In this document: positions 1 through 64,000 of the stretch, in pieces | Numbering within the stretch: position 1 is the first letter of the stretch | Layout: every line of letters begins with the position of its first letter | Source: an uncultured Bacteroidota bacterium | Lineage (GTDB): Bacteria > Bacteroidota > Bacteroidia > UKL13-3 | DNA: 64,000 nt | NCBI GenBank assembly: GCA_903850915.1 | Contig: CAINMV010000034.1 | Coordinates: forward strand, 37-64,036 | Direction: 5' to 3' | Notes under the pieces: model-generated | The model's input: the letters and a program-made list of their open reading frames with translations, nothing else | The model's database searches: none | Told to the model about the DNA's origin: nothing | Program-made: the position numbers and the translations under genes

Positions 1-61
1 GAAAAATTACGATATTTAGAGTTTTTTCGGTTGTTTTTTGGATTTTTTTGCAGAAAATGGC
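1..61. repeat. copy 1 of a ~61-bp non-coding direct repeat (copy 2 at 189-249, about 59/61 identical)
   Basis: The string gaaaaattacgatattt.gagttttttcggt.gttttttggatttttttgcagaaaatgg occurs twice, 188 bp apart. Copy 1 has in-frame stops, so it is not a conserved ORF. Confidence 0.6.
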
Positions 62-188
62 AGAAAATACACTTTAATCGCATATTAATTTAGGCCTCTT
101 TTTTTAGTTAAAACAGGTAAGCTGCTGAATTCTCAAAAATATAGTATTGGAACTTTCAATTTTCTTTCATTTTTGTTCACTTTTAGAT

Positions 189-249
189 GAAAAATTACGA
201 TATTTTGAGTTTTTTCGGTGGTTTTTTGGATTTTTTTGCAGAAAATGGA
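189..249. repeat. copy 2 of the ~61-bp direct repeat
   Basis: Direct alignment with 1-61 shows 2 mismatches. Confidence 0.6.
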
Positions 250-513
250 AGGAAATCTAATTTCAGCAGAGTAGAAATTTAATTCTCATTTGAGGAAGAA
301 AAAAGCATCATTTTTTCTTGATTTTGTATTAAAAATCGGTTAAAAGGCACTTTTGCAACTTATTTTAAAATAATACTTACACCTTTGTCGTTGTCTCCAA
401 AAGGGGCTTTTAAAACACGGGAAGTCGGTCAAGGTGTAGTAGAATATTTGTTATAATGTATTAAATCATCGACAAACATAATTTAGGTTAAGAAGTACAG
501 CTTCTAGAAATGT

Positions 514-521
514 TATCTTTG
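514..521 (+). promoter_or_regulatory. putative Bacteroidota sigma-A -7 box (TATCTTTG; consensus TAnnTTTG) upstream of the cytochrome lipoprotein cluster
   Basis: Motif match lies 37 bp upstream of the ATG at 558. Confidence 0.3.
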
Positions 522-557
522 CATCACACTGTTAAGGGAATAATTTAAAAAAATCGC

Positions 558-1253
558 ATGAAAAGGTACTCAACATTGCTTATCAGCCTACTTTTTGGAG
601 GTATGATTGTTATTTGGGCTTGCAAGCACCAGATTCCTGATCCACCAATACCTAATTCTAATATACCAGGGCAGACCGGAAGAGCATGCGATAGCGACTC
701 CGTGTATTTTGCCAATGAAATTCTTCCACTGTTAAAGTCGACCTGTGCCACCAGTGGCTGCCACGACGCTTTTACCCAGAAAGAAGGTGTGCAGATTACA
801 AGTTATGCGACAATAATAGACTATGTGGTTCCAAGCAATGCCAATAATAGCAAGCTTTACGAGGTGATAACCAAAACTAACAAGCGAATGCCTCCTGCTC
901 CGATGGCTGCCTTAACGGTAGCGGAAATTGCTAAAATTAAAAAGTGGATTAGTCAGGGTGCTAAAGACAACGCTTGCGACCATTGTGACACCTTAGACTA
1001 CAAATTTAGCACAGCGGTAAAGCCCTTGCTCGACTTAAAATGCAAAGGTTGCCATAACCCAGCGAGCTTAGGCGGGGGCATCGACCTATCCACGTATGCC
1101 GCAACTAAAATATCGGCTTCCAACGGCAAGCTTTATGGTGCAGTGAACTGGTCGACTGGCTTCAAGGCCATGCCACAGAACTCAGCGAAGATGCCGTCGT
1201 GCGAGATTTTACAAATTAAAAAATGGATAGACAGCGGAGCACCAAACAACTAA
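558..1253 (+). CDS. lipoprotein with two PSCyt1-like c-type cytochrome modules; module 1 has CX4CH (CATSGCH), module 2 has CXXCH (CKGCH)
   Basis: Signal peptide with lipobox (IWAC). Two ~95-aa modules each end in a WIxxGAxxN motif. Haem-binding motifs are present. Paralog of the ORF at 1298-1993. Confidence 0.7.
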   Translation: MKRYSTLLISLLFGGMIVIWACKHQIPDPPIPNSNIPGQTGRACDSDSVYFANEILPLLKSTCATSGCHDAFTQKEGVQITSYATIIDYVVPSNANNSKLYEVITKTNKRMPPAPMAALTVAEIAKIKKWISQGAKDNACDHCDTLDYKFSTAVKPLLDLKCKGCHNPASLGGGIDLSTYAATKISASNGKLYGAVNWSTGFKAMPQNSAKMPSCEILQIKKWIDSGAPNN

Positions 1254-1297
1254 AAGAAACACATCTCGACTAAATGAATTTTAATTAACAATTTAGC

Positions 1298-1993
1298 ATG
1301 AAAAGAAATACAACGTGGCTTATTAGCATGCTTTTTGGAGGTATGATCATTTTATGGGCTTGCAAGCACGAGCTTCCTGAGCCTTTAGAGCCAGCATCGA
1401 ATACTCCCGGACTTACTGGTAGAGAATGTGACCCTGATTCCGTTTATTTTGGCAATGAGATTCTTCCAATCCTTAAATCGAATTGCGCTACAAGTGGATG
1501 TCACGATGCCTTTACCAAAGCAGAGGGTGTTCAAATCACAAGCTATAAAACCATAATGAAATATGTTGTACCAAGCAATGCCAATAATAGCTCGCTTTAC
1601 CGATCGATTAACAAAACACACGAGAGAATGCCACCACCGCCCATGGCCGCATTAACAGCAGCGCAAATAGCTCGTATTAAACTATGGATTAATCAAGGAG
1701 CAAAAAATAATGCTTGCGACCATTGTGACACCTTAGACTACAAATTTAGCACAGCTGTAAAGCCTCTTCTCGATTTAAAATGCAAGGGTTGTCATAGCCC
1801 AGGTAGCTTAGGCGGCGGAATAGATTTATCGACCTATGCGGCTGCAAAAATATCTGCATTAAACGGCAAGCTATTTGGTTCAGTAAATTGGTCATCAGGT
1901 TTCAAAGTGATGCCGCAGAACTCACCGAAGATGCCAGCTTGCGAGATTTTACAAATTAAAAAATGGGTAGACGACGGAGCTCCAAATAACTAA
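1298..1993 (+). CDS. paralogous two-module PSCyt1-like c-type cytochrome lipoprotein (CATSGCH + CKGCH)
   Basis: About 75% aa identity to 558-1253, with the same architecture and lipobox. Identical DNA stretches of 42 nt and 27 nt are shared with the upstream copy. Confidence 0.7.
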   Translation: MKRNTTWLISMLFGGMIILWACKHELPEPLEPASNTPGLTGRECDPDSVYFGNEILPILKSNCATSGCHDAFTKAEGVQITSYKTIMKYVVPSNANNSSLYRSINKTHERMPPPPMAALTAAQIARIKLWINQGAKNNACDHCDTLDYKFSTAVKPLLDLKCKGCHSPGSLGGGIDLSTYAAAKISALNGKLFGSVNWSSGFKVMPQNSPKMPACEILQIKKWVDDGAPNN

Positions 1994-1999
1994 AACACT

Positions 2000-2383
2000 A
2001 TGCCTTCTAAAAAATTATTTTTATTATCGAGCCTTGCTATAGCCTTGGCATTTTACGCCTCTTGTTATTACGACAAAGCGGATTTGTTGTATCCCAACTC
2101 CTTAGCCTCTGAATGCGATACAACTGTGGTTTCATATAGTGAGAAGGTAGTGCCGGTATTAAGTCAAAACTGTTACAGTTGTCATACAGCCGCATCTGCA
2201 GGCGGTGGTGTTGTACTAGGCACCTATGAAGCCGATAAGGCCTATGCTAATAATGGCAAGCTTCTTGGTGTATCGATATGGTCGCAAGGATTTTCGCCCA
2301 TGCCCAAAGGAGGAAGCCGTATGACTACCTGTCAAATCGCTAAAATTTCACGTTGGATTGCAGCAGGAGCGCCAAACAATTAA
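2000..2383 (+). CDS. single-module PSCyt1-like c-type cytochrome lipoprotein (CYSCH)
   Basis: Lipobox FYASC. One module is homologous to the C-terminal modules of the two upstream genes. It ends in WIAAGAPNN, the same terminus as the paralogs. Confidence 0.7.
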   Translation: MPSKKLFLLSSLAIALAFYASCYYDKADLLYPNSLASECDTTVVSYSEKVVPVLSQNCYSCHTAASAGGGVVLGTYEADKAYANNGKLLGVSIWSQGFSPMPKGGSRMTTCQIAKISRWIAAGAPNN

Positions 2384-2388
2384 AAAAA

Positions 2389-2853
2389 ATGATTATGACA
2401 CAAAAGAGAAAAACGACACTTATCATCCTATCCTTTCTATTGCTTTTGGCTGCTGGGGCTGTATATTATGGCTATCGTGAATATTACAGAACCAACACTT
2501 CATTGGAGCGAAGCACGCCCAATTTCACCATGGCTGCCGATGAGCTTATCAACTCTTTTTCATCGGATGAGAAAGGTGCAAATGCTAAATTTCTAGATAG
2601 AATAATACAGGTTAATGGCACCATTAAATCGGTTGACAAAGACGAAAAGGGGTATTACACCTTGGTGATTTCGAACCCAACGTCGATGTCGTCGGTGCGA
2701 TGCAGTATGGATAGTTTAGAGATGCAAAAAGCAAGCCTTGTTAAAACCGACCAAACCCTTGCTGTTAAGGGTATATGCACTGGCTACAATGCCGATGAAA
2801 TGGGCCTTGGCGCTGATGTAATATTAAACCGTTGTATAATCGTAGAAAATTAA
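2389..2853 (+). CDS. small exported OB-fold protein (tRNA_anti-like / BOF/YgiW-like family, tentative)
   Basis: In-frame ATG at 2389 lies just after the stop of the upstream gene (the ORF-track start at 2353 would overlap it). It has an N-terminal TM/signal segment. Family assignment is from memory only. Confidence 0.45.
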   Translation: MIMTQKRKTTLIILSFLLLLAAGAVYYGYREYYRTNTSLERSTPNFTMAADELINSFSSDEKGANAKFLDRIIQVNGTIKSVDKDEKGYYTLVISNPTSMSSVRCSMDSLEMQKASLVKTDQTLAVKGICTGYNADEMGLGADVILNRCIIVEN

Positions 2854-2890
2854 AAAATCAAATCCAATTTTATAATTATTTAAATCAATC

Positions 2891-3451
2891 ATGAACAAAT
2901 TCCTATTATTTTTATTCGCCATTTCTTTATCGAGCCTGCTTCACGCTCAGGACAAATTTTTCACTAAAACAGGCAAAGTATATTTTGATGCTACCGCACC
3001 AAAATCGCCTGAGAAAATAACAGCAGTAAACAAAAGCGCCACCTGTGTGCTCGACACCAAAACGGGCAACATGCAATTCTCCTTACTTATGAAAGGGTTT
3101 GAATTTGAACGTGCTTTAATGCAAGAACATTTCAACGAAAACTATGCCGAAAGCACCAAATTTCCGAAGTCGGAGTTTAAAGGTAACATTGCAGAAAATG
3201 CCAATGTAAATTACACCAAAGATGGCGTTTACGTGGTGAAAGTTAAAGGACAACTTACCTTACATGGCGAAACAAAAGAGGTAGAAACAAGTGGCACCGT
3301 GAGTGTTAAAGGAGGAAGCATTAGCCTTGCAGCTACCTTCACCATTAATTTAGAAGAGTACAAGGTAAATGTGCCAACGGTAGTAGGTGATAAGGTTTCT
3401 AAAACCGCTAAAATTACCGTTGACTGTGCCTTGGAACCCCTTAAAAAATAA
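2891..3451 (+). CDS. YceI-family periplasmic protein (polyisoprenoid/lipid-binding fold)
   Basis: Signal peptide present. Length and sequence pattern are typical of YceI-like proteins. Confidence 0.65.
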   Translation: MNKFLLFLFAISLSSLLHAQDKFFTKTGKVYFDATAPKSPEKITAVNKSATCVLDTKTGNMQFSLLMKGFEFERALMQEHFNENYAESTKFPKSEFKGNIAENANVNYTKDGVYVVKVKGQLTLHGETKEVETSGTVSVKGGSISLAATFTINLEEYKVNVPTVVGDKVSKTAKITVDCALEPLKK

Positions 3452-3487
3452 TTCGTTGGCATTTGCCAAACAAACAAAATTCATACC

Positions 3488-4387
3488 ATGCTTAAGAAAC
3501 ACCTGTTTCCATTAATCTTTCTTTTTGTTACTTTATTTAGCAACAAAATTATTGCACAACCCGCCGACGATTTGTTGAGTTTGGTAGGAGAAGACAAGCC
3601 CAAAAAAGAGTTTGTGAAGAATGCCTTTAAATCTACCAAAGTAATTAACGGTCATTCGATGGAGTTTTTGTCGGCAGGAACCATGGATTTCAGAATTTTG
3701 CACCGTTTTGGATTGCTTGATCAAGGCTATAAAAATTTCTTTGGTTTAGATCAAGCAAGCATGCGTATGGCCTTCGACTTCGGCTTACTTCCCAACCTAA
3801 TGGCGGGTATTGGCAGAAGCACCTACAAGAAAGAAGTGGATGGTTTTATAAAATATGCTCCCATACGACAAGCTACCGGCACAAAGGGTCTTCCATTAAC
3901 AATTGCGATTGTTAGTGGAATGACCTGGAACACGGCGCCATGGCCAGATCCAACGATTCATAACTATAACACGTCTCGCTTAGCCTATTACTTCCAAGGT
4001 ATATTTGGGAGGAAGTTTAGCGAATCGCTAAGTTTGCAGTTGTCGCCTACGTTATTGCATCGCAATATTGTGGCATTAAATACAACACCCAACGATGAAT
4101 ACTCCATTGGATTTGCAGGCCGGTATAAAGTTACCAAGCGCATGGCCATAACTTGGGATTACTTTTACAGAATCAATGGTCGTGAGAAAAATGTAACCTT
4201 TGACCCTATATCTATAGGCATTGACATTGAGACAGGAGGCCACGTATTTCAGCTTCACGTATCCAACTGCGTTGGCATGAATGAGCGCGCGTTTTTAGAT
4301 GAGACCACGAGCAATTGGCTCAAAGGAGGCATACGTTTTGGATTTAACTTATCACGAGTGTTTCAATTGAAAAGCCACAATGAATAG
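3488..4387 (+). CDS. secreted hypothetical protein, probable outer-membrane beta-barrel (DUF5777-like, tentative)
   Basis: Signal peptide present. Alternating amphipathic segments suggest a beta-barrel. DUF assignment is from memory. Confidence 0.45.
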   Translation: MLKKHLFPLIFLFVTLFSNKIIAQPADDLLSLVGEDKPKKEFVKNAFKSTKVINGHSMEFLSAGTMDFRILHRFGLLDQGYKNFFGLDQASMRMAFDFGLLPNLMAGIGRSTYKKEVDGFIKYAPIRQATGTKGLPLTIAIVSGMTWNTAPWPDPTIHNYNTSRLAYYFQGIFGRKFSESLSLQLSPTLLHRNIVALNTTPNDEYSIGFAGRYKVTKRMAITWDYFYRINGREKNVTFDPISIGIDIETGGHVFQLHVSNCVGMNERAFLDETTSNWLKGGIRFGFNLSRVFQLKSHNE

Positions 4388-4635
4388 CCAAAACGCCATT
4401 CTGAAGTGCGTTTCGGAACATTAAGAGTTCAATAATTGATTAATAGTACCAAATTACGTAGAGATTAATTTAACCTTTTTTCTACAAACGGGGCGCACCT
4501 TTGCTACAAAAGAGTTAAAGCTTCGGAGCTTGGCAACATTATTAAATTCAGAATGTCAAATTCGAAAAAATCAATGCTAAAAAAGCTTCATCAGCGCTTT
4601 AAAATATTACTCCACTAGAAACTATAATTTTTTAT

Positions 4636-4643
4636 TATTTTTG
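4636..4643 (+). promoter_or_regulatory. -7 box TATTTTTG inside the 13-mer ttattatttttgc upstream of tRNA-Leu
   Basis: TAnnTTTG consensus. The identical 13-mer recurs upstream of tRNA-Arg at 60673-60685. Confidence 0.4.
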
Positions 4644-4660
4644 CTGTGATATTTACACAT

Positions 4661-4742
4661 GCCCATGTGGTGAAATTGGTAGACACGCTACTTTGAGGTG
4701 GTAGTTCCGAAAGGTGTAGGAGTTCGAGTCTCCTCGTGGGCA
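4661..4742 (+). tRNA. tRNA-Leu (anticodon GAG), long variable arm
   Basis: Hand-folded. Acceptor GCCCATG/CGTGGGC. Anticodon stem CTACT/GGTAG with loop TTGAGGT. T-arm is GAGTTCGAGTCTC. Length is 82 nt with no encoded CCA. Confidence 0.8.
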
Positions 4743-4882
4743 CTTTCTTTTCTTTTTTGATAAGTCTTGAGTCATTAGTATCGAGTCTATAGCATTCATA
4801 TTGTTTTTTAATTCCTACCTTTGCATTGCGTTTAATTTACTGTAGTGCTTTTTCTTTAATTAGCGCGAATTACCTGTTATCT

Positions 4883-5980
4883 ATGAGCAAAAGGGGCAAA
4901 GTATTGTTAGCGATGAGTGGCGGTGTGGATAGCACCGTGGCTGCTGTTATGTTAAAAGAACAGGGCTATGAGGTGGTTGGGATTACCATGAAAACATGGG
5001 ACTATGCCACCAGCGGAGGCAGCAAGAAGGAAACAGGATGCTGCAGCTTAGACAGCATTAATGATGCTCGGGCGATTGCCGTAGAGCATGGCATTCACCA
5101 TTTCATATTAGATATACGTGATGAATTTGGTGATTTTGTAATTGACAATTTTGTTGAAGAATATATTGCAGGACGCACACCAAATCCTTGTGTACTATGC
5201 AACACCCATATAAAGTGGGAAGCCCTATTAAAACGCGCCGATCAACTCGATTGTGAATTTATTGCTACAGGCCATTACGCTCAAGTGCGTGAAGAAAATG
5301 CCCGCTTCGTGATTTCTAAAGGTCTGGATGAAAATAAAGATCAAAGCTATGTTTTATGGGGTTTAACACAAAAAAGTTTAGCCCGAACGCTATTCCCTGT
5401 TGGCGGATACCATAAGCCTGAAATTCGGCAAATGGCCTTAGATTGGGGCTATGCCGACTTGGCTAACAAGAGTGAAAGCTATGAAATTTGTTTTGTGCCT
5501 GACAACGACTATCGTGGGTTTTTAAAACGTCGTGTGCCTGGCTTGGAAGAACGTGTGGAAGGCGGAAACTTTGTGATGACCGATGGCACCGTAGTTGGAA
5601 AGCATCGCGGCTATCCGTTTTACACGGTGGGTCAGCGCAAAGGCTTAGAAATAGCCTTAGGTCGCCCCATTTTTGTGGTTGAGATACAACCTGAAACCAA
5701 CACGGTGGTGCTTGGCGATGTAAACGACATGGACCGCTCCGCAATGTGGGTAAGAAATATTAATTTAAGTAAATATGCTTCACTAATGGAGCCACTAGAA
5801 GCCTTAACCAAAATTCGCTACAAAGACATTGGTCATTTAGGCAGCATTGAACAAGAAGGTACTCGCATGAAGGTAAACTTTTACGACAAAGTAAATGCCA
5901 TTGCCCCCGGGCAAGCCGCCGTTTTTTATGAAGGTAATGATGTAGTAGGCGGAGGATGGATTGAAAAAGGCCTGATTTAA
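4883..5980 (+). CDS. mnmA: tRNA-specific 2-thiouridylase MnmA
   Basis: PP-loop SGGVDS and the NPCVLCN motif are present. Start chosen at in-frame ATG 4883 (MSKRGKVLLAMSGGVDS). Confidence 0.9.
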   Translation: MSKRGKVLLAMSGGVDSTVAAVMLKEQGYEVVGITMKTWDYATSGGSKKETGCCSLDSINDARAIAVEHGIHHFILDIRDEFGDFVIDNFVEEYIAGRTPNPCVLCNTHIKWEALLKRADQLDCEFIATGHYAQVREENARFVISKGLDENKDQSYVLWGLTQKSLARTLFPVGGYHKPEIRQMALDWGYADLANKSESYEICFVPDNDYRGFLKRRVPGLEERVEGGNFVMTDGTVVGKHRGYPFYTVGQRKGLEIALGRPIFVVEIQPETNTVVLGDVNDMDRSAMWVRNINLSKYASLMEPLEALTKIRYKDIGHLGSIEQEGTRMKVNFYDKVNAIAPGQAAVFYEGNDVVGGGWIEKGLI

Positions 5981-6247
5981 GACAAAAAAACGCGAGCATA
6001 CCTATTTATGTCAGTCATTTAAGCAAAACTAGCCATACAGGCCAAAAAGCGCTTAATTTGAGGTTTTAATTTACTACCATACCCTAAATTAATCTAGCAT
6101 CATCTTTTTTTAACGTTTTTGGTTATAATAATCAACTTTTAGAATTCAAAAAACGCAATTTGCAATTTGTTGCTAAGCTGTTTAGTAACATTAGTTCCGC
6201 ACAGTAATTTTGTGGAAAATCCTATTTAATATCGGGGCTTGTGCCCT

Positions 6248-6255
6248 TACTTTTG
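6248..6255 (+). promoter_or_regulatory. putative -7 box TACTTTTG upstream of parE (about 100-nt leader)
   Basis: Motif match only. Confidence 0.25.
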
Positions 6256-6354
6256 CAAGTGGAAAGAATAAAACACATTTTTAGCGACCAAAATCTCATT
6301 TTCAGCGATGCAGTGAATTAGGCGCAAAATGATCAATTACGTAAAAGAAACACC

Positions 6355-8235
6355 ATGGCAACTGCAAAATATACTGAAGATAACATCAAATCGTTGGAGC
6401 CACACGAACATATCCGACTGCGGCCAGGCATGTATATTGGCAAGCTAGGGGATGGAAGCGCACCTGATGATGGCATCTATATCCTTTTCAAAGAAATTGT
6501 TGACAACAGTATCGATGAATTTATCATGGGAGGCGGTAACGAAATTGAGATCACCGTGACAGAGCATCGGGTTCAGGTTCGCGACTATGGCCGAGGCATC
6601 CCTTTGGGCAAAGTAATTGATTGCGTAAGCAAAATTAACACCGGGGGGAAATACGATAGCAACGCCTTTCAAAAATCGGTAGGGCTAAACGGCGTTGGTA
6701 CCAAGGCTGTTAATGCCTTGAGCTATTATTTCCGAGTACAGAGCATACGCGATGGCCGAACCAAAGTAGCCGAATTTAGCCGAGGGGTTATCACAAAAAA
6801 CGAAAAAGAACGGGATGAAAGTGACTACCAAGGGACCATCATGACCTTCGAGCCTGACAATACCATCTTTAAAAATTTCAAATACAAGACGGAGTTCCTA
6901 GAGAGTCAGATTCGCAATTATGTTTACTTAAACGCCGGATTAACGATACGATTTAATGGCAAAAAATTCTTAAGCAAAAACGGACTTTTAGACTTGCTTA
7001 CAGAAAAAACAGATGAGACAATTCTTTACCCAATCATTCATTGCCGTAGCAAAGACATTGAATTTGCCCTTACCCATGGCAACAGCTATGGCGAGGAATA
7101 TTACAGCTTTGTAAACGGTCAATATACCTCGCAAGGAGGAACCCATTTGGGCTACTTTAGAGAAGCCCTCGTAAAAACAATACGTGATTTTTACAAGAAG
7201 GATTACGACGCCTCCGACGTACGTACCTCTGTGATTGCAGCCATTAGCATCAAAATTCAGGAACCTGTTTTTGAATCACAGACAAAAACGAAGTTAGGTT
7301 CACAGACAATAGAACCAAATGGTGGCGCATCACTGCGCTCCTTCATACATGAGTATATTACCAAAGAGCTGGATATATACCTGCATAAAAACCCTGAGAC
7401 TGCGCGAATAATTCAGAATAAAATAATACAGAGCGAACGAGAGCGCAAAGAGATTGCCGGAATTAAAAAGCTAGCCAACGACCGCGCCAAAAAAGCCAAT
7501 CTGCATAACAAAAAGTTACGCGATTGTAAGATTCATCTAGACGACGAAAAGCATGAAAATAGATTTGAGAGCACCATCTTTATCACCGAAGGAGATAGTG
7601 CGAGTGGATCCATCACCAAAGCACGCGATGTGCAAACACAAGCCGTTTTTAGTTTGCGTGGAAAACCTTTAAACTGCTATGGACTCACAAAAAAAATAGT
7701 TTATGAAAATGAAGAGTTTAATCTACTTCAGCATGCGTTAAATGTTGAAAATGGAATTGATAACTTACGTTACAACCAAATTGTTTTGGCTACAGATGCC
7801 GATGTGGATGGGATGCATATCCGTTTGTTGATTATGACCTTCTTCTTGCATTTCTTCCCGGAGTTAGTGAAAAATGGACATCTTTTTATACTTCAAACAC
7901 CCCTTTTTCGTGTAAGAAACAAGAAAGAAACCATTTATTGCTATAGCGAACAAGAGAAGCAAAATGCCATTCGCAAACTAACCTCCAACCCCGAAATCAC
8001 GCGCTTTAAGGGCCTTGGTGAAATAAGTCCACAGGAATTTGAGCAGTTTATTAATGAAGGCATACGCCTCGAACCGGTGCTCTTAACCAAAGAGATGAGC
8101 ATTCAAAAATTACTCGAATACTTTATGGGTAAAAACACTCCGCAACGGCAAGAATTTATTATTGAAAATCTTCGAATAGAAGAAGATGATTTAAAACAAT
8201 TAGAGGACATTGTTGAACTAGAAATTGACAACTAG
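6355..8235 (+). CDS. parE: DNA topoisomerase IV subunit B (type IIA topoisomerase ATPase/TOPRIM subunit)
   Basis: GHKL ATPase and TOPRIM motifs (EGDSA, DADVDG). It is 626 aa and sits immediately upstream of the A subunit. Confidence 0.8.
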
Positions 8236-8375
8236 TCCCTTTATCCTTGAAAATCGAAGACATCGTGAAGCCTGGCCGCAAAAGCAATAAACAAGTAAAT
8301 TACAAACCTAGAAAAAACAAAAAAATAAAATTTTCATAGACGTTTTTTGAGGACAACAGAGAATTAGTTACAACA

Positions 8376-10922
8376 ATGAGCGACGAAAAAATACTACCCG
8401 AGGACGCCGAACTTATCCAGAGTGATGCTGTAAACGACATGTACCAGAATTGGTTTCTGGACTATGCCAGCTATGTGATTCTTGACCGTGCGGTGCCACA
8501 TATAAACGATGGCCTAAAGCCGGTACAGCGAAGGATATTACATAGCATGCGCGAGTTGGATGATGGTCGTTTTAACAAAATTGCAAACGTGATTGGAAAC
8601 ACCATGAAATACCATCCTCACGGGGATGCAAGTATTGGTGATGCAACAGTACAATTGGGGCAAAAAAACTTGATGATAGAAACCCAAGGAAACTGGGGTG
8701 ATCCTGAAACTGGGGATAGCGCTGCAGCTCCGCGTTATATTGAAGGGAGGCTTTCTAAATTTGCGCAAGACGTTGCATTCAATCCAAAAACTACCGAATG
8801 GAAGCTGAGTTATGATGGCCGCAACAAAGAGCCAATAACGTTACCGATGAAATTCCCGTTACTCCTTGCGCAAGGCGTAGAAGGTATAGCAGTTGGACTT
8901 TCGACGAAACTGTTGCCCCATAACTTCATTGAATTAATAAAAGCCAGCATCGATTATTTGCGTGGCAGAAAAATAAACTTACTCCCCGACTTCCCCACTG
9001 GTGGCATTGCCGATGTAAGCAAATACAATGAAGGACTGCGCGGAGGAAAAGTACGCGTTCGAGCGCGCATTGAAGAACGGGACAGCAAAACTTTGGTGAT
9101 TACCGAAATCCCTTTTGGAACCACCACAGGAAGCCTGATGGAAAGTATCGTGAATGCTAACGATAAAGGAAAAATTAGAATCCGCAAGGTAGAAGATCTA
9201 ACCTCAAAAAATGTAGAGGTGGTGGTGCATTTAGCTGCCGGTGTGAGTCCGGATAAAACCATTGATGCCCTCTATGCCTTCACCGATTGTGAGTATGGCT
9301 TATCGCCCAACTCCTGCGTGATACGCGACGACAAGCCTCAATTTCTTTCCGTTAACGATATCTTAAAATTCAATACTGACCAAACGGTTCAGCTACTTAA
9401 GTTGGAACTAGAGATTGACCTGAAAGAATTGAATGAGAAATTGTTTTTCGCCTCGCTAGAAAAGATATTTATTGAAAATAGGATATACCGAAAAATTGAG
9501 GTAGCAGAAACCTTTGAAGAGGTAATTGCGATAATCGACAAAGGGTTACGACCGTATGTTAAGGATTTTTACAGAGATATTACGCGTGACGACATTTTAA
9601 AGCTGACCGAGCTACGTATCAAAAGAATTAGCAAATACGATAGCTTTCAGGCAGACGAGCTACTTAAAAAACTTGAAAAAGAAATTAAACAAGTTCGCTA
9701 TAACTTAAAAAACCTTATTGAATATTCTATTGAATATTACAATGAGATTTTAAAGAAATATGGCAAGGGCAAAGAACGAAAAACAGAGCTGCGCGAATTT
9801 GAAACAGTGCAAGTGAATGCTGTGGCTGCTAAGAACGCCAAATTGTATTTCAACGCCAAGGATGGATTTGCCGGCATGACCTTGAAGAATGACGAACTGA
9901 TAGCGGAATGCAGCGATATTGACGATGTTATAGTATTTAACGAAGATGGCACTATGAAGGTATTTAAAATTAGCGATAAAACCTTCGTAGGCAAAGATGT
10001 ACTGCATATCGCTATCTTTAAAAAAGGCGACGAACGTAGCATCTACAATATGATTTATCGCGATGGTGATAAAGGAGCTTCATACATGAAGCGCTTTAAT
10101 GTAACCGGTGTTACCCGTGATAAGCCTTACGACCTCACCCGAGGTAACAAAAACAGCAAAGTGCTTTATTTCACAGCAAATCCGAATGGAGAGGCCGAAT
10201 TGGTGGAAGTTAACCTGAAACCTAAAGTAGGATTGCGAAAGGATAAATTTGAAATTAACTTCGCCGATTTAGAAATCAAAGGTCGCGGAGCACAAGGTAA
10301 TTTAGTAACCAAATATGATGTGAAAAATGTGAAGATGCGCAAGAAAGGCATCTCTACTTTAGGCGGTGAAAAACGCTGGTTCGACAGCAACACCAAGCGA
10401 CTTAACAAAGAAGAACGCGGTATATATTTGGGTGAATTTCTTGCCAAAGACCGCATCATTGCCGTTTACAAATCCGGTAATTTCGAACTCACCAACTACG
10501 AGCTCACCAACCATTACCGCGAAGACATTACCATAATACAAAAACTAAAACCAAAGACCACCGTTAGTGCAGCCTACTATGATGTTGATAAGGCGAATTA
10601 TTATTTAAAACGCTTTACTATCGACAAATCGACAGAGGATAAACTATTTGGCTTTATTGGAGAGAATGAAAAGAATGAGCTTGTAAATGTTTGCTTGTTT
10701 GAAGATGCTCATTGTAAAGTGGAATTTGCAAAAGTAAAAGGATTATTGGCCGACCCCTTAGAGTTTGAATTGAGTGAATTTGTTGAGGTAGCCAATCCAA
10801 AGGCCGTTGGAAAGAAGATCACCTCTGATAAAGTAAAAGAAATTCGCTTTATCTCCTTAGACCCAGAAGAAGGCTTGGATGATATAGAGCAGAAGCCTGT
10901 TTTTAAAATGACATTATTTTAG
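8376..10922 (+). CDS. parC: DNA topoisomerase IV subunit A
   Basis: GyrA/ParC N-terminal breakage-reunion domain with a C-terminal beta-pinwheel region. It is 848 aa and adjacent to parE. Confidence 0.8.
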   Translation: MSDEKILPEDAELIQSDAVNDMYQNWFLDYASYVILDRAVPHINDGLKPVQRRILHSMRELDDGRFNKIANVIGNTMKYHPHGDASIGDATVQLGQKNLMIETQGNWGDPETGDSAAAPRYIEGRLSKFAQDVAFNPKTTEWKLSYDGRNKEPITLPMKFPLLLAQGVEGIAVGLSTKLLPHNFIELIKASIDYLRGRKINLLPDFPTGGIADVSKYNEGLRGGKVRVRARIEERDSKTLVITEIPFGTTTGSLMESIVNANDKGKIRIRKVEDLTSKNVEVVVHLAAGVSPDKTIDALYAFTDCEYGLSPNSCVIRDDKPQFLSVNDILKFNTDQTVQLLKLELEIDLKELNEKLFFASLEKIFIENRIYRKIEVAETFEEVIAIIDKGLRPYVKDFYRDITRDDILKLTELRIKRISKYDSFQADELLKKLEKEIKQVRYNLKNLIEYSIEYYNEILKKYGKGKERKTELREFETVQVNAVAAKNAKLYFNAKDGFAGMTLKNDELIAECSDIDDVIVFNEDGTMKVFKISDKTFVGKDVLHIAIFKKGDERSIYNMIYRDGDKGASYMKRFNVTGVTRDKPYDLTRGNKNSKVLYFTANPNGEAELVEVNLKPKVGLRKDKFEINFADLEIKGRGAQGNLVTKYDVKNVKMRKKGISTLGGEKRWFDSNTKRLNKEERGIYLGEFLAKDRIIAVYKSGNFELTNYELTNHYREDITIIQKLKPKTTVSAAYYDVDKANYYLKRFTIDKSTEDKLFGFIGENEKNELVNVCLFEDAHCKVEFAKVKGLLADPLEFELSEFVEVANPKAVGKKITSDKVKEIRFISLDPEEGLDDIEQKPVFKMTLF

Positions 10923-10986
10923 TAGGACGCTCCAATAATAACCATTAAAAAAAGCCATCAATCGAGAAATTTATTACCGCTTAATT

Positions 10987-11340
10987 GTGATGAACAAATC
11001 CATTAAAAACGCCCTAAATGGGCTTTTCAGAGCATTTGCTACACAAAAAAGCCTTTGGATTCAAAGCTTAATTTCGATTGTAGCGATATTCGCCGGCTTT
11101 TACTTCACTCTTTCACGATTGGATTGGCTTGCGTTAGTAATTTGTATCGGAACCGTAATTGGTGCCGAGCTGTTTAATACCGCCATTGAAGAGGTCGTGA
11201 ATTTCATTTCGCCAGAATACCACATTCAGGCCGGTTTAATAAAAGACATTGCCGCTGGCGCTGTATTGTTTTTAGCTATTATCGCTGTTTTTGTTGGTGG
11301 CCTAATTTTCATCCCAAAAGTAGTTGCCTTGTTCCCCTAA
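10987..11340 (+). CDS. dgkA: diacylglycerol kinase (prokaryotic DgkA family)
   Basis: Three-TM, 117-aa protein with DAGK_prokar-like ELFNTAIE motifs. Confidence 0.75.
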   Translation: MMNKSIKNALNGLFRAFATQKSLWIQSLISIVAIFAGFYFTLSRLDWLALVICIGTVIGAELFNTAIEEVVNFISPEYHIQAGLIKDIAAGAVLFLAIIAVFVGGLIFIPKVVALFP

Positions 11341-11423
11341 TTGCGTCAAATCAGTTTACATTGACGTCAAATACAATAAAAACTTAATTCCATTTTATTC
11401 TTTATCAAATCGAAAAAACAAAA

Positions 11424-12224
11424 ATGAAACCCTCAATAGATTATATTTCGCAAAATAAGGCCGCCTGGGACACCAAGACTGAATTCCATATAGATTCTGC
11501 CTTTTACGACAACAAAGGCTTCCTGGCGGGCAAAAACACGTTAAATTCGATAGAATTAGACCTGCTCGGTGACGTAAAAGATAAAACCATCCTACATTTG
11601 CAATGTCATTTTGGGCAAGATAGCCTCTCGTTGGCACGCATGGGCGCCACGGTTACCGGCATTGACTTCTCGGAGAAAGCCATTGAAAAAGCGCGCGATT
11701 TAAATCAACAGCTTAACCTTAATGCCAACTTTCACTGTTGTGAGCTGTATGAATGTGCAAATTACCTTAACGCGCCCTTCGATCTTGTTTTTACAAGTTA
11801 TGGAACCATTGGCTGGCTTCCAGACTTAAATAACTGGGCTAAAATTATTACCAATGCACTTAAACCCGGCGGACGATTTATTATGGCCGACTTTCACCCG
11901 GTGGTATGGATGATGGATAGTGCTTTTTCGGAAATCAAATATTCGTATTTCAACGCCGAGGACATCATTGAGACCGAAACCGGCAGCTATGCCGACAAGT
12001 CAGCTCCGATAGAATACACTACGGTATCGTGGAATCATAGCTTGAGTGAATTGTTAAACGCTTTAATCCAAAATGGTTTAGAAATAGCACTTTTTAATGA
12101 ATATGACTACTCACCCTACCCCTGCTTTAATGGCATGGAAGAGCGAACCAAAGGACAGTTTCAAATTCAACATTTAGGAGATAAAATTCCTTTAGTATAT
12201 GCACTTGTAGCATTTAAAAAATAA
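11424..12224 (+). CDS. class I SAM-dependent methyltransferase
   Basis: Motif I region is DLGCG-like (LHLQCHFGQDS...GIDFSE). Confidence 0.7.
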   Translation: MKPSIDYISQNKAAWDTKTEFHIDSAFYDNKGFLAGKNTLNSIELDLLGDVKDKTILHLQCHFGQDSLSLARMGATVTGIDFSEKAIEKARDLNQQLNLNANFHCCELYECANYLNAPFDLVFTSYGTIGWLPDLNNWAKIITNALKPGGRFIMADFHPVVWMMDSAFSEIKYSYFNAEDIIETETGSYADKSAPIEYTTVSWNHSLSELLNALIQNGLEIALFNEYDYSPYPCFNGMEERTKGQFQIQHLGDKIPLVYALVAFKK

Positions 12225-12230
12225 AATACC

Positions 12231-13118
12231 ATGGCATTAATATTAATACTAGGCGCAAGGGGCTTAATTGGCCGTAACTTAAAAGCACATCTTACCATGC
12301 AAGGTCATGAGGTTCGTTATTTCGTGCGTGAGCAAAGGAAAGCGGATGATATTACCTCCTTTTACTGGAACTATGAACGTGAAGAGGTGGACATAAAGGC
12401 ATTTCGTGATGTAGATTATATCATCAATCTCTCGGGCGCCAACATCAGCAAGCGCTGGACCTTCAAATACAAAAAAGAAATTTATGACAGTCGCATTATG
12501 ACGCTCCAATTTCTTTACAATATCCTTAAAAAGCATCAAATTCGCGTTAAAAAAATAATCAGTGTGTCGGGCACCGGCTACTATGGCGATACACTTGAGC
12601 AACACTGTACCGAAACCAGTGTAACAGGCAAAGACTTTCTAGCAATGGTATGCAGAGATTGGGAAGATGCAGCAAATAAGTTTAACGAAATGAAAATTTC
12701 GACTTGTATTTTACGTCTAGGAGTAGTAATGAGCTTAAAAGGTGGATTTATTCCTAGAATAGCCACTCCAATGCGCTTTTTTGTTGGCACACACCTCGGA
12801 ACGGGCAAGCAAGTGGTGAGCTGGATCTCTCTCAACGATGCTTGCCGACTTTTTGAACATGTGATTGAAAAAAATCTTGTTGGCACCTATAACGCCACCT
12901 CATCCAACCCATTATCGCTGGAGGAGATTGATAACAGCATCGCCCAATTTTACCATCGTAAGATATGGCTTCCAAATGTTCCAACCAAACTGGTAAAACT
13001 ACTTTTAGGAGAGATGAGCGCAATTGTGCTCAGCAGCTGTTGGACGGACAACAACAGAATTAAGAACACCGGATTTACATTTCAGGAAGAGCAATTTGAC
13101 CACTGTTTAAGATATTAG
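12231..13118 (+). CDS. TIGR01777/YfcH-family NAD-dependent epimerase-like protein (DUF1731 C-terminus)
   Basis: N-terminal Rossmann GxxGxxG motif (ILGARGLIG). Length is typical for the family. Confidence 0.7.
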   Translation: MALILILGARGLIGRNLKAHLTMQGHEVRYFVREQRKADDITSFYWNYEREEVDIKAFRDVDYIINLSGANISKRWTFKYKKEIYDSRIMTLQFLYNILKKHQIRVKKIISVSGTGYYGDTLEQHCTETSVTGKDFLAMVCRDWEDAANKFNEMKISTCILRLGVVMSLKGGFIPRIATPMRFFVGTHLGTGKQVVSWISLNDACRLFEHVIEKNLVGTYNATSSNPLSLEEIDNSIAQFYHRKIWLPNVPTKLVKLLLGEMSAIVLSSCWTDNNRIKNTGFTFQEEQFDHCLRY

Positions 13119-13119
13119 T

Positions 13120-15888
13120 TTACTGTTGTAACCCTGCCTTACGTTTCGCCTCCTCCAGTAGCGCATCGGCATTGATGGTTGCTTCGTTAAGAATCCTTTG
13201 CGCTTTCGCATCGGCCTCTTTCTTCAACTTCTCTGAAGCCACCTTTGCTGCCATTTTACCAAGTGGATTTTGCACGCTATTTACCAAGCTATCTGCTGTT
13301 TTATAGGCTTGGAGCTTAATGATATTTGCATAATTCGAAGCATCCATTTTAATTTTATCGGCTTGTAACTTCGCCGCATTTATTAACTTTAACGAGGCCT
13401 CACGTGCTTGTGATTCACCGAGTAGTTTTAAATTATTTAATGAATCTTGCGCTCTTTTCACGAGCGCATCTCTTAAGTCATCGAGCGCCTTATTGGCCAT
13501 ATTACGCAGGCTAGTTGTGATTTCAGGCTTTAGCATGTTTCCTTTTATAAACACATCCACGTCAACGTTATCGCCGAGCGTTACTGGCACTGCCGTATTT
13601 TTATTCGCATTTTCAATCATCGAATTCAATGCCGTGTTAGTTGCCCCAAATTCACTTCGTGGAATACTTAGCTTCAAATGAAAACTCATGTTTTTATCCA
13701 AGCCCGTGACACCCTCTAAAAGTTCGATTCCATAATTATTCCATTTTGTTTTAAAAGGCTTTATAATAACTTCTCCTTTGTTTATCATAAAATTCAACAA
13801 CAAATTTTGCATGTCGAATCGCTTTAGCTTTGCAAGCTGCAGTTGATCCGATAGAAGCGCAAGCACCTCCCCCCCTTCCATGGTGGCTTTTGCGATATTG
13901 AGGCTACCCAAGCTGGTAATCGAATTTAAAATGGGATTAAAGTCCCGATCAAAGGCGCCATAATACGTTAATTTCGAATTTAAATTACCCTTCATTAAGG
14001 CTGCCATAGGAGCCAATGACTTCACCGAATTAAAAGCAACAAATGCCTTTTGAATATCGAGATTTTGAATCCCAAAATCGAAGTTAAAAATTGGCTTACT
14101 AATCGCACGAGAATTGTATTTCCCATTCAACACAAACTTCGCATCCAGCATTTCCAAAGAGGCATTTTCAATTGCTAACTCCCCATCATTGATGTGTATT
14201 TCGCCTAATACATTCGAAATGTTGTAGGTGTTGTATTTTAAGCTTTTAATTTTCGATTTACATAGAAAGTCAATGTTTTCAGGGATCTTCACCGGCTTCA
14301 TCACGGAGGTATCTGCTGTGCCATCGGCTTTATTGCTATTTAGCATCTCATTAACATCGAGCATATTTGACGTAATATTCAAGGCACCTTTAATTTTCCC
14401 ATTGTGTAGTAAAAACCCGAAAAAGTTTTCTAGTTTCCCTTCCGCCTCTATATCGGAATGGCCAACACCAATTTTACAATCGGCTAGTGTAATTTGTGAT
14501 GGCGATAACTGCGCAGCGGCATAAGGCAAATTAATCGACAATGCACCTTTACTTTCATATACGATATCTTGCGCTATAAACTTACCCGATGCTTTTAGTT
14601 TTTCGTAATCGCCATTGCTGATAAACGCTACATTGCCCTTTGCTGCGATGTTAATGGACAACAAGCCACTTAGCTTTGTGTCGGCCAACGGTACAATTTG
14701 TGTTATCGTAGCCAAATTTAACCTACCATCAAGCGCTATATCCAAAAAAGTATTCGAGATGGGATTGGTGATTTTTAAATTTCCATCAAGGATATCGTCA
14801 CCAACCGCCGCGTGAAATTGTTGCAGATCGATATTGGTATGATCCATCACGCCATCAGGATTGTTGATATGCAGCGCCATATTTACGTTAGAAATGCGCT
14901 GTGGCAAATCGGGGTATTTGAACGAGCCGTTTTTTACGCCTAGGTGCAAGCCAAAAGAAGGCATTTGATAATCGCTATAAACCCCCTTCACATTGGCAGT
15001 GAAGCCAAATTCCCCTTCAGACTGCAACGACTCAAACTTGTTTTTATATAATGCTGGAAGTAAACTTAACAGCTTTTTAAATTCTGTTTGGTTGTTGCTT
15101 ATTGCCAGATCCATTTCCATATCCGTATCGTTGGGCAGAGCCAAAAAACCATTAACGGTAACAGCCAAATCATTACAAGCGAATACATTTTCTTTAAATT
15201 CAAATCGGTAGGTATTTAAATCCACATTAAGCTTTGCATCCACCATCGCTTTTACATGATTTAAATAGGCCACTCCTCCATATATCATTGTTAAATCGCG
15301 TACATCCGTTTTCGTTTTAAGATCAAAAACCATCGCTTGAAAGTTGCCACTTCCTAGGTGATTAACACCATCTAACGCCAAAGAGAATCCAATCCCCTCA
15401 TCATTGTATTTAATTCGACCATTTTTAATTTCGTAAACATCGAGATTCACTTTCAAGCTAGACTTGGTGGTATCGGAAGCACCGTTTGGCTTGATTATTT
15501 CGTAATTCGCCTTACCATTTTTATGGTATATAATATTAACATAGGGATCAAGGGCATAAAACTTACGAATAGAAACTTCGCGCGCATCCCACAGTGTTTT
15601 TAAGTCCACCACCACCTGCATCGACTTAAAATACAATAACGTATCGCCTTCAAACTCATCCTTTCCTAAAATACCAACGTTAGATAAAGTGATGCTCAAA
15701 TTGGGGAAGTTTTTAAATAGGTTCAGACCGATATCATTGTCGAAGGATAGATTGGCATTAATATTTTTATTCGCTACGAGTTTTATACGCTCTACAATTT
15801 CACCCTTAAAGAAAAGCGGCACCGCAATTAAAAAAGATAAAAACGCAAGGATCGTAATTCCAGCGATTGTGATTAGTTTCTTTTTCAT
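13120..15888 (-). CDS. AsmA-family large envelope protein (N-terminal anchor, long beta-rich body, Ala/Lys-rich helical tail)
   Basis: 922 aa with a single N-terminal TM segment. Architecture resembles AsmA/TamB-like proteins. Confidence 0.5.
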   Translation of the reverse strand: MKKKLITIAGITILAFLSFLIAVPLFFKGEIVERIKLVANKNINANLSFDNDIGLNLFKNFPNLSITLSNVGILGKDEFEGDTLLYFKSMQVVVDLKTLWDAREVSIRKFYALDPYVNIIYHKNGKANYEIIKPNGASDTTKSSLKVNLDVYEIKNGRIKYNDEGIGFSLALDGVNHLGSGNFQAMVFDLKTKTDVRDLTMIYGGVAYLNHVKAMVDAKLNVDLNTYRFEFKENVFACNDLAVTVNGFLALPNDTDMEMDLAISNNQTEFKKLLSLLPALYKNKFESLQSEGEFGFTANVKGVYSDYQMPSFGLHLGVKNGSFKYPDLPQRISNVNMALHINNPDGVMDHTNIDLQQFHAAVGDDILDGNLKITNPISNTFLDIALDGRLNLATITQIVPLADTKLSGLLSINIAAKGNVAFISNGDYEKLKASGKFIAQDIVYESKGALSINLPYAAAQLSPSQITLADCKIGVGHSDIEAEGKLENFFGFLLHNGKIKGALNITSNMLDVNEMLNSNKADGTADTSVMKPVKIPENIDFLCKSKIKSLKYNTYNISNVLGEIHINDGELAIENASLEMLDAKFVLNGKYNSRAISKPIFNFDFGIQNLDIQKAFVAFNSVKSLAPMAALMKGNLNSKLTYYGAFDRDFNPILNSITSLGSLNIAKATMEGGEVLALLSDQLQLAKLKRFDMQNLLLNFMINKGEVIIKPFKTKWNNYGIELLEGVTGLDKNMSFHLKLSIPRSEFGATNTALNSMIENANKNTAVPVTLGDNVDVDVFIKGNMLKPEITTSLRNMANKALDDLRDALVKRAQDSLNNLKLLGESQAREASLKLINAAKLQADKIKMDASNYANIIKLQAYKTADSLVNSVQNPLGKMAAKVASEKLKKEADAKAQRILNEATINADALLEEAKRKAGLQQ

Positions 15889-16077
15889 CCCACAAAATTA
15901 GGTTACTTAAATAATATAATTAATCTAAATATAGCCCCATAACCTGACAAAGTCGATAACGTGATTGACAAATTAGCACTATAAACATTTTTTATTGCCA
16001 ATATGTGCATAAAACAAATAAAGGAACTGTAATTGACTGCTTTACTTTGTAACTCAAAAAAATAACATTAAAAAATC

Positions 16078-16395
16078 ATGGCAATAGAATTCACCGATGC
16101 AAACTTCGAAGCTGAAGTATTAAAATCTGATAAACCTGTAATTGTGGACTTTTGGGCCGAGTGGTGCGGTCCGTGCAGGATGGTTGGCCCTGTAGTAGAA
16201 GAGCTTGCCAATGAATACAAAGACACCGCTGTAATAGGCAAGTTAAATGTAGATCATAACCCGCAAACAGCCATTGCCTATGGCATTCGCAACATTCCAG
16301 CGATTCTGTATTTTAAAAATGGGCAGGTTGTAGATCGCCAAGTGGGCGTAGCACCTAAAAATGTTTTGCAAAGCAAATTAGAATCACAAATGTAA
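16078..16395 (+). CDS. trxA: thioredoxin
   Basis: WCGPC active site; 105 aa. Confidence 0.95.
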   Translation: MAIEFTDANFEAEVLKSDKPVIVDFWAEWCGPCRMVGPVVEELANEYKDTAVIGKLNVDHNPQTAIAYGIRNIPAILYFKNGQVVDRQVGVAPKNVLQSKLESQM

Positions 16396-16422
16396 TAATC
16401 GATTACATTAATAAACTTAAAA

Positions 16423-16449
16423 AGCTACACTAGCGTGTGGCTTTTTTTA
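16423..16449 (+). terminator. rho-independent terminator after trxA
   Basis: Hairpin AGCTACAC-tagc-GTGTGGCT followed by a T7 run. Confidence 0.7.
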
Positions 16450-16492
16450 TACGCAAAAAGAAAGCGATATGTGGCAGTTAAACCCAAGGCTA

Positions 16493-17764
16493 TTATTTTG
16501 AACGGATAGCCTCTACAGGATCGAGGCGTGAGGCGGCAAAAGCAGGAATTATACCCGCCAGAATTCCGATAGTAAAAGAGATGATGAATGCTATTCCGAT
16601 ATTAAATAAAGAGAGGACCAATTCGAAACCGATAAGTTTGGCTATTCCGATTGCCATGACCACCAAGAGCAATCCAACAAAAGCACCCATGATGCAAAGC
16701 AACACCGCCTCCACCAGAAATTGTATCAAAATAAAGTTATTCTTAGCGCCTAGCGCCTTTTGAATTCCGATTAAACTTGTGCGTTCCTTTACGGATACAA
16801 ACATAATATTCGCCACTCCGAAGCAGCCAACAATAATTGAGAAAAGACCGACGATAGCGCCTACGATCCATAATATACTAAACAAACTATCAAACGCTGT
16901 TGTTATCATCGACAGTTCATTAACAGCAAAATTATCTTCGAGTCCAGGCGATATTTTACGAATAGCACGCATATTTTTTCGCACCTCATCCATAATAAAA
17001 TCCATACTAACCTTTTCAAGAGGTTTAACATATATACTAGGTTCGATGAAATTATGCCCTACGGCAATGACCGTTTTGATATAATTATACGTTAAGATAG
17101 CTGAACCATCGAGACTTGTTTGAAGGAGATTGGTACCCTCCTTTTTTAGGATACCGATTACAGTAACCTTTCGTCCTCCCATTTTAATGACCTTACCAAG
17201 AGCATCCTCGGGCTTACTAAAAAGGCCTTCGGCGATGTCGTTGCCAATAACGACGGCGTTACTACCTGTATAGAAGTCGAGTTCAGAGAAGAAGCGGCCG
17301 GAGGCAATCTCAAATCCCCTTATTTTCTCGTAATTAGAGGTACATGCTATGATTCCGGGGTTACTAACGATATTGTCGGCATATTTAAAGTTATCCGCAT
17401 TATAATTCAGCATGAGACAACATGTTGCCTGATCTTTCAATGCGGCACTTAGTTTTTCATATTCACTATATTTGGCTACAGGCCGGTTAACAAATTTCCA
17501 CCACGGGTAATCGCCTCCAAAAATAAGCGGCCATTTTTGTACCAGCACCATATTGCTTCCTAGCGCATCGATACTACTATGTATGTTACGTTGTAGCGAG
17601 TCGACCAAGGAAAAAACGAGTATAATACAAAAAATGCCTATAGAGATGCCGAGTGTAGATAAAAAAGACCTCAGTTTATTTGCTGCGATAGCCTGAAAAG
17701 CCCCGCGCATACTTTCCATTAGAATTTGGAGCGTGAGCAAAACTGAAGGTTTCCGGCGATTCAT
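16493..17764 (-). CDS. ABC transporter permease, FtsX/MacB family
   Basis: N-terminal TM, then a large periplasmic domain, then four C-terminal TM helices (FtsX domain). Start is ambiguous between 17806, 17764 and 17719. Confidence 0.8.
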   Translation of the reverse strand: MNRRKPSVLLTLQILMESMRGAFQAIAANKLRSFLSTLGISIGIFCIILVFSLVDSLQRNIHSSIDALGSNMVLVQKWPLIFGGDYPWWKFVNRPVAKYSEYEKLSAALKDQATCCLMLNYNADNFKYADNIVSNPGIIACTSNYEKIRGFEIASGRFFSELDFYTGSNAVVIGNDIAEGLFSKPEDALGKVIKMGGRKVTVIGILKKEGTNLLQTSLDGSAILTYNYIKTVIAVGHNFIEPSIYVKPLEKVSMDFIMDEVRKNMRAIRKISPGLEDNFAVNELSMITTAFDSLFSILWIVGAIVGLFSIIVGCFGVANIMFVSVKERTSLIGIQKALGAKNNFILIQFLVEAVLLCIMGAFVGLLLVVMAIGIAKLIGFELVLSLFNIGIAFIISFTIGILAGIIPAFAASRLDPVEAIRSK

Positions 17765-17925
17765 GGAGGATAATAGAGATGCAAAAATAGCGTAGGTTAG
17801 GCACAATAAAGTGCCTATTTGTTGACAAAAGGAAATTAATTATTAAATAATGATTTGTTGCAGTCAAAAAAAAAGTTACCTTTGCGCTCCTTTTAAAAAA
17901 AGAAAAGTACTTTAAAATAGACTTT

Positions 17926-17998
17926 GATTCCGTAGCTCAGCTGGTAGAGCATTACACTTTTAATGTAGGGGTCCTGGGTTCGAATCCCAGCGGGATCA
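17926..17998 (+). tRNA. tRNA-Lys (anticodon TTT)
   Basis: Hand-folded. Acceptor GATTCCG/CGGGATC. Anticodon loop CTTTTAA. T-arm GGGTTCGAATCCC. Confidence 0.85.
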
Positions 17999-18014
17999 CA
18001 TCTAAAAACAAAAA

Positions 18015-18050
18015 AGCCTTGGTAACGTAAAGTTTACCGAGGCTTTTTTT
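18015..18050 (+). terminator. rho-independent terminator after tRNA-Lys
   Basis: 11-bp stem AGCCTTGGTAA/TTACCGAGGCT followed by a T7 run. Confidence 0.75.
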
Positions 18051-18286
18051 ATTTATGGTCAATACGGCCTGATTTTACAAATTAGTAGAATTAGAAACAA
18101 CGCTACAATGTAATGAGGCACAGTGGAGCTAAGGAAATGGGGCAGGTAAATAACGGAAATACCCCGAAAACTAATACAATAAGAGTCCGATAGTCAATTC
18201 AAGTTTTGATTAGAAATAATTTTCGTTTTCTTTGTAACTTGATTTCACTTACAAAAATTAGGTATCGTATGTTTAGCTCCATAATC

Positions 18287-21200
18287 ATGAGAAATTTTAA
18301 CGCTATAAGACTGGCTTCATTATTCATTGCATTCACGTTTATTTTTACGACTTCAATGAATTCGCAAATCAGCGTGAACTCCACCGGTGGTCAAACAAGT
18401 ACAACTACTTATGCCACATTAAAGCTCGCTTTCGACTCGATAAACGTTGGGAAGCATACCGGCTCAATTGTAATATTGGTTAACGGCAACACCACAGAAA
18501 CGGCTACCGCTGTTTTAAATGCATCAGGCTCTGGACTCGCTTCATATGCAGCAATTTTGATTAAGCCCTCCGGAGGTGGCTTGAAAACAATTGCAGGCTC
18601 ATTAGCAGCACCACTAATTGACCTCAATGGCGCTGATAATATCACCATAGATGGTTTGTATCCAGGTAACGATTCCCTCTTAATCGTCAATTCTTCTACA
18701 TCAACAGTAGCCAACACCTCTACGATTCGATTTATTAATGGCGCAACGAACAATAGCGTTCAAAATTGTGGTGTCCTTGGAGGTAGTGCATCCACAACAT
18801 CGGGCACTATTTTTTTTAGTACAGATGCATCCACCACTACTGGTAATGATAATAATCTTATTTCAAATTTACTGCTAGGAGATGCGTCAAGCGCAGCTAC
18901 ACCCCGTTATGCAGTTTATGCCTCGGGCACGCCAACGGCACAAAATAATTACAACACCATTAAAGGCTGTTGGATATATAATTTCAACTCAGGTACCACC
19001 GGCGACAGAGCTGGTATTTATATCGGCGCTGCCTGTTCTGACTTTACCATCTACAATAATAGTTTTTATCAGGAGACGAGCAGAAGTGTAAGCTCTGCCG
19101 TGTTTTCGGGCATATACATCACCAATACCTCTGGTAGTTTTTTAATACGCAAAAATAAAATTGGAGGAAGCGCACCAAACTGTGCTGGATCAGCACTTTC
19201 ATTGACATCCGCTCCCCTCTTACATGCAATTTACCTAAATGTAGCCTCCTCAAGCAAAACAATTGTGGATAGCAATACCATCGCAAATATTACAATGGCA
19301 ACATCAAACACTAGTATCATCCAATCCTTGATACACATAAATAATGGAAAGGTTGATTTAAAATACAATACCCTCGGAAGCCAAAGTACGGCATCGAGTA
19401 TTAGCATACCTACAAACCCAAGCAGCACTACCTTTTCAGTCATTGGAATGGGAGCTGGCACCTTTGACACCATAAATATCTCCAACAATACCATTGGCGG
19501 AATAAACATTACGGGATCGGGAATGAGCCTAAGAGGCGTGGATATTACAGGAACAACGGCAACAATGCTGATTAATAATAATATCTTTGGTTCGCCAACA
19601 GTGGCTAACAGCTTTTTTCAAGGAGGACCTAATTCCATTTTAGCGATAATAATGCGGGCTGATTATGCTGGTGCCATCCACCAAGTGATGAATAATACAT
19701 TTGCAAATTTTACAGCCACAAACGCAGCAATACGAGCAATTTATACTGGTGGAGCTAATTCTACATTTTTAATTACTGGAAATACACTTTACAACTTTAG
19801 CACGGCACGTAATACCGCTGGCACAGGCAATGGTGCGGCAATAGTTGGTATTATTGCTAGTGCTGGTGGGCCAAATCAAATAATCTCTAAAAATACAATA
19901 CACTCTTTAAAAGTTACAGGGTCGGGTGCTGGTGCAATGACTGTAAGTGGAATCAATTTTGGAGGTACTCCATCTGGTAATAATATAATCTCTAGTAACC
20001 TAATCCATTCCTTGAATGTGGATATCGCAGGTGGTGTAGTCAATGGAATCGACATCTCAGGAGCCAACGGAACATATTACAACAATATGATACGCTTGGG
20101 AATTGATGAACTTGGGGCTATCATTAGTACGCCAATAAGTATTAACGGAATTTATGAGAACGGAGGCGTAAACTCCATTTACTACAACAGCATTTATATA
20201 GGGGGCAGTAATGTTACTACAGGAACCGCCAACACTGCAGCTCTTAACAGCTCGGTAACTTCGGTGAATAGGGAAATAAAAAACAATATTTTCGTGAACG
20301 TAAGAAGCAACAGTTCATCCACTGGCAAGCACTATGCTATAGCTATTAATAACAATACGGGGCAAGTAATCAACAATAACGATTATTGGACTGGCAGTTC
20401 ATTCCTAGCTCAAAATAGCACTACAGATTACAGTTCATTATTAACTTGGCAAGCAGCGACCAACCAAGATAGCTTAAGTGTAAGCGCAAATCCTGTGTTT
20501 AAGAACCCGGGAGGAAGCATCTCAACATTAAATCTGCATATTGACACTGCCGGAACCGCCGTTTCCTATTTAGAATCGAGTGGCAGCGTAATTAGCGGAA
20601 TTGCAACCGACTATGATAATGACGCCCGACCAGGACCATTAGGAAGTTTAAAAGGTGGCGCTACCAAACCTGATATTGGTGCCGACGAATTTGATGGTGT
20701 ACCTCGGCCACCTTGTGCTAACTCCATTGCTGGCAATGCGATTGCAACGCTTGATACTATTTGTATAAGTGGCACTGTTACCTTAAGCTTAAGCGGTTCA
20801 TCCGGGTTAGGTGTTGGCAATAGCTACCAATGGCAATCGTCCTCCAATGGCATCAACTATTCGAACATTTCAAATGCGAATCTAAATGTATATGCCACTT
20901 CAAGTATTACCACTACGACTTATTATCGATGCATTTTAACATGCATCTACGGCGCAACGTCATCTATTTCAGGCGCAAAGAAAATCACCGTTTTAAATCC
21001 ACAAATATCAAGTACCCAAGGGGCTCAGCGTTGTGGAGCTGGATCTGTTGCTTTAAACGCAACTGCAAGTTCAGGCACTATCAGATGGTACAGTGCTGCT
21101 ACAGGTGGCGCTCTATTAGATACTGGAGCAATCTTCAACACACCATCAATTGCCACCACAACCACGTACTATGTAGAAGCGGCCATAGCAAATTGCGCTT

Positions 21201-22921
21201 CCAACGCACGCACCGCTGTGCAAGCAACCATATTAACGGTCCCTATAATCACTGGAATCACTCCAGGTTTTAGTTGCGGGCCTGGAATTGTTGCCTTATC
21301 GGCATCTTGCAGTGCTGGCACAATAAATTGGTATAGCACAGCTACTGGAGGCACTGCAATTGCAACAGGAGCTAACTTTAGCACCCCTTTGCTCAGTTCC
21401 ACAACAACATACTATATCGATGCTGTTTCAACAATTTGTACTTCTACATCCAGATCTGCCATTACCGCCACCATTATACCATTACCAACAATTACTTCAA
21501 CGACACCTTCAAATACTTGTGGTACCGGATCGGTTGTATTACGCGCAGCAGCAAGCAGTGGCTATGTAAATTGGTATTCGACAGCAACTGGAGGCACCGT
21601 AATTGACACCGGCAATACTTTTACCACGCCTGTTATTTTTGCGCCTACTACCTATTATGCCGAAGCTAAAGTAGGCAATTGTGTATCAAGCCCAAGAACA
21701 GCGGTTTTGGCATCCGTACTTTCTAAACCCACCATTAATGGAGTAAATAGCGCCACTGGCTGCAAATTCGATCAGATTGTACTTGGAGCAACGGCTTCGG
21801 CAGGAACTATCAACTGGTACAACAGCTCCACTGGAGGCATCTCAATTGCAACTGGCAATAGCTTCACAACACCAAGCCTTTCGGCAACCACAGTATATTA
21901 TGTTGATGCCACCGTAAGCGGATGCACCTCATTATTTAGGACAGCTGTTACAGCAACAATTAATCCAACACCATTGATTACGTCCGTAACCAATGCCTCT
22001 GTTTGTGGTTCAGGCGCGTTAACCTTGGATGCCGCTGCGAGCTCCGGCGTTATTAGCTGGTATAGCGACTCTATTGGAGGAACATTAGTATTTACGGGCA
22101 ACCCATTTAACACACCGATTTTAAACACCACCACGACGTATTTCGTTGAAACCAAAGACAATGGGTGCACCTCAAGTCCACGGGTTCGAGTAACGGCTAA
22201 GGTTAAAAAAATACCTACAATTACCACGACAACGCCCGCTTCAAGTTGTCGGCCTGCCATCTTAAGCTTAAGCGCAAATGCAAGCAATGGCAATATTCGT
22301 TGGTATAATGTAGCATTTGGTGGCAGTGCCTTAGCGAGTGGCTCAACTTTTACAACTCCTGTTCTATCAGCAACAGCAACGTACTATGTTGACGCCTTTG
22401 ACAGCGGCTGTGTTTCAGCCAATAGAACAGCAGTAGACGCTACCATTTACACAGCCCCGAACAAAAGTACCACTGTATTAGGAAATACGATTACAGCCAC
22501 TGCCACTGGCCTAATCTACCAGTGGGTGGATTGCAACAACAACTTTGCTTTGCTAACAGGAGAGACCAGCAAAAGCTTCACGGCCACTAAAAATGGAAGT
22601 TATGCCGTAATTGTAAAAGACAATAACTGCAGCGACACCTCTGCATGCACCACCTTTAACAAAATTGGTCTTCATAATAACATGCAAGATTTTGGATTCA
22701 GCTTAACACCCAACCCAGCTCAAGAACAGCTGTTTTTGATAACAAACATCACTTTACTTGGCAAAAAATTTACAATTTTAGATCTAACGGGCAGGATACT
22801 AATCGTTGGAACCATTAACCAGGAGATGCAAACAATTCCCATTGAGACACTCGCTTTTGGAAACTACCTCTTCCATATTGACGACGCCTATGGTAAGAAT
22901 ATTCGATTTATTAAAAATTAA
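18287..22921 (+). CDS. very large secreted T9SS cargo adhesin: N-terminal parallel beta-helix region, about 6-8 tandem Ig-like repeats, C-terminal T9SS sorting domain
   Basis: Signal peptide from the ATG at 18287. The first ~800 aa is Gly/Asn/Thr/Ser-rich with beta-helix-like repeats. An ~80-aa repeat (CGxGxVxLxAxASxGxIxWYxxATGG...TTTYYVxA...RTAV) is then reiterated. The last ~80 aa match a Por/T9SS C-terminal domain. Confidence 0.8.
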   Translation: MRNFNAIRLASLFIAFTFIFTTSMNSQISVNSTGGQTSTTTYATLKLAFDSINVGKHTGSIVILVNGNTTETATAVLNASGSGLASYAAILIKPSGGGLKTIAGSLAAPLIDLNGADNITIDGLYPGNDSLLIVNSSTSTVANTSTIRFINGATNNSVQNCGVLGGSASTTSGTIFFSTDASTTTGNDNNLISNLLLGDASSAATPRYAVYASGTPTAQNNYNTIKGCWIYNFNSGTTGDRAGIYIGAACSDFTIYNNSFYQETSRSVSSAVFSGIYITNTSGSFLIRKNKIGGSAPNCAGSALSLTSAPLLHAIYLNVASSSKTIVDSNTIANITMATSNTSIIQSLIHINNGKVDLKYNTLGSQSTASSISIPTNPSSTTFSVIGMGAGTFDTINISNNTIGGINITGSGMSLRGVDITGTTATMLINNNIFGSPTVANSFFQGGPNSILAIIMRADYAGAIHQVMNNTFANFTATNAAIRAIYTGGANSTFLITGNTLYNFSTARNTAGTGNGAAIVGIIASAGGPNQIISKNTIHSLKVTGSGAGAMTVSGINFGGTPSGNNIISSNLIHSLNVDIAGGVVNGIDISGANGTYYNNMIRLGIDELGAIISTPISINGIYENGGVNSIYYNSIYIGGSNVTTGTANTAALNSSVTSVNREIKNNIFVNVRSNSSSTGKHYAIAINNNTGQVINNNDYWTGSSFLAQNSTTDYSSLLTWQAATNQDSLSVSANPVFKNPGGSISTLNLHIDTAGTAVSYLESSGSVISGIATDYDNDARPGPLGSLKGGATKPDIGADEFDGVPRPPCANSIAGNAIATLDTICISGTVTLSLSGSSGLGVGNSYQWQSSSNGINYSNISNANLNVYATSSITTTTYYRCILTCIYGATSSISGAKKITVLNPQISSTQGAQRCGAGSVALNATASSGTIRWYSAATGGALLDTGAIFNTPSIATTTTYYVEAAIANCASNARTAVQATILTVPIITGITPGFSCGPGIVALSASCSAGTINWYSTATGGTAIATGANFSTPLLSSTTTYYIDAVSTICTSTSRSAITATIIPLPTITSTTPSNTCGTGSVVLRAAASSGYVNWYSTATGGTVIDTGNTFTTPVIFAPTTYYAEAKVGNCVSSPRTAVLASVLSKPTINGVNSATGCKFDQIVLGATASAGTINWYNSSTGGISIATGNSFTTPSLSATTVYYVDATVSGCTSLFRTAVTATINPTPLITSVTNASVCGSGALTLDAAASSGVISWYSDSIGGTLVFTGNPFNTPILNTTTTYFVETKDNGCTSSPRVRVTAKVKKIPTITTTTPASSCRPAILSLSANASNGNIRWYNVAFGGSALASGSTFTTPVLSATATYYVDAFDSGCVSANRTAVDATIYTAPNKSTTVLGNTITATATGLIYQWVDCNNNFALLTGETSKSFTATKNGSYAVIVKDNNCSDTSACTTFNKIGLHNNMQDFGFSLTPNPAQEQLFLITNITLLGKKFTILDLTGRILIVGTINQEMQTIPIETLAFGNYLFHIDDAYGKNIRFIKN
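20995..22450 (+). repeat. six clear tandem ~240-bp coding repeats (Ig-like domains) inside the adhesin gene, flanked by two more-diverged units (20700-20990 and 22450-22660)
   Basis: Repeat units begin near 20995, 21241, 21478, 21724, 21964 and 22207. Confidence 0.7.
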
Positions 22922-22943
22922 TTCTTGTATCTTTGATGTCATC

Positions 22944-23426
22944 ATGCAGGATTTCTTTCTTGACTTTCCAATCAATTCCCGCGTATGGGTTTATCAAGCT
23001 AATAAGGCTTTCCCAACAAACGCGAGTAATGAGCTACAACCCATTTTTGATGCCTTTACCAAACAATGGACAGCGCATCAACAGCAGATGAAGGCTGAAA
23101 TTCGACTGCTGCATAATTACTTTATTGTGGTGATGGTGGATGAAGACTTCCAAAGACCCGGCGGTTGCAGTATCGACAGCTCTATACATTTTATCAAGGA
23201 TATTGGCAAGCAATACGGCATTGACTTACTCGACCGCTTGCGCGTTAGTTATTTACGTGATGGCATCATTGAAAGCCTTGCCGTAAATGAGTTTGTGAAT
23301 AGAATCCATGCCAAAGAAATAAAGGAAGACACCATGGTGATGAATCCATTGGTACAAAGCAAAGATGAATTATTTACAAAGTTCATGATCCCTTTGCGAG
23401 AAAGCTGGCTAAATCGTTATTTATAA
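22944..23426 (+). CDS. conserved hypothetical protein (Bacteroidota family often mislabelled ABC transporter ATPase)
   Basis: In-frame ATG at 22944 follows the adhesin stop at 22921. It has no ATPase motifs. Confidence 0.5.
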   Translation: MQDFFLDFPINSRVWVYQANKAFPTNASNELQPIFDAFTKQWTAHQQQMKAEIRLLHNYFIVVMVDEDFQRPGGCSIDSSIHFIKDIGKQYGIDLLDRLRVSYLRDGIIESLAVNEFVNRIHAKEIKEDTMVMNPLVQSKDELFTKFMIPLRESWLNRYL

Positions 23427-23561
23427 TTAGCGATAAGACATATGAACATCATTCTAATCTAGTACTTAACCATGACTAGAAATAGGATTGAGTAACTCAA
23501 AAAATAAATTTCGGAAAATTTGAGCTTTTTATAGTATATGGTTCGTTGTTGATTTCTTGAA

Positions 23562-25649
23562 TTACAACTTCACCAATTTGCGACTATAGTTTACGCCATC
23601 TATAGTTATATTAACAAAATAAACACTTCCAGAGAGTGACTTCATATCGAATGTGCTTAAAGGAATTATTACTTCACCTGCAATCTTGTTTTGATTGTCG
23701 ATAACTGATATTTCTTTTCCGAGCACATCGATTACTTTCACAATAACAGAGGCCTCCTTGGCTAATAAAAACTTGATTTCGGAAGCTTGAGTAAAAGGAT
23801 TTGGAGAAATAATTAAATCGACAGGAAAAGGCGCTTGCGAAAGGCTAATTCCTGTTTTTGCATCCAACACATTGATATCATCAATATATATATTGTTTCC
23901 CTGTCTGCTGGTAGTTTCGAAACGAAAGCGCACATTTGGCATTCCCGCATATTGCGTAAGATCGGCTTGCTGTAGCACCCAATCTGTGGCCTGAGGAACA
24001 TAGCTTGTGGAACTCATAGCCACACCACCGGCGAGACTATTTCCAACTTTTGAGATTTTAGACTGCCACGACTGACCGCAATCTACTGAAACATACATCT
24101 TCAACACATCATTAACTCCGGTTGCCCTTTGTGCGTATGCTGTATAAAAGTTAATAATTGGCTTTTGCACTGTTGTGAAGTTATAGCCTTTGCTATAAAA
24201 AGCATCTACATCATCATAAGCCGTGCCACTAAAATGATTAATCATAAATGCCGCAGTGCCTGTGCGCTTTGATGTTGTAGTTCGTTGCCATGAAGATGTT
24301 GCACCGCCATTATCGAGCGTCCAACCATCAGCGGCCAAAGTCGTATTTTCGAAGCCCTGAAACATAGGCAAAACATCCGGAGCTTGTAATGGCAAAATAG
24401 TTAAATACGAGGTACGTGTTTTTGTATTTCCTCCTTTTGCATTGGAAACAGTTAAGCTAATGCTATACGTTCCTGGAGTACTCCATGAAATATTCGTTGG
24501 ATTTTGAAGCGTACTATTTGATGTATTGGCACCAGTGAATGTCCAATTCCAATTGGTGATCGTAGCATTATAGCTAAAATCAAGAAATGAGAAATCAGAG
24601 CCCGTGCAACCCACTAATTTAGAAGCTATGAAATCCGCAACTGGAGCACATCCTACAGGGCCATTGCCATCGACACCTGTTGCCGCAGCATTGGCTGTTG
24701 AGATGAGATTACTTCGATACTGCAATAATGCTGCATCCATTCTGGTTTTCTGACCTGTGGTGAACATGCTTTGGCAAGTACCATTGGTATAATCCATATA
24801 ATTCTCCAGCATATCGGGCGGATCTACAGTATAGGGAGATGTAAAGTTAGTGCATGAATTTGTTGTTAGAGTGCATCCGTAATTGGCTGTTGAGGCCGGA
24901 GGTGTATCGCCTACTTGATCGCCACCATTACAGCCGCTTTGAAATGTATGGAAAAGGCCCAATGAATGGCCAATTTCGTGTGTAAGAGTTCTTCCCCATT
25001 CGCCAAATCCATTGCCTGGCTCAGTTCCAATACGCCCAACACAATCGTTGCGGATAATAATACCGTCGGTGCTTGCAGAGCCACCACCTGGAAACTGAGA
25101 ATAACCTAAAATTGTTCCACCTCCAGTTCCTTGAGAAGCAATGGTTTTAACCACCCAAATATTTAAATACTTTTGATTCGACCAATACGATAGCGCCTTA
25201 ACGTTATCGCCGGCATCATTGGTAAGTGGGCTAAAAATTCTGTTTATCCCTTCTGTACAATTGCCATTGGGATCAATTTTAGCCAAACGAAATTCAATAG
25301 AGGCATCGGTGGCGTAGGGTCTAAATAAAGTGCGGGTGTCGGCGGTATCTGGATTAAGCTTGCGATAATCTTCATTTAAAATCCGAATTGCATCTTCAAT
25401 TTGAGCTTTGCTAATATTTTCAGTGCCGTATTCATGAATAACATGAAATACAACCGGGATGATTCGCACTGTACCATTGGTTTTTTGCATAGGAGCAAAA
25501 TCCTGAATGTGATTGAATTTGTCAAAATCCGCCTTGAGCTCAGGGTGTGCTTTTTGATATTCTTCGTAATAGTAATCCGATAAACACTTTTGTGAATATC
25601 CATAAAACGTGGTAAAAATTAGGGCAAAAGTCAACAAATACTTCTTCAT
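23562..25649 (-). CDS. secreted zinc metalloprotease, M43 (cytophagalysin/pappalysin-like) metzincin with T9SS C-terminal domain
   Basis: Signal peptide present. HEIGHSLGLFH zinc motif (HExxHxxGxxH). The C-terminal ~80 aa is a T9SS sorting domain. Confidence 0.8.
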   Translation of the reverse strand: MKKYLLTFALIFTTFYGYSQKCLSDYYYEEYQKAHPELKADFDKFNHIQDFAPMQKTNGTVRIIPVVFHVIHEYGTENISKAQIEDAIRILNEDYRKLNPDTADTRTLFRPYATDASIEFRLAKIDPNGNCTEGINRIFSPLTNDAGDNVKALSYWSNQKYLNIWVVKTIASQGTGGGTILGYSQFPGGGSASTDGIIIRNDCVGRIGTEPGNGFGEWGRTLTHEIGHSLGLFHTFQSGCNGGDQVGDTPPASTANYGCTLTTNSCTNFTSPYTVDPPDMLENYMDYTNGTCQSMFTTGQKTRMDAALLQYRSNLISTANAAATGVDGNGPVGCAPVADFIASKLVGCTGSDFSFLDFSYNATITNWNWTFTGANTSNSTLQNPTNISWSTPGTYSISLTVSNAKGGNTKTRTSYLTILPLQAPDVLPMFQGFENTTLAADGWTLDNGGATSSWQRTTTSKRTGTAAFMINHFSGTAYDDVDAFYSKGYNFTTVQKPIINFYTAYAQRATGVNDVLKMYVSVDCGQSWQSKISKVGNSLAGGVAMSSTSYVPQATDWVLQQADLTQYAGMPNVRFRFETTSRQGNNIYIDDINVLDAKTGISLSQAPFPVDLIISPNPFTQASEIKFLLAKEASVIVKVIDVLGKEISVIDNQNKIAGEVIIPLSTFDMKSLSGSVYFVNITIDGVNYSRKLVKL

Positions 25650-25731
25650 AGGATAGGGCTATAGTCGCTTGCAACGGAAATGCGTTGCCTCAACAATAAA
25701 ATATAAGATACAAAAATAGTGAATTCCCGAA

Positions 25732-26814
25732 TTAAAAACCTACTGAAGCACGATGAATTAACAAATGATTGAGGATAACAATAGCAGCAAAAGCATCAAC
25801 TATTGGAACCGCCCTAGGTACAACACAGGCATCATGTCGACCACCAGGAATAAACACATCTTGTAGACCCTCTTTGTTTGCCGTTGTTTGAGGTTGCATT
25901 ATTGTGGATGCCGGCTTAAAAGCGATATCGAGTAACACGTCCATTCCATTGCTAATTCCACCTTGAATTCCGCCACTGTGGTTGGATGTAGTGCGCCAAT
26001 TTCCATCTACTTTTTCAAACACATCATTTTGTAATGATCCATAGCTAGCAGCAGATTCAAAGCCATCACCGAAAGAAACCCCTTTTACAGCATTGATGCC
26101 GAACATGGCCTTCGCCAGATTCGCATTTAGTTTCTCGAACAAAGGCTCCCCAAGACCCACATGTAAACCTTGAATAACACAACGGATTACCCCTCCCACT
26201 GAATCCCCCTTCTCTTTTGTCTCCAAAATTAAAGCCTCCATTTTGCTTGCGGCCTCTGTATCCGGACAACGCACAGCATTTGAGTCGATTAAACTTAAAT
26301 CAATTTCATGTTGACTCTTGTTTATTTTAACCGAACCAACAGCAGTAACGTAACTGTTAATATTTATATTACAACGTTTCAATAATTGCTGCGCAATAGC
26401 TCCAGCAGCCACCATGGGCGCTGTGGTACGAGCGCTGCTTCGTCCACCACCACGATAATCATAATGACCATACTTTTGCTGATAAACAAAATCGGCATGC
26501 GACGGCCTAAAGAAGTTTTGGATTGTATTGTAATCTGCGCTCTTAACATCTTTGTTTTCTATTAAAAGCAAGATGGGTGCGCCTGTTGTTTTTCCTTCAA
26601 AAACACCGCTAATTATTTTAAAGCTATCTACTTCGTTGCGAGCAGTTGTTAAAGAGGATTGTCCTGGACGACGACGATTAAGCTGCTCTTGAATATTAAT
26701 TAAATCGAGTTCAATATTCGAAGGACAGCCATCAATAACGGCACCGATAGCCTCCCCATGGCTCTCGCCAAAAGTAGTCACCGTAAAAAATGTTCCTATG
26801 CTATTGTTTGACAT
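25732..26814 (-). CDS. aroC: chorismate synthase
   Basis: N-terminus FGESHG; 360 aa. Confidence 0.9.
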   Translation of the reverse strand: MSNNSIGTFFTVTTFGESHGEAIGAVIDGCPSNIELDLINIQEQLNRRRPGQSSLTTARNEVDSFKIISGVFEGKTTGAPILLLIENKDVKSADYNTIQNFFRPSHADFVYQQKYGHYDYRGGGRSSARTTAPMVAAGAIAQQLLKRCNININSYVTAVGSVKINKSQHEIDLSLIDSNAVRCPDTEAASKMEALILETKEKGDSVGGVIRCVIQGLHVGLGEPLFEKLNANLAKAMFGINAVKGVSFGDGFESAASYGSLQNDVFEKVDGNWRTTSNHSGGIQGGISNGMDVLLDIAFKPASTIMQPQTTANKEGLQDVFIPGGRHDACVVPRAVPIVDAFAAIVILNHLLIHRASVGF

Positions 26815-26840
26815 CGTTTTGCAAAATTAGTTATAATACA

Positions 26841-28058
26841 TTACAAATTTGATTGTGATGGAGAACGATGAAAAGCCTCTTCAAATTCATTCCAGAAAAA
26901 TGGATACGACTTTACGACACATTCGAATTCGTTGATAACAACATTATGATATTTAGTTAATATGGCTGCGAAAGCCATGGCTATACGATGATCATTAAAT
27001 GCCTCTAGAATAAGAACTTCTGCATCAATTTTAGATACTAGCCCAGCCGTTTCCAAATTCCAATAGTTGAAATGACTTTGAAAAGCCACTCCTAATTTCA
27101 GTAATTCAGATTGCAGCACTGCTGTTCGATTTGACTCTTTATTTTTTAGCGTTTCCAATCCATAGAATTTAGCATTGAACTGCAATAGCGCACAGGCCAC
27201 CACCAAAGCAGGGGCGAGATCGGGACTGTCGGCGAGATTGAACTCTGCAACGCTTGACTTAACCGCGGTATATCGAATAGAAATCCCATTGTTTGATTCT
27301 GAAGTTTCTACACCTAGCTTCGCGAATAGAGAAGCGCAGCTGCGATCGCCTTGTGCGCTATCAAGCTTTAAATTTTGGAAGCTGAAACTTTTTTTCGTGA
27401 TGGTGCAAAGCGCATACCAAAAAGCAGCACTACTCCAATCACCTTCAACGTTTTCAAGCTCAGAATCGTCCTTAATAAAATGTTGTCCTGGGTCAACTTG
27501 AATCCAATTTCCCTCCACCTGCACCCTAATTCCAAAAGAATGGAGGCAGCTTTGCGTTAATTTTAGATACGGTATTGAGGTTGGATTAAGCATTCGCAAT
27601 TTCAATCCATCGTCAAAAGTTGGAGCAATAAGCATTAGAGCACTTATAAATTGACTACTCAAGGCACCATCGATAGTGACCTCTCCTCCTTTAATCTTCT
27701 TACCCTTAATTTTTAAAGGGGCTTGATATTCCTTTTCAAGATAAATAATGTCAGCACCTAAGTCCAGTAAGACATCAACCAATGGCTTTATAGGCCTAGC
27801 ATTTAACGTGGATGTGCCAGATAATACGTATTCACCTGAGGTGATGCTTAAATAAGCGGTTAAAAATCGAAATACCGTTCCTGCATCTTCAACATTATAG
27901 GTATTGCCAGAATGCTTAAAAAGCAAACGATGCATCACAACCACATCGTTTGGCAATTGTGTCTCTGGCAAGTTTATTTCATTATCACTCAGTGCTGAAA
28001 GCACAAGGAACCGGTTGAGGATACTTTTACTAACTGGAATTTGAATTTGTTGCATCAT
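26841..28058 (-). CDS. aroA: 3-phosphoshikimate 1-carboxyvinyltransferase (EPSP synthase)
   Basis: EPSP synthase fold length and motifs. Its start overlaps the aroB stop by 1 nt. Confidence 0.85.
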   Translation of the reverse strand: MMQQIQIPVSKSILNRFLVLSALSDNEINLPETQLPNDVVVMHRLLFKHSGNTYNVEDAGTVFRFLTAYLSITSGEYVLSGTSTLNARPIKPLVDVLLDLGADIIYLEKEYQAPLKIKGKKIKGGEVTIDGALSSQFISALMLIAPTFDDGLKLRMLNPTSIPYLKLTQSCLHSFGIRVQVEGNWIQVDPGQHFIKDDSELENVEGDWSSAAFWYALCTITKKSFSFQNLKLDSAQGDRSCASLFAKLGVETSESNNGISIRYTAVKSSVAEFNLADSPDLAPALVVACALLQFNAKFYGLETLKNKESNRTAVLQSELLKLGVAFQSHFNYWNLETAGLVSKIDAEVLILEAFNDHRIAMAFAAILTKYHNVVINEFECVVKSYPFFWNEFEEAFHRSPSQSNL

Positions 28059-29143
28059 TAAAAAGCTTGAAGAAATGCCATACCTTCTAAGAGCTGTGAT
28101 TTTGTAATTTGGCTATCCAGCAGCACGTGCCCTTCCCTTTCGAGCAGCACTAATTTTATTTGAGCTTTCGTATTTTTCTTATCCTTCTGCATTATTTTCA
28201 TTAATACATTAAAGTCTAACGCCTTGAGATTTGGCTTTACAAAATTAAGATCGTACCAAAAAACGATGCGCAAGAAACTTTCGAAAGGCAATTTAAAAAA
28301 ACGATACGCAAGAAAAGCCTCTGCCACCAAACCTAACGCCACAGCCTCTCCGTGTAGTATCGTTTTTTTCTGGAGCAAGAAGAAACTTTCAATAGCATGA
28401 CCTATAGTGTGGCCTAAATTTAATTGTTTGCGAAGGTTAGATTCAAAGGGATCTAGCATCACCACCTTCAATTTATAACGTACCGATTTTTTTATGAGCG
28501 TCTGTCTTTCTTGCTCAGAAAATGAAAGAAATGTCTTCAATAGAAACTGAGACGTTTCTCGTTTGCCTTGCAACAGCGCATGCTTGAAAACCTCTGCTGC
28601 ACCGGAATTTAATTCGCGAGTTGGCAACGTTGTCAAAAATACGGTATCAATACAAATCAAGACAGGTGCTTTAAAACCACCAAGCGTGTTTTTATAACTT
28701 AAAAAATCGATTGCTGTTTTACCTCCTATCGCCGCATCTGCCATAGCCATAAGCGATGTAGGCACATTTAAAAAATCGATTCCACGCATGAACACCGAAG
28801 CACAGAAACCACCCATATCTGTGATAACGCCGCCACCAAGATTCACCAAAAGCGAATTGCGGTCGGCCTTATTTTTAAGCATTTTTGACCAAATGGCCTC
28901 ACAGGTGAGGATGGTTTTATTGGCTTCACCACTCCTGACAATTATTAATTGATGTGTTGGTAGCACATTCTTCAGCAATGGATGACAATACCGCTTGGTA
29001 TTTTCGTCGACTAGCACGAAAACAGAAGAGTACGACTTCTTTTTAAAAAAAGAAGAAAGCGATTTAATACCGAAACTAATTTGCTGTTCCATAGATTCAG
29101 GCAACGAAATTAAAGTAAAAAATGATGTTGTTATTAAAAACAT
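28058..29143 (-). CDS. aroB: 3-dehydroquinate synthase
   Basis: Metal/NAD-binding motifs (GGGVITDMGGF, AIGGKTAIDF). The true start may be the internal Met at 29092. Confidence 0.85.
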   Translation of the reverse strand: MFLITTSFFTLISLPESMEQQISFGIKSLSSFFKKKSYSSVFVLVDENTKRYCHPLLKNVLPTHQLIIVRSGEANKTILTCEAIWSKMLKNKADRNSLLVNLGGGVITDMGGFCASVFMRGIDFLNVPTSLMAMADAAIGGKTAIDFLSYKNTLGGFKAPVLICIDTVFLTTLPTRELNSGAAEVFKHALLQGKRETSQFLLKTFLSFSEQERQTLIKKSVRYKLKVVMLDPFESNLRKQLNLGHTIGHAIESFFLLQKKTILHGEAVALGLVAEAFLAYRFFKLPFESFLRIVFWYDLNFVKPNLKALDFNVLMKIMQKDKKNTKAQIKLVLLEREGHVLLDSQITKSQLLEGMAFLQAF

Positions 29144-29173
29144 ATTTACCCTATTTTTGCGGCATCTTTCCTT

Positions 29174-30394
29174 ATGTCACTCAACTTTTCAGACACCGAA
29201 ATCGCATTCAAAAGCAAAAGCAATGTCGCAATTAAAAAAGCAGCTTGGCTTTTTAAAAGCTTCAACTATCCTTTTATTGTTCAACAAGGGCCATTACTTG
29301 CGGCCTGGGCATTAAAATGGCATTTCCCATTTATTGGAAGCCTAGTTAAAGGCAGCATATTTAGTCAGTTTTGCGGTGGAGAAACCATTGAAGAATGCAG
29401 TAAAACGGTAAATTTTTTAAACCATTCCAATGTAAAATCTATACTTGACTACAGCGTTGAAGGAGAAGAAAACGAGTCTAACTTTGACCATACCTGCCGC
29501 GAAATCATTAGAACTATTGATGCTGCGCAGCAAAATTCAGCCATCGCCTTCAGTGTTTTTAAAACTACAGGTATTGTTAGAAATGCCTTGTTAGAAAAAT
29601 TAAATCCGAGCAGTGCTAAGATACTTGAAACCAAGAAAGCCCTAGAAATAAAAGACTACTCTTCGCTGTTAAGTCCCTTAGAATACAAGGAATGCGAGCT
29701 CGCTTTCACTCGTTTTTCATTGATTTGCGATGCCGCTGCAGCTGCCAACATACGTTTGTTTGTGGATGCTGAAGAAACTTGGATACAAGACACCATTGAT
29801 GCCTGGACTGAAGCCAATATGCGAAAGCACAACAAGGCCAAGGCCATTATTTTCAACACAGTTCAAATGTATCGCCACGACCGGGTAAAATACATGAAGA
29901 GACTTGTGGAAATGGGTGAAGACCTTGGATTCTATATCGGATTTAAAATTGTGCGTGGCGCCTACATGGAGAAAGAGAGAGAAAGAGCCTTGGTGATGAA
30001 CTACCTATCACCGATACAGCCTGACAAAGAACATTGTGACCGTGACTTTGATGACGCTCTGTTTTATTGCATTCAAAACTCAAAAGTCGCAATTTGCTGT
30101 GGCACACATAATGAAGAAAGCAGCTTAAAACTAACAAAATGGATGCAAGAAAAAGGCATCTCCAATAACGACGAACGCATTTACTTTGCACAGCTTTTAG
30201 GCATGAGCGACCATATCAGTTTTAATTTGGCTGCTTCAGATTATAATGTAGCGAAATACGTTCCATATGGACCGGTGCAAGCCGTGCTTCCTTATTTAGC
30301 AAGAAGAGCCCAAGAAAACAGCAGTGTAAAAGGCCAAGTTGGTCGTGAATTAAACCTTATTAAGAATGAATTGCAACGGAGAAATTCAAATTGA
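29174..30394 (+). CDS. proline dehydrogenase (monofunctional PutA-type)
   Basis: Proline dehydrogenase family pattern; 406 aa. Confidence 0.75.
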   Translation: MSLNFSDTEIAFKSKSNVAIKKAAWLFKSFNYPFIVQQGPLLAAWALKWHFPFIGSLVKGSIFSQFCGGETIEECSKTVNFLNHSNVKSILDYSVEGEENESNFDHTCREIIRTIDAAQQNSAIAFSVFKTTGIVRNALLEKLNPSSAKILETKKALEIKDYSSLLSPLEYKECELAFTRFSLICDAAAAANIRLFVDAEETWIQDTIDAWTEANMRKHNKAKAIIFNTVQMYRHDRVKYMKRLVEMGEDLGFYIGFKIVRGAYMEKERERALVMNYLSPIQPDKEHCDRDFDDALFYCIQNSKVAICCGTHNEESSLKLTKWMQEKGISNNDERIYFAQLLGMSDHISFNLAASDYNVAKYVPYGPVQAVLPYLARRAQENSSVKGQVGRELNLIKNELQRRNSN

Positions 30395-31659
30395 AGATAC
30401 AACTAACACCAACAGAGCTTGAATCCTTAACACATGCCTTGCCATTATGGAGCATGCAATTTGACTATGCTTGTATTTTAAACTCCAACCACTGTGCATC
30501 TGCCTGCGATTATGACACCTATGAAATTATTGCAGGTGTGGCGAATAAAGGAGCCGTAACCTATTCTGAATCGAATACCTTAAATTTTAATAACAAATGG
30601 CAGCTTGGTTATTTAGGCTATGAAAATCGCAATCATCTGCACGGCATAATTTCAAACAAACCGACAAAATCTGGATTCGATTCTAGTTTCTTTTTTGAGC
30701 CTGAGTTTTTAATTGCGATTAAAAAAGGCAGTTCGGAAGTTGAGGTTCATGGCAACCTTGAACTTTCAATTCAAGAAATTATGAGTTATCCTAAAGATTC
30801 TAACACAAATACGGAGGTAAAACTCACTGCGCGTGTCACCCGTGAAAATTATATTGACACCATAGAACAGATCAAAGAAAATATCATTAAAGGGACCTTT
30901 TACGAACTCAACTATTGCATGGAGTTTTACCAAGACGAAATTGAAATTAATCCAGGCTTGGTTTTTAATAAACTTTTATCCATTTCACCTACACCATTTG
31001 CATCGTTTTTTAAACATAACCAACAATTTTTAATGTGTGCTAGTCCGGAGCGTTTTATAAAAAAAACGTCACGTATAATTATATCACAACCAATAAAAGG
31101 AACCATAAAAAGAGGAAAAAACAAGGATGATGATGAGGCGTTAAAAACAAAGCTTAAACAAAGTGATAAAGAGCGCGCAGAAAACATCATGATTGTAGAT
31201 TTGATGCGGAATGATTTAGCACAATGTGCGCTAACCGGCACCGTGCGTGTGGACGAGCTGTTTGGCGTGTATACCTTTGCTACGGTGCATCAGTTGATTT
31301 CTACCGTCTCTGCCACCTTAGTGCCAGAGATTTCATTGCTTGAAATTCTAGATCACACCTTTCCCATGGGAAGTATGACTGGAGCACCCAAACGAGAGGT
31401 AATGCATTTTATTGCGCAAATTGAACCTACGGCTCGAGGTCTTTTCAGTGGAAGCGTTGGCTATGTTAACCCCAACAACGACTTCGACTTTAATGTCGTC
31501 ATACGCAGCATTACCTACAACCAAGACAACCGATACCTATCATGCCATGTAGGAAGCGCCATTACCTATGATGCTGATGCCGCTGCTGAGTATGAAGAAT
31601 GCTTACTTAAAGCAGAAACTATGTTTAAAGCATTGGACACCCATACTCCAAACCGTTGA
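30391..31659 (+). CDS. pabB: aminodeoxychorismate/anthranilate synthase component I family protein
   Basis: C-terminal chorismate-binding domain motifs. Overlaps the upstream gene by 4 nt. Confidence 0.75.
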   Translation: MKIQLTPTELESLTHALPLWSMQFDYACILNSNHCASACDYDTYEIIAGVANKGAVTYSESNTLNFNNKWQLGYLGYENRNHLHGIISNKPTKSGFDSSFFFEPEFLIAIKKGSSEVEVHGNLELSIQEIMSYPKDSNTNTEVKLTARVTRENYIDTIEQIKENIIKGTFYELNYCMEFYQDEIEINPGLVFNKLLSISPTPFASFFKHNQQFLMCASPERFIKKTSRIIISQPIKGTIKRGKNKDDDEALKTKLKQSDKERAENIMIVDLMRNDLAQCALTGTVRVDELFGVYTFATVHQLISTVSATLVPEISLLEILDHTFPMGSMTGAPKREVMHFIAQIEPTARGLFSGSVGYVNPNNDFDFNVVIRSITYNQDNRYLSCHVGSAITYDADAAAEYEECLLKAETMFKALDTHTPNR

Positions 31660-31716
31660 AAATTGTGTACAACGATACAACGCTGAAGATTACATTCGCC
31701 TTTAAAAAAAATACCA

Positions 31717-32331
31717 ATGAAACACCTGTTAATTTTAGTGGCTTTCTTTGCTACTATAACCCTGAAAGCACAAACCGCCAAAAAAGCCAGCAATGGCGGA
31801 AATAGCTCAAAAGGAAGCACGGTGACTTCCGAAAAGCCCAAACCAGCTGCATCGCCAAAGGCCAAGCAAAAACCTGCTGTTAGGCAGTCGTTAAGCGAAT
31901 TCCGAAAAATTCATTGGGGCTCAAGGCTCGATTCAATTCTTATTGATGGAGCCAAACCTACCTTTGTGAAAACATCAGAATTTGGCAAAAGTGAAAATAA
32001 TGCCTATTATATTGAGAATGATGATTTGACAATTGGAACTGTTCCTTTGCAAAAAATTCTTTATGTATTTACGGCAGATAGCGCCTTATCTCGCGTGGTA
32101 TTAACTGGCGACAAAAAGAAATTTGGTGAGATGAAATATATCATCGCGTATAAATTTGGCGAGCCAACCATCGTTGACAAAGCCGATGGCTATGATTGCG
32201 TTTGGGAAATGGACGATTGTAAAATCAGATTAAGTTTTGAGAACGACCTAAACATTTTCACTGTAAATTTCTTTAGTGATTATGAAATATCGAATAGCAA
32301 AAGAGAAAACCGTAGTGTAGATGATTTTTAG
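31717..32331 (+). CDS. secreted hypothetical protein with a low-complexity Ala/Lys/Pro/Ser linker
   Basis: Signal peptide present; no recognisable domain. Confidence 0.5.
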   Translation: MKHLLILVAFFATITLKAQTAKKASNGGNSSKGSTVTSEKPKPAASPKAKQKPAVRQSLSEFRKIHWGSRLDSILIDGAKPTFVKTSEFGKSENNAYYIENDDLTIGTVPLQKILYVFTADSALSRVVLTGDKKKFGEMKYIIAYKFGEPTIVDKADGYDCVWEMDDCKIRLSFENDLNIFTVNFFSDYEISNSKRENRSVDDF

Positions 32332-32337
32332 GCTAAC

Positions 32338-33375
32338 CTAAAATGCTTTGTAGCCTTGCTTTTCGAGGCTTATTTTTGTTCCACTCTTAGTATAGCTAAA
32401 CATTCCTTCGGAAACCGGAGTGCAATATCCAATGATATGAATGTCTTTTATAGCCTTCACCTTTTCGAAGTCGGATTGGCTTATTGTAAACAACAACTCA
32501 TAATCCTCACCACCACTAAAGGCGACTGTAGGAGGATTAAGATTCATCTCCAAGGCCACATCAAACGTTTGTTGATCGATGGGGAGCTTTTCTTCATAAA
32601 TTATTACGCCCACATTGGATTGCTCTGCAATATGAAACAATTCAGAAGCTAATCCGTCACTAATATCTATTAGGCTGGTTGGTTTTATCCCCGCTAGTTT
32701 TAGCGCCTCCAACTCTTTATTGGCGCATTCAGGTTTTAGCTGTTTCCCGATGATAAAATCATAATTTTGAATGTCTGGCTGAATGTTTGGATTCTCGAGG
32801 AAGATACGTTTCTCACGCTCTAAAATTTGCAAACCCATATATGCGGCTCCTAGATCTCCAGTTACACAAATCAAGTCGTTTTCTTTAGCACCATTACGGT
32901 AAATTATATCCTCTTCTGCAGCAACACCTATGGCGGTAATACTAATTGTTAAGCCTTGTTTTGTATTTGAGGTGTCTCCACCTACCAAATCCACCTTGTA
33001 TTTATCGCATGCGAGATAAATACCATCATAAAGCTCTTCCATTGCCTCTACGCTAAAACGATTGCTCATGGCTACACTCACCAAAATCTGCTCTGGAATT
33101 GCATTCATGGCAAACACATCACTTAAGTTAGCGACAACGGCCTTATAGCCGAGATGCTTTAATGGTGTATAGCTTAAATCGAAATGAACACCTTCGACAA
33201 GCAGATCGGTAGTTATCACTTTTTTTGTGTCAGAAGTAGCATCAACAACTGCACAATCGTCGCCAATACCTTTGAGCGAGCTTGCGTTCTTCAGTTCATT
33301 ACCCTCTGTAAGCCTTTTAATCAAGCCAAATTCGCCAAGGTCACTAATTTCGGTACGTGAATTATTTTCAAACAT
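32338..33375 (-). CDS. thiL: thiamine-monophosphate kinase (AIR-synthase-related fold)
   Basis: PurM-like N- and C-terminal domains; 345 aa. Confidence 0.75.
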   Translation of the reverse strand: MFENNSRTEISDLGEFGLIKRLTEGNELKNASSLKGIGDDCAVVDATSDTKKVITTDLLVEGVHFDLSYTPLKHLGYKAVVANLSDVFAMNAIPEQILVSVAMSNRFSVEAMEELYDGIYLACDKYKVDLVGGDTSNTKQGLTISITAIGVAAEEDIIYRNGAKENDLICVTGDLGAAYMGLQILEREKRIFLENPNIQPDIQNYDFIIGKQLKPECANKELEALKLAGIKPTSLIDISDGLASELFHIAEQSNVGVIIYEEKLPIDQQTFDVALEMNLNPPTVAFSGGEDYELLFTISQSDFEKVKAIKDIHIIGYCTPVSEGMFSYTKSGTKISLEKQGYKAF

Positions 33376-33462
33376 AGTGGCAAAGATAAACAGGAAATCA
33401 CGAAATGTTTATTCCATCGTATCAAATTACCAAGACATTAATCTCGCTATTAAAAAATAATA

Positions 33463-34158
33463 TTAATTCTCGTTTTGACTTTGGCCGATTTTTTCGAGTG
33501 CCATCTTATAAACAAGTTGAAATTGCTCATCGCGAGTTAGGTATGAATTATCAATTTCTATAGCATTGTCGGCCTTGGCAAGGGGGCTATCAATGCGAGA
33601 TGTATCAATTAAATCCCTGGTTTTTAAATTAGCGGCGACATCATCATAGTTGCCAAGAACACCTTTTGTTTGCATCTCATCGAGGCGTCGTTGTATACGA
33701 ACCTCATCATTAGCAACCATAAATATTTTCACTTCAGCATCAGGAAATACGACAGTGCCAATATCACGTCCATCCATTACTAAGGCTCTTTGGTCTCCCA
33801 TGATTTTTTGCTGATGCACCAAGAAACGTCGAACAGCACTAATAGCGCTAACTGGGCTTACAAAATTTGCAACACGCAACGTACGAATTGCGATTTCGCG
33901 ATCTTCGCCATTTAAAAAAGTGTCGGTTTGATTTGTATTCGGATTGTGCTTAAATTCAATGATAATATTATTTAGAGCTTCCTCAATGCTCTTTTCATCC
34001 TCAATATCAACATTGTTCTCTAAAAAATATAAAGTTACAGCGCGATACATCGCACCTGTATCGATATACCGATAGTTTAGGCTCGCTGCCAGGGCTTTTG
34101 CCAAGGTGCTTTTACCACAACCAGAGAATCCATCTATTGCTATTATAATTGATTTCAC
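33463..34158 (-). CDS. cmk: (d)CMP kinase; likely GTG start at 34158 (ORF-track ATG at 34227 adds 23 non-conserved residues)
   Basis: P-loop AIDGFSGCGKST sits right after the proposed start. It is a Cmk-family protein. Confidence 0.8.
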   Translation of the reverse strand: MKSIIIAIDGFSGCGKSTLAKALAASLNYRYIDTGAMYRAVTLYFLENNVDIEDEKSIEEALNNIIIEFKHNPNTNQTDTFLNGEDREIAIRTLRVANFVSPVSAISAVRRFLVHQQKIMGDQRALVMDGRDIGTVVFPDAEVKIFMVANDEVRIQRRLDEMQTKGVLGNYDDVAANLKTRDLIDTSRIDSPLAKADNAIEIDNSYLTRDEQFQLVYKMALEKIGQSQNEN

Positions 34159-34310
34159 GATGCGTTGCGAAGATAACTCAAATGTGCAGAATTGAAAACT
34201 CACAGTGAAAGAAACGTTGCCCTTCAAACAATTTATCTTTCAATTCTCCGTTACAACAACAATATTTCCCTTATTTTTGTCCAAATTCTATCCTGTTTCT
34301 CAACCTACAG

Positions 34311-35660
34311 ATGCATACCAATAAACTCGGGCAACCATTAATCATTGTTTTTGCCACCTTCCTGATTTTATTAGCATTATCTTTCTTAAAACCAACAATA
34401 ATTTTCGGCTATCAATTGAAGCCCGTGGAATTACTTTCAGAGATAACACCTACAGAAGTAAAAGCAGACACATTAGGCGTTCAGGATAGCACCCTCATCA
34501 TTAAAAAAGATACCGTAGTTCGTGACCTTTCCGACATTATCGACTATCGCAGCGACTCTGCGCTCCTGCGTTTTTTCACTTCACTGCAAAAAACCGGAAA
34601 AAGCAAACACCAAACCCGCATTGCTTATTTCGGCGACTCCTTTATTGAAGGCGATTTAATTACCCAAGACTTACGTGCATTACTGCAAGATAAATTTGGT
34701 GGTGGCGGTGTAGGCTATATGCCTATAACAAGTATAGTTGCTGGATTTCGACAATCTGTTTCACATACTTTTGGAGGTTGGCAAACATATTCCTTCGCTA
34801 ACGATCTACCCAAAAGCCATGGTTTATTTATTTCTGGATTCACATTCGTTCCAACATATAACGATACGATAGACTCTACTGCGAAACATAATGGGAGCTG
34901 GGTTACGTATTCCGCAGTTAACAAACCTCGCTTAAACTCCTTTGATAAAGTGCGACTTTTTTATGGCAATAGCAATGCCAATAATTATGGAACACTTAAT
35001 GGAATAAATTTTCCACTAAACGACTCTGGCATCTTTAATGAGCTAACCTTTAGAGGCCCCTTTAGCAGCGTAAATGCAAACTTCAATTGTAATTCAAAAA
35101 TTGACATCTTCGGGATGAGTTTAGAAAGCGATACAGGCGTTATTGTCGACAATTTTTCCTTCCGAGGGAATTCCGGATTGACAATGAGTAAAGTAGCGCG
35201 AGAACTCTACCGAGCCTCCAACGAAAAACTAACGTATGACTTAATAGTATTGGAGTACGGATTGAATGCCATTTCAGAAAAAGCCACTGAATACAAATGG
35301 TATGAGAAAGGATTTTCGACCATGTTGAAGTTTATTAAAACTTGTTACCCCAACACTGATATTCTGATTGTAGGACTAGGCGATAAAGCCCTTCGCGTGA
35401 AAGGAGTTTATGTGGAAGACCCGGCAGTGAAACAAATTTTAGCATTAGAACAGAATGTAGCCTTTGAAGAGCGATGTGCCTTTTGGAGCCTATATGATGC
35501 GATGGGTGGCGAAGGAAGTATGATTGCATGGGCCGACTCTATTCCGGCATTAGCGAATAAGGACTATACCCATTTAAACTTCAGAGGAGCAAGGCAAGTA
35601 GGGACATTGTTTTATGAAAAACTCATGAAGAAATATAACGAATTCAACACCCAACATTAA
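34311..35660 (+). CDS. SGNH/GDSL-family hydrolase-fold protein, N-terminal membrane anchor (candidate AlgX/AlgJ/PatB-like O-acyl transfer partner)
   Basis: Block I GDSF is present, with a C-terminal DxxH (DYTHL). It is the first gene of a tightly packed 5-gene + strand operon. Confidence 0.6.
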   Translation: MHTNKLGQPLIIVFATFLILLALSFLKPTIIFGYQLKPVELLSEITPTEVKADTLGVQDSTLIIKKDTVVRDLSDIIDYRSDSALLRFFTSLQKTGKSKHQTRIAYFGDSFIEGDLITQDLRALLQDKFGGGGVGYMPITSIVAGFRQSVSHTFGGWQTYSFANDLPKSHGLFISGFTFVPTYNDTIDSTAKHNGSWVTYSAVNKPRLNSFDKVRLFYGNSNANNYGTLNGINFPLNDSGIFNELTFRGPFSSVNANFNCNSKIDIFGMSLESDTGVIVDNFSFRGNSGLTMSKVARELYRASNEKLTYDLIVLEYGLNAISEKATEYKWYEKGFSTMLKFIKTCYPNTDILIVGLGDKALRVKGVYVEDPAVKQILALEQNVAFEERCAFWSLYDAMGGEGSMIAWADSIPALANKDYTHLNFRGARQVGTLFYEKLMKKYNEFNTQH

Positions 35661-35663
35661 TTC

Positions 35664-36890
35664 ATGTTCAAGAAATATATAAATCTTTTTTTGTTAATCG
35701 TGTCAGTCAATTTTGGGTTATTGGCTCAAACACCCGCGACGTCATATCCATTTATAAAAACGAGTATCAATCGAATTGAAAACGACAGCATTTATCTTCA
35801 AGATTTTTATGATAAATTATATCGCCTAAAAACACAAAATCATGGTGTTGTTCGTATTGTTCATATTGGCGACTCCCATATTCAAGCGGATATGTTAAGT
35901 GGTACTGTTAGACTAAATATGCAAGAACAATTTGGGAACGCCGGCCGTGGTTTAATATTCCCATACCGGGTAGCGAATACCAACGGGCCAAGCGATATTA
36001 CTTCGGGAAGTAACGTGCTATGGGCCGCTAAACGGAACGTTTTTTTCATGAATCCTATACCCATTGGAATCAGTGGCATAACAATTGAAACACACGCTGA
36101 AAATGCCTATATCTCCGAAAGTTTAGGCAACACCACAGGACGAGATTATAGCTTTAACCACGCCACAGTATTTTATCAACAAGGGCCCGATTTCTATGAC
36201 TTCTTGATTAGTGATAAAAGCGATGTTTCGGCCTTCGAACACGACTCTTGTTATTTCAGAAATAGTGTTACTTTTAACAGTATTATACCAGTAAATGCTA
36301 TTACCATTAAAACATTTTCGCAAGATACCTGCGTTCAAAAAACAGCTCGTTTGTTTGGCGTACTGCTTCAAAACGATAGCGCTGGCGTGCTTTACAATAT
36401 GGTTGGTGTAAACGGAGCAGAGTATCGTCATTATTTGGCTTCCGAATATTTTGCAGAGCAATTGAGCTTCCTTCAACCTGACCTCATCATTGTTTCATTA
36501 GGCACAAACGAAGCCATGAATGGCAATTTTAAAAGCGACGTATTTTATGAAACTATTAATCAAACAATAGAGGCCATAAAACAGAAGTCGCCCAACGCTA
36601 AATTTTTACTCACCACTCCTCCAGATTCTTATCGCTGGTATAACCGCAGACCGTACAAAAACATCAACACCAAAAAAGCAGCGGAAACTATTATCCGATA
36701 TTGCTGTGATAATAACATTGCATATTGGGATTTAAATTCCGTGATGGGAGGCTATGGAAGTATGGGATACTGGGCCAAATATGGCTTATCGGCTAGAGAC
36801 TACGTTCATTTTCAGCCAAAAGGCTATAAACTACAGGGCAACTTATTATATCAAGCACTTCTCCATAACTACAAGAAATATACCCGATAA
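35664..36890 (+). CDS. SGNH/GDSL-family hydrolase-fold protein, secreted (paralog of the preceding gene)
   Basis: Signal peptide present. Motifs GDSHI and DYVHF. It starts 3 nt after the upstream stop. Confidence 0.6.
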   Translation: MFKKYINLFLLIVSVNFGLLAQTPATSYPFIKTSINRIENDSIYLQDFYDKLYRLKTQNHGVVRIVHIGDSHIQADMLSGTVRLNMQEQFGNAGRGLIFPYRVANTNGPSDITSGSNVLWAAKRNVFFMNPIPIGISGITIETHAENAYISESLGNTTGRDYSFNHATVFYQQGPDFYDFLISDKSDVSAFEHDSCYFRNSVTFNSIIPVNAITIKTFSQDTCVQKTARLFGVLLQNDSAGVLYNMVGVNGAEYRHYLASEYFAEQLSFLQPDLIIVSLGTNEAMNGNFKSDVFYETINQTIEAIKQKSPNAKFLLTTPPDSYRWYNRRPYKNINTKKAAETIIRYCCDNNIAYWDLNSVMGGYGSMGYWAKYGLSARDYVHFQPKGYKLQGNLLYQALLHNYKKYTR

Positions 36891-36895
36891 AACAA

Positions 36896-38374
36896 ATGCT
36901 CGACCTTCATAAAATTGCATCACAATTAGTTTATAATAGCAAAGACCCTTTGTTATTTAACAGCGGTTTTTTCTTGATATTTTTTATTGTATTTCTATTC
37001 GGCTATCTTTTGGTTCACAAAAAACCCATGGTGCGAATATTATATTTCACCTTGTTTTCGTTTTACTTTTTCTACAAGGCTTGTGGGTTTTATTTTATAC
37101 TGATTCTCATTTCTGCTGTCGTCGACTTCACCCTCAGCAACTTAATTTATTCTGCATCATCAGATAAGAAAAAGAAAATACTACTCGTCATTAGTGTTAT
37201 TATCAACCTAGGACTTTTAGCCTATTTCAAATACACTAATTTCTTTATTGAGATAATAAATGATGTGACCAACGGCAATATTCAACCCTTAAAATTGCTT
37301 TTGCCAATTGGGATTTCATTTTACACCTTTGAAAACCTAAGTTACACCATCGATGTTTATCGAGGTAAATTCACACCCGTAAAAAGCTTCCTAGATTATT
37401 GCTTCTTTCTCTCCTTCTTTCCAAAATTAGTCATGGGACCCATTGTGCGCGCCTCGGATTTTATACCGCAAATACGAAAGAACATTTTGATTACTCCAGA
37501 ATATGTTAGTGGTGGGTTGTATTTGATACTTAGTGGATTATTTAAAAAAGTTGTGATAAGCGATTATATTTATGTAAATTTCGTTCAGTATATCTTCGAC
37601 GACCCATCTAGGCATTCAGGTATAGAATGTTTGCTTGGAGTTTATGGCTATGCAATGGTTATTTATTGCGATTTCTCCGGCTATAGCGATATGGCAATAG
37701 GCATTGCCAAGTGGGTAGGAATCGACATCAACATCAACTTTAATTCTCCATATCAATCGAGTTCCATCACTGAATTCTGGAGACGATGGCATATTTCCCT
37801 TTCGAATTGGTTGAAGGATTATTTATACATTTCTTTAGGAGGCAACAGAACGGGGAAATTAAGGCAATATCTTAATTTAATGATTACGATGTTACTCGGT
37901 GGATTGTGGCACGGTGCAAGTTTGAATTTTGTTGTTTGGGGTGGCATGCATGGTCTTGCTTTGGCATTAGACAAACTAAAACACCAATGGATGTTGCGAT
38001 TGCCAGTGGGATTTCAGAATTCGAAATCAATTAAACTGCTTGGTGTCCTATTTACCTTTCATTTCGTTTGTTTTTGTTGGATTTTTTTCAAGGCCTCTTC
38101 CTTTTCCGATGCGCAAATAATATTAAGTCAAATTGCATTCAACTTTAATGGCGCAGCTGCATTTACTCTGCTTAAGGCGTATCTGCCCGTTTTCCTTATT
38201 TTACTTCTCGCCTATTTATTACATGCAATACCGAGCCGATTTGAATCTAAATCTATTGATTTTCTCACACAGATGCCTCTTGTTTTTAAGATAGCAATAA
38301 CAGTATTTGTTGTTTGGATAGTTATTCAAAGTAAACAAGCGGAAGCCGTAATGCCCATTTATTTGCAGTTCTAA
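36896..38374 (+). CDS. MBOAT-family membrane-bound O-acyltransferase (AlgI/DltB/PatA-like)
   Basis: Multi-TM protein with the conserved MBOAT His region (WRRWHISLSNWLKDYLY...GG...WHG). Confidence 0.85.
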   Translation: MLDLHKIASQLVYNSKDPLLFNSGFFLIFFIVFLFGYLLVHKKPMVRILYFTLFSFYFFYKACGFYFILILISAVVDFTLSNLIYSASSDKKKKILLVISVIINLGLLAYFKYTNFFIEIINDVTNGNIQPLKLLLPIGISFYTFENLSYTIDVYRGKFTPVKSFLDYCFFLSFFPKLVMGPIVRASDFIPQIRKNILITPEYVSGGLYLILSGLFKKVVISDYIYVNFVQYIFDDPSRHSGIECLLGVYGYAMVIYCDFSGYSDMAIGIAKWVGIDININFNSPYQSSSITEFWRRWHISLSNWLKDYLYISLGGNRTGKLRQYLNLMITMLLGGLWHGASLNFVVWGGMHGLALALDKLKHQWMLRLPVGFQNSKSIKLLGVLFTFHFVCFCWIFFKASSFSDAQIILSQIAFNFNGAAAFTLLKAYLPVFLILLLAYLLHAIPSRFESKSIDFLTQMPLVFKIAITVFVVWIVIQSKQAEAVMPIYLQF

Positions 38375-38390
38375 TTGCTAAAAAAACTTT

Positions 38391-39173
38391 ATGCCTGCAA
38401 ACACTACATCACCAAGTTATTTCGACAATTTTCAATTGAATTTATGCGCTATAAATGGCCTAAACTTGAGATTTCGATTTAAGGCAGCTAACCTTATTAT
38501 ATTTTGCCTCGCATTTTGGAGCACTTCATATTCTCAACAAAACAAAAAAATTGAATTGCAATTCAATCCAACATTCAAACGTCAATCATTAGCGCTCGAC
38601 TCCATTTATTACCATCTCAACCAAACCGATAGTGTACAGTTTACGGTGCTCAAGTTCTACATATCCAACATCTCTCTTTTCGCAGATAGCCAACTCGTTT
38701 TTAGAGAAGAAAATAGCTTCCATTTAATTGATGCCTCTTTAAAAGGAAGTTTGATGCTCCCCCTTTCGGTACCGCAATCAGCCTTCTTTAATACCATTAA
38801 ATTTAATTTAGGTATCGATAGCACTACGAATGTTTCAGGGGCATTGGAAAACGACCTTGATCCGACAAAAGGCATGTATTGGACTTGGCAGAGTGGCTAT
38901 ATTAATTTTAAATTAGAAGGGAATAGCAACCAATGTAAAACCAGAAAAAACGAATTTAAATTTCATTTAGGTGGTTACTTAGCACCCTTTGAGGCTCTAA
39001 GAAAAATAACATTACCAGTGCAGCATAACGATTCAATTAGTATTGACTTTCCTTTAGATTTGTTTCTCTCTAAATTAGATTTATCTGTGGAGAATGAGGT
39101 AATGATTCCAGGCTATAAGGCGATGTTGATTGCCACTAAAGCTGCGGCAGAATTTAAATCGGACACACCATGA
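38391..39173 (+). CDS. small periplasmic protein, possibly MbnP-like partner of the downstream di-haem peroxidase (tentative)
   Basis: 4-nt overlap (ATGA) with the CCP gene. The signal-peptide-like segment begins ~25 aa after the annotated ATG; an in-frame TTG at 38466 would give a canonical signal peptide. It is Trp-containing with no known catalytic motif. Confidence 0.45.
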   Translation: MPANTTSPSYFDNFQLNLCAINGLNLRFRFKAANLIIFCLAFWSTSYSQQNKKIELQFNPTFKRQSLALDSIYYHLNQTDSVQFTVLKFYISNISLFADSQLVFREENSFHLIDASLKGSLMLPLSVPQSAFFNTIKFNLGIDSTTNVSGALENDLDPTKGMYWTWQSGYINFKLEGNSNQCKTRKNEFKFHLGGYLAPFEALRKITLPVQHNDSISIDFPLDLFLSKLDLSVENEVMIPGYKAMLIATKAAAEFKSDTP

Positions 39174-40213
39174 AAAAAAAGACAAGCATAATTGCATTTA
39201 TACTATTAGTTATAACCTTCGGTTTCCGTGTTAATCACACACCTGAATTCCCCACTCCCAAAGGCTGGCCATTGCCACAATACGATTTCAGGAAAAACCC
39301 ATTAGATTCAAAAAAGATTGAATTGGGAAGAATGCTATTTTATGATCCGATTCTTTCGCGCGACAGCAGTATCTCTTGCACAAGTTGTCATTCGCAATAT
39401 AGCGCATTTACCCATGTTGATCATGCCCTTAGCCACGGCATTGATGGAAAAATTGGAACCCGGAATTCGCCTGCTTTAATGAATTTGGCTTGGGGGAAAA
39501 GCTTTATGTGGGATGGCGCGATAAACCACCTCGACATGCAAGCATTGGCACCCATCTCAAATACGTTAGAGATGGACGACAACATAAAAAATGTAGTATT
39601 CAAATTACAGCGGTCGGCAATATATAGTACGCTTTTTTATACGGCATTTGGGGTAAAAAAAATCCAAGGAGCCCATGTTTTGAAGTCACTCTCGCAGTTT
39701 ATGTTAACTTTGGTAAGTTCAAATTCCAAATACGATAAGATGAAGCAAGGTGCCATAAAATTTACAGAAGCCGAACATCGAGGATATTTGCTATTTCAGA
39801 ACCATTGTTCTAGCTGCCACAAAGAGCCACTTTTTAGTAATTATCAATTTGAAAACAACGGATTGCATTTAGATGACTCCCTTTTAGATATTGGTCGGAT
39901 GCGAGTAACGCAACATGCTGTAGATTCATTGAAATTTAAAGTACCCACGCTGCGAAATATAGAATTCACCTCGCCCTATATGCATGATGGCCGATTTCAA
40001 ACCCTAAATCAGGTGCTAAACCATTATATCAAAGGCATTATGCCTTCTTCAACGCTCAGCGGTATATTAAAAAATGGCATTAATTTAAGCCCGAACGAGA
40101 AAGCAGATGTAGTGGCCTTCCTCCTCACACTGTCGGATAAGGAGTTTGTTTTCAACCCTCAATTCAGCTATCCAAAATCGTCTTTTCAAAAAAACCTAAA
40201 ACAGGCAGATTGA
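39170..40213 (+). CDS. di-haem cytochrome c peroxidase (CCP/MauG/MbnH family)
   Basis: Two CXXCH sites (CTSCH, CSSCH). Signal peptide present; 347 aa. Confidence 0.85.
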   Translation: MKKKTSIIAFILLVITFGFRVNHTPEFPTPKGWPLPQYDFRKNPLDSKKIELGRMLFYDPILSRDSSISCTSCHSQYSAFTHVDHALSHGIDGKIGTRNSPALMNLAWGKSFMWDGAINHLDMQALAPISNTLEMDDNIKNVVFKLQRSAIYSTLFYTAFGVKKIQGAHVLKSLSQFMLTLVSSNSKYDKMKQGAIKFTEAEHRGYLLFQNHCSSCHKEPLFSNYQFENNGLHLDDSLLDIGRMRVTQHAVDSLKFKVPTLRNIEFTSPYMHDGRFQTLNQVLNHYIKGIMPSSTLSGILKNGINLSPNEKADVVAFLLTLSDKEFVFNPQFSYPKSSFQKNLKQAD

Positions 40214-40225
40214 AAATTTAGTAGC

Positions 40226-40801
40226 CTATCTAATTTTCATCCCATCGTTAAAACACGAGCGACAACGAGGCTCATAACTTTCTTTTTCACCCAACAGCAC
40301 CGTGTTATCACTCTCTACGAGGCGGAATGAGTGGGTGGCAAAATCACCACAACGCATACAAATAGCATGTACTTTGGTAACAAATTCCGCTTTCGCCATT
40401 AGAGATGGCATCGGACCAAAAGGCTTGCCTAAAAAATCCATATCCAATCCGGCAATAATAACACGAACCCCTTTATTCGCTAAAGCTTCACAAACATCAG
40501 GAAGGCCTTCATCAAAAAACTGCGCTTCATCGATACCCACCACATCCACATTGGCTGAGATTAAAAGTAAATTCGAAGAAGAATTAATCGGGGTTGACTT
40601 AATACTATTGGCATCATGAGAAACAATTTGCACGTCATCGTAGCGCACATCGAGTGCCGGCTTAAAGATTTCAACCTTCATATTCGCATACTGGGCGCGC
40701 TTTAAACGTCGTATTAATTCTTCTGTTTTACCGGAGAACATAGATCCACAGATAACTTCTATCCATCCTTTAGGTCCGGCTTTTCGTGGTTCTAAAAACA
40801 T
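40226..40801 (-). CDS. tdk: thymidine kinase
   Basis: P-loop GSMFSGKT and a C-terminal zinc ribbon (CxxC...CxxC). Confidence 0.9.
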
Positions 40802-40871
40802 TTACGTTAAATAAACTTATTTTTGCAAAGAAAATACTTTTTGGTGGATTGGATCTATTTCGAAAATTAAA

Positions 40872-41624
40872 ATGAAAGTTCTATTAGCAATACCAGCTCG
40901 ATATGGCAGCACTCGCTTCGAAGGTAAGCCTTTGGCCGACATTTGCGGCAAAACAATGATCCAACGTGTCGTAGAACAATGCAAATTGGTTCAAGACCTA
41001 ACCCAAGATCATATTGATGTGGTGGTGGCGACAGATGACCTTCGGATTTTTAATCACGTTTCAATATTTGGAAAAGCAATAATGACCTCGAGTACCCACC
41101 AAAGCGGTACTGACAGAATTGCCGAAGTTGCCACCCATATGCAGAACGCTTACGATGTTATTATTAATGTGCAGGGAGATGAGCCGTTAATTCATCCGAA
41201 ACAAATTTTGCAATTGATTGACTGCTTTAGAAACACTGAGACACAGATTGCTACTTTGATTAAACCCGAATCGTTTACAAGTGAGCTAACATCATCCAAT
41301 GCCGTGAAATGTGTGGTTGACATCCACTTAAAAGCGCTATACTTCTCTCGATTTCCGATTCCTTATTACCGAGACGAAGCTACAAGAGCTGGAGAAGTTT
41401 TTTATCGCCATGTAGGCATGTATGGATTTAATGCCCCTGTACTTGAAAAACTAACCCAATTGCCAACTTCGATGCTCGAGAAAGCCGAGAGCCTTGAACA
41501 ACTGAGGTGGCTTGAAAACGGATTTCAAATTCAAACGGCACTTACAAACTATGAGAACATCTCCGTTGATAGCCCTGAAGATTTAGACCGCGTGGTTACC
41601 CTTCTTACCTCAAACCAGCATTAA
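40872..41624 (+). CDS. kdsB: 3-deoxy-manno-octulosonate cytidylyltransferase (CMP-KDO synthetase)
   Basis: N-terminus AIPARYGSTRFEGKPL. Confidence 0.9.
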   Translation: MKVLLAIPARYGSTRFEGKPLADICGKTMIQRVVEQCKLVQDLTQDHIDVVVATDDLRIFNHVSIFGKAIMTSSTHQSGTDRIAEVATHMQNAYDVIINVQGDEPLIHPKQILQLIDCFRNTETQIATLIKPESFTSELTSSNAVKCVVDIHLKALYFSRFPIPYYRDEATRAGEVFYRHVGMYGFNAPVLEKLTQLPTSMLEKAESLEQLRWLENGFQIQTALTNYENISVDSPEDLDRVVTLLTSNQH

Positions 41625-41647
41625 ACGAACCTATTCGCCTTAAATCC

Positions 41648-42277
41648 ATGAGCCTATTCCTTGAACTTAGCGAAAGCAACCCCAATGAGCAACACATAAA
41701 GGCTGCCGTGAAACATTTAAAGGAGGGTGGGCTAATTATTTTCCCAACCGACACTATTTATGCTATGGGGTGCGACTTAATGAACTACAAGGCTATAGAA
41801 AGACTCTGCAAAATATTCAACTCCAAACCTGAACAAACCAACCTTTCCCTAATTTGTCGCGACCTTAAAAACATTTCCGATTATACGCTACCCTTCGACA
41901 CGCCGGTATTCAAGTTGATGAAACAAACATTGCCTGGACCCTATACTTTTATTTTAAAAGCCAACTCCAATGTCACCAAAATCTTCCATAATAAGAAAAA
42001 GACAGTCGGAATTCGTGTTCCAAACAACAATGTTGCACGAATGTTGGTTCAAGAGTTAGGGAATCCATTGGTTTCAAAATCAATTCACAGCAGCAACGAA
42101 ATAGAAGATTACATTACCGACCCTTACGAAATTTTCGGCACCTACGAGCGTTCTATCGACTGTATGATTAGTGATGGATATGGTAATAATCAGGCATCTA
42201 CGATTATTGATTGCAGCGAAGAAACACCCTACTTGGTGCGAGAAGGGAAAGGGGAAATTAAAAATCTTGTACTTTAA
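41648..42277 (+). CDS. tsaC: L-threonylcarbamoyladenylate synthase (YrdC/Sua5 domain)
   Basis: YrdC fold motifs (PTDTIYAMG); 209 aa. Confidence 0.8.
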   Translation: MSLFLELSESNPNEQHIKAAVKHLKEGGLIIFPTDTIYAMGCDLMNYKAIERLCKIFNSKPEQTNLSLICRDLKNISDYTLPFDTPVFKLMKQTLPGPYTFILKANSNVTKIFHNKKKTVGIRVPNNNVARMLVQELGNPLVSKSIHSSNEIEDYITDPYEIFGTYERSIDCMISDGYGNNQASTIIDCSEETPYLVREGKGEIKNLVL

Positions 42278-42411
42278 GATATCGATTATTACACAAAATT
42301 TACCAAAACACCAAATCTTTATTTTGCATCAATCCTTGATTATATGGGGTTTTTAAGGTAATTAATCGTAAATTCGCGGTAGAGTTCTCAAAAAATTAAT
42401 TTATTCAGAGT

Positions 42412-43233
42412 ATGCAGAAGAAAAGAATTATGTTCGTTTCCTCAGAAATGAGCCCTTTCTTAGAAACTTCAAGTATTGCTAATTTAGCCTTACGCCTCCC
42501 GAAGCACATCCAAGAAAGAAACACGGAAATTCGTGTGTTTATTCCTCGCTTCGGTGTTATCAATGAGCGCAGAAACAAATTGCATGAAGTTGTTCGTCTG
42601 TCCGGTATCAATATCAATATTGATGACACAGATTATCCATTGACCATAAAAGTTGCATCGCTTCCACAGGCAAAACTGCAAGTTTATTTTCTAGACAACG
42701 AAGATTATTTCCATAGGAAATTCATCTTTAACGATGAAAATGACAAATTTTTCAAGGATAACGACGAAAGAACCATTTTCTTCTGCAAAGGAGTTTTAGA
42801 AACATGCAAGAAACTAGGATGGCCGCCGGACTTGATTCATTGCCAGGGATGGATGACGAGTTTGATTCCGATGTATTTAAAATCGACCTATAAAGACGAC
42901 CCTATCTTCCGTAAATCGAAAGTAGTTTACTCTGTTTTTGAAAACCAATATACCAATTCATTAGGAAAAGATTTTATCCGTAAGGCATCGCTGCAACATG
43001 TAAAAACTGAGCATACTGCGCCTTTCGAAAATGGAGAATGTGCAAGTATGTATATGGGTGCAATTGCTCATTCGGATGGCATAATCCGCGCATCAGATAA
43101 CATAAATACCAAGGTGGATAAGTTCATCAACATTCAAAAAAAGAAATTGATTTTAGAATCACCGCAAGGAGAAGCAGAGAATCTAGTTGACATCTATGAA
43201 GAGTTTTATCATAAAGTAATTGATGGAAAATAA
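42412..43233 (+). CDS. short glycogen/starch-synthase-like protein (N-terminal GT5-like domain only)
   Basis: N-terminus IMFVSSEMSPF resembles a GlgA N-terminal domain. The 273-aa version is conserved in Bacteroidota upstream of DUF4270. Confidence 0.55.
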   Translation: MQKKRIMFVSSEMSPFLETSSIANLALRLPKHIQERNTEIRVFIPRFGVINERRNKLHEVVRLSGININIDDTDYPLTIKVASLPQAKLQVYFLDNEDYFHRKFIFNDENDKFFKDNDERTIFFCKGVLETCKKLGWPPDLIHCQGWMTSLIPMYLKSTYKDDPIFRKSKVVYSVFENQYTNSLGKDFIRKASLQHVKTEHTAPFENGECASMYMGAIAHSDGIIRASDNINTKVDKFINIQKKKLILESPQGEAENLVDIYEEFYHKVIDGK

Positions 43234-44605
43234 TCTCAAACACCTAAGTCTCTTTATTATTCTGCTGATTGTCATTTCATCTTGTAAACGCAAGGAGGCA
43301 ATAGGCAATGGCCTTGTGCCTGATGCTGTTAATAGTAATATTGTTTACACAGACACCTTAACATTAATAACTAGAACCGTAATCGAGGATTCGATTATCA
43401 CCTCTGAATTATCGAACAACATTCTTGGAACCAGTAACAACAGTTTGTTTAACTTGTCGCATGCCAATGTATCAGCGCAGTATTTCCTACCTCGAGATAA
43501 CTTTTCATTTGGAGGTGCAACAAAATTTGATTCTGCCGTACTTTATGTTGGTTTTTTAGCCGCTGATGGTACCGAAGGCAATCGCAGCTTTGGTGATATG
43601 TCGTCGCAGCAACGTTTTACAATTCACGAGTTAAATAGCGTGTTAGACCCTGCTCGCTCCTATTACAATACAAGCTTTATAGATTATAACGCTGTTACTT
43701 TAGGCGCCTTCAATGGAAAATTAAACCTAACCGACAGTATCACCATCAAACGAGGATCACAAACATCAAAAATACCTCCATGTTTACATTTTAAATTGGA
43801 TGACAACTGGGCGAAAGCAAAGATTTTCAATGCCCCTGCCACCGCATTCTCCACCAATGGTGATTTCCTAAATTACTTCAAAGGGTTGTCTATTATAAGT
43901 GAAGGTGCACTTACTGGTAGCGGAGGATTTGTATATGTTAATTTAAAAACCCTAAATAAATTTAGCATTCCTACAGGCTCCGCTTTGGTGGTTTATTATA
44001 ACGACTCACTTTCAACATCTTTTACTGTTACCTCCTCGGCGCGTCGGGTGAACACCTATAACCATTCAATTCCAACTTCTTCGGTGCCTCAAACCTATGC
44101 GCATCCAGCAAATTCGCCCAATGCAGACTCGTGTTTTATTCAGGCTATGGGCAGATATAAAACAAAGATAGAGATACCTTATTTGTATGAGCTTGCAAAA
44201 AAACACAACAACATAGCTATCAATAGTGCGGAATTAATTGTAAAGCCATACACCACGAATCTAACTGCCGACTATTACGCTCCAACTAGTTTGCGCCTTT
44301 TACAACCCAACGCCACCGACGGGAAAAACGATTTTATACGTGACATCTTGTTTCTTGGCAATGGCCCTGCTAATCCTTTTTATGGTGGCTACTATAATGT
44401 GAATACTAACGAATATAAATTTAACTTCCGTTTGCACCTGCAAGAACTGTTAAACGACTATAAAGCCACCGGAAGCACAGCTAAAAACCGTGGCTTATAT
44501 CTTATTATACCTACCGACAACCCAATTGCAGCAAGCCATGTTATGTTGGACACACGTAAGGGAAGTGGAATAAAAGTTAAAATTTACTACACCATTCAAA
44601 ATTAA
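43220..44605 (+). CDS. DUF4270-family lipoprotein
   Basis: Lipobox VISSC. 14-nt overlap with the upstream gene. Family assignment is from memory. Confidence 0.5.
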   Translation: MMENNLKHLSLFIILLIVISSCKRKEAIGNGLVPDAVNSNIVYTDTLTLITRTVIEDSIITSELSNNILGTSNNSLFNLSHANVSAQYFLPRDNFSFGGATKFDSAVLYVGFLAADGTEGNRSFGDMSSQQRFTIHELNSVLDPARSYYNTSFIDYNAVTLGAFNGKLNLTDSITIKRGSQTSKIPPCLHFKLDDNWAKAKIFNAPATAFSTNGDFLNYFKGLSIISEGALTGSGGFVYVNLKTLNKFSIPTGSALVVYYNDSLSTSFTVTSSARRVNTYNHSIPTSSVPQTYAHPANSPNADSCFIQAMGRYKTKIEIPYLYELAKKHNNIAINSAELIVKPYTTNLTADYYAPTSLRLLQPNATDGKNDFIRDILFLGNGPANPFYGGYYNVNTNEYKFNFRLHLQELLNDYKATGSTAKNRGLYLIIPTDNPIAASHVMLDTRKGSGIKVKIYYTIQN

Positions 44606-44610
44606 CTAAA

Positions 44611-45636
44611 GTGATTGTCGTTCTAAAAGCAAATCTATCTAAGAAGCAGGTTGGAGAAGTGCTGCGTCAACTCTCTGATTTAAATTTAGAGATTCACAAT
44701 GCCACACTTAACGATAGAAATATTGTTGCTATTAGTGAATTTCCACACGACTTCGATATTCGAAGGATAAAGTTACTTGATGGAGTGCAAGAGGTGTTTG
44801 AAGTAAATGAACCCTACAAACTTGCAAGTAGAACATGGAAAAAAGACCCAACGACTTTCGATGTGAAAGGAATCACGGTTGGTGGCAGTAGTATTAATGT
44901 AATAGCTGGGCCTTGTGCTGTAGAGAGCGAAGAGCAAATATTCAGCATTGCTAAAAACCTCCATGATAATGGCGTTAAATTTATACGTGGCGGTGCCTAT
45001 AAGCCACGTACCTCTCCATACACATTTCAAGGGATGGCAGTGGAAGGCTTACAACTTCTTCGCCAGGCTGCTGATAAATATAACTTGCGTGTAGTAACAG
45101 AAATAATCGACTTAAGCGTGCTTGACGAAGTGTATGAATATGCTGATGTTTTGCAAGTTGGAACACGTAATATGATGAACTTTTTTATGCTCACCGAATT
45201 GGGGAAAATTGACAAGCCCATTATGCTGAAACGAGGCATGAGCAGTAAAATTACAGAGTGGCTTATGAGTGCCGAATATATTTTAAGTGGTGGAAACGAG
45301 AAAGTAATTCTGTGCGAAAGAGGCATTCGAACTTTTGACAGCAGCGTTAGAAACACTTTGGATGTAGCTGCCTTTCCAATTATTAAGGAGCTTAGCCATC
45401 TGCCTGTATTCTCCGATCCTAGCCATGGCACCGGGATTCGTCATCGTGTAACTCCACTCGCGCTTGCTTCTATAGCCGCTGGTGCCGATGGCTTGATGAT
45501 TGAAGTTCATAATGACCCCGAGCAAGCCTTAAGTGACGGGCCACAATCGTTATTCCCTCACCAATTTACAACGTTGCTTCAAAAATTGAAACCTATTGCA
45601 CATGTAGTAGGAAGAACATTGGACGTAGAACTTTAA
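44611..45636 (+). CDS. 3-deoxy-7-phosphoheptulonate (DAHP) synthase, KDO8P-synthase-like class with N-terminal regulatory domain
   Basis: DAHP_synth_1 motifs (GPCAVES, KPRTSP); 341 aa. Confidence 0.8.
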   Translation: MIVVLKANLSKKQVGEVLRQLSDLNLEIHNATLNDRNIVAISEFPHDFDIRRIKLLDGVQEVFEVNEPYKLASRTWKKDPTTFDVKGITVGGSSINVIAGPCAVESEEQIFSIAKNLHDNGVKFIRGGAYKPRTSPYTFQGMAVEGLQLLRQAADKYNLRVVTEIIDLSVLDEVYEYADVLQVGTRNMMNFFMLTELGKIDKPIMLKRGMSSKITEWLMSAEYILSGGNEKVILCERGIRTFDSSVRNTLDVAAFPIIKELSHLPVFSDPSHGTGIRHRVTPLALASIAAGADGLMIEVHNDPEQALSDGPQSLFPHQFTTLLQKLKPIAHVVGRTLDVEL

Positions 45637-45665
45637 GAAATTGCAAAAAGCTAAATCTCGATTGT

Positions 45666-46586
45666 TTAATATCTTTTTAATTGCTTCTCCACTTCTTTTA
45701 AGCCTTCTTCAAAACTAACCGGATTATAGCCAAGTATTTCGACCGCTTTGGAAATATCTAGACCTGTGATTGGAGGCCTCTTAGCTGCTTGTTTTAATGT
45801 ATCGCTTTTTGAAGGCGTGATAAGTTGAGCATCGAGCCCCCAAAAATGGGCCACCCTTTTTGCCAACTCGTAAATATTCATGAAATCTTTTCCTGCGAGG
45901 TTAAATAATCCTTCCGCATTTTTTTCTGCAATTAGAATGCAGCCTTTCGCTAAGTCGTCGGCTAATGTAGGTGTTCTATATTGGTCATCTACGACATTTA
46001 TTTTCTTGCCTTCTTCTAAGCTTTTCTTAACCCATAAAATAACATTACTGCGACTCATGTCAGCGACCACACCATATACAATAATTGTACGTGCGATGGA
46101 CCATTTCTTTGCAAACGTTTGCACCACTTGCTCTCCCATCAATTTACTATCCGCATAAAAGCTTAATGGATGAGGAACGGCATCCTCTTTATACATGCCA
46201 GCACCGACGCCGTCAAAAATAAAGTCTGTGCTTAATTGAATAAAGTGGGCATCCACCTTATTAGCGGCATCCACAAGAAATTTCACCGCATTCACGTTCA
46301 ACAATAAACACAATTCCTTCTCAGATTCACAAGCATCCACATTCGTCATAGCCGCAGCATTGATAATATAATCTGGACGATGTTTCAAAGCAATCTCTTC
46401 CACCTGACTAGCATTAGCGATATCAAGAGATTCAAAGCAGTAACCTGATTTAACCAAAGAACGATTTTCGCCTTTCGCTGTGGCTATCAAATCAAAATTA
46501 GGATGATTTATTAGTTGCTCGAGTAGCTTTTGACCGAGCAAACCATTGGCGCCTGTTACAAGTATTTTTTTCTTCACTGTGGGCAA
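45666..46586 (-). CDS. SDR-family NAD(P)-dependent oxidoreductase, RmlD-like (dTDP-4-dehydrorhamnose reductase-type)
   Basis: N-terminus ILVTGANGLLG with a downstream YxxxK motif. Confidence 0.6.
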   Translation of the reverse strand: MPTVKKKILVTGANGLLGQKLLEQLINHPNFDLIATAKGENRSLVKSGYCFESLDIANASQVEEIALKHRPDYIINAAAMTNVDACESEKELCLLLNVNAVKFLVDAANKVDAHFIQLSTDFIFDGVGAGMYKEDAVPHPLSFYADSKLMGEQVVQTFAKKWSIARTIIVYGVVADMSRSNVILWVKKSLEEGKKINVVDDQYRTPTLADDLAKGCILIAEKNAEGLFNLAGKDFMNIYELAKRVAHFWGLDAQLITPSKSDTLKQAAKRPPITGLDISKAVEILGYNPVSFEEGLKEVEKQLKRY

Positions 46587-46749
46587 AGTTAATAGGAAAA
46601 TTAGTTTAGAGGCAACCGAGAAACGAATTAATGCTGATAAGTGTCAAAAATAAGTCAATCGCCATTTTGTGAATATTCTGTTGCCCGAATTTTGATTAGT
46701 TTTTTATACTTTTACCACTTCAATATTCAGGATTAAAATCAAGATAGAT

Positions 46750-47298
46750 ATGGAATTAAAAGACATCGTTCACATTTCAGGAAAGCCGGGCCTATATAAG
46801 ATTGTAGCTCATGGAAAAACAAATTTGGTAGTAGAAAGCATCGACGCCTCAAAAACAAGAACCTCAGTTTCAATTACGCAGCGCTTCTCTGTTTTGGAAG
46901 ATATCTCAATGTTCACCACCGATGATGACATTAAACTTCGTGAAGTACTCGTGAAGGTTTTCGACCTTATTACAGCAGGAACCGCCTTACCATCTTCCAA
47001 GGGCAGTGATGCTGATTTAAAATCTTTCTTCGAAAATGCACTTCCTAATTATGATCAAGATCGTGTTCATCTTTCGGATATCAAAAGATTGATTCAATGG
47101 TATAGTTTACTTCAAAACGACTTAGACTTTGATGCATTGCGTCAGGTGAAAGATGACGATGAAGCCACCGGGACAGAGGTAAAGATTGAGCATCACGAAA
47201 CCAAAGCTGCAATTAAGAAACCGCAGCCAGCTATAAAAATCGACAACAAAGCGAAAAATAGTATTAACAAAACAGCCATCAATCGCAAGACTGTTTAA
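46750..47298 (+). CDS. DUF5606-family protein (conserved Bacteroidota hypothetical)
   Basis: Family pattern recalled from memory; no catalytic motif. Confidence 0.45.
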   Translation: MELKDIVHISGKPGLYKIVAHGKTNLVVESIDASKTRTSVSITQRFSVLEDISMFTTDDDIKLREVLVKVFDLITAGTALPSSKGSDADLKSFFENALPNYDQDRVHLSDIKRLIQWYSLLQNDLDFDALRQVKDDDEATGTEVKIEHHETKAAIKKPQPAIKIDNKAKNSINKTAINRKTV

Positions 47299-47322
47299 TA
47301 TTAATAACCCTAAATCAAAAAA

Positions 47323-47354
47323 AACCTCAACATTTCCTGTTGAGGTTTTTTTTT
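47323..47354 (+). terminator. rho-independent terminator
   Basis: Stem AACCTCAAC/GTTGAGGTT followed by a T9 run. Confidence 0.75.
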
Positions 47355-47401
47355 CTCTTATTGTTGGCGCATTGTGTTAATATATTACATTCGCAAAACA
47401 C

Positions 47402-47620
47402 ATGACACTTGAACAGCCCAACAATCCACTGCATGGAATAACTTTAGAATCTATTTTAATACGTTTAGTTGAGCATTATGGCTGGGATGACTTAAGTTCC
47501 ATAATTCAAATAAATTGCTTCACAAACAACCCAAGTATAAAGTCGAGCTTAACTTTTTTACGTAAGACTCCTTGGGCTAGAAAAAAGGTAGAAGCCCTAT
47601 ATCTACATTTGGTGGATTAA
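47402..47620 (+). CDS. VF530/DUF2132-family small protein
   Basis: 72 aa. Conserved pattern LVEHYGW...[15 protein letters not shown]. Confidence 0.6.
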
Positions 47621-48180
47621 ACTGTAAGGATTTCCTTTTCTTTAATCTCCAAACTTTTATCTAGTTGGACAATAGTAGCATCAGTAAGTTTCTGAATCTG
47701 CTCATCTAGTTTTTTACCATCATCTTGAGGTAAACCAGCTTTTACGAGCGCCTTCGATTTCTCCATTGCATCCTTACGTATATTACGAATCGCAATCTTG
47801 CCATTTTCAGCCTCCGCCTTTGCCTGTTTAACTAGGTCCTTTCTGCGCTCTTCTGTTAATGGAGGTACGGTGATACGCACCATTTTCCCGTCGTTTTGAG
47901 GATTCAATCCAAGATTAGCCTTGCTAATTCCCTTTTCAATTTCAGCAATTAGACTTGTCTCCCATGGCTGAATTTGAAGTGTACGCGCATCTGGCGTGGT
48001 AACATTCGCCACTTGACTTAATGGAGTAAGATTTCCATAATAATCCACCATAACTACATCCAACATTGTTGGTGTTGCTTTGCCAGCGCGCACTTTTGCT
48101 ATTAAATCGGTAGAATGCGCATACGCATTATCCATTTTTGTTTTTGTATCGTCGTGAAGGGCTTTTGCTTGTTCTTGCAT
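47617..48180 (-). CDS. frr: ribosome recycling factor
   Basis: 187 aa with the RRF family pattern. Confidence 0.9.
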
Positions 48181-48317
48181 AAAACTAATGTTTTTAAGAA
48201 TTAGAATGCAAATATACTAAATACGTTCTCCAAAATAAAAATGCTCCTCTGTTTTTAAAACATTGTCTTCATTTTATGATTTTCGATGTCTAGTAATGAA
48301 AAACAAATGCAATACCT

Positions 48318-49310
48318 TTGCAATCTATGGAATATAGAAGATTAGGAAAATCGGGATTGCAAATCTCTGCACTCTCTTTGGGCTCATGGCTTACCTTTGG
48401 TGGGCAAATTGATGATTCGACAGCAGACGCACTAATGAGCATGAGCTATGACGCTGGCATTAATTTCTTTGACAACGCCGAAAGTTATCAAGGTGGCAAG
48501 AGCGAATTGGTGATGGGGAAAATCCTAAAATCCAAACCATGGAGCCGCAGCAGCTATATAGTTTCGAGCAAAATATTTTTTGGTTCGGAAGACGGAAAAC
48601 CGAATCAAAAAGGATTGAGTCGCAAACACCTATTTGAAGCCACGCACAAGTCATTAATCAGCCTTCAGCTAGATTATATTGATTTGCTTTTCTGCCACCG
48701 ACCGGACAAGTCAGTTCCAATTGAAGAAACAGTTTGGGCCATGCACAACCTCATCCAACAAGGCAAATGTTTGTATTGGGGAACAAGCGAATGGAGCGCT
48801 GCGGAAATTATGGAAGCCCGTAATATATGTGAACTGCATCACCTTATAAAACCCATAATGGAACAACCCCATTACAATATGTTTGTTAGAAACAAAATTG
48901 AAAATGAGTTTTTACATTTGTTTCAACATAAAGGAATGGGAACTACAATATGGAGTCCATTAGCATCTGGCTTGTTAAGTGGTAAATACAGCCAGGGAAT
49001 GCCCGAAGGCACGCGTTTAAGTGACGAAACCTTGGCTTGGTTAAAAGAGAGTACCGTTAACGAGGATCGCCTTTTGAAAACACAGAAACTTCAAATAATT
49101 GCCAACGACTTACATCTTAGCTTGCCTGTATTGGCACTTTCTTGGTGCTTGAAAAATCCAAATGTAAGTACCGTGATATTGGGGGCGACCAAGGTGAAAC
49201 AGCTTGAAGAAAATCTAACTGCAATAGATAAATATACAATGCTCAATGCAGAGATAATGGAAGCCATAGATGCTGTATTGGAAAACAAACCTAAATTGCC
49301 CGTATATTAA
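48318..49310 (+). CDS. aldo/keto reductase (Kv-beta/YajO-like)
   Basis: AKR motifs; 330 aa. Confidence 0.8.
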   Translation: MQSMEYRRLGKSGLQISALSLGSWLTFGGQIDDSTADALMSMSYDAGINFFDNAESYQGGKSELVMGKILKSKPWSRSSYIVSSKIFFGSEDGKPNQKGLSRKHLFEATHKSLISLQLDYIDLLFCHRPDKSVPIEETVWAMHNLIQQGKCLYWGTSEWSAAEIMEARNICELHHLIKPIMEQPHYNMFVRNKIENEFLHLFQHKGMGTTIWSPLASGLLSGKYSQGMPEGTRLSDETLAWLKESTVNEDRLLKTQKLQIIANDLHLSLPVLALSWCLKNPNVSTVILGATKVKQLEENLTAIDKYTMLNAEIMEAIDAVLENKPKLPVY

Positions 49311-49323
49311 TATCTTAGGCCTA

Positions 49324-50517
49324 TTAATTCCTTAATTTTCTTAATAGGGCCCCATACATTGTATCGGCATTTCGGTTGTATCCAATGAAGTATCGTTCAT
49401 GTTCTAACTCCAATCCCAGTTCTCTGATGTAGGCTACATTCTCGGCATTCTCTTGTTTGTAAACAGAGCAGGTGATATAAATTAACTGACCTCCTACTTT
49501 TAAATAACGAATTGCATTTGCAACAACACTTCTTTGAATACTCGAATATACCTCGACTTCTGCTTCTTTAAATTGATATAAACGTTCTGGATTACGACCC
49601 CATGTGCCACTACCAGAGCATGGCACATCTGCCAATATTAGATCAAAATATCCTTCCCTAACCATTTCATTATTGAATGTGAGGCCCGATCTATTTTTAA
49701 CCACATCAAAAACCTGCACTCCTTTGGGTTCTAAGCCCTTTTTCTGAAATCGTATCTTCAGGTTTTCTAAAATACTTATTCTTTTGTCGCTACAATATAA
49801 ATTCAATTCTGGATAAGCCTCCATGAGCATCAAACTCTTGCCACCAGCTCCACTACAACAATCCCAAATTCTTTCCTTTCCCTTCAGCGTGAAAAGTTCG
49901 ATTGTTTTTTGAGATGAATAATCTTGCACTTCAAAGCTTGACTCCGGCAAGAATTTGGATAAATCGAATTGCGATTCAAAGGCAAAGGAATTCCCTTCCT
50001 GCTTAAAAAGCACCTGCTGTTGATTGAGCATCACCACCACTTCGGGTACCCTTTTTTGTGGCACGCGAATAAAAAATTCGGGTTGAGAAAAATGCGACAA
50101 TAAAAACGGTTTAGAATCTAGAGCCGCATCTACATTTTCGGATGCTGGAAAATAATTTAATAACGAAACTTTGCCTGCACCTTCCAACAACTCCAACTTC
50201 TCTGATAACGAATAACTCCAATAAGATTCAAGAGGCAATGCAATATTATGAACAGCAATGAGATACTTATAAAAATCAGATGGCTCAGGAGTAGTGATAA
50301 AGCCACTATAGCATAGCTTTTCTTCAAAAGGCAATTTGTCAAACAACGTTTTACATCGAAAATATTTATAGACTACATCGCTGTAAAAGCGGCGATCACG
50401 AGAACCGAATTGCCGATGTTTCTTATAAAATTCTTTTAAGAAAAAATGCACTGGGATGTCGTCGGAATACGCTGTAAGTATTTGCCTTACAATATCCAAT
50501 TGTATGAGGGCGCGCAT
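49324..50517 (-). CDS. RsmB/RsmF-family RNA cytosine-C5 methyltransferase (NOL1/NOP2/Sun)
   Basis: SAM-binding motif DCCSGAGGKS and catalytic motif DVPCSGSG. The internal Met at 50517 overlaps the upstream stop as TAATG. Confidence 0.75.
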   Translation of the reverse strand: MRALIQLDIVRQILTAYSDDIPVHFFLKEFYKKHRQFGSRDRRFYSDVVYKYFRCKTLFDKLPFEEKLCYSGFITTPEPSDFYKYLIAVHNIALPLESYWSYSLSEKLELLEGAGKVSLLNYFPASENVDAALDSKPFLLSHFSQPEFFIRVPQKRVPEVVVMLNQQQVLFKQEGNSFAFESQFDLSKFLPESSFEVQDYSSQKTIELFTLKGKERIWDCCSGAGGKSLMLMEAYPELNLYCSDKRISILENLKIRFQKKGLEPKGVQVFDVVKNRSGLTFNNEMVREGYFDLILADVPCSGSGTWGRNPERLYQFKEAEVEVYSSIQRSVVANAIRYLKVGGQLIYITCSVYKQENAENVAYIRELGLELEHERYFIGYNRNADTMYGALLRKLRN

Positions 50518-51725
50518 TAGTATTGCCTGAAAAGTTTTAAGTGGTCGTATCGCCAAACACTATGATAACCATTAAAAACACCTAAGCTTGAAGGGTCTTG
50601 ACTAAAATAGAAGCCAGAAACCTCATTTACATATTCTTTATTCATCGATTCTGTAAGCCAATCTTCACCAGAGGAAAACGCATTCAATAAAAACATGATG
50701 TCATTATATCCTTTATAGGTAAACTCCGCCGGATCTTCATTATACGACTCCATAATTTTCTTGCGCAATTGACCCGTACGCTCTTCCTCGTAATTCACAA
50801 AAAAGCGCGATAAGAATTTTACGTGTAATGAGTCCCATAATTCAAATAGGGGTATTTCCGATTCTAAAATCGCCTCCATGCAATACACTTCCGGTGATGA
50901 ATCAATGAGTTTCGCTATTTGACCCAATGCATTATTCGCATAATAGTTATTTTTAGTATTGATGAAGAAAACATAAGATTTCGATTTTTTTAGTCGATTT
51001 GCGAAATTGCTATTTTCCTTTGCAGCAATATCCAAAAGCATCACGCCAGAGGTATCGATTGCGCCTGCCAAATTTATTTTAATCAAACTATCTATTTCAC
51101 GAGATTCCTTGCCCGCTTTGCCATCTTTACTGCTATGAATAAGAACAATTTTTTTTCCTTGAGTACTGTATTCCTTTGAAAAGTAGAAGGCAAAAAAGTT
51201 AGCAAATGCGATCGAATTTTTCTGAGAAGAAATTACATTATTAAGCCTTTTAGAAGAAAAATCCTTTTCAAACGGCAAGTACATTTTCGTTTTCCGTTTC
51301 TGGATTATTGGAATTGCCATCTCCACTCCGCTTTTAAAGATGGGGCCAATGAGAACATCGAGATCTCTATATTGATAACGATTGAGAAGGCCTTCTACAA
51401 TACTACTATCGAGCTCTGTATCTTCAACATAGAGATCAACAGATACCGAATTGGTTTTCTCTAATGAGTCAATGGCGACTTTCACTCCTGCCAAATAATC
51501 GAGGCTGGATAATGCAAATGCATGTTTCAATGAATTTGTGTCGGTTCCCTCTTTAAAAAAGGGAAGGAACAAACCTACTTTAATTTTTTTTGGTTTTATT
51601 GCTTTTGGTTTTGCACCAGGAGCATATACCTCCTGGATAGGCTTCTCTTCAATTTCGATTTGAGCCAGGCATGCATCAAACACCCAAAGAGACAAGCATA
51701 AAATAAAGATGAGTTTGCGTTTCAT
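50517..51725 (-). CDS. hypothetical lipoprotein, periplasmic-binding-protein-like
   Basis: Lipobox DAC after a signal peptide. Co-directional with, and abutting, guaA and the methyltransferase. Confidence 0.45.
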   Translation of the reverse strand: MKRKLIFILCLSLWVFDACLAQIEIEEKPIQEVYAPGAKPKAIKPKKIKVGLFLPFFKEGTDTNSLKHAFALSSLDYLAGVKVAIDSLEKTNSVSVDLYVEDTELDSSIVEGLLNRYQYRDLDVLIGPIFKSGVEMAIPIIQKRKTKMYLPFEKDFSSKRLNNVISSQKNSIAFANFFAFYFSKEYSTQGKKIVLIHSSKDGKAGKESREIDSLIKINLAGAIDTSGVMLLDIAAKENSNFANRLKKSKSYVFFINTKNNYYANNALGQIAKLIDSSPEVYCMEAILESEIPLFELWDSLHVKFLSRFFVNYEEERTGQLRKKIMESYNEDPAEFTYKGYNDIMFLLNAFSSGEDWLTESMNKEYVNEVSGFYFSQDPSSLGVFNGYHSVWRYDHLKLFRQY

Positions 51726-51749
51726 AGTTTGGTTACTAACAATTAACAA

Positions 51750-53288
51750 TTACTCCCACTCGATGGTAGCCGGAGGCTTTGAACTAATATCATAAACCAC
51801 TCGGTTAACTCCTTTTACCTTATTAATAATCTCACTGCTAATTTTTGCTAACAGTTCATAAGGCAAATGTACCCAATCGGCAGTCATTCCGTCGCTGCTA
51901 TGCACGGCGCGCAATGCAAGAACATTTTCATAGGTACGTTCGTCGCCCATTACGCCAACACTTTTAATTGGAGTTAAAATGGCTCCCGCTTGCCAAATTT
52001 TATCATACCATCCACTCTCCAATAAATTTTCCATATAAATAGCATCGGCCTCTTGTAATATTTTCACTTTCGCTTCGGTTATATCTCCCAAAATACGAAC
52101 GCCAAAGCCAGGCCCCGGAAATGGATGTCGTTTTAGCAATCCATTATTTATTCCCATCGCCTTTCCAACCTTCCTCACTTCATCTTTAAAAAGCAATCGA
52201 AGTGGCTCCACGATCTTCATGTTCATCTTCTCTGGTAATCCTCCTACATTATGGTGAGATTTGATGGTGGCGCTTGGTCCATTTACAGAAACCGATTCTA
52301 TCACATCAGGATAAATTGTACCTTGACCTAGCCATTTAATATCAACCAATTTCTTCGCTTCCTCGTCAAATATTTCGATAAATGTCCGTCCAATTATTTT
52401 CCGCTTCTGCTCTGGATCAGTTACTCCTTTTAATGCATCATAAAATTTCTGTTTCGCGTCTATCGCCTTTATATTCAAGCCCAAATGTTTGTAGTTTTCA
52501 ATCACCTCCTCCATCTCATTCTTACGCATTAAGCCGTTGTCCACAACAATGCAATGTAACTGTTTTCCAATAGCATGATGAAGCAATACAGCAGCAACGG
52601 TGCTATCTACACCACCACTTAATGCCATCACTACATTATCTGAATTTAATTTTGATTTAAGGTCCGCTATTGTTTCATTAATGAAATGCTCGGGGGTAAA
52701 ATCGGGAGTACATCCACAAATATTAAAAACGAAATTTTCAAGAAGTAAACTGCCTTCTTTGCTGTGCGTAACTTCCGGATGGAATTGTATGCCGTAGGTA
52801 TCTTCGTTATTGATTTTAAAGGCTGCTACTGGAATAGAATCTGAAGAAGCTAAAAGTTCAAAAGTATTGGGAATAGCAGCAATAGTATCTGCGTGGCTCA
52901 TCCAAACTTCAGATGGGTTGCTAATGCCTTTAAACAAGGCACTTGGGGCTTCAGTCTTAATCTGCGCTCTTCCATATTCCCTTAAATTTGAAGGTGCCAC
53001 ATGGCCGCCTTCTGTTTGAGCGAGCAGCTGTGCGCCATAGCATATGCCGAGCAAGGGTTTTATTCCTTTTATTGCCAACAAATCTGGCTTAGGCGCCCCC
53101 TCCTGCCGCACAGAAAAAGGGCTACCTGAAAGTATTACACCCTTGATATTAAAATCAGAAAAATCCGTGGTGCTGATTTTATTCCAGGGTAAAATTTCAC
53201 AATACACCTGCATTTCGCGAACCCTGCGGGCGATCAATTGTGTATATTGCGAACCGAAATCGAAGATAAGAATGCTGCTAGACGCCAT
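51750..53288 (-). CDS. guaA: GMP synthase (glutamine-hydrolysing)
   Basis: GATase1 domain plus the ATP-PPase SGGVDS motif; 512 aa. Confidence 0.95.
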
Positions 53289-53350
53289 AATATATTAAAA
53301 CGCGAAATTAGAAAATAAAAAACACCTGCCGTTTAATTTTTGTTATTACT

Positions 53351-54394
53351 ATGCACATTATTGAAATTGACACCCTCTTGGCACAAAAAAACTCCATTTG
53401 CGTGGTTGATGTGCGTTCGGAAGGAGAATTTAATCAAGGGCATATTGAAGGTGCAATTAATATCCCTTTGCTTAACAATGAAGAACGTGTAAAAGTTGGC
53501 ACTACTTACAAAGAAAAAGGCAATGAAGCGGCTGTATTACTTGGCTATGAGCTCGTTGGAAGTAAGTTTAGTGCCATAATACACAGCATTAAACTTGCCG
53601 CGCCATCCAAGCACGTAATTGTTCATTGTTGGCGAGGCGGCCTTAGAAGCCGGATTGTTTGTCAATTGCTTGAAAACGCAGGATTCCAGGTATCTCAATT
53701 GAAAGGAGGCTATAAATCTTATCGCCATTGGGTGCTTCAACTGCTATCCGTTGAACTTCCATTGCATGTTATTGGCGGCCTTACGGGAAGTGGGAAAACG
53801 GCTCTTCTTCATGAGTTACATCAAAAAGGAGAACAAATTATTGATCTAGAAGGACTTGCAAGCCACAAGGGATCGACGTTTGGGGGGATAGGGCAGGCTC
53901 CACAACCTACACAAGAGCATTTTGAAAATAAATTGGCCGAAGTTGTAAAGAAACTTGATTTATCCAAACGCATTTGGATTGAAGATGAGAGCCGGATGAT
54001 AGGCACCATTGCACTTCCATTGAAACTTTGGGAATGCCTTCGCTACAATATACTTTACGAGCTTAACGTTCACTTCGAATATAGGTTGCAGCGCATTATT
54101 GTTGAATATTGCAGCCTGCCAAAAAACATACTTGAAGAAAAAACATCGTTGCTACGCAAACGCCTCGGCGATCTTCGATTGAAAGAAGTTTTAATATTTT
54201 TACAAGAAGGCAACATGCACGCTTGGGCTGAGGCTTTGCTTGTTTATTATGATAAAAGCTATCATTACGGCCAAAGTAAACGGGATTCTCGCAAAAGGGT
54301 AAAACTCGACTTTCGAGGCTCACCATCTGCCTCAATATTTTTAACGCAAGCAGAACAATTACAGATCTCGATAGATCAGGTAATGGATACGTAA
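53351..54394 (+). CDS. selU: tRNA 2-selenouridine synthase (rhodanese + P-loop)
   Basis: N-terminal rhodanese domain with active-site Cys (VHCWRGGLRS) and a Walker A motif (GGLTGSGKT). Confidence 0.8.
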   Translation: MHIIEIDTLLAQKNSICVVDVRSEGEFNQGHIEGAINIPLLNNEERVKVGTTYKEKGNEAAVLLGYELVGSKFSAIIHSIKLAAPSKHVIVHCWRGGLRSRIVCQLLENAGFQVSQLKGGYKSYRHWVLQLLSVELPLHVIGGLTGSGKTALLHELHQKGEQIIDLEGLASHKGSTFGGIGQAPQPTQEHFENKLAEVVKKLDLSKRIWIEDESRMIGTIALPLKLWECLRYNILYELNVHFEYRLQRIIVEYCSLPKNILEEKTSLLRKRLGDLRLKEVLIFLQEGNMHAWAEALLVYYDKSYHYGQSKRDSRKRVKLDFRGSPSASIFLTQAEQLQISIDQVMDT

Positions 54395-54541
54395 TCGATA
54401 AATTGTGGCTTTTGATTAAATTGAGACAGAATAAATTGTCATAAATTAATAGGATAGACAAAAAATCAGACTTTTTTCAGTAATTTTACAAAAGATTGTA
54501 AAAAAATTGTTTACTTGCAACCTTAAGATTATCTGAATATC

Positions 54542-55363
54542 ATGAAAAGCACTTTACTTATTGCCTTAACCTTTGTTTCCTTTATTGCGAGAGCACAGTA
54601 TTATGGTTTCGCTAATTCCGGTTTGGAAAACTGGACAAACAACACAACACTTTCCGATTGGACCTTAGGTGGTGGTAGTATCACTAAGGTGCAACATGTA
54701 AAAGACGGAGCATTTGGTGGTGCGTTGAAAAATGAAGCGGCATCTGCTGGTAAGTTGTCTGTTGCTTTTCCATTTACAGCAAGAGTTACAAGAGCCTTCT
54801 TCGATTATAAATTTGCCTTAGGTAGCGCAACTGCCGCAGATACGTGTTTGGTTGATATTGTATTAACTAAATGGAACACAAGCACAAGTTCACGTGAAGT
54901 GATAGCGCGTATCATAAGAACAGGAACAATCACTGATTTCTCATGGCAAACATTCAGCTATCCGTTCACCTATTTCAGCCCTGCAGCCCCAGACAGCTGT
55001 TTTATTGTGGCAAGTTCCTCAATCAATAGCGGATATAACGTAAACACCGTTTTGAATATCGATAACTTTGCATTTCAGGCACCTTCAGGTATTGCAACTA
55101 CTGCTGCAAAAAGCATAACAAGCATCTATCCTAACCCTGTTAAATCAAATGCAACCATCACTTATGATTTAAAGAAAGATTCAAAAGTTACTATCAATAT
55201 CAGCGACATAACTGGTAAAGTTGTTGCTTCATACAACATGGAGAAATCAACTGGAACACAACAAGAACAAATCAACTTCGAATCGTTCAAGTCGGGAATT
55301 TACTTCTATGAAATAAAAACTGCTGACGACGTTAGAACAGGAAAGTTCACCATAAGTAAATAA
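54542..55363 (+). CDS. secreted hypothetical protein with T9SS C-terminal sorting domain
   Basis: Signal peptide present. The C-terminal ~80 aa match the T9SS CTD pattern. Confidence 0.65.
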   Translation: MKSTLLIALTFVSFIARAQYYGFANSGLENWTNNTTLSDWTLGGGSITKVQHVKDGAFGGALKNEAASAGKLSVAFPFTARVTRAFFDYKFALGSATAADTCLVDIVLTKWNTSTSSREVIARIIRTGTITDFSWQTFSYPFTYFSPAAPDSCFIVASSSINSGYNVNTVLNIDNFAFQAPSGIATTAAKSITSIYPNPVKSNATITYDLKKDSKVTINISDITGKVVASYNMEKSTGTQQEQINFESFKSGIYFYEIKTADDVRTGKFTISK

Positions 55364-55384
55364 TTTCCTAAAACAACATATTCA

Positions 55385-55421
55385 ACCTCGTAACAGATTT
55401 TTGTTGCGAGGTTTTTTTTTA
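55385..55421 (+). terminator. rho-independent terminator
   Basis: 12-bp stem AACCTCGTAACA/TGTTGCGAGGTT followed by a T9 run. Confidence 0.75.
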
Positions 55422-55427
55422 TCACTC

Positions 55428-56423
55428 ATGAAGATAGACATCCATGCTCACATTTTGCCAGAAACATGGCCCGATTTAAAACAACGTTATGGGTACGGTG
55501 GTTTTGTATATATGGATCATCATAAAACTGGCAGTGCTCGAATGATGAAGGACGATGGACGTTTTTTTCGCGAGGTTCAAGAAAACTGTTGGAATCCTGA
55601 GCTGATTTACGAAGACATGCAACAACATCATGTCGATAAAATGGTGCTATGCACCGTGCCTGTGCTTTTTAATTATTGGGCCAAACCAGAAGATGGCCTC
55701 GATTGGTGTCGATTTTTAAACGATCATATTGCCAATGTACAAAATAGGCAGCCCGACCGTTTTGTTGCCTTAGGAACACTTCCAATGCAGGATATAGAAC
55801 GTAGCATCTTAGAAATGCGCCGTTGCAAGGAGCAGCTTGGCATCCGAGGATTTGAAATCGGCAGCCATGTCGAAAATAAAAATCTCGACGACAAAAGTTT
55901 CTTCCCGCTTTGGGAAGCCGCAGAAGCCTTAGATGTAGCTATATTTGTTCATCCATGGGATATGATGGGGCAAGAAAGGATGCCTTCATTTTTCCTACCT
56001 TGGCTTGTTGGTATGCCTGCCGAAACAAGCCTTGCCATTTGCAGTATGATTTTTGGTGGTGTATTTGATGCATTTCCAAAGTTACGTGTGATGTTTGCCC
56101 ATGGTGGTGGGTCGTTCCCATTTACCGTTGGACGAATTAGCCATGGCTGGCATGCTCGCCCTGACCTTTGCAATATCAACGAAATTAAAGACCCTAAATC
56201 CTATATAGGTAAATTTTGGATTGACGGCATAACGCATGATGATGAGGCGCTTAAGTTTTTATTGCATCTTTTTGGTGCAGACAAAATCGCCTATGGCACT
56301 GATTACCCTTTCCCTCTAGGCGATTTAGAACATGGCAAATTCATAGAACAAATGCCCGAGCTCTCCTCAGAAATTAAGGAGCAACTGCTATCAAAAACCG
56401 CTATTGAATTCTTGAAATTATAA
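55428..56423 (+). CDS. amidohydrolase-2 family metal-dependent decarboxylase (ACMSD-like)
   Basis: N-terminal HxH (IDIHAH) plus HPWD and FAHGGG motifs typical of the ACMSD / 5-carboxyvanillate / IDCase family. Start chosen at MKIDIHAH (55428). Confidence 0.7.
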   Translation: MKIDIHAHILPETWPDLKQRYGYGGFVYMDHHKTGSARMMKDDGRFFREVQENCWNPELIYEDMQQHHVDKMVLCTVPVLFNYWAKPEDGLDWCRFLNDHIANVQNRQPDRFVALGTLPMQDIERSILEMRRCKEQLGIRGFEIGSHVENKNLDDKSFFPLWEAAEALDVAIFVHPWDMMGQERMPSFFLPWLVGMPAETSLAICSMIFGGVFDAFPKLRVMFAHGGGSFPFTVGRISHGWHARPDLCNINEIKDPKSYIGKFWIDGITHDDEALKFLLHLFGADKIAYGTDYPFPLGDLEHGKFIEQMPELSSEIKEQLLSKTAIEFLKL

Positions 56424-56425
56424 GG

Positions 56426-57094
56426 TTAATTCCAACTCACCCTTGGCATCCAGCCAGCAAAAGTCATCACCATCGTTTGCTTGGAATTAATCCAAAAGGG
56501 ATGCTTTTGTGGAGTGAACTTTCGTGGGTTTGGAAAACAAGATACAATCATTGAAGCTTCGCTTAGGCTTAACTTTGAGGCTGGTTTTTTATAATAATTT
56601 AATGCTGCCGACTCAATACCGTAAATACCATCTCCCATCTCGATGATATTTAAATAAACCTCCATTATTCTTCTTTTATTCCAAAATGCCTCCAGCTCAA
56701 CGGTAAAATAGGTTTCAAATATTTTTCGCACCCAGCTGCGCACTGGCAAAAGGAATAGATTCTTAGCACACTGCTGGCTAATACCACTTCCTCCACGCAA
56801 TTGCTTCTTATATTTTTTACTATCATTGTAGGCCTTCTTTATGGCATCAAAATCAAAACCATGATGCTTTAGAAAATTAGGATCTTCTGAAGCCATTGCA
56901 GAATAATACACATTAGGATTAATGTTTTTTATAGGTTCCCAATCGTGTGAAGGAAGTTTTAAACGATAAATCATAATAGGCGTAATCTTGACTGGCACAA
57001 TCCGATACAGAAGCACTAGGATTAACGTGGATAAAAATATAAAAGTAGCGATATTTAGAGCCCAACGTACAAATATTTTAAAAAATTCCTTCAT
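56426..57094 (-). CDS. mtgA: monofunctional biosynthetic peptidoglycan transglycosylase
   Basis: GT51 motifs (GGSGISQQ); 222 aa. Confidence 0.85.
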   Translation of the reverse strand: MKEFFKIFVRWALNIATFIFLSTLILVLLYRIVPVKITPIMIYRLKLPSHDWEPIKNINPNVYYSAMASEDPNFLKHHGFDFDAIKKAYNDSKKYKKQLRGGSGISQQCAKNLFLLPVRSWVRKIFETYFTVELEAFWNKRRIMEVYLNIIEMGDGIYGIESAALNYYKKPASKLSLSEASMIVSCFPNPRKFTPQKHPFWINSKQTMVMTFAGWMPRVSWN

Positions 57095-57098
57095 AATA

Positions 57099-59351
57099 TT
57101 AAAGCACTACAATATATTGAATCATAAAATAGCGTGGAGCTCCCAAATTTGCAGGTGCGTACATATATTCATGATTGGTGACATTTTTAAGAATAAACGC
57201 GAATGTAGAATTGTATTTCTTAATTTTATAGGATACCCTCAAATCAAAAATTAAATCACCATTGGCATGCAGTTCACGGTAACGCTTTACGCCTTTAATA
57301 AAATAATCTTGATTAAAAATATCATCGATATTGGTCATAAAACTATTGTAACGTACTGTTGCTCCAAAGGAAAGACTACGATACTCAAAATCGGCATTGA
57401 AGCGCACCAGATGGTTGTTCCGGTACTTAAGAAATCTGTCCGAAGGATTGATTGCATTTAGCGAATCTAGGTTTAATGGATTGATATAAGTATATCCTCC
57501 TGTTAAGGCAACCTTAGTTGCGCCTATTTTACCTTCAGCAGCCAATGAAGCTTCGACCCCACTTATCCTTGCATTGGTATAGTTTAGTGCCTTAAAACCC
57601 AAGTAAGGCAATGGGTTACCAAAATATCCTGGATAGGGAGGATAAATATTAAAAATAAATTCTATCATATTTGAGTAACGCGTTCTAAAAGCCGCAACAT
57701 CCGCCATACCTTTAAACTTACCAAACATAAACCCTTGTTTTAAAGCAATTTCAGCACCCCAACCACTTTCGGGTTGCAAGTTACTGTTCGGGAAAATATT
57801 TAGTGACCCCGATGAAGTGCTCGCATACAGCTCAGCAATTGAAGGCATTCTATAACCCTCACCCACACTAGCACGTATGTATGTCGCTTTAAAAACATGC
57901 CAATTTAAACCAGCACGGAGCACCTTAATAAAACGCCTTTCGAGTGTATCCACTCTAAAATATTCTGCTCGTGTTCCAACACTAAATAGCACTTTTTTGA
58001 GTTTGTAGTCAATTTGCAAATAGCTAGCCGCATTATCGGATGTTTTGTTTCCATAAATAGAGTCACTATGAATAGCAGAATAAGAATTTGAAGCTCCTAA
58101 TATTAGCTTCAATTCATTACCAATAGTATCGCCAAAGGCTTTTTGATATTGGTATTCATTGTAAATAAAACTCGCCCGATAATCATTCTTTCTGGAATCT
58201 ATTCCTTCATTGTCATTATAATAATATCTATTACGAAATGAATGGCGATGGCCTTTTGGTGTTGTGTAGGTTAGGAATGGGTCAACAGAAAAACGAGTAT
58301 TGTATTGCCTTGTAATTGTCCCCTCTCTCGGAATTGATGGATTACTATCGCTTAGCCAAATTAAAAAATTCTGGGTGTGTTGTTTGTAAAAATTAATATT
58401 TACGCCACCCAATAACCCTTGCACCTTTTTAAAATGGTATCTATAGTTAGTTGTGATTCGCCCATACGATGTATTCTCATCTTTTCGATATTGATTGTCG
58501 AGTACCAAGGCTCCCGACATGGTGAGATCGTGGTTACCAATTTTACGACTATGATTAAGATATAAACCATGATTGAAAATTGGAGAGGTATTAAAATTAT
58601 AATATAGCTTGGCGTAATTGTCATACATCCCTGTAAAAACGCGAATTTTTGTTTCCGGCTTTTCTTTGGGCGAAGCTGTCCGAATATTAATGACGCCGCC
58701 TAAAGCACTACTGCCGAAAAGTGCTGATGAGGCCCCTTTAATTACTTCCACCTGTTGAATATTTTCGGTAGGAAGGAAATCCCATTTTATATCTCCAGCT
58801 TCCGGGCTAAGAATAGGAAGATCGTCGATGAGCATCAGCACACGGCTTCCTGCGCCGTAACTAAAGCCACTGCCACCTCGAATATTCACTTGTCCCTTTA
58901 CCACATTCACACCTGAAACCTGCTCCACTGCCGTTTGCATGTTAATATTTCCAGAGGCTTCTACCAGTTTAGGCTTCAGGGTCTCTAATGAGCTTGTTAC
59001 CTCGGAGATCTTTTGTTCGAATTTTGATGCTGTAACCACCACCTCATCCAAATTACTATTTCCAATTTCCATCATCACATACACAAAAATGGCGTTGCTC
59101 CCATCTGCAATAGCCTTTGTAAGTGTTTCATAGCCTAACCTTTTAAACACAAGTGTATTTGGTCGAAAGGAGAGACTCATTTCGAATGTTCCTGCCGAAT
59201 CGGTTATCGCACTTCTGTTTCCAGCGGTTACAATAACACTTTGCAGCGGAAGCTTGGTAATTTCTTCTGTGACTTTGCCTTGCACGGTAGTTGTTTGCGC
59301 AACAGACACGTGCATTAAAAAACACAAAAAAACAAAGAGATATTTTCGCAT
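57099..59351 (-). CDS. TonB-dependent outer-membrane receptor with N-terminal carboxypeptidase-regulatory-like domain
   Basis: Signal peptide, plug domain and a 22-strand barrel-length body. C-terminal aromatic residue present. Confidence 0.8.
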   Translation of the reverse strand: MRKYLFVFLCFLMHVSVAQTTTVQGKVTEEITKLPLQSVIVTAGNRSAITDSAGTFEMSLSFRPNTLVFKRLGYETLTKAIADGSNAIFVYVMMEIGNSNLDEVVVTASKFEQKISEVTSSLETLKPKLVEASGNINMQTAVEQVSGVNVVKGQVNIRGGSGFSYGAGSRVLMLIDDLPILSPEAGDIKWDFLPTENIQQVEVIKGASSALFGSSALGGVINIRTASPKEKPETKIRVFTGMYDNYAKLYYNFNTSPIFNHGLYLNHSRKIGNHDLTMSGALVLDNQYRKDENTSYGRITTNYRYHFKKVQGLLGGVNINFYKQHTQNFLIWLSDSNPSIPREGTITRQYNTRFSVDPFLTYTTPKGHRHSFRNRYYYNDNEGIDSRKNDYRASFIYNEYQYQKAFGDTIGNELKLILGASNSYSAIHSDSIYGNKTSDNAASYLQIDYKLKKVLFSVGTRAEYFRVDTLERRFIKVLRAGLNWHVFKATYIRASVGEGYRMPSIAELYASTSSGSLNIFPNSNLQPESGWGAEIALKQGFMFGKFKGMADVAAFRTRYSNMIEFIFNIYPPYPGYFGNPLPYLGFKALNYTNARISGVEASLAAEGKIGATKVALTGGYTYINPLNLDSLNAINPSDRFLKYRNNHLVRFNADFEYRSLSFGATVRYNSFMTNIDDIFNQDYFIKGVKRYRELHANGDLIFDLRVSYKIKKYNSTFAFILKNVTNHEYMYAPANLGAPRYFMIQYIVVL

Positions 59352-59428
59352 CGTGTTTAGTGAAATTTATTTTAAAAGAGTCAAAACTAAAGATATTTTT
59401 GCTATTGAAAAATAAAATAAAAATTTCG

Positions 59429-60544
59429 ATGAATAAAGACATTTCAGATGATGAAAAGGTAAAACGTATAGCCTTGAAAATGATACCGATGGTTGGCGAT
59501 GTAGTCGCTAAAAGCCTCACCTCCTATTTTGGAAGTGCCACTTCCATTTTCAAATCAAAAGCATCGCTACTGCAAAAAATACCTGGTATTGGCAACGTTA
59601 CTGCAACAAACATCGCAGCATTTAAAAACTTTGAACTCGCCGAAAAGGAGCTTGCCTTTATTACAAAACACAATATTGAAACCTACTTTTTCACGGAGGA
59701 TAACTACCCATTCCGATTAAAGCAACTTGCCGACTCCCCATACCTGTTTTATTTTCGTGGCAAGGCCGACCTCAACCATACCAAAATCATAAGTGTTGTT
59801 GGAACCCGCGCTGCCACAGATTATGGGAAACGCTTTTGCAACGAATTAATTGAGGCACTTGCACCCCATCAAGTAATGGTTGTTAGTGGCCTTGCCTACG
59901 GTATAGATATTACAGCGCACAAGGCTGCAATTAAAAACAAGCTACCAACAATAGGTGTGCTAGCGCATGGTTTAGATAGATTATACCCATCGAGCCACAA
60001 GAGCGTTGCCATTAATATGATAGAACATGGCGGCGTATTAAGTGAGTATAGAAGTGGCACGCCCCCAGATCGAGAGAATTTCCCGGAGCGCAATCGTATT
60101 GTTGCCGGCATGAGCGATGCTGTGATTGTAGTTGAAGCTGCCATTAAAGGAGGAGCGTTGATAACAGCCGAATATGGCAATAGCTACAATAAAGATGTCT
60201 TTGCTTTACCTGGTCGCAACACCGATGAATTTAGTGCAGGATGCAATAAATTAATTAAAACTAATAAAGCAGCTTTGATCACCTCAGCCGACGACTTAAT
60301 TTACATTATGGGGTGGGAGCAGCATAAGAAAAGCAAAAAGAGCAAACAAGCCACTTTGCTCTTAAATTTAACACCTTTGGAGCAGCTTATCATCGACCAA
60401 CTTACGTTGCATGAGCGCATACATATTGACCTTTTAACGCATCAATGTAAGACACCCAATAGTGAATTAGCTCTAATTTTGCTTAATCTAGAGTTTAATG
60501 GAATTGTAAAGTCGTTGCCAGGAAATTATTATATGCGGACTTAG
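59429..60544 (+). CDS. dprA: DNA-processing protein DprA
   Basis: Rossmann-like DprA core (GTRAAT...GLAYGID). In-frame ATG at 59429. Confidence 0.85.
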   Translation: MNKDISDDEKVKRIALKMIPMVGDVVAKSLTSYFGSATSIFKSKASLLQKIPGIGNVTATNIAAFKNFELAEKELAFITKHNIETYFFTEDNYPFRLKQLADSPYLFYFRGKADLNHTKIISVVGTRAATDYGKRFCNELIEALAPHQVMVVSGLAYGIDITAHKAAIKNKLPTIGVLAHGLDRLYPSSHKSVAINMIEHGGVLSEYRSGTPPDRENFPERNRIVAGMSDAVIVVEAAIKGGALITAEYGNSYNKDVFALPGRNTDEFSAGCNKLIKTNKAALITSADDLIYIMGWEQHKKSKKSKQATLLLNLTPLEQLIIDQLTLHERIHIDLLTHQCKTPNSELALILLNLEFNGIVKSLPGNYYMRT

Positions 60545-60675
60545 TTAACCTTTCCGCCCCTATCTATTGGATTGTTACCGTAACTAAAATCTGCAAATAG
60601 AATTTTCATTTTGAATTCTACAGCGCCTGAATGCAAAAGGAGTCGTATATAAATCCTATACTCGTTTTTTTTTAT

Positions 60676-60683
60676 TATTTTTG
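60676..60683 (+). promoter_or_regulatory. -7 box TATTTTTG within ttattatttttgc, 11 bp upstream of tRNA-Arg
   Basis: Same 13-mer as upstream of tRNA-Leu. Confidence 0.4.
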
Positions 60684-60693
60684 CATACCAATC

Positions 60694-60767
60694 GGTCTCA
60701 TAGCTCAACCGGATAGAGCACCGGTTTTCTAAACCGGGGGTTACAGGTTCGATCCCTGTTGGGACTA
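60694..60767 (+). tRNA. tRNA-Arg (anticodon TCT)
   Basis: Hand-folded. Acceptor GGTCTCA/TGGGACT (two G-U pairs). Anticodon stem CCGGT/ACCGG with loop TTTCTAA. T-arm ACAGGTTCGATCCCTGT. Confidence 0.8.
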
Positions 60768-60772
60768 CTGAA

Positions 60773-60800
60773 AAGCCTTGCAGTTTGCAAGGCTTTTTTT
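60773..60800 (+). terminator. rho-independent terminator after tRNA-Arg
   Basis: 10-bp stem AAGCCTTGCA/TGCAAGGCTT followed by a T7 run. Confidence 0.75.
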
Positions 60801-61002
60801 GTTTAAATGCTCTTATTCAACCGATAAATAGTAATGCCAACAGCCATCTCCCGATTTCTAAATAATAACCTATCTTTGCCTATAGCTTCATAAGTAAGGA
60901 ACTTGAAATATAAATTAGGGACTTCCGATCCTTTCCGTATCGTAAATACTCCCTCAATTAATATTCTCTGTCTTCTATCTCTAACTAATTACATTTTCAC
61001 TT

Positions 61003-62229
61003 TTGACATTCAACGATTTTAATTTCGACGCAAAAATACTTGAAGGGCTTGATGCTATGGGTTATTCACAGCCAACCCCGATTCAAGAACAAGCTATCCC
61101 GGTAATTTTACAAAACAAAGATATTATTGCTTGTGCTCAGACAGGTACCGGTAAAACAGCGGCCTATATCTTGCCTATCCTTCAAAAAATATTACATACA
61201 AAACACCGTCATCTCAATACTCTTGTGATTGCCCCCACGCGTGAATTAGCCCAGCAAATAGACCAACAGATTGAAGGCTTTGCCTATTTTGTTGGCGTTA
61301 GCTCCATCCCCGTTTATGGTGGTGGGGATGGTGCTACTTGGGACATGCAAAAGAAGGCCATGGTAAACGGTGCTGATATCATTGTTGCTACTCCTGGTCG
61401 CCTTTTGTCGCAACTGCAATCGGGCTCTATGATTCTTGAACACCTCGAATGCTTGGTGCTTGATGAAGCCGACCGCATGCTCGATATGGGCTTTTATGAC
61501 GATATTATTCGTATTATGAAGTTCCTTCCAGATACTCGCCAAACTTTATTGTTTTCGGCAACCATGCCGCCTAAAATTAGAGCGCTAGCGGCAAAAACAT
61601 TGAAAGAACCTGAACAAATAAATATAGCCATCTCCAAGCCTGCAGAAGGCATTTTGCAACAGGCTTATTTGGTTTACGATAGCCAAAAATTATCGTTGAT
61701 AAAAAACATTTTGAAATACGGCAAGTTTGAAAGTGTCATTGTTTTTGCTTCTACCAAGGAAAACGTAAAAAAACTGGACCTAGAACTTCATCGCGCTGGA
61801 ATAAAAGTTAAAGCATTCCATTCCGACCTTGAACAGCCGGAACGCGAAGCCATCATGCGTGAATTTAAAAGCAAACAATTGCCCGTAATCATTGGCACCG
61901 ATATACTTTCAAGAGGCATCGATGTTGAGGGTATTGATCTTGTGGTAAACTTCGACTCACCTAGAGACCCAGAGGATTACGTGCATCGCATCGGGCGCAC
62001 TGCTCGTGCACAAACTACAGGCACCGCCATTACATTTATTAATGATAAAGATCAATTCTACTTTTCTAATATTGAAAACCTCATTGGTTATTCAATTCCT
62101 AAACTAGAACTTCCTGAAGGATTTAGTGAAGGTCCAAAATACCAACCTGAAGTACGACCTAAAAAAACATTCGGAGGCAAACCTCCATTTAAGGGAAACA
62201 AAAAACCTGGCGGCTTCAAGAAACAATAG
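61003..62229 (+). CDS. DEAD-box ATP-dependent RNA helicase with basic C-terminal tail
   Basis: Q-motif and motifs I (AQTGTGKT), II (DEAD) and III (SAT). Confidence 0.9.
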   Translation: MTFNDFNFDAKILEGLDAMGYSQPTPIQEQAIPVILQNKDIIACAQTGTGKTAAYILPILQKILHTKHRHLNTLVIAPTRELAQQIDQQIEGFAYFVGVSSIPVYGGGDGATWDMQKKAMVNGADIIVATPGRLLSQLQSGSMILEHLECLVLDEADRMLDMGFYDDIIRIMKFLPDTRQTLLFSATMPPKIRALAAKTLKEPEQINIAISKPAEGILQQAYLVYDSQKLSLIKNILKYGKFESVIVFASTKENVKKLDLELHRAGIKVKAFHSDLEQPEREAIMREFKSKQLPVIIGTDILSRGIDVEGIDLVVNFDSPRDPEDYVHRIGRTARAQTTGTAITFINDKDQFYFSNIENLIGYSIPKLELPEGFSEGPKYQPEVRPKKTFGGKPPFKGNKKPGGFKKQ

Positions 62230-62275
62230 CACGATTTCACTTCGTTGGTAATTCCGTAAATAATATTAGAAGTCG

Positions 62276-62761
62276 TTAAAGATTAAGCTTAGTTATGGTA
62301 TCGCGAAAATCATACTGCAAATCTTCATGCATTTTATTGATTGCCGCATTCATCTTTTTATAATTTTGAGCATAAATATTGCCAACCACCGAATTTTCAA
62401 TCATGGACAATCCGGATGACTTGAGTTTAAAACAAAAGTGTAAAAGCAACGCCGCTTCTACATTAACTGAATTTGAGAATCGAATAAATTTATTAACCGA
62501 GCGCAATGCCTTTCGTAACGTTTTTTTAGCTAGATACATTTGACTTGAGTTTAAACTTGTAAATTCTGTGTCCATCTGAAGTTTTGCGTTTTTTATAAAT
62601 TCGGTTTCCTTTTCAGCACTGAAAAGCAAATAACCAAGCAGCTCTTTATTTTCCTTTTTAAACTTGGCCATTCGCAGACACAGATTTACTAACTGCTCAG
62701 GAGAACAGGCCTTTAACTCGCTTTTTATTTCTTGTAATGAAGCTATTTCCATGGAAAGCAC
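62276..62761 (-). CDS. hypothetical protein (alpha-helical, no recognised motif)
   Basis: ORF only. Confidence 0.4.
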   Translation of the reverse strand: MLSMEIASLQEIKSELKACSPEQLVNLCLRMAKFKKENKELLGYLLFSAEKETEFIKNAKLQMDTEFTSLNSSQMYLAKKTLRKALRSVNKFIRFSNSVNVEAALLLHFCFKLKSSGLSMIENSVVGNIYAQNYKKMNAAINKMHEDLQYDFRDTITKLNL

Positions 62762-62878
62762 TCAATTTATAGTAAAGCGAAAAGATAAATTAAAAAACAA
62801 TAACTAATAAAGTTATAAAAGCACGCGTATGCTTAACTTTTTCATCTCTATTGAGCATGATAATTCAAAACTGATCAT

Positions 62879-62908
62879 AAAAAAAGCACCTCAAAGAATT
62901 GAGGTGCT
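62879..62908 (-). terminator. rho-independent terminator for the minus-strand lipoprotein gene
   Basis: Hairpin GCACCTCAA/TTGAGGTGC with a T7 run on the minus strand. Confidence 0.7.
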
Positions 62909-62928
62909 TTAAATTTAGTTTATTAAAC

Positions 62929-63609
62929 TTACTGATGGCTGAACACACGCAATGCTGTTCCAAAACTAGGATTACGAACAACCCACTCGATGGTTGTATC
63001 ACTTGACATTTTACGAACTTTAGCAGTAGTTAAAGAAATTTCACCTGCTAACCATGGTTGAAATGGAGCTAAGAGTGAACTATCGTTTAACTGTACAAAA
63101 TACGTATCGAATAAGAACTGTGGATTCGCAGTAACCGGGTTGCTACCTGCTAAGGCAACACCTCCGGCATTATCTGTTTTGTAGATACCACGAGTTACTT
63201 TTGATACATTCATTGGACCATTCGTACCTGTACGGCGATAGAATCCACTGATATCTTCAGTAGCAGAGATATTGGTAACTGCAACAAAACGAGTTGTAAC
63301 GGTTTCAAAACCTTTATCGTTCTTAACACGATATACTACAGGGTATAATCCAGGTGTAGAAGCATCTACACCACTTGCATCGAAGCTCACTCCGCCTACA
63401 ACAGTGTACATGGTATCCTTAGCGGTTGCGCCCTGGTCGGTATAAGTTCCACCAACATTGATGGATACATATTGAGGGCCATTTAATTTGATTTCAGGTG
63501 CAGAAACTCGCAACGATTCACTTACGCTATCCGTTGTAACCTTCTTACACGCTGCTATTGAAATAATAGCAAATGCTACAATTCCTAAAATTATTTGATT
63601 ACGTTTCAT
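62929..63609 (-). CDS. small surface lipoprotein, probable PUL accessory protein (SusE/F-like position)
   Basis: Lipobox IAAC. It sits immediately downstream of a SusD-like gene. Confidence 0.5.
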   Translation of the reverse strand: MKRNQIILGIVAFAIISIAACKKVTTDSVSESLRVSAPEIKLNGPQYVSINVGGTYTDQGATAKDTMYTVVGGVSFDASGVDASTPGLYPVVYRVKNDKGFETVTTRFVAVTNISATEDISGFYRRTGTNGPMNVSKVTRGIYKTDNAGGVALAGSNPVTANPQFLFDTYFVQLNDSSLLAPFQPWLAGEISLTTAKVRKMSSDTTIEWVVRNPSFGTALRVFSHQ

Positions 63610-63634
63610 GATATATTTTTTAATTAATTTTAAA

Positions 63635-64000
63635 TTATTTCTGATCCCACCATACTTTTGTGGTTATTGTTTTATTGGCCGGCATATTTGGGTTTCTTGT
63701 AGCTTCTACCGAAGGGTAGACAAAACGGGCAGGGAAATTTCCGGCACCCAATTGAGAAGAAGCAGAAGTTGCTAGGAATGATGGATACTTAGTTCTACGG
63801 AATTCTGTCCATGCTTCAAACCCTTGAGTTCCGCACATAGAATACCATTTTTCAGTAGCGATTTTCTCTGCTTTTTGACTCATTGTACCGGTAGCAGGAA
63901 ATGCTGCAGAAGCGGCTATATATGCCGTTGCATCAGCAGCAGTGAATCCCCATCTAGCAAAACCAGCCTTGATACCTGCTTCATAATATGCTTTAGCATC
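63635..64000 (-). CDS. RagB/SusD-family nutrient-binding outer-membrane lipoprotein, C-terminal part only (gene runs off the window)
   Basis: The frame continues open to the window edge upstream of the ORF-track Met. The C-terminal pattern W..GFEAWTEFRRTKYP...YP.SE...N is typical of SusD ends. Confidence 0.6.
   Translation of the reverse strand, partial: DAKAYYEAGIKAGFARWGFTAADATAYIAASAAFPATGTMSQKAEKIATEKWYSMCGTQGFEAWTEFRRTKYPSFLATSASSQLGAGNFPARFVYPSVEATRNPNMPANKTITTKVWWDQK

Follow-up and report, generated by a model that had tools for sequence, protein, structure and literature searches.

A conserved gene cluster of Bacteroidota links c-type cytochrome lipoproteins, a YceI-family lipocalin and a DUF5777 beta-barrel in a predicted envelope module

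The window, which is the whole 64,000-nucleotide stretch of DNA analysed here, comes from an uncultured Bacteroidota bacterium and carries six co-directional open reading frames between positions 558 and 4387, upstream of a tRNA-Leu gene. They encode two paralogous dihaem and one monohaem c-type cytochrome lipoproteins, a PF12869 OB-fold protein, a YceI-family (PF04264) protein and a DUF5777 (PF19089) beta-barrel. A preliminary description of this DNA had reported this layout, and its gene order, coordinates and gaps were all confirmed from the sequence. The features are as follows.

514–521, + strand: Bacteroidetes-type −7 promoter-like box TATCTTTG, 37 nt 5′ of the first start codon, a consensus match alone
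558–1253, + strand: cytA, a 231-aa dihaem c-type cytochrome lipoprotein with lipobox Cys22 and matches to PSCyt1, Cytochrome_CBB3 and Cytochrom_C
744–764, + strand: cytA haem site 1, C63-x4-C68-H69 (CATSGCH), with Met111
1041–1055, + strand: cytA haem site 2, C162-x2-C165-H166 (CKGCH), with Met205
1298–1993, + strand: cytB, 231 aa, a tandem paralogue of cytA with the same lipobox and haem motifs
1484–1504 and 1781–1795, + strand: cytB haem motifs, CX4CH and CXXCH
2000–2383, + strand: cytC, a 127-aa monohaem c-type cytochrome lipoprotein in which a conserved YYD motif follows the lipobox Cys
2171–2185, + strand: the single CXXCH haem motif of cytC (CYSCH)
2389–2853, + strand: OB-fold protein, 154 aa, ATG at 2389 (alternative start at 2395), with an N-terminal hydrophobic anchor
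2891–3451, + strand: YceI-family periplasmic lipocalin, 186 aa, with a signal peptide ending LHA/Q
3488–4387, + strand: DUF5777 outer-membrane beta-barrel, 299 aa, with a signal peptide ending IIA/Q and a conserved N-terminal extension
4661–4743, + strand: tRNA-Leu(GAG)

Gaps of 44, 6, 5, 37 and 36 nt separate the six reading frames. The box TATCTTTG at 514–521 is the sole plus-strand match to TANNTTTG in positions 1–4000; no −7 box was found on the plus strand of the intergenic gaps, nor any plus-strand terminator-like site inside the cluster. These short gaps, the lone upstream box and the lack of internal terminator-like sites fit a single predicted operon.

Pfam searches recovered the cytochrome and YceI domains that the preliminary description had proposed, as well as OB-fold and DUF5777 families. 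The products of cytA and cytB, at 39 and 38.2 bits, score above the PSCyt1 (PF07635) gathering cut-off of 22 bits. That of cytC reaches 15.5 bits, under the cut-off, and is placed in the family solely because it is homologous to the C-terminal half of CytA and CytB (tblastn E 9e-26, 48% identity). The two dihaem genes are 79% identical at the amino acid level and 77% at the nucleotide level; both copies are intact, and of the 161 nucleotides that differ between them, 98 are in third codon positions. The tandem duplication is old, and within the sampled set it was seen in the source species only (loci L001–L004).

Each haem c attachment motif in these proteins is accompanied by a candidate distal ligand. 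The C-terminal domains and CytC have CXXCH and a conserved Met-Pro, while the N-terminal domains have CX4CH at the homologous position. The latter, a predicted haem attachment site, departs from the canonical motif; the literature accepts CX4CH for haem c binding in other cytochromes. The Cys, His and Met residues of the CytA haem sites are kept in at least 51 of 53 family members. In CytC orthologues the two spacings interchange within one alignment column, which holds CXXCH (n = 42), CX4CH (n = 19) or, once, CX5CH. The CytA model consists of two all-alpha domains, with weak fold matches (E ≥ 0.09) to the hydrazine synthase cytochrome domain, FoxE and OmcF. The best matches in sequence and fold, weak as they are, lie within one small all-alpha haem c family, which includes the planctomycete PSCyt1 domains and, from hydrazine synthase alpha, the cytochrome domain at the C-terminus (PDB 5C2V). 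The cluster proteins differ from these in being lipoproteins built solely of one or two such domains, with CX4CH in place of CXXCH in the first domain.

The fourth gene had been described as BOF/YgiW-like, a label that we reject, since a Pfam search at E up to 1 returned PF12869 (tRNA_anti-like; 69.5 bits against a cut-off of 23.5, 3e-19) and a weak tRNA_anti-codon match, and no BOF. The family profile matches a single structure, 3F1Z (E 6e-4), a structural-genomics entry with no assigned function that is annotated as a ‘putative nucleic acid-binding lipoprotein’. It belongs to the same OB-fold family, and the window protein differs from it in having a membrane anchor and conserved cysteines. 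The protein has no histidine, and two Cys are near-invariant in its family. Signal peptides had been proposed for all six products; from its sequence, however, the N-terminus of the OB-fold protein resembles a membrane anchor that stays uncleaved, not a signal peptide of the cleavable kind. The YceI gene scores 55.7 bits against a cut-off of 23.7 (1e-14), and its product has a weak match to the solved YceI structure 5IXG. YceI proteins bind isoprenoid lipids.

The assignment of the last gene to DUF5777 is strong (308 bits against a cut-off of 23.1, 5e-92), and a literature search retrieved no paper mentioning the family. Its AF2 model has 12 strands (pLDDT 74.7). Strand faces alternate between hydrophobic and polar, with conservation of 0.9–1.0 on the polar face, which supports the predicted membrane beta-barrel. 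The best fold matches are FapF, NanC, KdgM and OmpG, with TM-scores of about 0.45–0.5 relative to the query. In size and topology the predicted barrel resembles the 12-stranded outer-membrane channels NanC/KdgM and FapF, but sequence identity is about 10%, and DUF5777 has an unusually invariant polar lumen as well as its conserved N-terminal extension. Invariant H257 and S259 and near-invariant N260 (HVSN), which face the lumen by strand periodicity, resemble the HxSN motif of OMPLA. Identity with OMPLA was nevertheless rejected: profile comparison with E. coli PldA gave a probability of 0.2%, and OMPLA was absent from the 50 fold matches listed. The residues predicted to face the lumen are nearly invariant and polar or charged, which points to a hydrophilic solute, or a segment of protein, as what passes through, and speaks against a path for lipids.

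Relatives of the DUF5777 protein were detected in the genomes of at least 598 species, and clustering at 50% identity sorts them into about 2,200 groups. Among 68 related loci with at least 3 kb of upstream flank, a cytochrome gene was present in 65, the OB-fold gene in 61 and the yceI gene in 59; all three were found in 55, always co-directional. Conversely, a look-up from three cytochrome homologues found YceI and DUF5777 adjoining in 3/3. The preliminary description had framed the cluster within Flavobacteriia. The nearest relatives prove to be Chitinophagales-type genomes, with the module present in Flavobacteriales too, and the conserved loci span Chitinophagales, Saprospiraceae, Flavobacteriales, Cytophagales and Kapaibacterium. 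The core comprises five genes, to which the window adds the extra dihaem copy.

The six genes might be mere neighbours with unrelated functions, given that every domain family is also found in other contexts and that the operon is predicted from sequence signals. Gene order and co-orientation are, however, kept across several Bacteroidota orders and Kapaibacterium while the flanks change, and the intergenic gaps are only 5–44 nt; we regard chance adjacency as very improbable indeed. Variation of the flanking genes between loci indicates that the module is self-contained. Comparative sequence analysis thus shows the six genes to be a conserved, self-contained predicted envelope module of Bacteroidota in one predicted operon, with the dihaem gene tandemly duplicated in this organism.

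Genes that accompany the module in some relatives bear on its function. A second YceI gene, with a Reg_prop/Y_Y_Y histidine kinase and a LytTR regulator, is present in 23/80 loci, and in the closest relatives a His-rich 126-aa protein and an AraC regulator head the operon. Choice-of-anchor V proteins, several with a T9SS sorting domain, occur in 9/80 loci; a CX2/4CH motif was found in 8/8 of the choice-of-anchor V/Reeler-like sequences inspected. SprB-repeat proteins carrying a cytochrome domain adjoin the barrel gene in some relatives, Tat-Rieske lipoproteins are accessory genes in Aquirufa, and one protein (P0317) is a Reeler–DUF5777 fusion. The Tat-Rieske, CX2/4CH and SprB-repeat cytochrome accessories share a redox theme, which favours a redox reading of the module; most plausibly, by analogy, the conserved set is a redox system protecting or servicing the cell envelope.

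The preliminary description had started from the linkage of yceI with cytochrome b561 in E. coli. Such linkage in Proteobacteria is backed by published work on the closest characterised system, the Burkholderia cenocepacia cytochrome b561 LcoA and the YceI lipocalins BcnA/BcnB, whose E. coli counterpart is yceJ–yceI (PMC9113575). In many Proteobacteria lcoA and bcnA lie in synteny or are fused, and membrane lipid peroxidation is raised in mutants; ubiquinone-8 is bound by a YceI homologue from Neisseria (PMC9113575). As in LcoA–BcnA, the cluster has a secreted or periplasmic YceI lipocalin genetically locked to envelope haem electron-transfer proteins, in a linkage kept over large taxonomic distances and with plausibly stress-inducible regulation. 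The partner in LcoA–BcnA is a membrane-integral dihaem b561, whereas here it is a set of c-type lipoproteins predicted to bind haem covalently; moreover, the cluster includes two components that the proteobacterial system lacks, an outer-membrane barrel and an OB-fold protein with a membrane anchor. No b561-type domain was found in the six products or in genes within 10 kb on either side. Since the cytochromes are c-type and no b561 is linked, the cluster may work like LcoA–BcnA yet is not a member of that system. Our tentative preference, held at somewhat less than even confidence, is for a YceI-plus-cytochrome envelope redox system functionally analogous to LcoA–BcnA.

In such a system the ligand of YceI would be hydrophobic and redox-relevant (an isoprenoid quinone or an oxidised lipid), and the lipid-anchored cytochromes would shuttle electrons one at a time between it and the respiratory cytochrome c pool. 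The barrel might tie the system to the outer membrane and the anchored OB-fold protein might tie it to the inner membrane, both roles being guesses. The YceI-associated histidine kinase/LytTR pair, or the AraC regulator, appears to make expression inducible in relatives. Several observations, the charged barrel lumen among them, count against this model. The cluster contains no inner-membrane quinol dehydrogenase or other quinol-oxidising partner. The potential of His/Met-ligated c-type haems is usually too high for menaquinone reduction; they would have to act on radicals or oxidise quinol. Some Saprospiraceae loci have the cytochrome and barrel alone, so YceI is perhaps not the core of the mechanism.

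Those five Saprospiraceae loci (L027, L031, L036, L052 and L061), which lack YceI and OB genes, are minimal cytochrome–barrel pairs and would suit another reading, extracellular electron transfer to or from, for instance, iron or humic quinones by a small conduit of porin–cytochrome type. The periplasmic lipoproteins would then exchange electrons across the outer membrane with external substrates or with haem proteins at the surface, either through the DUF5777 barrel or at it, and YceI would be an accessory quinone carrier. L036 adds a choice-of-anchor V protein to its pair, and the CX2/4CH proteins of this kind, the Reeler–DUF5777 fusion and the SprB-repeat cytochrome-domain neighbours all point the same way, as does the resemblance of CytA to the iron oxidase FoxE and Geobacter OmcF. 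Those fold matches are weak, however; the window has no surface haem protein, such accessories occur in a minority of loci, and carriers are mostly aerobic heterotrophs. MtrB has 26 strands and Cyc2 about 16. MtrCAB, PioAB/MtoAB and Cyc2 resemble the cluster in that c-type cytochromes are encoded beside an outer-membrane beta-barrel, and some relatives of the cluster add surface-anchored CXXCH proteins; Mtr/Pio conduits, in contrast, have about ten haems per protein where the cluster proteins have one or two, and the predicted 12-strand, NanC/KdgM-sized barrel is too narrow to house a cytochrome. Pfam and NCBIfam scans of the six proteins found no Mtr, Pio or Cyc2 family, and membership of these systems, defined as a multihaem cytochrome in a barrel of at least 16 strands, was rejected on haem motifs and predicted strand number. 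We consider a conduit of this type unlikely. A further proposal is that small lipid-anchored c-type cytochromes and YceI-bound quinone act as mobile carriers in a trans-envelope electron pathway that dispenses with multihaem cytochromes. Electrons leaving the respiratory chain would reach the outer membrane, or would cross the DUF5777 barrel to CXXCH proteins on the cell surface (choice-of-anchor V/Reeler proteins and SprB-repeat cytochromes), serving outer-membrane lipid repair or extracellular redox chemistry; this is decidedly speculative, and we give it little weight.

The module might instead take up or traffic a cofactor or metal that is in short supply, for which haem, a metal ion and a quinone or vitamin-K-like lipid are candidates. 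In that case the barrel would act as a specific outer-membrane channel, with YceI and the OB-fold protein as periplasmic carriers, and the cytochromes would alter the redox state of the cargo, for instance by metal reduction. The nearly invariant charged lumen fits such a channel, NanC and KdgM among the best fold matches are specific channels, and the lipid binding generally known for YceI proteins, the His-rich protein and AraC regulator of the closest relatives and the ligand-sensing two-component system with its own YceI can be read in the same sense. Against this, the flanks of the loci compared hold no TonB-dependent receptor, ABC or other inner-membrane transporter conserved with the module; the OB-fold protein offers two conserved cysteines only and no histidine; and the Pfam and NCBIfam scans matched none of the six proteins to a known metal- or haem-uptake family. 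An uptake role seems quite improbable.

The interpretation first offered is supported in part. Its cytochrome and YceI domains and its b561 premise stand, and neither of the refuting outcomes that it had named, missing cytochrome or YceI domains and genes not kept together in relatives, was observed; the BOF/YgiW label, the full set of signal peptides and the Flavobacteriia framing do not hold. The role that it suggested, as a quinone-linked, trans-envelope electron-transfer or oxidative-stress module, is still a hypothesis. Its further claim that the cluster had not been characterised in Bacteroidota agrees with the lack of a DUF5777 paper and with a literature search that retrieved none linking YceI with LytTR.

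Regular interchange of CX4CH and CXXCH in a small class-I-type domain provides a handy natural test of haem-lyase specificity in Bacteroidota. The module is carried by cultured bacteria, among them Adhaeribacter terreus, Flavihumibacter profundi, Aquirufa rosea and Lacibacter cauensis, which makes the envelope redox hypothesis directly testable. If the analogy with LcoA–BcnA is true, it would provide a first function for DUF5777, for PF12869 in the present context and for PSCyt1 lipoproteins of the cluster type. Lipocalin–cytochrome linkage would then be a general answer to envelope lipid radicals or quinones, built with different haem proteins in each phylum.

Six open reading frames on the + strand span positions 558-4387 with gaps of 44, 6, 5, 37 and 36 nt, the ATG of gene 4 at 2389 having been read directly. 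The preliminary description had already noticed this six-gene cluster; its coordinates and gaps were confirmed, and it required correction elsewhere. Domains were assigned by Pfam and NCBIfam scans of the six products, and Pfam cut-offs were exceeded for PSCyt1 (cytA and cytB), YceI, PF12869 and DUF5777.

514-521, + strand: candidate Bacteroidetes-type -7 box TATCTTTG, consensus match, 37 nt before the cytA ATG
558-1253, + strand: cytA, dihaem c-type cytochrome lipoprotein, 231 aa; PSCyt1 39 bits (cut-off 22), Cytochrome_CBB3, Cytochrom_C
1298-1993, + strand: cytB, dihaem c-type cytochrome lipoprotein, 231 aa; PSCyt1 38 bits (cut-off 22), Cytochrome_CBB3, Cytochrom_C
2000-2383, + strand: cytC, monohaem cytochrome lipoprotein, 127 aa; under Pfam cut-offs
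2389-2853, + strand: gene 4, OB-fold protein; PF12869 'tRNA_anti-like', 3e-19
2891-3451, + strand: gene 5, YceI-family protein, 1e-14; standard signal peptide
3488-4387, + strand: gene 6, DUF5777 barrel; Pfam match 5e-92

Metagenome contigs of the same species (L001-L004) reveal the sequence to the left of the window, where an AIRS-domain gene lies ~1.1 kb upstream of the cluster in divergent orientation; downstream lie tRNA-Leu(GAG) at 4661-4743, mnmA, a gyrB/parE-like gene and a parC-like gene. With the AIRS-domain gene on one side and mnmA and the two topoisomerase-like genes on the other, the cluster is bounded by unrelated housekeeping genes. Its G+C content (41.5%) is close to that of the whole window (39.5%) and therefore gives no hint of foreign origin. 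Scans for sigma-70-type promoters and intrinsic terminators returned no more sites than shuffled controls and are uninformative for this phylum, and the Bacteroidetes -7 motif was used instead; TATCTTTG is its sole + strand match before position 4000. The terminator scan, with that limitation, found no terminator-like site on the + strand inside the cluster. In Rfam searches with E up to 1 the tRNA was the only match, and the 557-nt leader gave no hit to a riboswitch or any other known RNA.

The ~1.1-kb divergent intergenic region contains an AT-rich tandem array of ~188-bp units, which covers window positions 1-336 and continues to the left (6100-6848 of L004); positions 1-60 recur at 189-248 with two mismatches. 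Copy number varies among the same-species contigs: L004 has ~4 units, L002 and L003 each lack one of these, and L001 has an assembly gap. The array has no Rfam match, and in the closest relatives its position is taken by an AraC regulator and a gene for a histidine-rich 126-aa protein.

Surveyed at one genome per species, relatives of the DUF5777 barrel were found in at least 598 species. The five other families were mapped by jackhmmer onto the best 80 loci from these at least 598 species (44-69% identity), which represent the nearer part of a family with ~2,200 clusters at 50% identity. Among the 68 of the 80 loci with at least 3 kb upstream, on which the co-occurrence counts rest, a PSCyt1-like cytochrome was present in 65, the OB protein in 61 and YceI in 59; all three were found in 55/68, and at least two cytochrome genes in 50/68. 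Module genes are all co-directional in the surveyed loci, most commonly in the order dihaem cytochrome, monohaem cytochrome, OB, YceI, barrel, and carriers include Chitinophagaceae, Saprospiraceae, Lewinellaceae, Flavobacteriales, Cyclobacteriaceae, Adhaeribacter and one Kapaibacterium. When the search was started reciprocally from cytochrome homologues, YceI and DUF5777 adjoined in three of three cases (Aquirufa rosea, Flavihumibacter profundi and a 5.3-Mb MAG). Flanking genes vary from locus to locus, and this conserved co-occurrence within varying flanks defines a core module of five genes, to which the window adds a second dihaem gene. We conclude that the cluster is a conserved operon-like module; that the six genes are merely adjacent is extremely improbable.

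The second dihaem gene is lineage-specific, being seen besides the window only in L001-L004. CytA and CytB share 79% protein identity and their genes 77% DNA identity, with 98 of 161 nucleotide differences at third codon positions and both copies intact; on this comparison the pair is an old duplication under purifying selection. Each product carries its lipobox cysteine at Cys22 and is built of two domains, the first with C63-x4-C68-H69 and Met111 (CX4CH at window 744-764 in cytA and 1484-1504 in cytB), the second with C162-x2-C165-H166 and Met205. These Cys/His/Met residues are kept in at least 51 of 53 family members. An AF2 model of CytA (pLDDT 77.7) shows two small all-alpha domains, whose fold matches are weak: the hydrazine synthase alpha cytochrome domain (probability 0.99, E 0.09), FoxE and OmcF.

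CytC is a homologue of CytA domain 2 (E 9e-26). Its lipobox precedes a conserved YYD motif, and the protein carries a single CXXCH. Its 62 orthologues at this operon position carry CXXCH (42), CX4CH (19, consensus C-A-x-S/P-G-C-H) or CX5CH (one) in one alignment column. This alternation within a column indicates that CX4CH is a homologous substitute for canonical CXXCH rather than a chance cysteine pair; in other cytochromes, CX4CH is recognised as a haem c motif. Its exchange with CXXCH in a small class-I-type domain raises the question of how the host cytochrome c maturation machinery handles the longer motif.

Gene 4 had been labelled BOF/YgiW-like, which proved wrong: the OB fold is of the PF12869 type. 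A profile of 36 orthologues matches only 3F1Z, a structural-genomics entry. The N-terminal segment is hydrophobic and shows neither a lipobox nor an obvious site of cleavage. The protein has two near-invariant cysteines and no histidines; a role as a CcmE-like haem chaperone was rejected because histidine is entirely absent. PDB sequence searches with CytA, YceI and DUF5777 gave best E-values of about 0.02-0.05 or no match.

The AF2 model of the DUF5777 protein (pLDDT 74.7, pTM 0.69) has 12 strands, and its best PDB fold matches are FapF, NanC, KdgM and OmpG, outer-membrane proteins of 12-14 strands. One face of the predicted strands is hydrophobic and variable, the opposite face polar and 0.9-1.0 conserved; together with the 12-strand fold, this predicts a true membrane barrel whose lumen is under strong constraint. 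A conserved HVSN motif resembles HDSN of OMPLA and prompted consideration of an OMPLA/PagL-like lipid hydrolase. The barrel is not an OMPLA homologue (hhalign probability 0.2% against E. coli PldA), and the fold search listed channels, with OMPLA and PagL absent. The OMPLA/PagL reading was rejected as homology only, the sequence comparison being with PldA, and the HVSN motif may mark a convergent active site.

Relatives carry accessory genes beside the module. In some, a second YceI precedes a ~960-aa sensor kinase, which has Reg_prop propellers, Y_Y_Y and a LytS-type His_kinase domain, and then a LytTR response regulator; the kinase/LytTR set lies directly up- or downstream of the module in 23/80 loci, and in 17 of these the extra YceI accompanies it. 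Such sets (e.g. L053 1294-5517, L062 8945-13190) always lie beside the cytochrome-YceI-barrel operon. The YceI paralogue, periplasmic-propeller kinase and LytTR regulator may form a lipocalin-assisted sensor; no literature linking YceI with LytTR was found. In L086, L087 and the closest relatives among the Chitinophagaceae, the operon starts with an AraC regulator and the histidine-rich protein (p126). As gene 1 of the Chitinophagaceae operon, often preceded by AraC, p126 (~126 aa; L008 3044-3424, L014 5054-5437, L086 6508-6894, L087 6487-6870 and others) has the motifs HLxGNTE, HYFxH, MHYGGDDGT, LPCHN and QPPR and no Pfam or NCBIfam match.

Choice-of-anchor V proteins occur in 9/80 loci, sometimes between OB and YceI and several with a T9SS sorting domain. 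All eight of these Reeler-like proteins that were inspected carry an N-terminal CXXCH or CX4CH (e.g. L030 6539-7393, L036 8947-9762, L045 6504-7346), which suggests a haem-binding surface domain, and in the database protein P0317 a Reeler-type domain is fused to the DUF5777 N-terminus. SprB-repeat lipoproteins with one cytochrome domain adjoin the barrel in relatives, and at a single Aquirufa rosea locus (L085 4507-5489) DUF5777, YceI and a trihaem cytochrome are immediately preceded by two tandem Tat-signal Rieske lipoproteins. The recurring theme is envelope and cell-surface redox proteins that appear to be under ligand-responsive regulation. None of the relatives' accessory genes is in the 64-kb window, where their histidine kinase, LytTR regulator, AraC regulator, p126 and second YceI were looked for and not found.

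The accessory surface CXXCH proteins, like the minimal pairs of dihaem cytochrome and barrel in five Saprospiraceae loci, favour a small route resembling a porin-cytochrome system that would lead to haem proteins on the surface or to substrates outside the cell. The predicted 12-strand barrel and the low haem count speak against such a route, which we consider rather unlikely, and the cluster does not belong to the porin-cytochrome conduits. A system for uptake and trafficking of a cofactor or metal is less likely still.

The module's parts are predicted from sequence to span every envelope layer, from the anchored OB protein through the lipoprotein cytochromes and soluble YceI to the barrel in the outer membrane, and the haem-binding residues are conserved in the sequences of its cytochromes. 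The absence of any enzyme domain makes it probable that the module exchanges electrons with a bound small molecule. The sole experimentally studied pairing of YceI with a cytochrome is LcoA (cytochrome b561)-BcnA of Burkholderia, whose two genes are syntenic in beta- and gamma-proteobacteria and form a fusion in alpha-proteobacteria; mutants build up lipid peroxidation products, and its authors propose that the cytochrome recycles a lipocalin-held quinone, which quenches lipid peroxyl radicals (PMC9113575). We tentatively favour, at clearly less than even chances, the Bacteroidota module as a functional analogue of LcoA-BcnA, in which lipid-anchored c-type cytochromes would stand in for b561 and the extra parts would link the redox system to the outer membrane. 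Several points count against this analogy: the six genes encode no point of entry for electrons at the inner membrane, the potential of His/Met c haems is normally too high for menaquinone reduction, the charged lumen of the modelled barrel does not look like a lipid path, and YceI is missing from the minimal Saprospiraceae pairs. The earlier proposal of a quinone-linked electron-transfer or oxidative-stress module is partly supported: the cytochrome-YceI-barrel unit holds, whereas the mechanism is something we can only infer.

Because b561 is absent, the cluster falls outside the LcoA-BcnA system, from which it differs in cytochrome class and in its added outer-membrane components. Its components are members of known domain families, and a literature search covering DUF5777, YceI with LytTR, Flavobacterium or cytochrome c, and the Pfam families found no study of the cluster. 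What would be new, by analogy with LcoA-BcnA, is a YceI-cytochrome envelope redox module built with c-type cytochromes and outer-membrane parts. For this widespread, conserved module, LcoA-BcnA now offers a concrete analogy that can be tested.

Follow-up and report, generated by a model that had tools for sequence, protein, structure and literature searches.

A probable Bacteroidetes-type O-acetylpeptidoglycan gene cluster adjoining an MbnP/MbnH pair in an uncultured Bacteroidota bacterium

The O-acetylpeptidoglycan (OAP) cluster ape1b-ape1c-pat has been described in B. thetaiotaomicron, B. fragilis and P. gingivalis (Weadge, Pfeffer & Clarke 2005, PMC1199599), and O-acetylation of Bacteroides peptidoglycan amounts to 27–69% (PMC1199599). 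In the literature that we searched, no Bacteroidota OAP cluster was found to be tied genetically to peptidoglycan O-acetylation. The FxYxxF motif has been demonstrated to be the acetyl carrier in PatA (PMC12148441). MbnH has been reviewed as generating kynurenine and thereby copper function (PMC11951088), and MbnP/MbnH pairs are conserved well outside methanobactin operons (PMC3621798).

We analysed a 64-kb window, the whole stretch of DNA under study, in which an SGNH-SGNH-MBOAT trio (34311–38374) precedes an MbnP/MbnH pair (38466–40213), an arrangement that sets it apart from published OAP clusters. We conclude, with a probability of about 0.8, that the region comprises two independent, known periplasmic modules which a lineage-specific rearrangement has set side by side on the same strand, and that the five genes are two already described units as opposed to a new combined system. 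The original prediction knew of no described system that joins an O-acyltransferase module to a MauG-like oxidant; the trio itself is the Bacteroidetes-type cluster ape1b-ape1c-pat of 2005 (PMC1199599), and genes 4 and 5 are an ordinary MbnP/MbnH pair.

Arrangement and conservation of the two modules

Five + strand ORFs are confirmed by exact coordinate match (34311–35660, 35664–36890, 36896–38374, 38391–39173 and 39170–40213); as first called, the first four lie 3, 5 and 16 nt apart and the last two overlap by 4 nt. The 16-nt gap between MBOAT and MbnP is the one part of this layout that needs revision. Homologues of gene 4 are ~230 aa long and start, in the alignment, with a Met opposite TTG 38466 (L26 of the long ORF), so the gap is probably 91 nt.

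Table 1. Features of the locus, in window coordinates.
Feature	Position	Strand	Basis or detail
Candidate Bacteroidota-type -7 promoter box, TATTTTTG	34272..34279	+	Matches TAnnTTTG; 32 nt upstream of gene 1 ATG
SGNH1 (gene 1), membrane-anchored Ape1b-like SGNH protein, 449 aa	34311..35660	+	Ape1 alignment, catalytic motifs
SGNH2 (gene 2), secreted Ape1c-like SGNH paralogue, 408 aa	35664..36890	+	PF13472, Ape1 alignment
PatA-like MBOAT acetyltransferase (gene 3), 492 aa	36896..38374	+	PF03062 E=3e-27; C-terminal acyl-shuttle tyrosine motif
Junction between modules	38375..38465	+	16-nt gap + 25-codon N-terminal extension (ATG 38391), or 91-nt spacer (TTG 38466)
MbnP-family periplasmic protein (gene 4), 235 aa (TTG 38466) or 260 aa (ATG 38391)	38466..39173	+	PF20243 E=1e-40
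MbnH-type (MauG-like) di-haem enzyme (gene 5), 347 aa	39170..40213	+	PF03150 (CCP_MauG) E=2e-51

Co-transcription of the five genes, originally called almost certain, is plausible: no terminator is predicted within the cluster, and TATTTTTG, a consensus match only, is the sole intergenic TAnnTTTG match found by a pattern scan of the + strand between 34100 and 40300. It is nevertheless uninformative as to shared function, since close spacing is common across the window, where gaps of 20 nt or less separate 12 of the 33 same-strand neighbour pairs and coding density is ~90%. Tight packing is thus weak evidence of a functional unit. The same scan found no box before MbnP (38375–38465), and the pair must hence be transcribed from further upstream or from a promoter that escaped recognition. 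In this species MbnP and MbnH would probably be read through from the promoter of the O-acetylation cluster, with each module dispensable to the other.

Conservation of gene order was compared for each module separately. MbnP is followed by MbnH in 78 of the 80 species with a related MbnP, but MBOAT or SGNH genes of the type in the window lie within 10 kb of only one of the 80 MbnP loci (in 68 of which the sequence reaches 1.6 kb or more upstream). Genes that usually surround the pair encode an ECF sigma factor, an LTXXQ/Metal_resist protein, a YHYH protein, a redoxin, a multicopper oxidase, a small transmembrane protein and a P-type ATPase. Conversely, each of the 80 related MBOAT loci (48–79% identity) keeps an upstream SGNH gene, with two such genes in 44 and one in 16 of the 60 loci that have enough upstream DNA, and MbnP/MbnH adjoins the MBOAT in 0/80 (in 61 of which the sequence reaches 2 kb or more downstream). 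In the closest MBOAT relatives (71–73% identity) rpmB, pepP, rpmG and ftsY follow instead. The original prediction took acylation genes and redox genes to be coupled as one system and named lack of synteny in relatives as evidence against this. Lack of synteny is what the comparison shows, down to the nearest relatives, in which each module occurs without the other; a single coupled system is therefore not supported. Each module thus has its own, independent conservation.

In L067/L172 an OAP trio again lies beside an MbnP/MbnH cluster, a second adjacency at species level that is independent of the present one. It is absent from relatives of L172 with 72–78% MBOAT identity. By a rough estimate, pure chance would produce a second adjacency with a probability of ~3–6% over the ~130 informative loci.

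The adjacency could also be useful in its own right. MbnP/MbnH may have lost ECF-sigma control and joined the O-acetylation operon, so that copper or oxidative envelope defence is co-expressed with peptidoglycan O-acetylation while the two share no chemistry. We consider such regulatory capture unlikely, although it draws on several of the observations above: the five genes lie on one strand with no predicted terminator between them, the junction lacks a TAnnTTTG box, the L172 juxtaposition is independent, and the entire 64-kb window has none of the usual partners (ECF sigma, LTXXQ, YHYH). Those partner genes may, however, lie beyond the 64 kb, and short gaps are frequent between unrelated genes of the window. 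Moreover, adjacency is confined to 1/68 informative MbnP loci and 0/61 informative MBOAT loci, and is not kept even among the relatives of L172.

The SGNH-SGNH-MBOAT trio

All of the domain calls first made for the five genes (SGNH, SGNH, MBOAT, MbnP and MauG/MbnH-type di-haem) are confirmed by profile matches. The Pfam SGNH match of SGNH1 is weak (27 bits, under the gathering score), and its residues 77–438 align full-length with N. meningitidis Ape1 (4k3u; E=4e-17) with the catalytic residues intact: GDS (S110), the block II Gly, the block III Asn and DYTH (418–421). A long hydrophobic anchor spans residues 4–36. SGNH2, 24% identical to SGNH1, matches PF13472 (E=2e-17) and aligns with 4k3u (E=4e-21) in two stretches either side of an inserted domain; it keeps GDSH (S71), GVNG, GTNE and DYVH (379–382), and its N terminus is signal-peptide-like. 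Ape1 4k3u is the closest structure for both SGNH proteins, followed by the SGNH esterases 8gkd and 8gld. The MBOAT carries the conserved motifs RWH (H299) and LWHG (H339) and ends in PIYLQF, which includes Y489 and is a tail shared by 120/120 homologues. This tail matches FxYxxF and fits the PatA mechanism. Taken together, these features bear out the view that the trio follows PatA/PatB-type MBOAT-SGNH logic.

As in the Bacteroidetes OAP cluster, two Ape1-family SGNH genes precede the MBOAT, and the first SGNH protein may be membrane-anchored, a possibility also noted for the P. gingivalis family 1 protein (PMC1199599). Bacteroides and Phocaeicola orthologues are syntenic, their MBOAT being 52% identical to the present one. 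The present copy differs in coming from an uncultured, non-gut Bacteroidota lineage and in its PIYLQF tail, which is FIYFQF in the described cluster. With the PatA-PatB-Ape1 system of Neisseria and Campylobacter (PMC12148441; 4k3u, 4k40) the trio shares the conserved His and C-terminal acyl-shuttle Tyr of the MBOAT, a partner SGNH protein whose triad is Ser-His-Asp, and an Ape1-like esterase with a domain inserted in the SGNH fold. The gene order is reversed, however, the SGNH genes here preceding the MBOAT, and a PatB/DUF459-type transferase is missing, both SGNH proteins being Ape1-like.

By analogy with PatA/PatB and Ape1, we infer a division of labour between the two SGNH proteins and a peptidoglycan substrate. 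The MBOAT would pass acetyl groups from cytoplasmic acetyl-CoA to Tyr489 by auto-acetylation on the periplasmic side. SGNH1 is likely to be the acetyl-acceptor and transferase partner, its GDS serine taking the acetyl group and transferring it to the C6-OH of MurNAc. Since a domain search found no PatB/DUF459-type domain in either SGNH protein, this transferase assignment stays putative. In every locus read with a lone SGNH gene beside the MBOAT (about a dozen of 16), that gene is closer to SGNH1 than to SGNH2. The soluble SGNH2 is likely to be an O-acetylpeptidoglycan esterase, which would strip O-acetyl groups at sites for lytic transglycosylase action.

The missing PatB/DUF459 domain would also suit a trio that acylates another polymer, such as exopolysaccharide, capsule or lipopolysaccharide, in the manner of AlgI/J/X or WssH/I. 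Homologues are labelled 'AlgI' or 'DltB' by JGI annotators. In AlgI/AlgJ/AlgX, too, an MBOAT with this kind of C-terminal Tyr shuttle is combined with two periplasmic proteins that handle acetyl groups, one soluble and the other membrane-anchored. We nonetheless regard this as improbable. The SGNH proteins resemble peptidoglycan O-acetylesterases (Ape1) rather than AlgJ/AlgX and have no AlgX-family (PF16822) match; AlgF, alginate synthesis genes and adjoining polysaccharide-synthesis genes are lacking at the locus. Moreover, the trio sits amid housekeeping genes at ~70% identity across hundreds of Bacteroidota, one clade (L172–L174) keeps an SLT + LysM lytic transglycosylase gene in front of it, and Bacteroides peptidoglycan is heavily O-acetylated.

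The MbnP/MbnH pair

The last two genes had been proposed to form an MbnP/MbnH-type pair, and this holds. Among PDB folds, the MbnP model (AlphaFold, pLDDT 86) significantly matches 7l6g, itself an MbnP, and no other (E=8e-7, probability 1.0, TM 0.47–0.50). WxW (W164, W166), M162 and H192 are invariant across 33 homologues. The best NCBIfam model for gene 5 is TIGR04039 (MbnH family) and its best PDB match is MbnH 6e1c (E=1e-39). CxxCH occurs twice in MbnH (at 70 and 213), and Y286 aligns with MauG Tyr294 and the MbnH Tyr, being invariant in 76/76 paired homologues. Both N termini are signal-peptide-like, and MbnH is translationally coupled to MbnP by the 4-nt overlap.

Like the Methylosinus trichosporium OB3b pair (7l6g, 6e1c), which forms a kynurenine-dependent copper site, the two genes are adjacent and coupled; MbnP shares the Pfam family, fold and WxW motif, and MbnH shares the two CxxCH motifs and the MauG-type Tyr ligand position. 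Structure-based identity with 7l6g is only ~13%, however, and the scores of both proteins are lower than the NCBIfam equivalog cut-offs. The methanobactin operon and the TonB-dependent transporter MbnT are absent, as had been noted for the transporter, and in Bacteroidota relatives ECF sigma, LTXXQ, YHYH and multicopper oxidase genes accompany the pair instead. By analogy with Methylosinus, the product of gene 4 is likely to be a copper-binding protein and the substrate of gene 5; modification of the small protein by the MauG-like enzyme, one of the options raised originally, is the most likely role. A peroxide-derived high-valent haem of MbnH would oxidize a Trp of the WxW motif to kynurenine, and this would create a periplasmic copper site.

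The original prediction also raised a redox-controlled or oxidatively matured surface-modification system, in which the acylation machinery or its polymer product would be the target of the MauG-like enzyme and the small protein. This is very improbable: only the adjacency in this species and in L172 speaks for it, whereas MbnH-type genes pair with MbnP amid copper-type neighbours, the trio occurs without a MauG-like gene in 80/80 MBOAT loci, gut Bacteroides included, and the PatA/PatB mechanism needs no oxidant. The small protein, originally described as Trp-rich, is not so: it contains 3 Trp (1.2%), two of them within the WxW motif.

The five-gene locus

At this locus two known modules lie side by side; they do not form a new coupled system. 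Genes 1–3 encode two SGNH proteins (SGNH1 and SGNH2) and an MBOAT protein (together, the trio); genes 4 and 5 encode an MbnP-like protein and an MbnH-type di-haem enzyme (the pair). Profile searches with Pfam and NCBIfam confirmed every domain call of the original prediction (SGNH, SGNH, MBOAT, MbnP and CCP_MauG). The five plus-strand ORFs were also borne out with the coordinates and gaps it had reported, the latter being 3, 5 and 16 nt followed by a 4-nt overlap. The cluster is bracketed by minus-strand genes for cytidylate kinase (cmk) and thymidine kinase (tdk).

Features of the five-gene locus (window coordinates) and their profile matches
Feature	Coordinates	Strand	Profile match
Gene 1, SGNH (SGNH1)	34311–35660	+	weak SGNH match in Pfam
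Gene 2, SGNH (SGNH2)	35664–36890	+	PF13472, 2e-17
Gene 3, MBOAT	36896–38374	+	PF03062, E=3e-27
Gene 4, MbnP	38391–39173 (ATG start; TTG 38466 likelier)	+	PF20243, 1e-40
Gene 5, CCP_MauG	39170–40213	+	2e-51; top NCBIfam model is the MbnH family

The spacing of the five genes alone says little, since close packing is ordinary in the window: 12 of its 33 same-strand neighbour pairs have at most 20 nt between them, and about 90% of the sequence is coding. Nor do closely packed genes in this genome necessarily share a function: those for proline dehydrogenase and a chorismate-binding enzyme (29174–31659), functionally unrelated, overlap by 4 nt if TTG 30391 is the start. The gap between the two modules is, moreover, probably 91 nt rather than 16. 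Proteins homologous to gene 4 measure about 230 aa, and in an alignment of 33 sequences their initiator Met coincides with L26 of the ORF in the window, encoded by TTG 38466. This codon is probably the true start, the ATG at 38391 having been mis-called in the automatic annotation so as to add 25 spurious residues. A start at TTG 38466 yields a normal signal peptide (MRFRFKAANLIIFCLAFWSTSYS).

Terminator prediction found none within the cluster. A scan with the sigma-70 consensus returned 19 sites against 23.6 in shuffled sequence; because this consensus is unsuited to Bacteroidota, the Bacteroidota −7 box (TAnnTTTG) was used instead. The sole intergenic match to it is at 34272, 32 nt ahead of gene 1; the 38375–38465 spacer has none. 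With a single box before gene 1 and no internal terminator, it is plausible that MbnP and MbnH are read through from the promoter of the trio in this species, which would by itself be no sign of shared function. Elsewhere, the window holds a very large plus-strand ORF of about 1550 aa (18269–22921), and scanning it for tRNAs and Rfam families gave three tRNAs only, none of them close to the five-gene locus.

Genes 1–3 as a probable O-acetylpeptidoglycan cluster

We file genes 1–3 as a member of the Bacteroidetes-type O-acetylpeptidoglycan (OAP) cluster on account of their Ape1-like SGNH proteins, the C-terminal tail of the MBOAT protein, the gene order ape1b-ape1c-pat, orthologues in Bacteroides and Phocaeicola, and an SLT/LysM gene that adjoins the trio in one clade of relatives. 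The nearest solved relative of both SGNH proteins is Ape1 of Neisseria meningitidis (4k3u), a peptidoglycan O-acetylesterase (gene 1, residues 77–438 aligned, 4e-17; gene 2, 4e-21). Alignment to 4k3u shows that the GDS Ser, the block II Gly, the block III Asn and the DxxH motif are kept in both. In each protein the GDS block lies some 150–200 residues N-terminal of the rest of the SGNH fold, which fits an inserted domain of the type carried by the SGNH fold of Ape1 (PMC9487903). Neither protein has a PatB/DUF459 match in Pfam; their matches are to Lipase_GDSL_2 and Ape1. The Bacteroidetes OAP cluster is likewise without Ape2/PatB (Weadge et al. 2005, PMC1199599), and its order in B. thetaiotaomicron, B. 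fragilis and P. gingivalis (ape1b, ape1c, pat) is exactly that of the window (PMC1199599). In human-gut loci whose proteins are named Bacteroides or Phocaeicola by NCBI, the MBOAT is 52% identical and the order is kept.

The MBOAT protein has both His motifs, RWH (H299) and LWHG (H339), and ends in PIYLQF (38354–38371; Y489 and the terminal F), a tail that is identical in 120 of 120 homologues. Anderson et al. (2025) found that PatA places an acetyl group on its own invariant Tyr, within a C-terminal FxYxxF hexapeptide, and that PatB then takes the group from this Tyr (PMC12148441). PIYLQF fits this hexapeptide except at the first position, which is P, not F, whereas the tail is FIYFQF in gut Bacteroides orthologues and at a second locus described below (L067). 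Judged from these sequences, the first Phe of the published motif (PMC12148441) is not invariant. By analogy with PatA/PatB, the acetyl group would pass from acetyl-CoA to Tyr489 of the MBOAT, then to the SGNH serine and finally to O6 of MurNAc.

Of the two Ape1-like paralogues, synteny points to the membrane-anchored one as the transferase. The N terminus of gene 1 is a long hydrophobic anchor, and those of genes 2, 4 and 5 are signal-peptide-like. A scan of metagenomes with the MBOAT listed 80 loci (48–79% identity), 60 of which have enough upstream DNA; two SGNH genes in the window's order precede the MBOAT in 44 of the 60, and one does in the other 16. In each of the dozen or so single-SGNH loci that were read, the gene is closer to SGNH1 than to SGNH2, which suggests that SGNH1 is the obligatory partner of the MBOAT. 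From the membrane anchor and the retention of this copy beside the MBOAT, we infer a transferase role for SGNH1 and an esterase role for SGNH2. Several single-SGNH loci (examples of the class being L096, L102, L120, L127, L142 and L150) carry an SGNH2-like gene downstream on the opposite strand.

The neighbourhood also points to peptidoglycan as the substrate of the trio. Directly upstream of SGNH-SGNH-MBOAT, one Flavobacteriales-like clade conserves a gene for a lytic transglycosylase (SLT plus LysM; L172:1340–2815, L173:2766–4301 and L174:2742–4301). Peptidoglycan O-acetylation in Bacteroides has been measured at 27–69% (Weadge et al. 2005, PMC1199599) and is put at 56–66% in a 2024 review. 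MurNAc 6-O-acetylation may depend on the cluster, the data on this being correlative and from Bacteroides. Two other assignments of the trio were rejected. An AlgI/AlgJ/AlgX-type system shares the general plan of an MBOAT with SGNH proteins, but no AlgX/AlgJ-family (PF16822) match was obtained, and the flanking genes are cmk and tdk, not alginate synthesis genes. A DltB/DltD-type system is dismissed by a DltB model score under the cut-off and by the lack of DltC and DltA.

Conservation of the MBOAT is far stronger than that of MbnP: its homologues at about 70% identity number in the hundreds. The Bacteroidetes OAP cluster, without a PatB-type transferase, is conserved very widely: hundreds of MAGs carry it at about 70% identity, and gut Bacteroides at about 52%.

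Genes 4 and 5 as an MbnP/MbnH pair

Gene 4 scores 140 bits against PF20243, for which the cut-off is 27 bits. Searching the PDB with the MbnP-like protein, by sequence and by profile, gave no match, Methylosinus MbnP (7l6g) included, so membership of the family was shown via Pfam and a fold search. The AlphaFold model of gene 4 (pLDDT 86, with the WxW loop modelled at low confidence) had six chains of 7l6g as its sole significant matches in the PDB (E=8e-7 to 9e-6, TM 0.47–0.50). Profile searches and structure prediction for 38391–39173 hence uphold the proposed relation to MbnP. The protein had also been called Trp-rich, which was not borne out, as it has three Trp residues only. The WxW motif (W164-T-W166) is invariant in the 33-sequence alignment, as are M162 and H192, and H111 is near-invariant; by conservation, these His and Met residues are candidate copper ligands.

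The nearest solved relative of gene 5 is MbnH (6e1c, 1e-39), and its haem motifs are CTSCH at 70 and CSSCH at 213. Y286 aligns with residue 294 of MauG and with the Tyr of MbnH 6e1c, and is shared by all 76 paired homologues; alignments of gene 5 to canonical peroxidases end just short of this position. Tyr294 is the axial ligand in MauG, a position at which ordinary bacterial peroxidases generally have Met. The reading of gene 5 as an ordinary peroxidase was rejected in view of the Tyr at the MauG ligand position together with the universal pairing with MbnP, and its assignment to the MauG/MbnH type therefore stands. Scores under the NCBIfam equivalog thresholds for MbnP (TIGR04052, 44 against 140 bits) and MbnH (TIGR04039, 213 against 363 bits) place genes 4 and 5, on sequence grounds, as family members in a divergent Bacteroidota subfamily.

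MbnP/MbnH pairs have been known far beyond methanobactin operons since 2013 (PMC3621798), and have been noted in other copper operons too. MbnH converts a Trp of the MbnP WxW motif to kynurenine, which forms a copper site together with His and Met (reviewed in PMC11951088). The secondary idea of the original prediction, that a MauG-like enzyme modifies the small protein, would thus correspond by homology to the known function of the pair.

Gene neighbourhoods of the two modules

We examined the surroundings of MbnP with an alignment-based scan in which each GTDB species was represented by one genome; it listed 80 loci (40–57% identity) from Chitinophagales, Saprospiraceae, Sphingobacteriales, Flavobacteriales, Ignavibacteria and others. 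An MbnH-like gene directly follows MbnP on the same strand in 78 of these, the other two stopping at a contig edge. ORF clustering of the 80 listed loci gave as usual upstream partners an ECF sigma-70 factor, seen at 30 loci, a small transmembrane protein and, at 35 loci, a Metal_resist/LTXXQ-like protein of 157 aa, and as usual downstream partner, at 56 loci, a YHYH-domain protein carrying a type IX secretion tail; multicopper oxidase, P-type ATPase and redoxin genes are rarer. The three nearest MbnP homologues in a large protein collection (52–57% identity) have a like neighbourhood and no MBOAT. The Bacteroidota neighbourhood looks like a copper or envelope-stress regulon, and targeted searches of available literature turned up no description of it. 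A Bacteroidota MbnP/MbnH subfamily with a conserved copper-type neighbourhood is a useful residual point. In this neighbourhood (L001–L080; see, for example, L167:4411–9156, L009, L014 and L021) the transmembrane protein has 91–98 aa, and a sulfatase is among the frequent extras. None of the YHYH, ECF sigma, LTXXQ, multicopper oxidase, P-type ATPase or redoxin genes occurs in the 64-kb window.

Neither side of the locus recovers the five genes as a conserved unit. Among the 80 listed MbnP loci, 68 of which have at least 1.6 kb of upstream DNA, a single one (L067) has the window's MBOAT/SGNH genes within 10 kb of MbnP. From the other side, MbnP or MbnH adjoins the trio in none of the 80 listed MBOAT loci, 61 of which extend for 2 kb or more downstream. 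The nearest MBOAT relatives with adequate downstream DNA among the loci listed (71–73% identity) have the trio followed by rpmB, an aminopeptidase gene, rpmG and ftsY; a third relative, at 73%, is on a contig that stops just past the MBOAT. Contigs with an identical MbnP protein have an identical five-gene layout, which shows the same species only.

The five genes together are hence not syntenic in related genomes (1 of 80 listed loci on the MbnP side and 0 of 80 on the MBOAT side), and the original prediction is only partly supported. Its domain identities and its MauG-like enzyme acting on a small protein survive; on synteny, its single coupled acylation/oxidation system does not. Had it held, such a fused system would have added a new type of machine for envelope modification, and a false lead is thereby removed.

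The exception is a second species, represented by L067 and L172. At L172:1340–10278, genes for SLT/LysM, SGNH, SGNH and MBOAT are followed on one strand, after a 27-nt gap, by those for an ECF sigma factor, an anti-sigma-like protein, an LTXXQ-like protein, MbnP and MbnH; L067 is alike. The L067 MBOAT is of a distinct 560-aa subtype, 38% identical to that of the window, and two relatives of L172 (L173 and L174, 78% and 72% MBOAT identity) keep SLT, SGNH, SGNH and MBOAT with unrelated genes downstream. Given this divergent subtype and relatives without the adjacency, the two modules became neighbours at least twice, independently and each time at species level. By a rough, post hoc and marginal estimate, coincidence would produce one or more further cases of this kind among about 130 informative loci 3–6% of the time. 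Two independent head-to-tail adjacencies, set against so marginal a figure, leave a small probability on a regulatory link: it is quite improbable, though conceivable, that selection sometimes favours co-expressing an MbnP/MbnH module for copper or oxidative stress with peptidoglycan O-acetylation. Were this so, cell-wall modification would be linked to periplasmic copper handling in some Bacteroidota.
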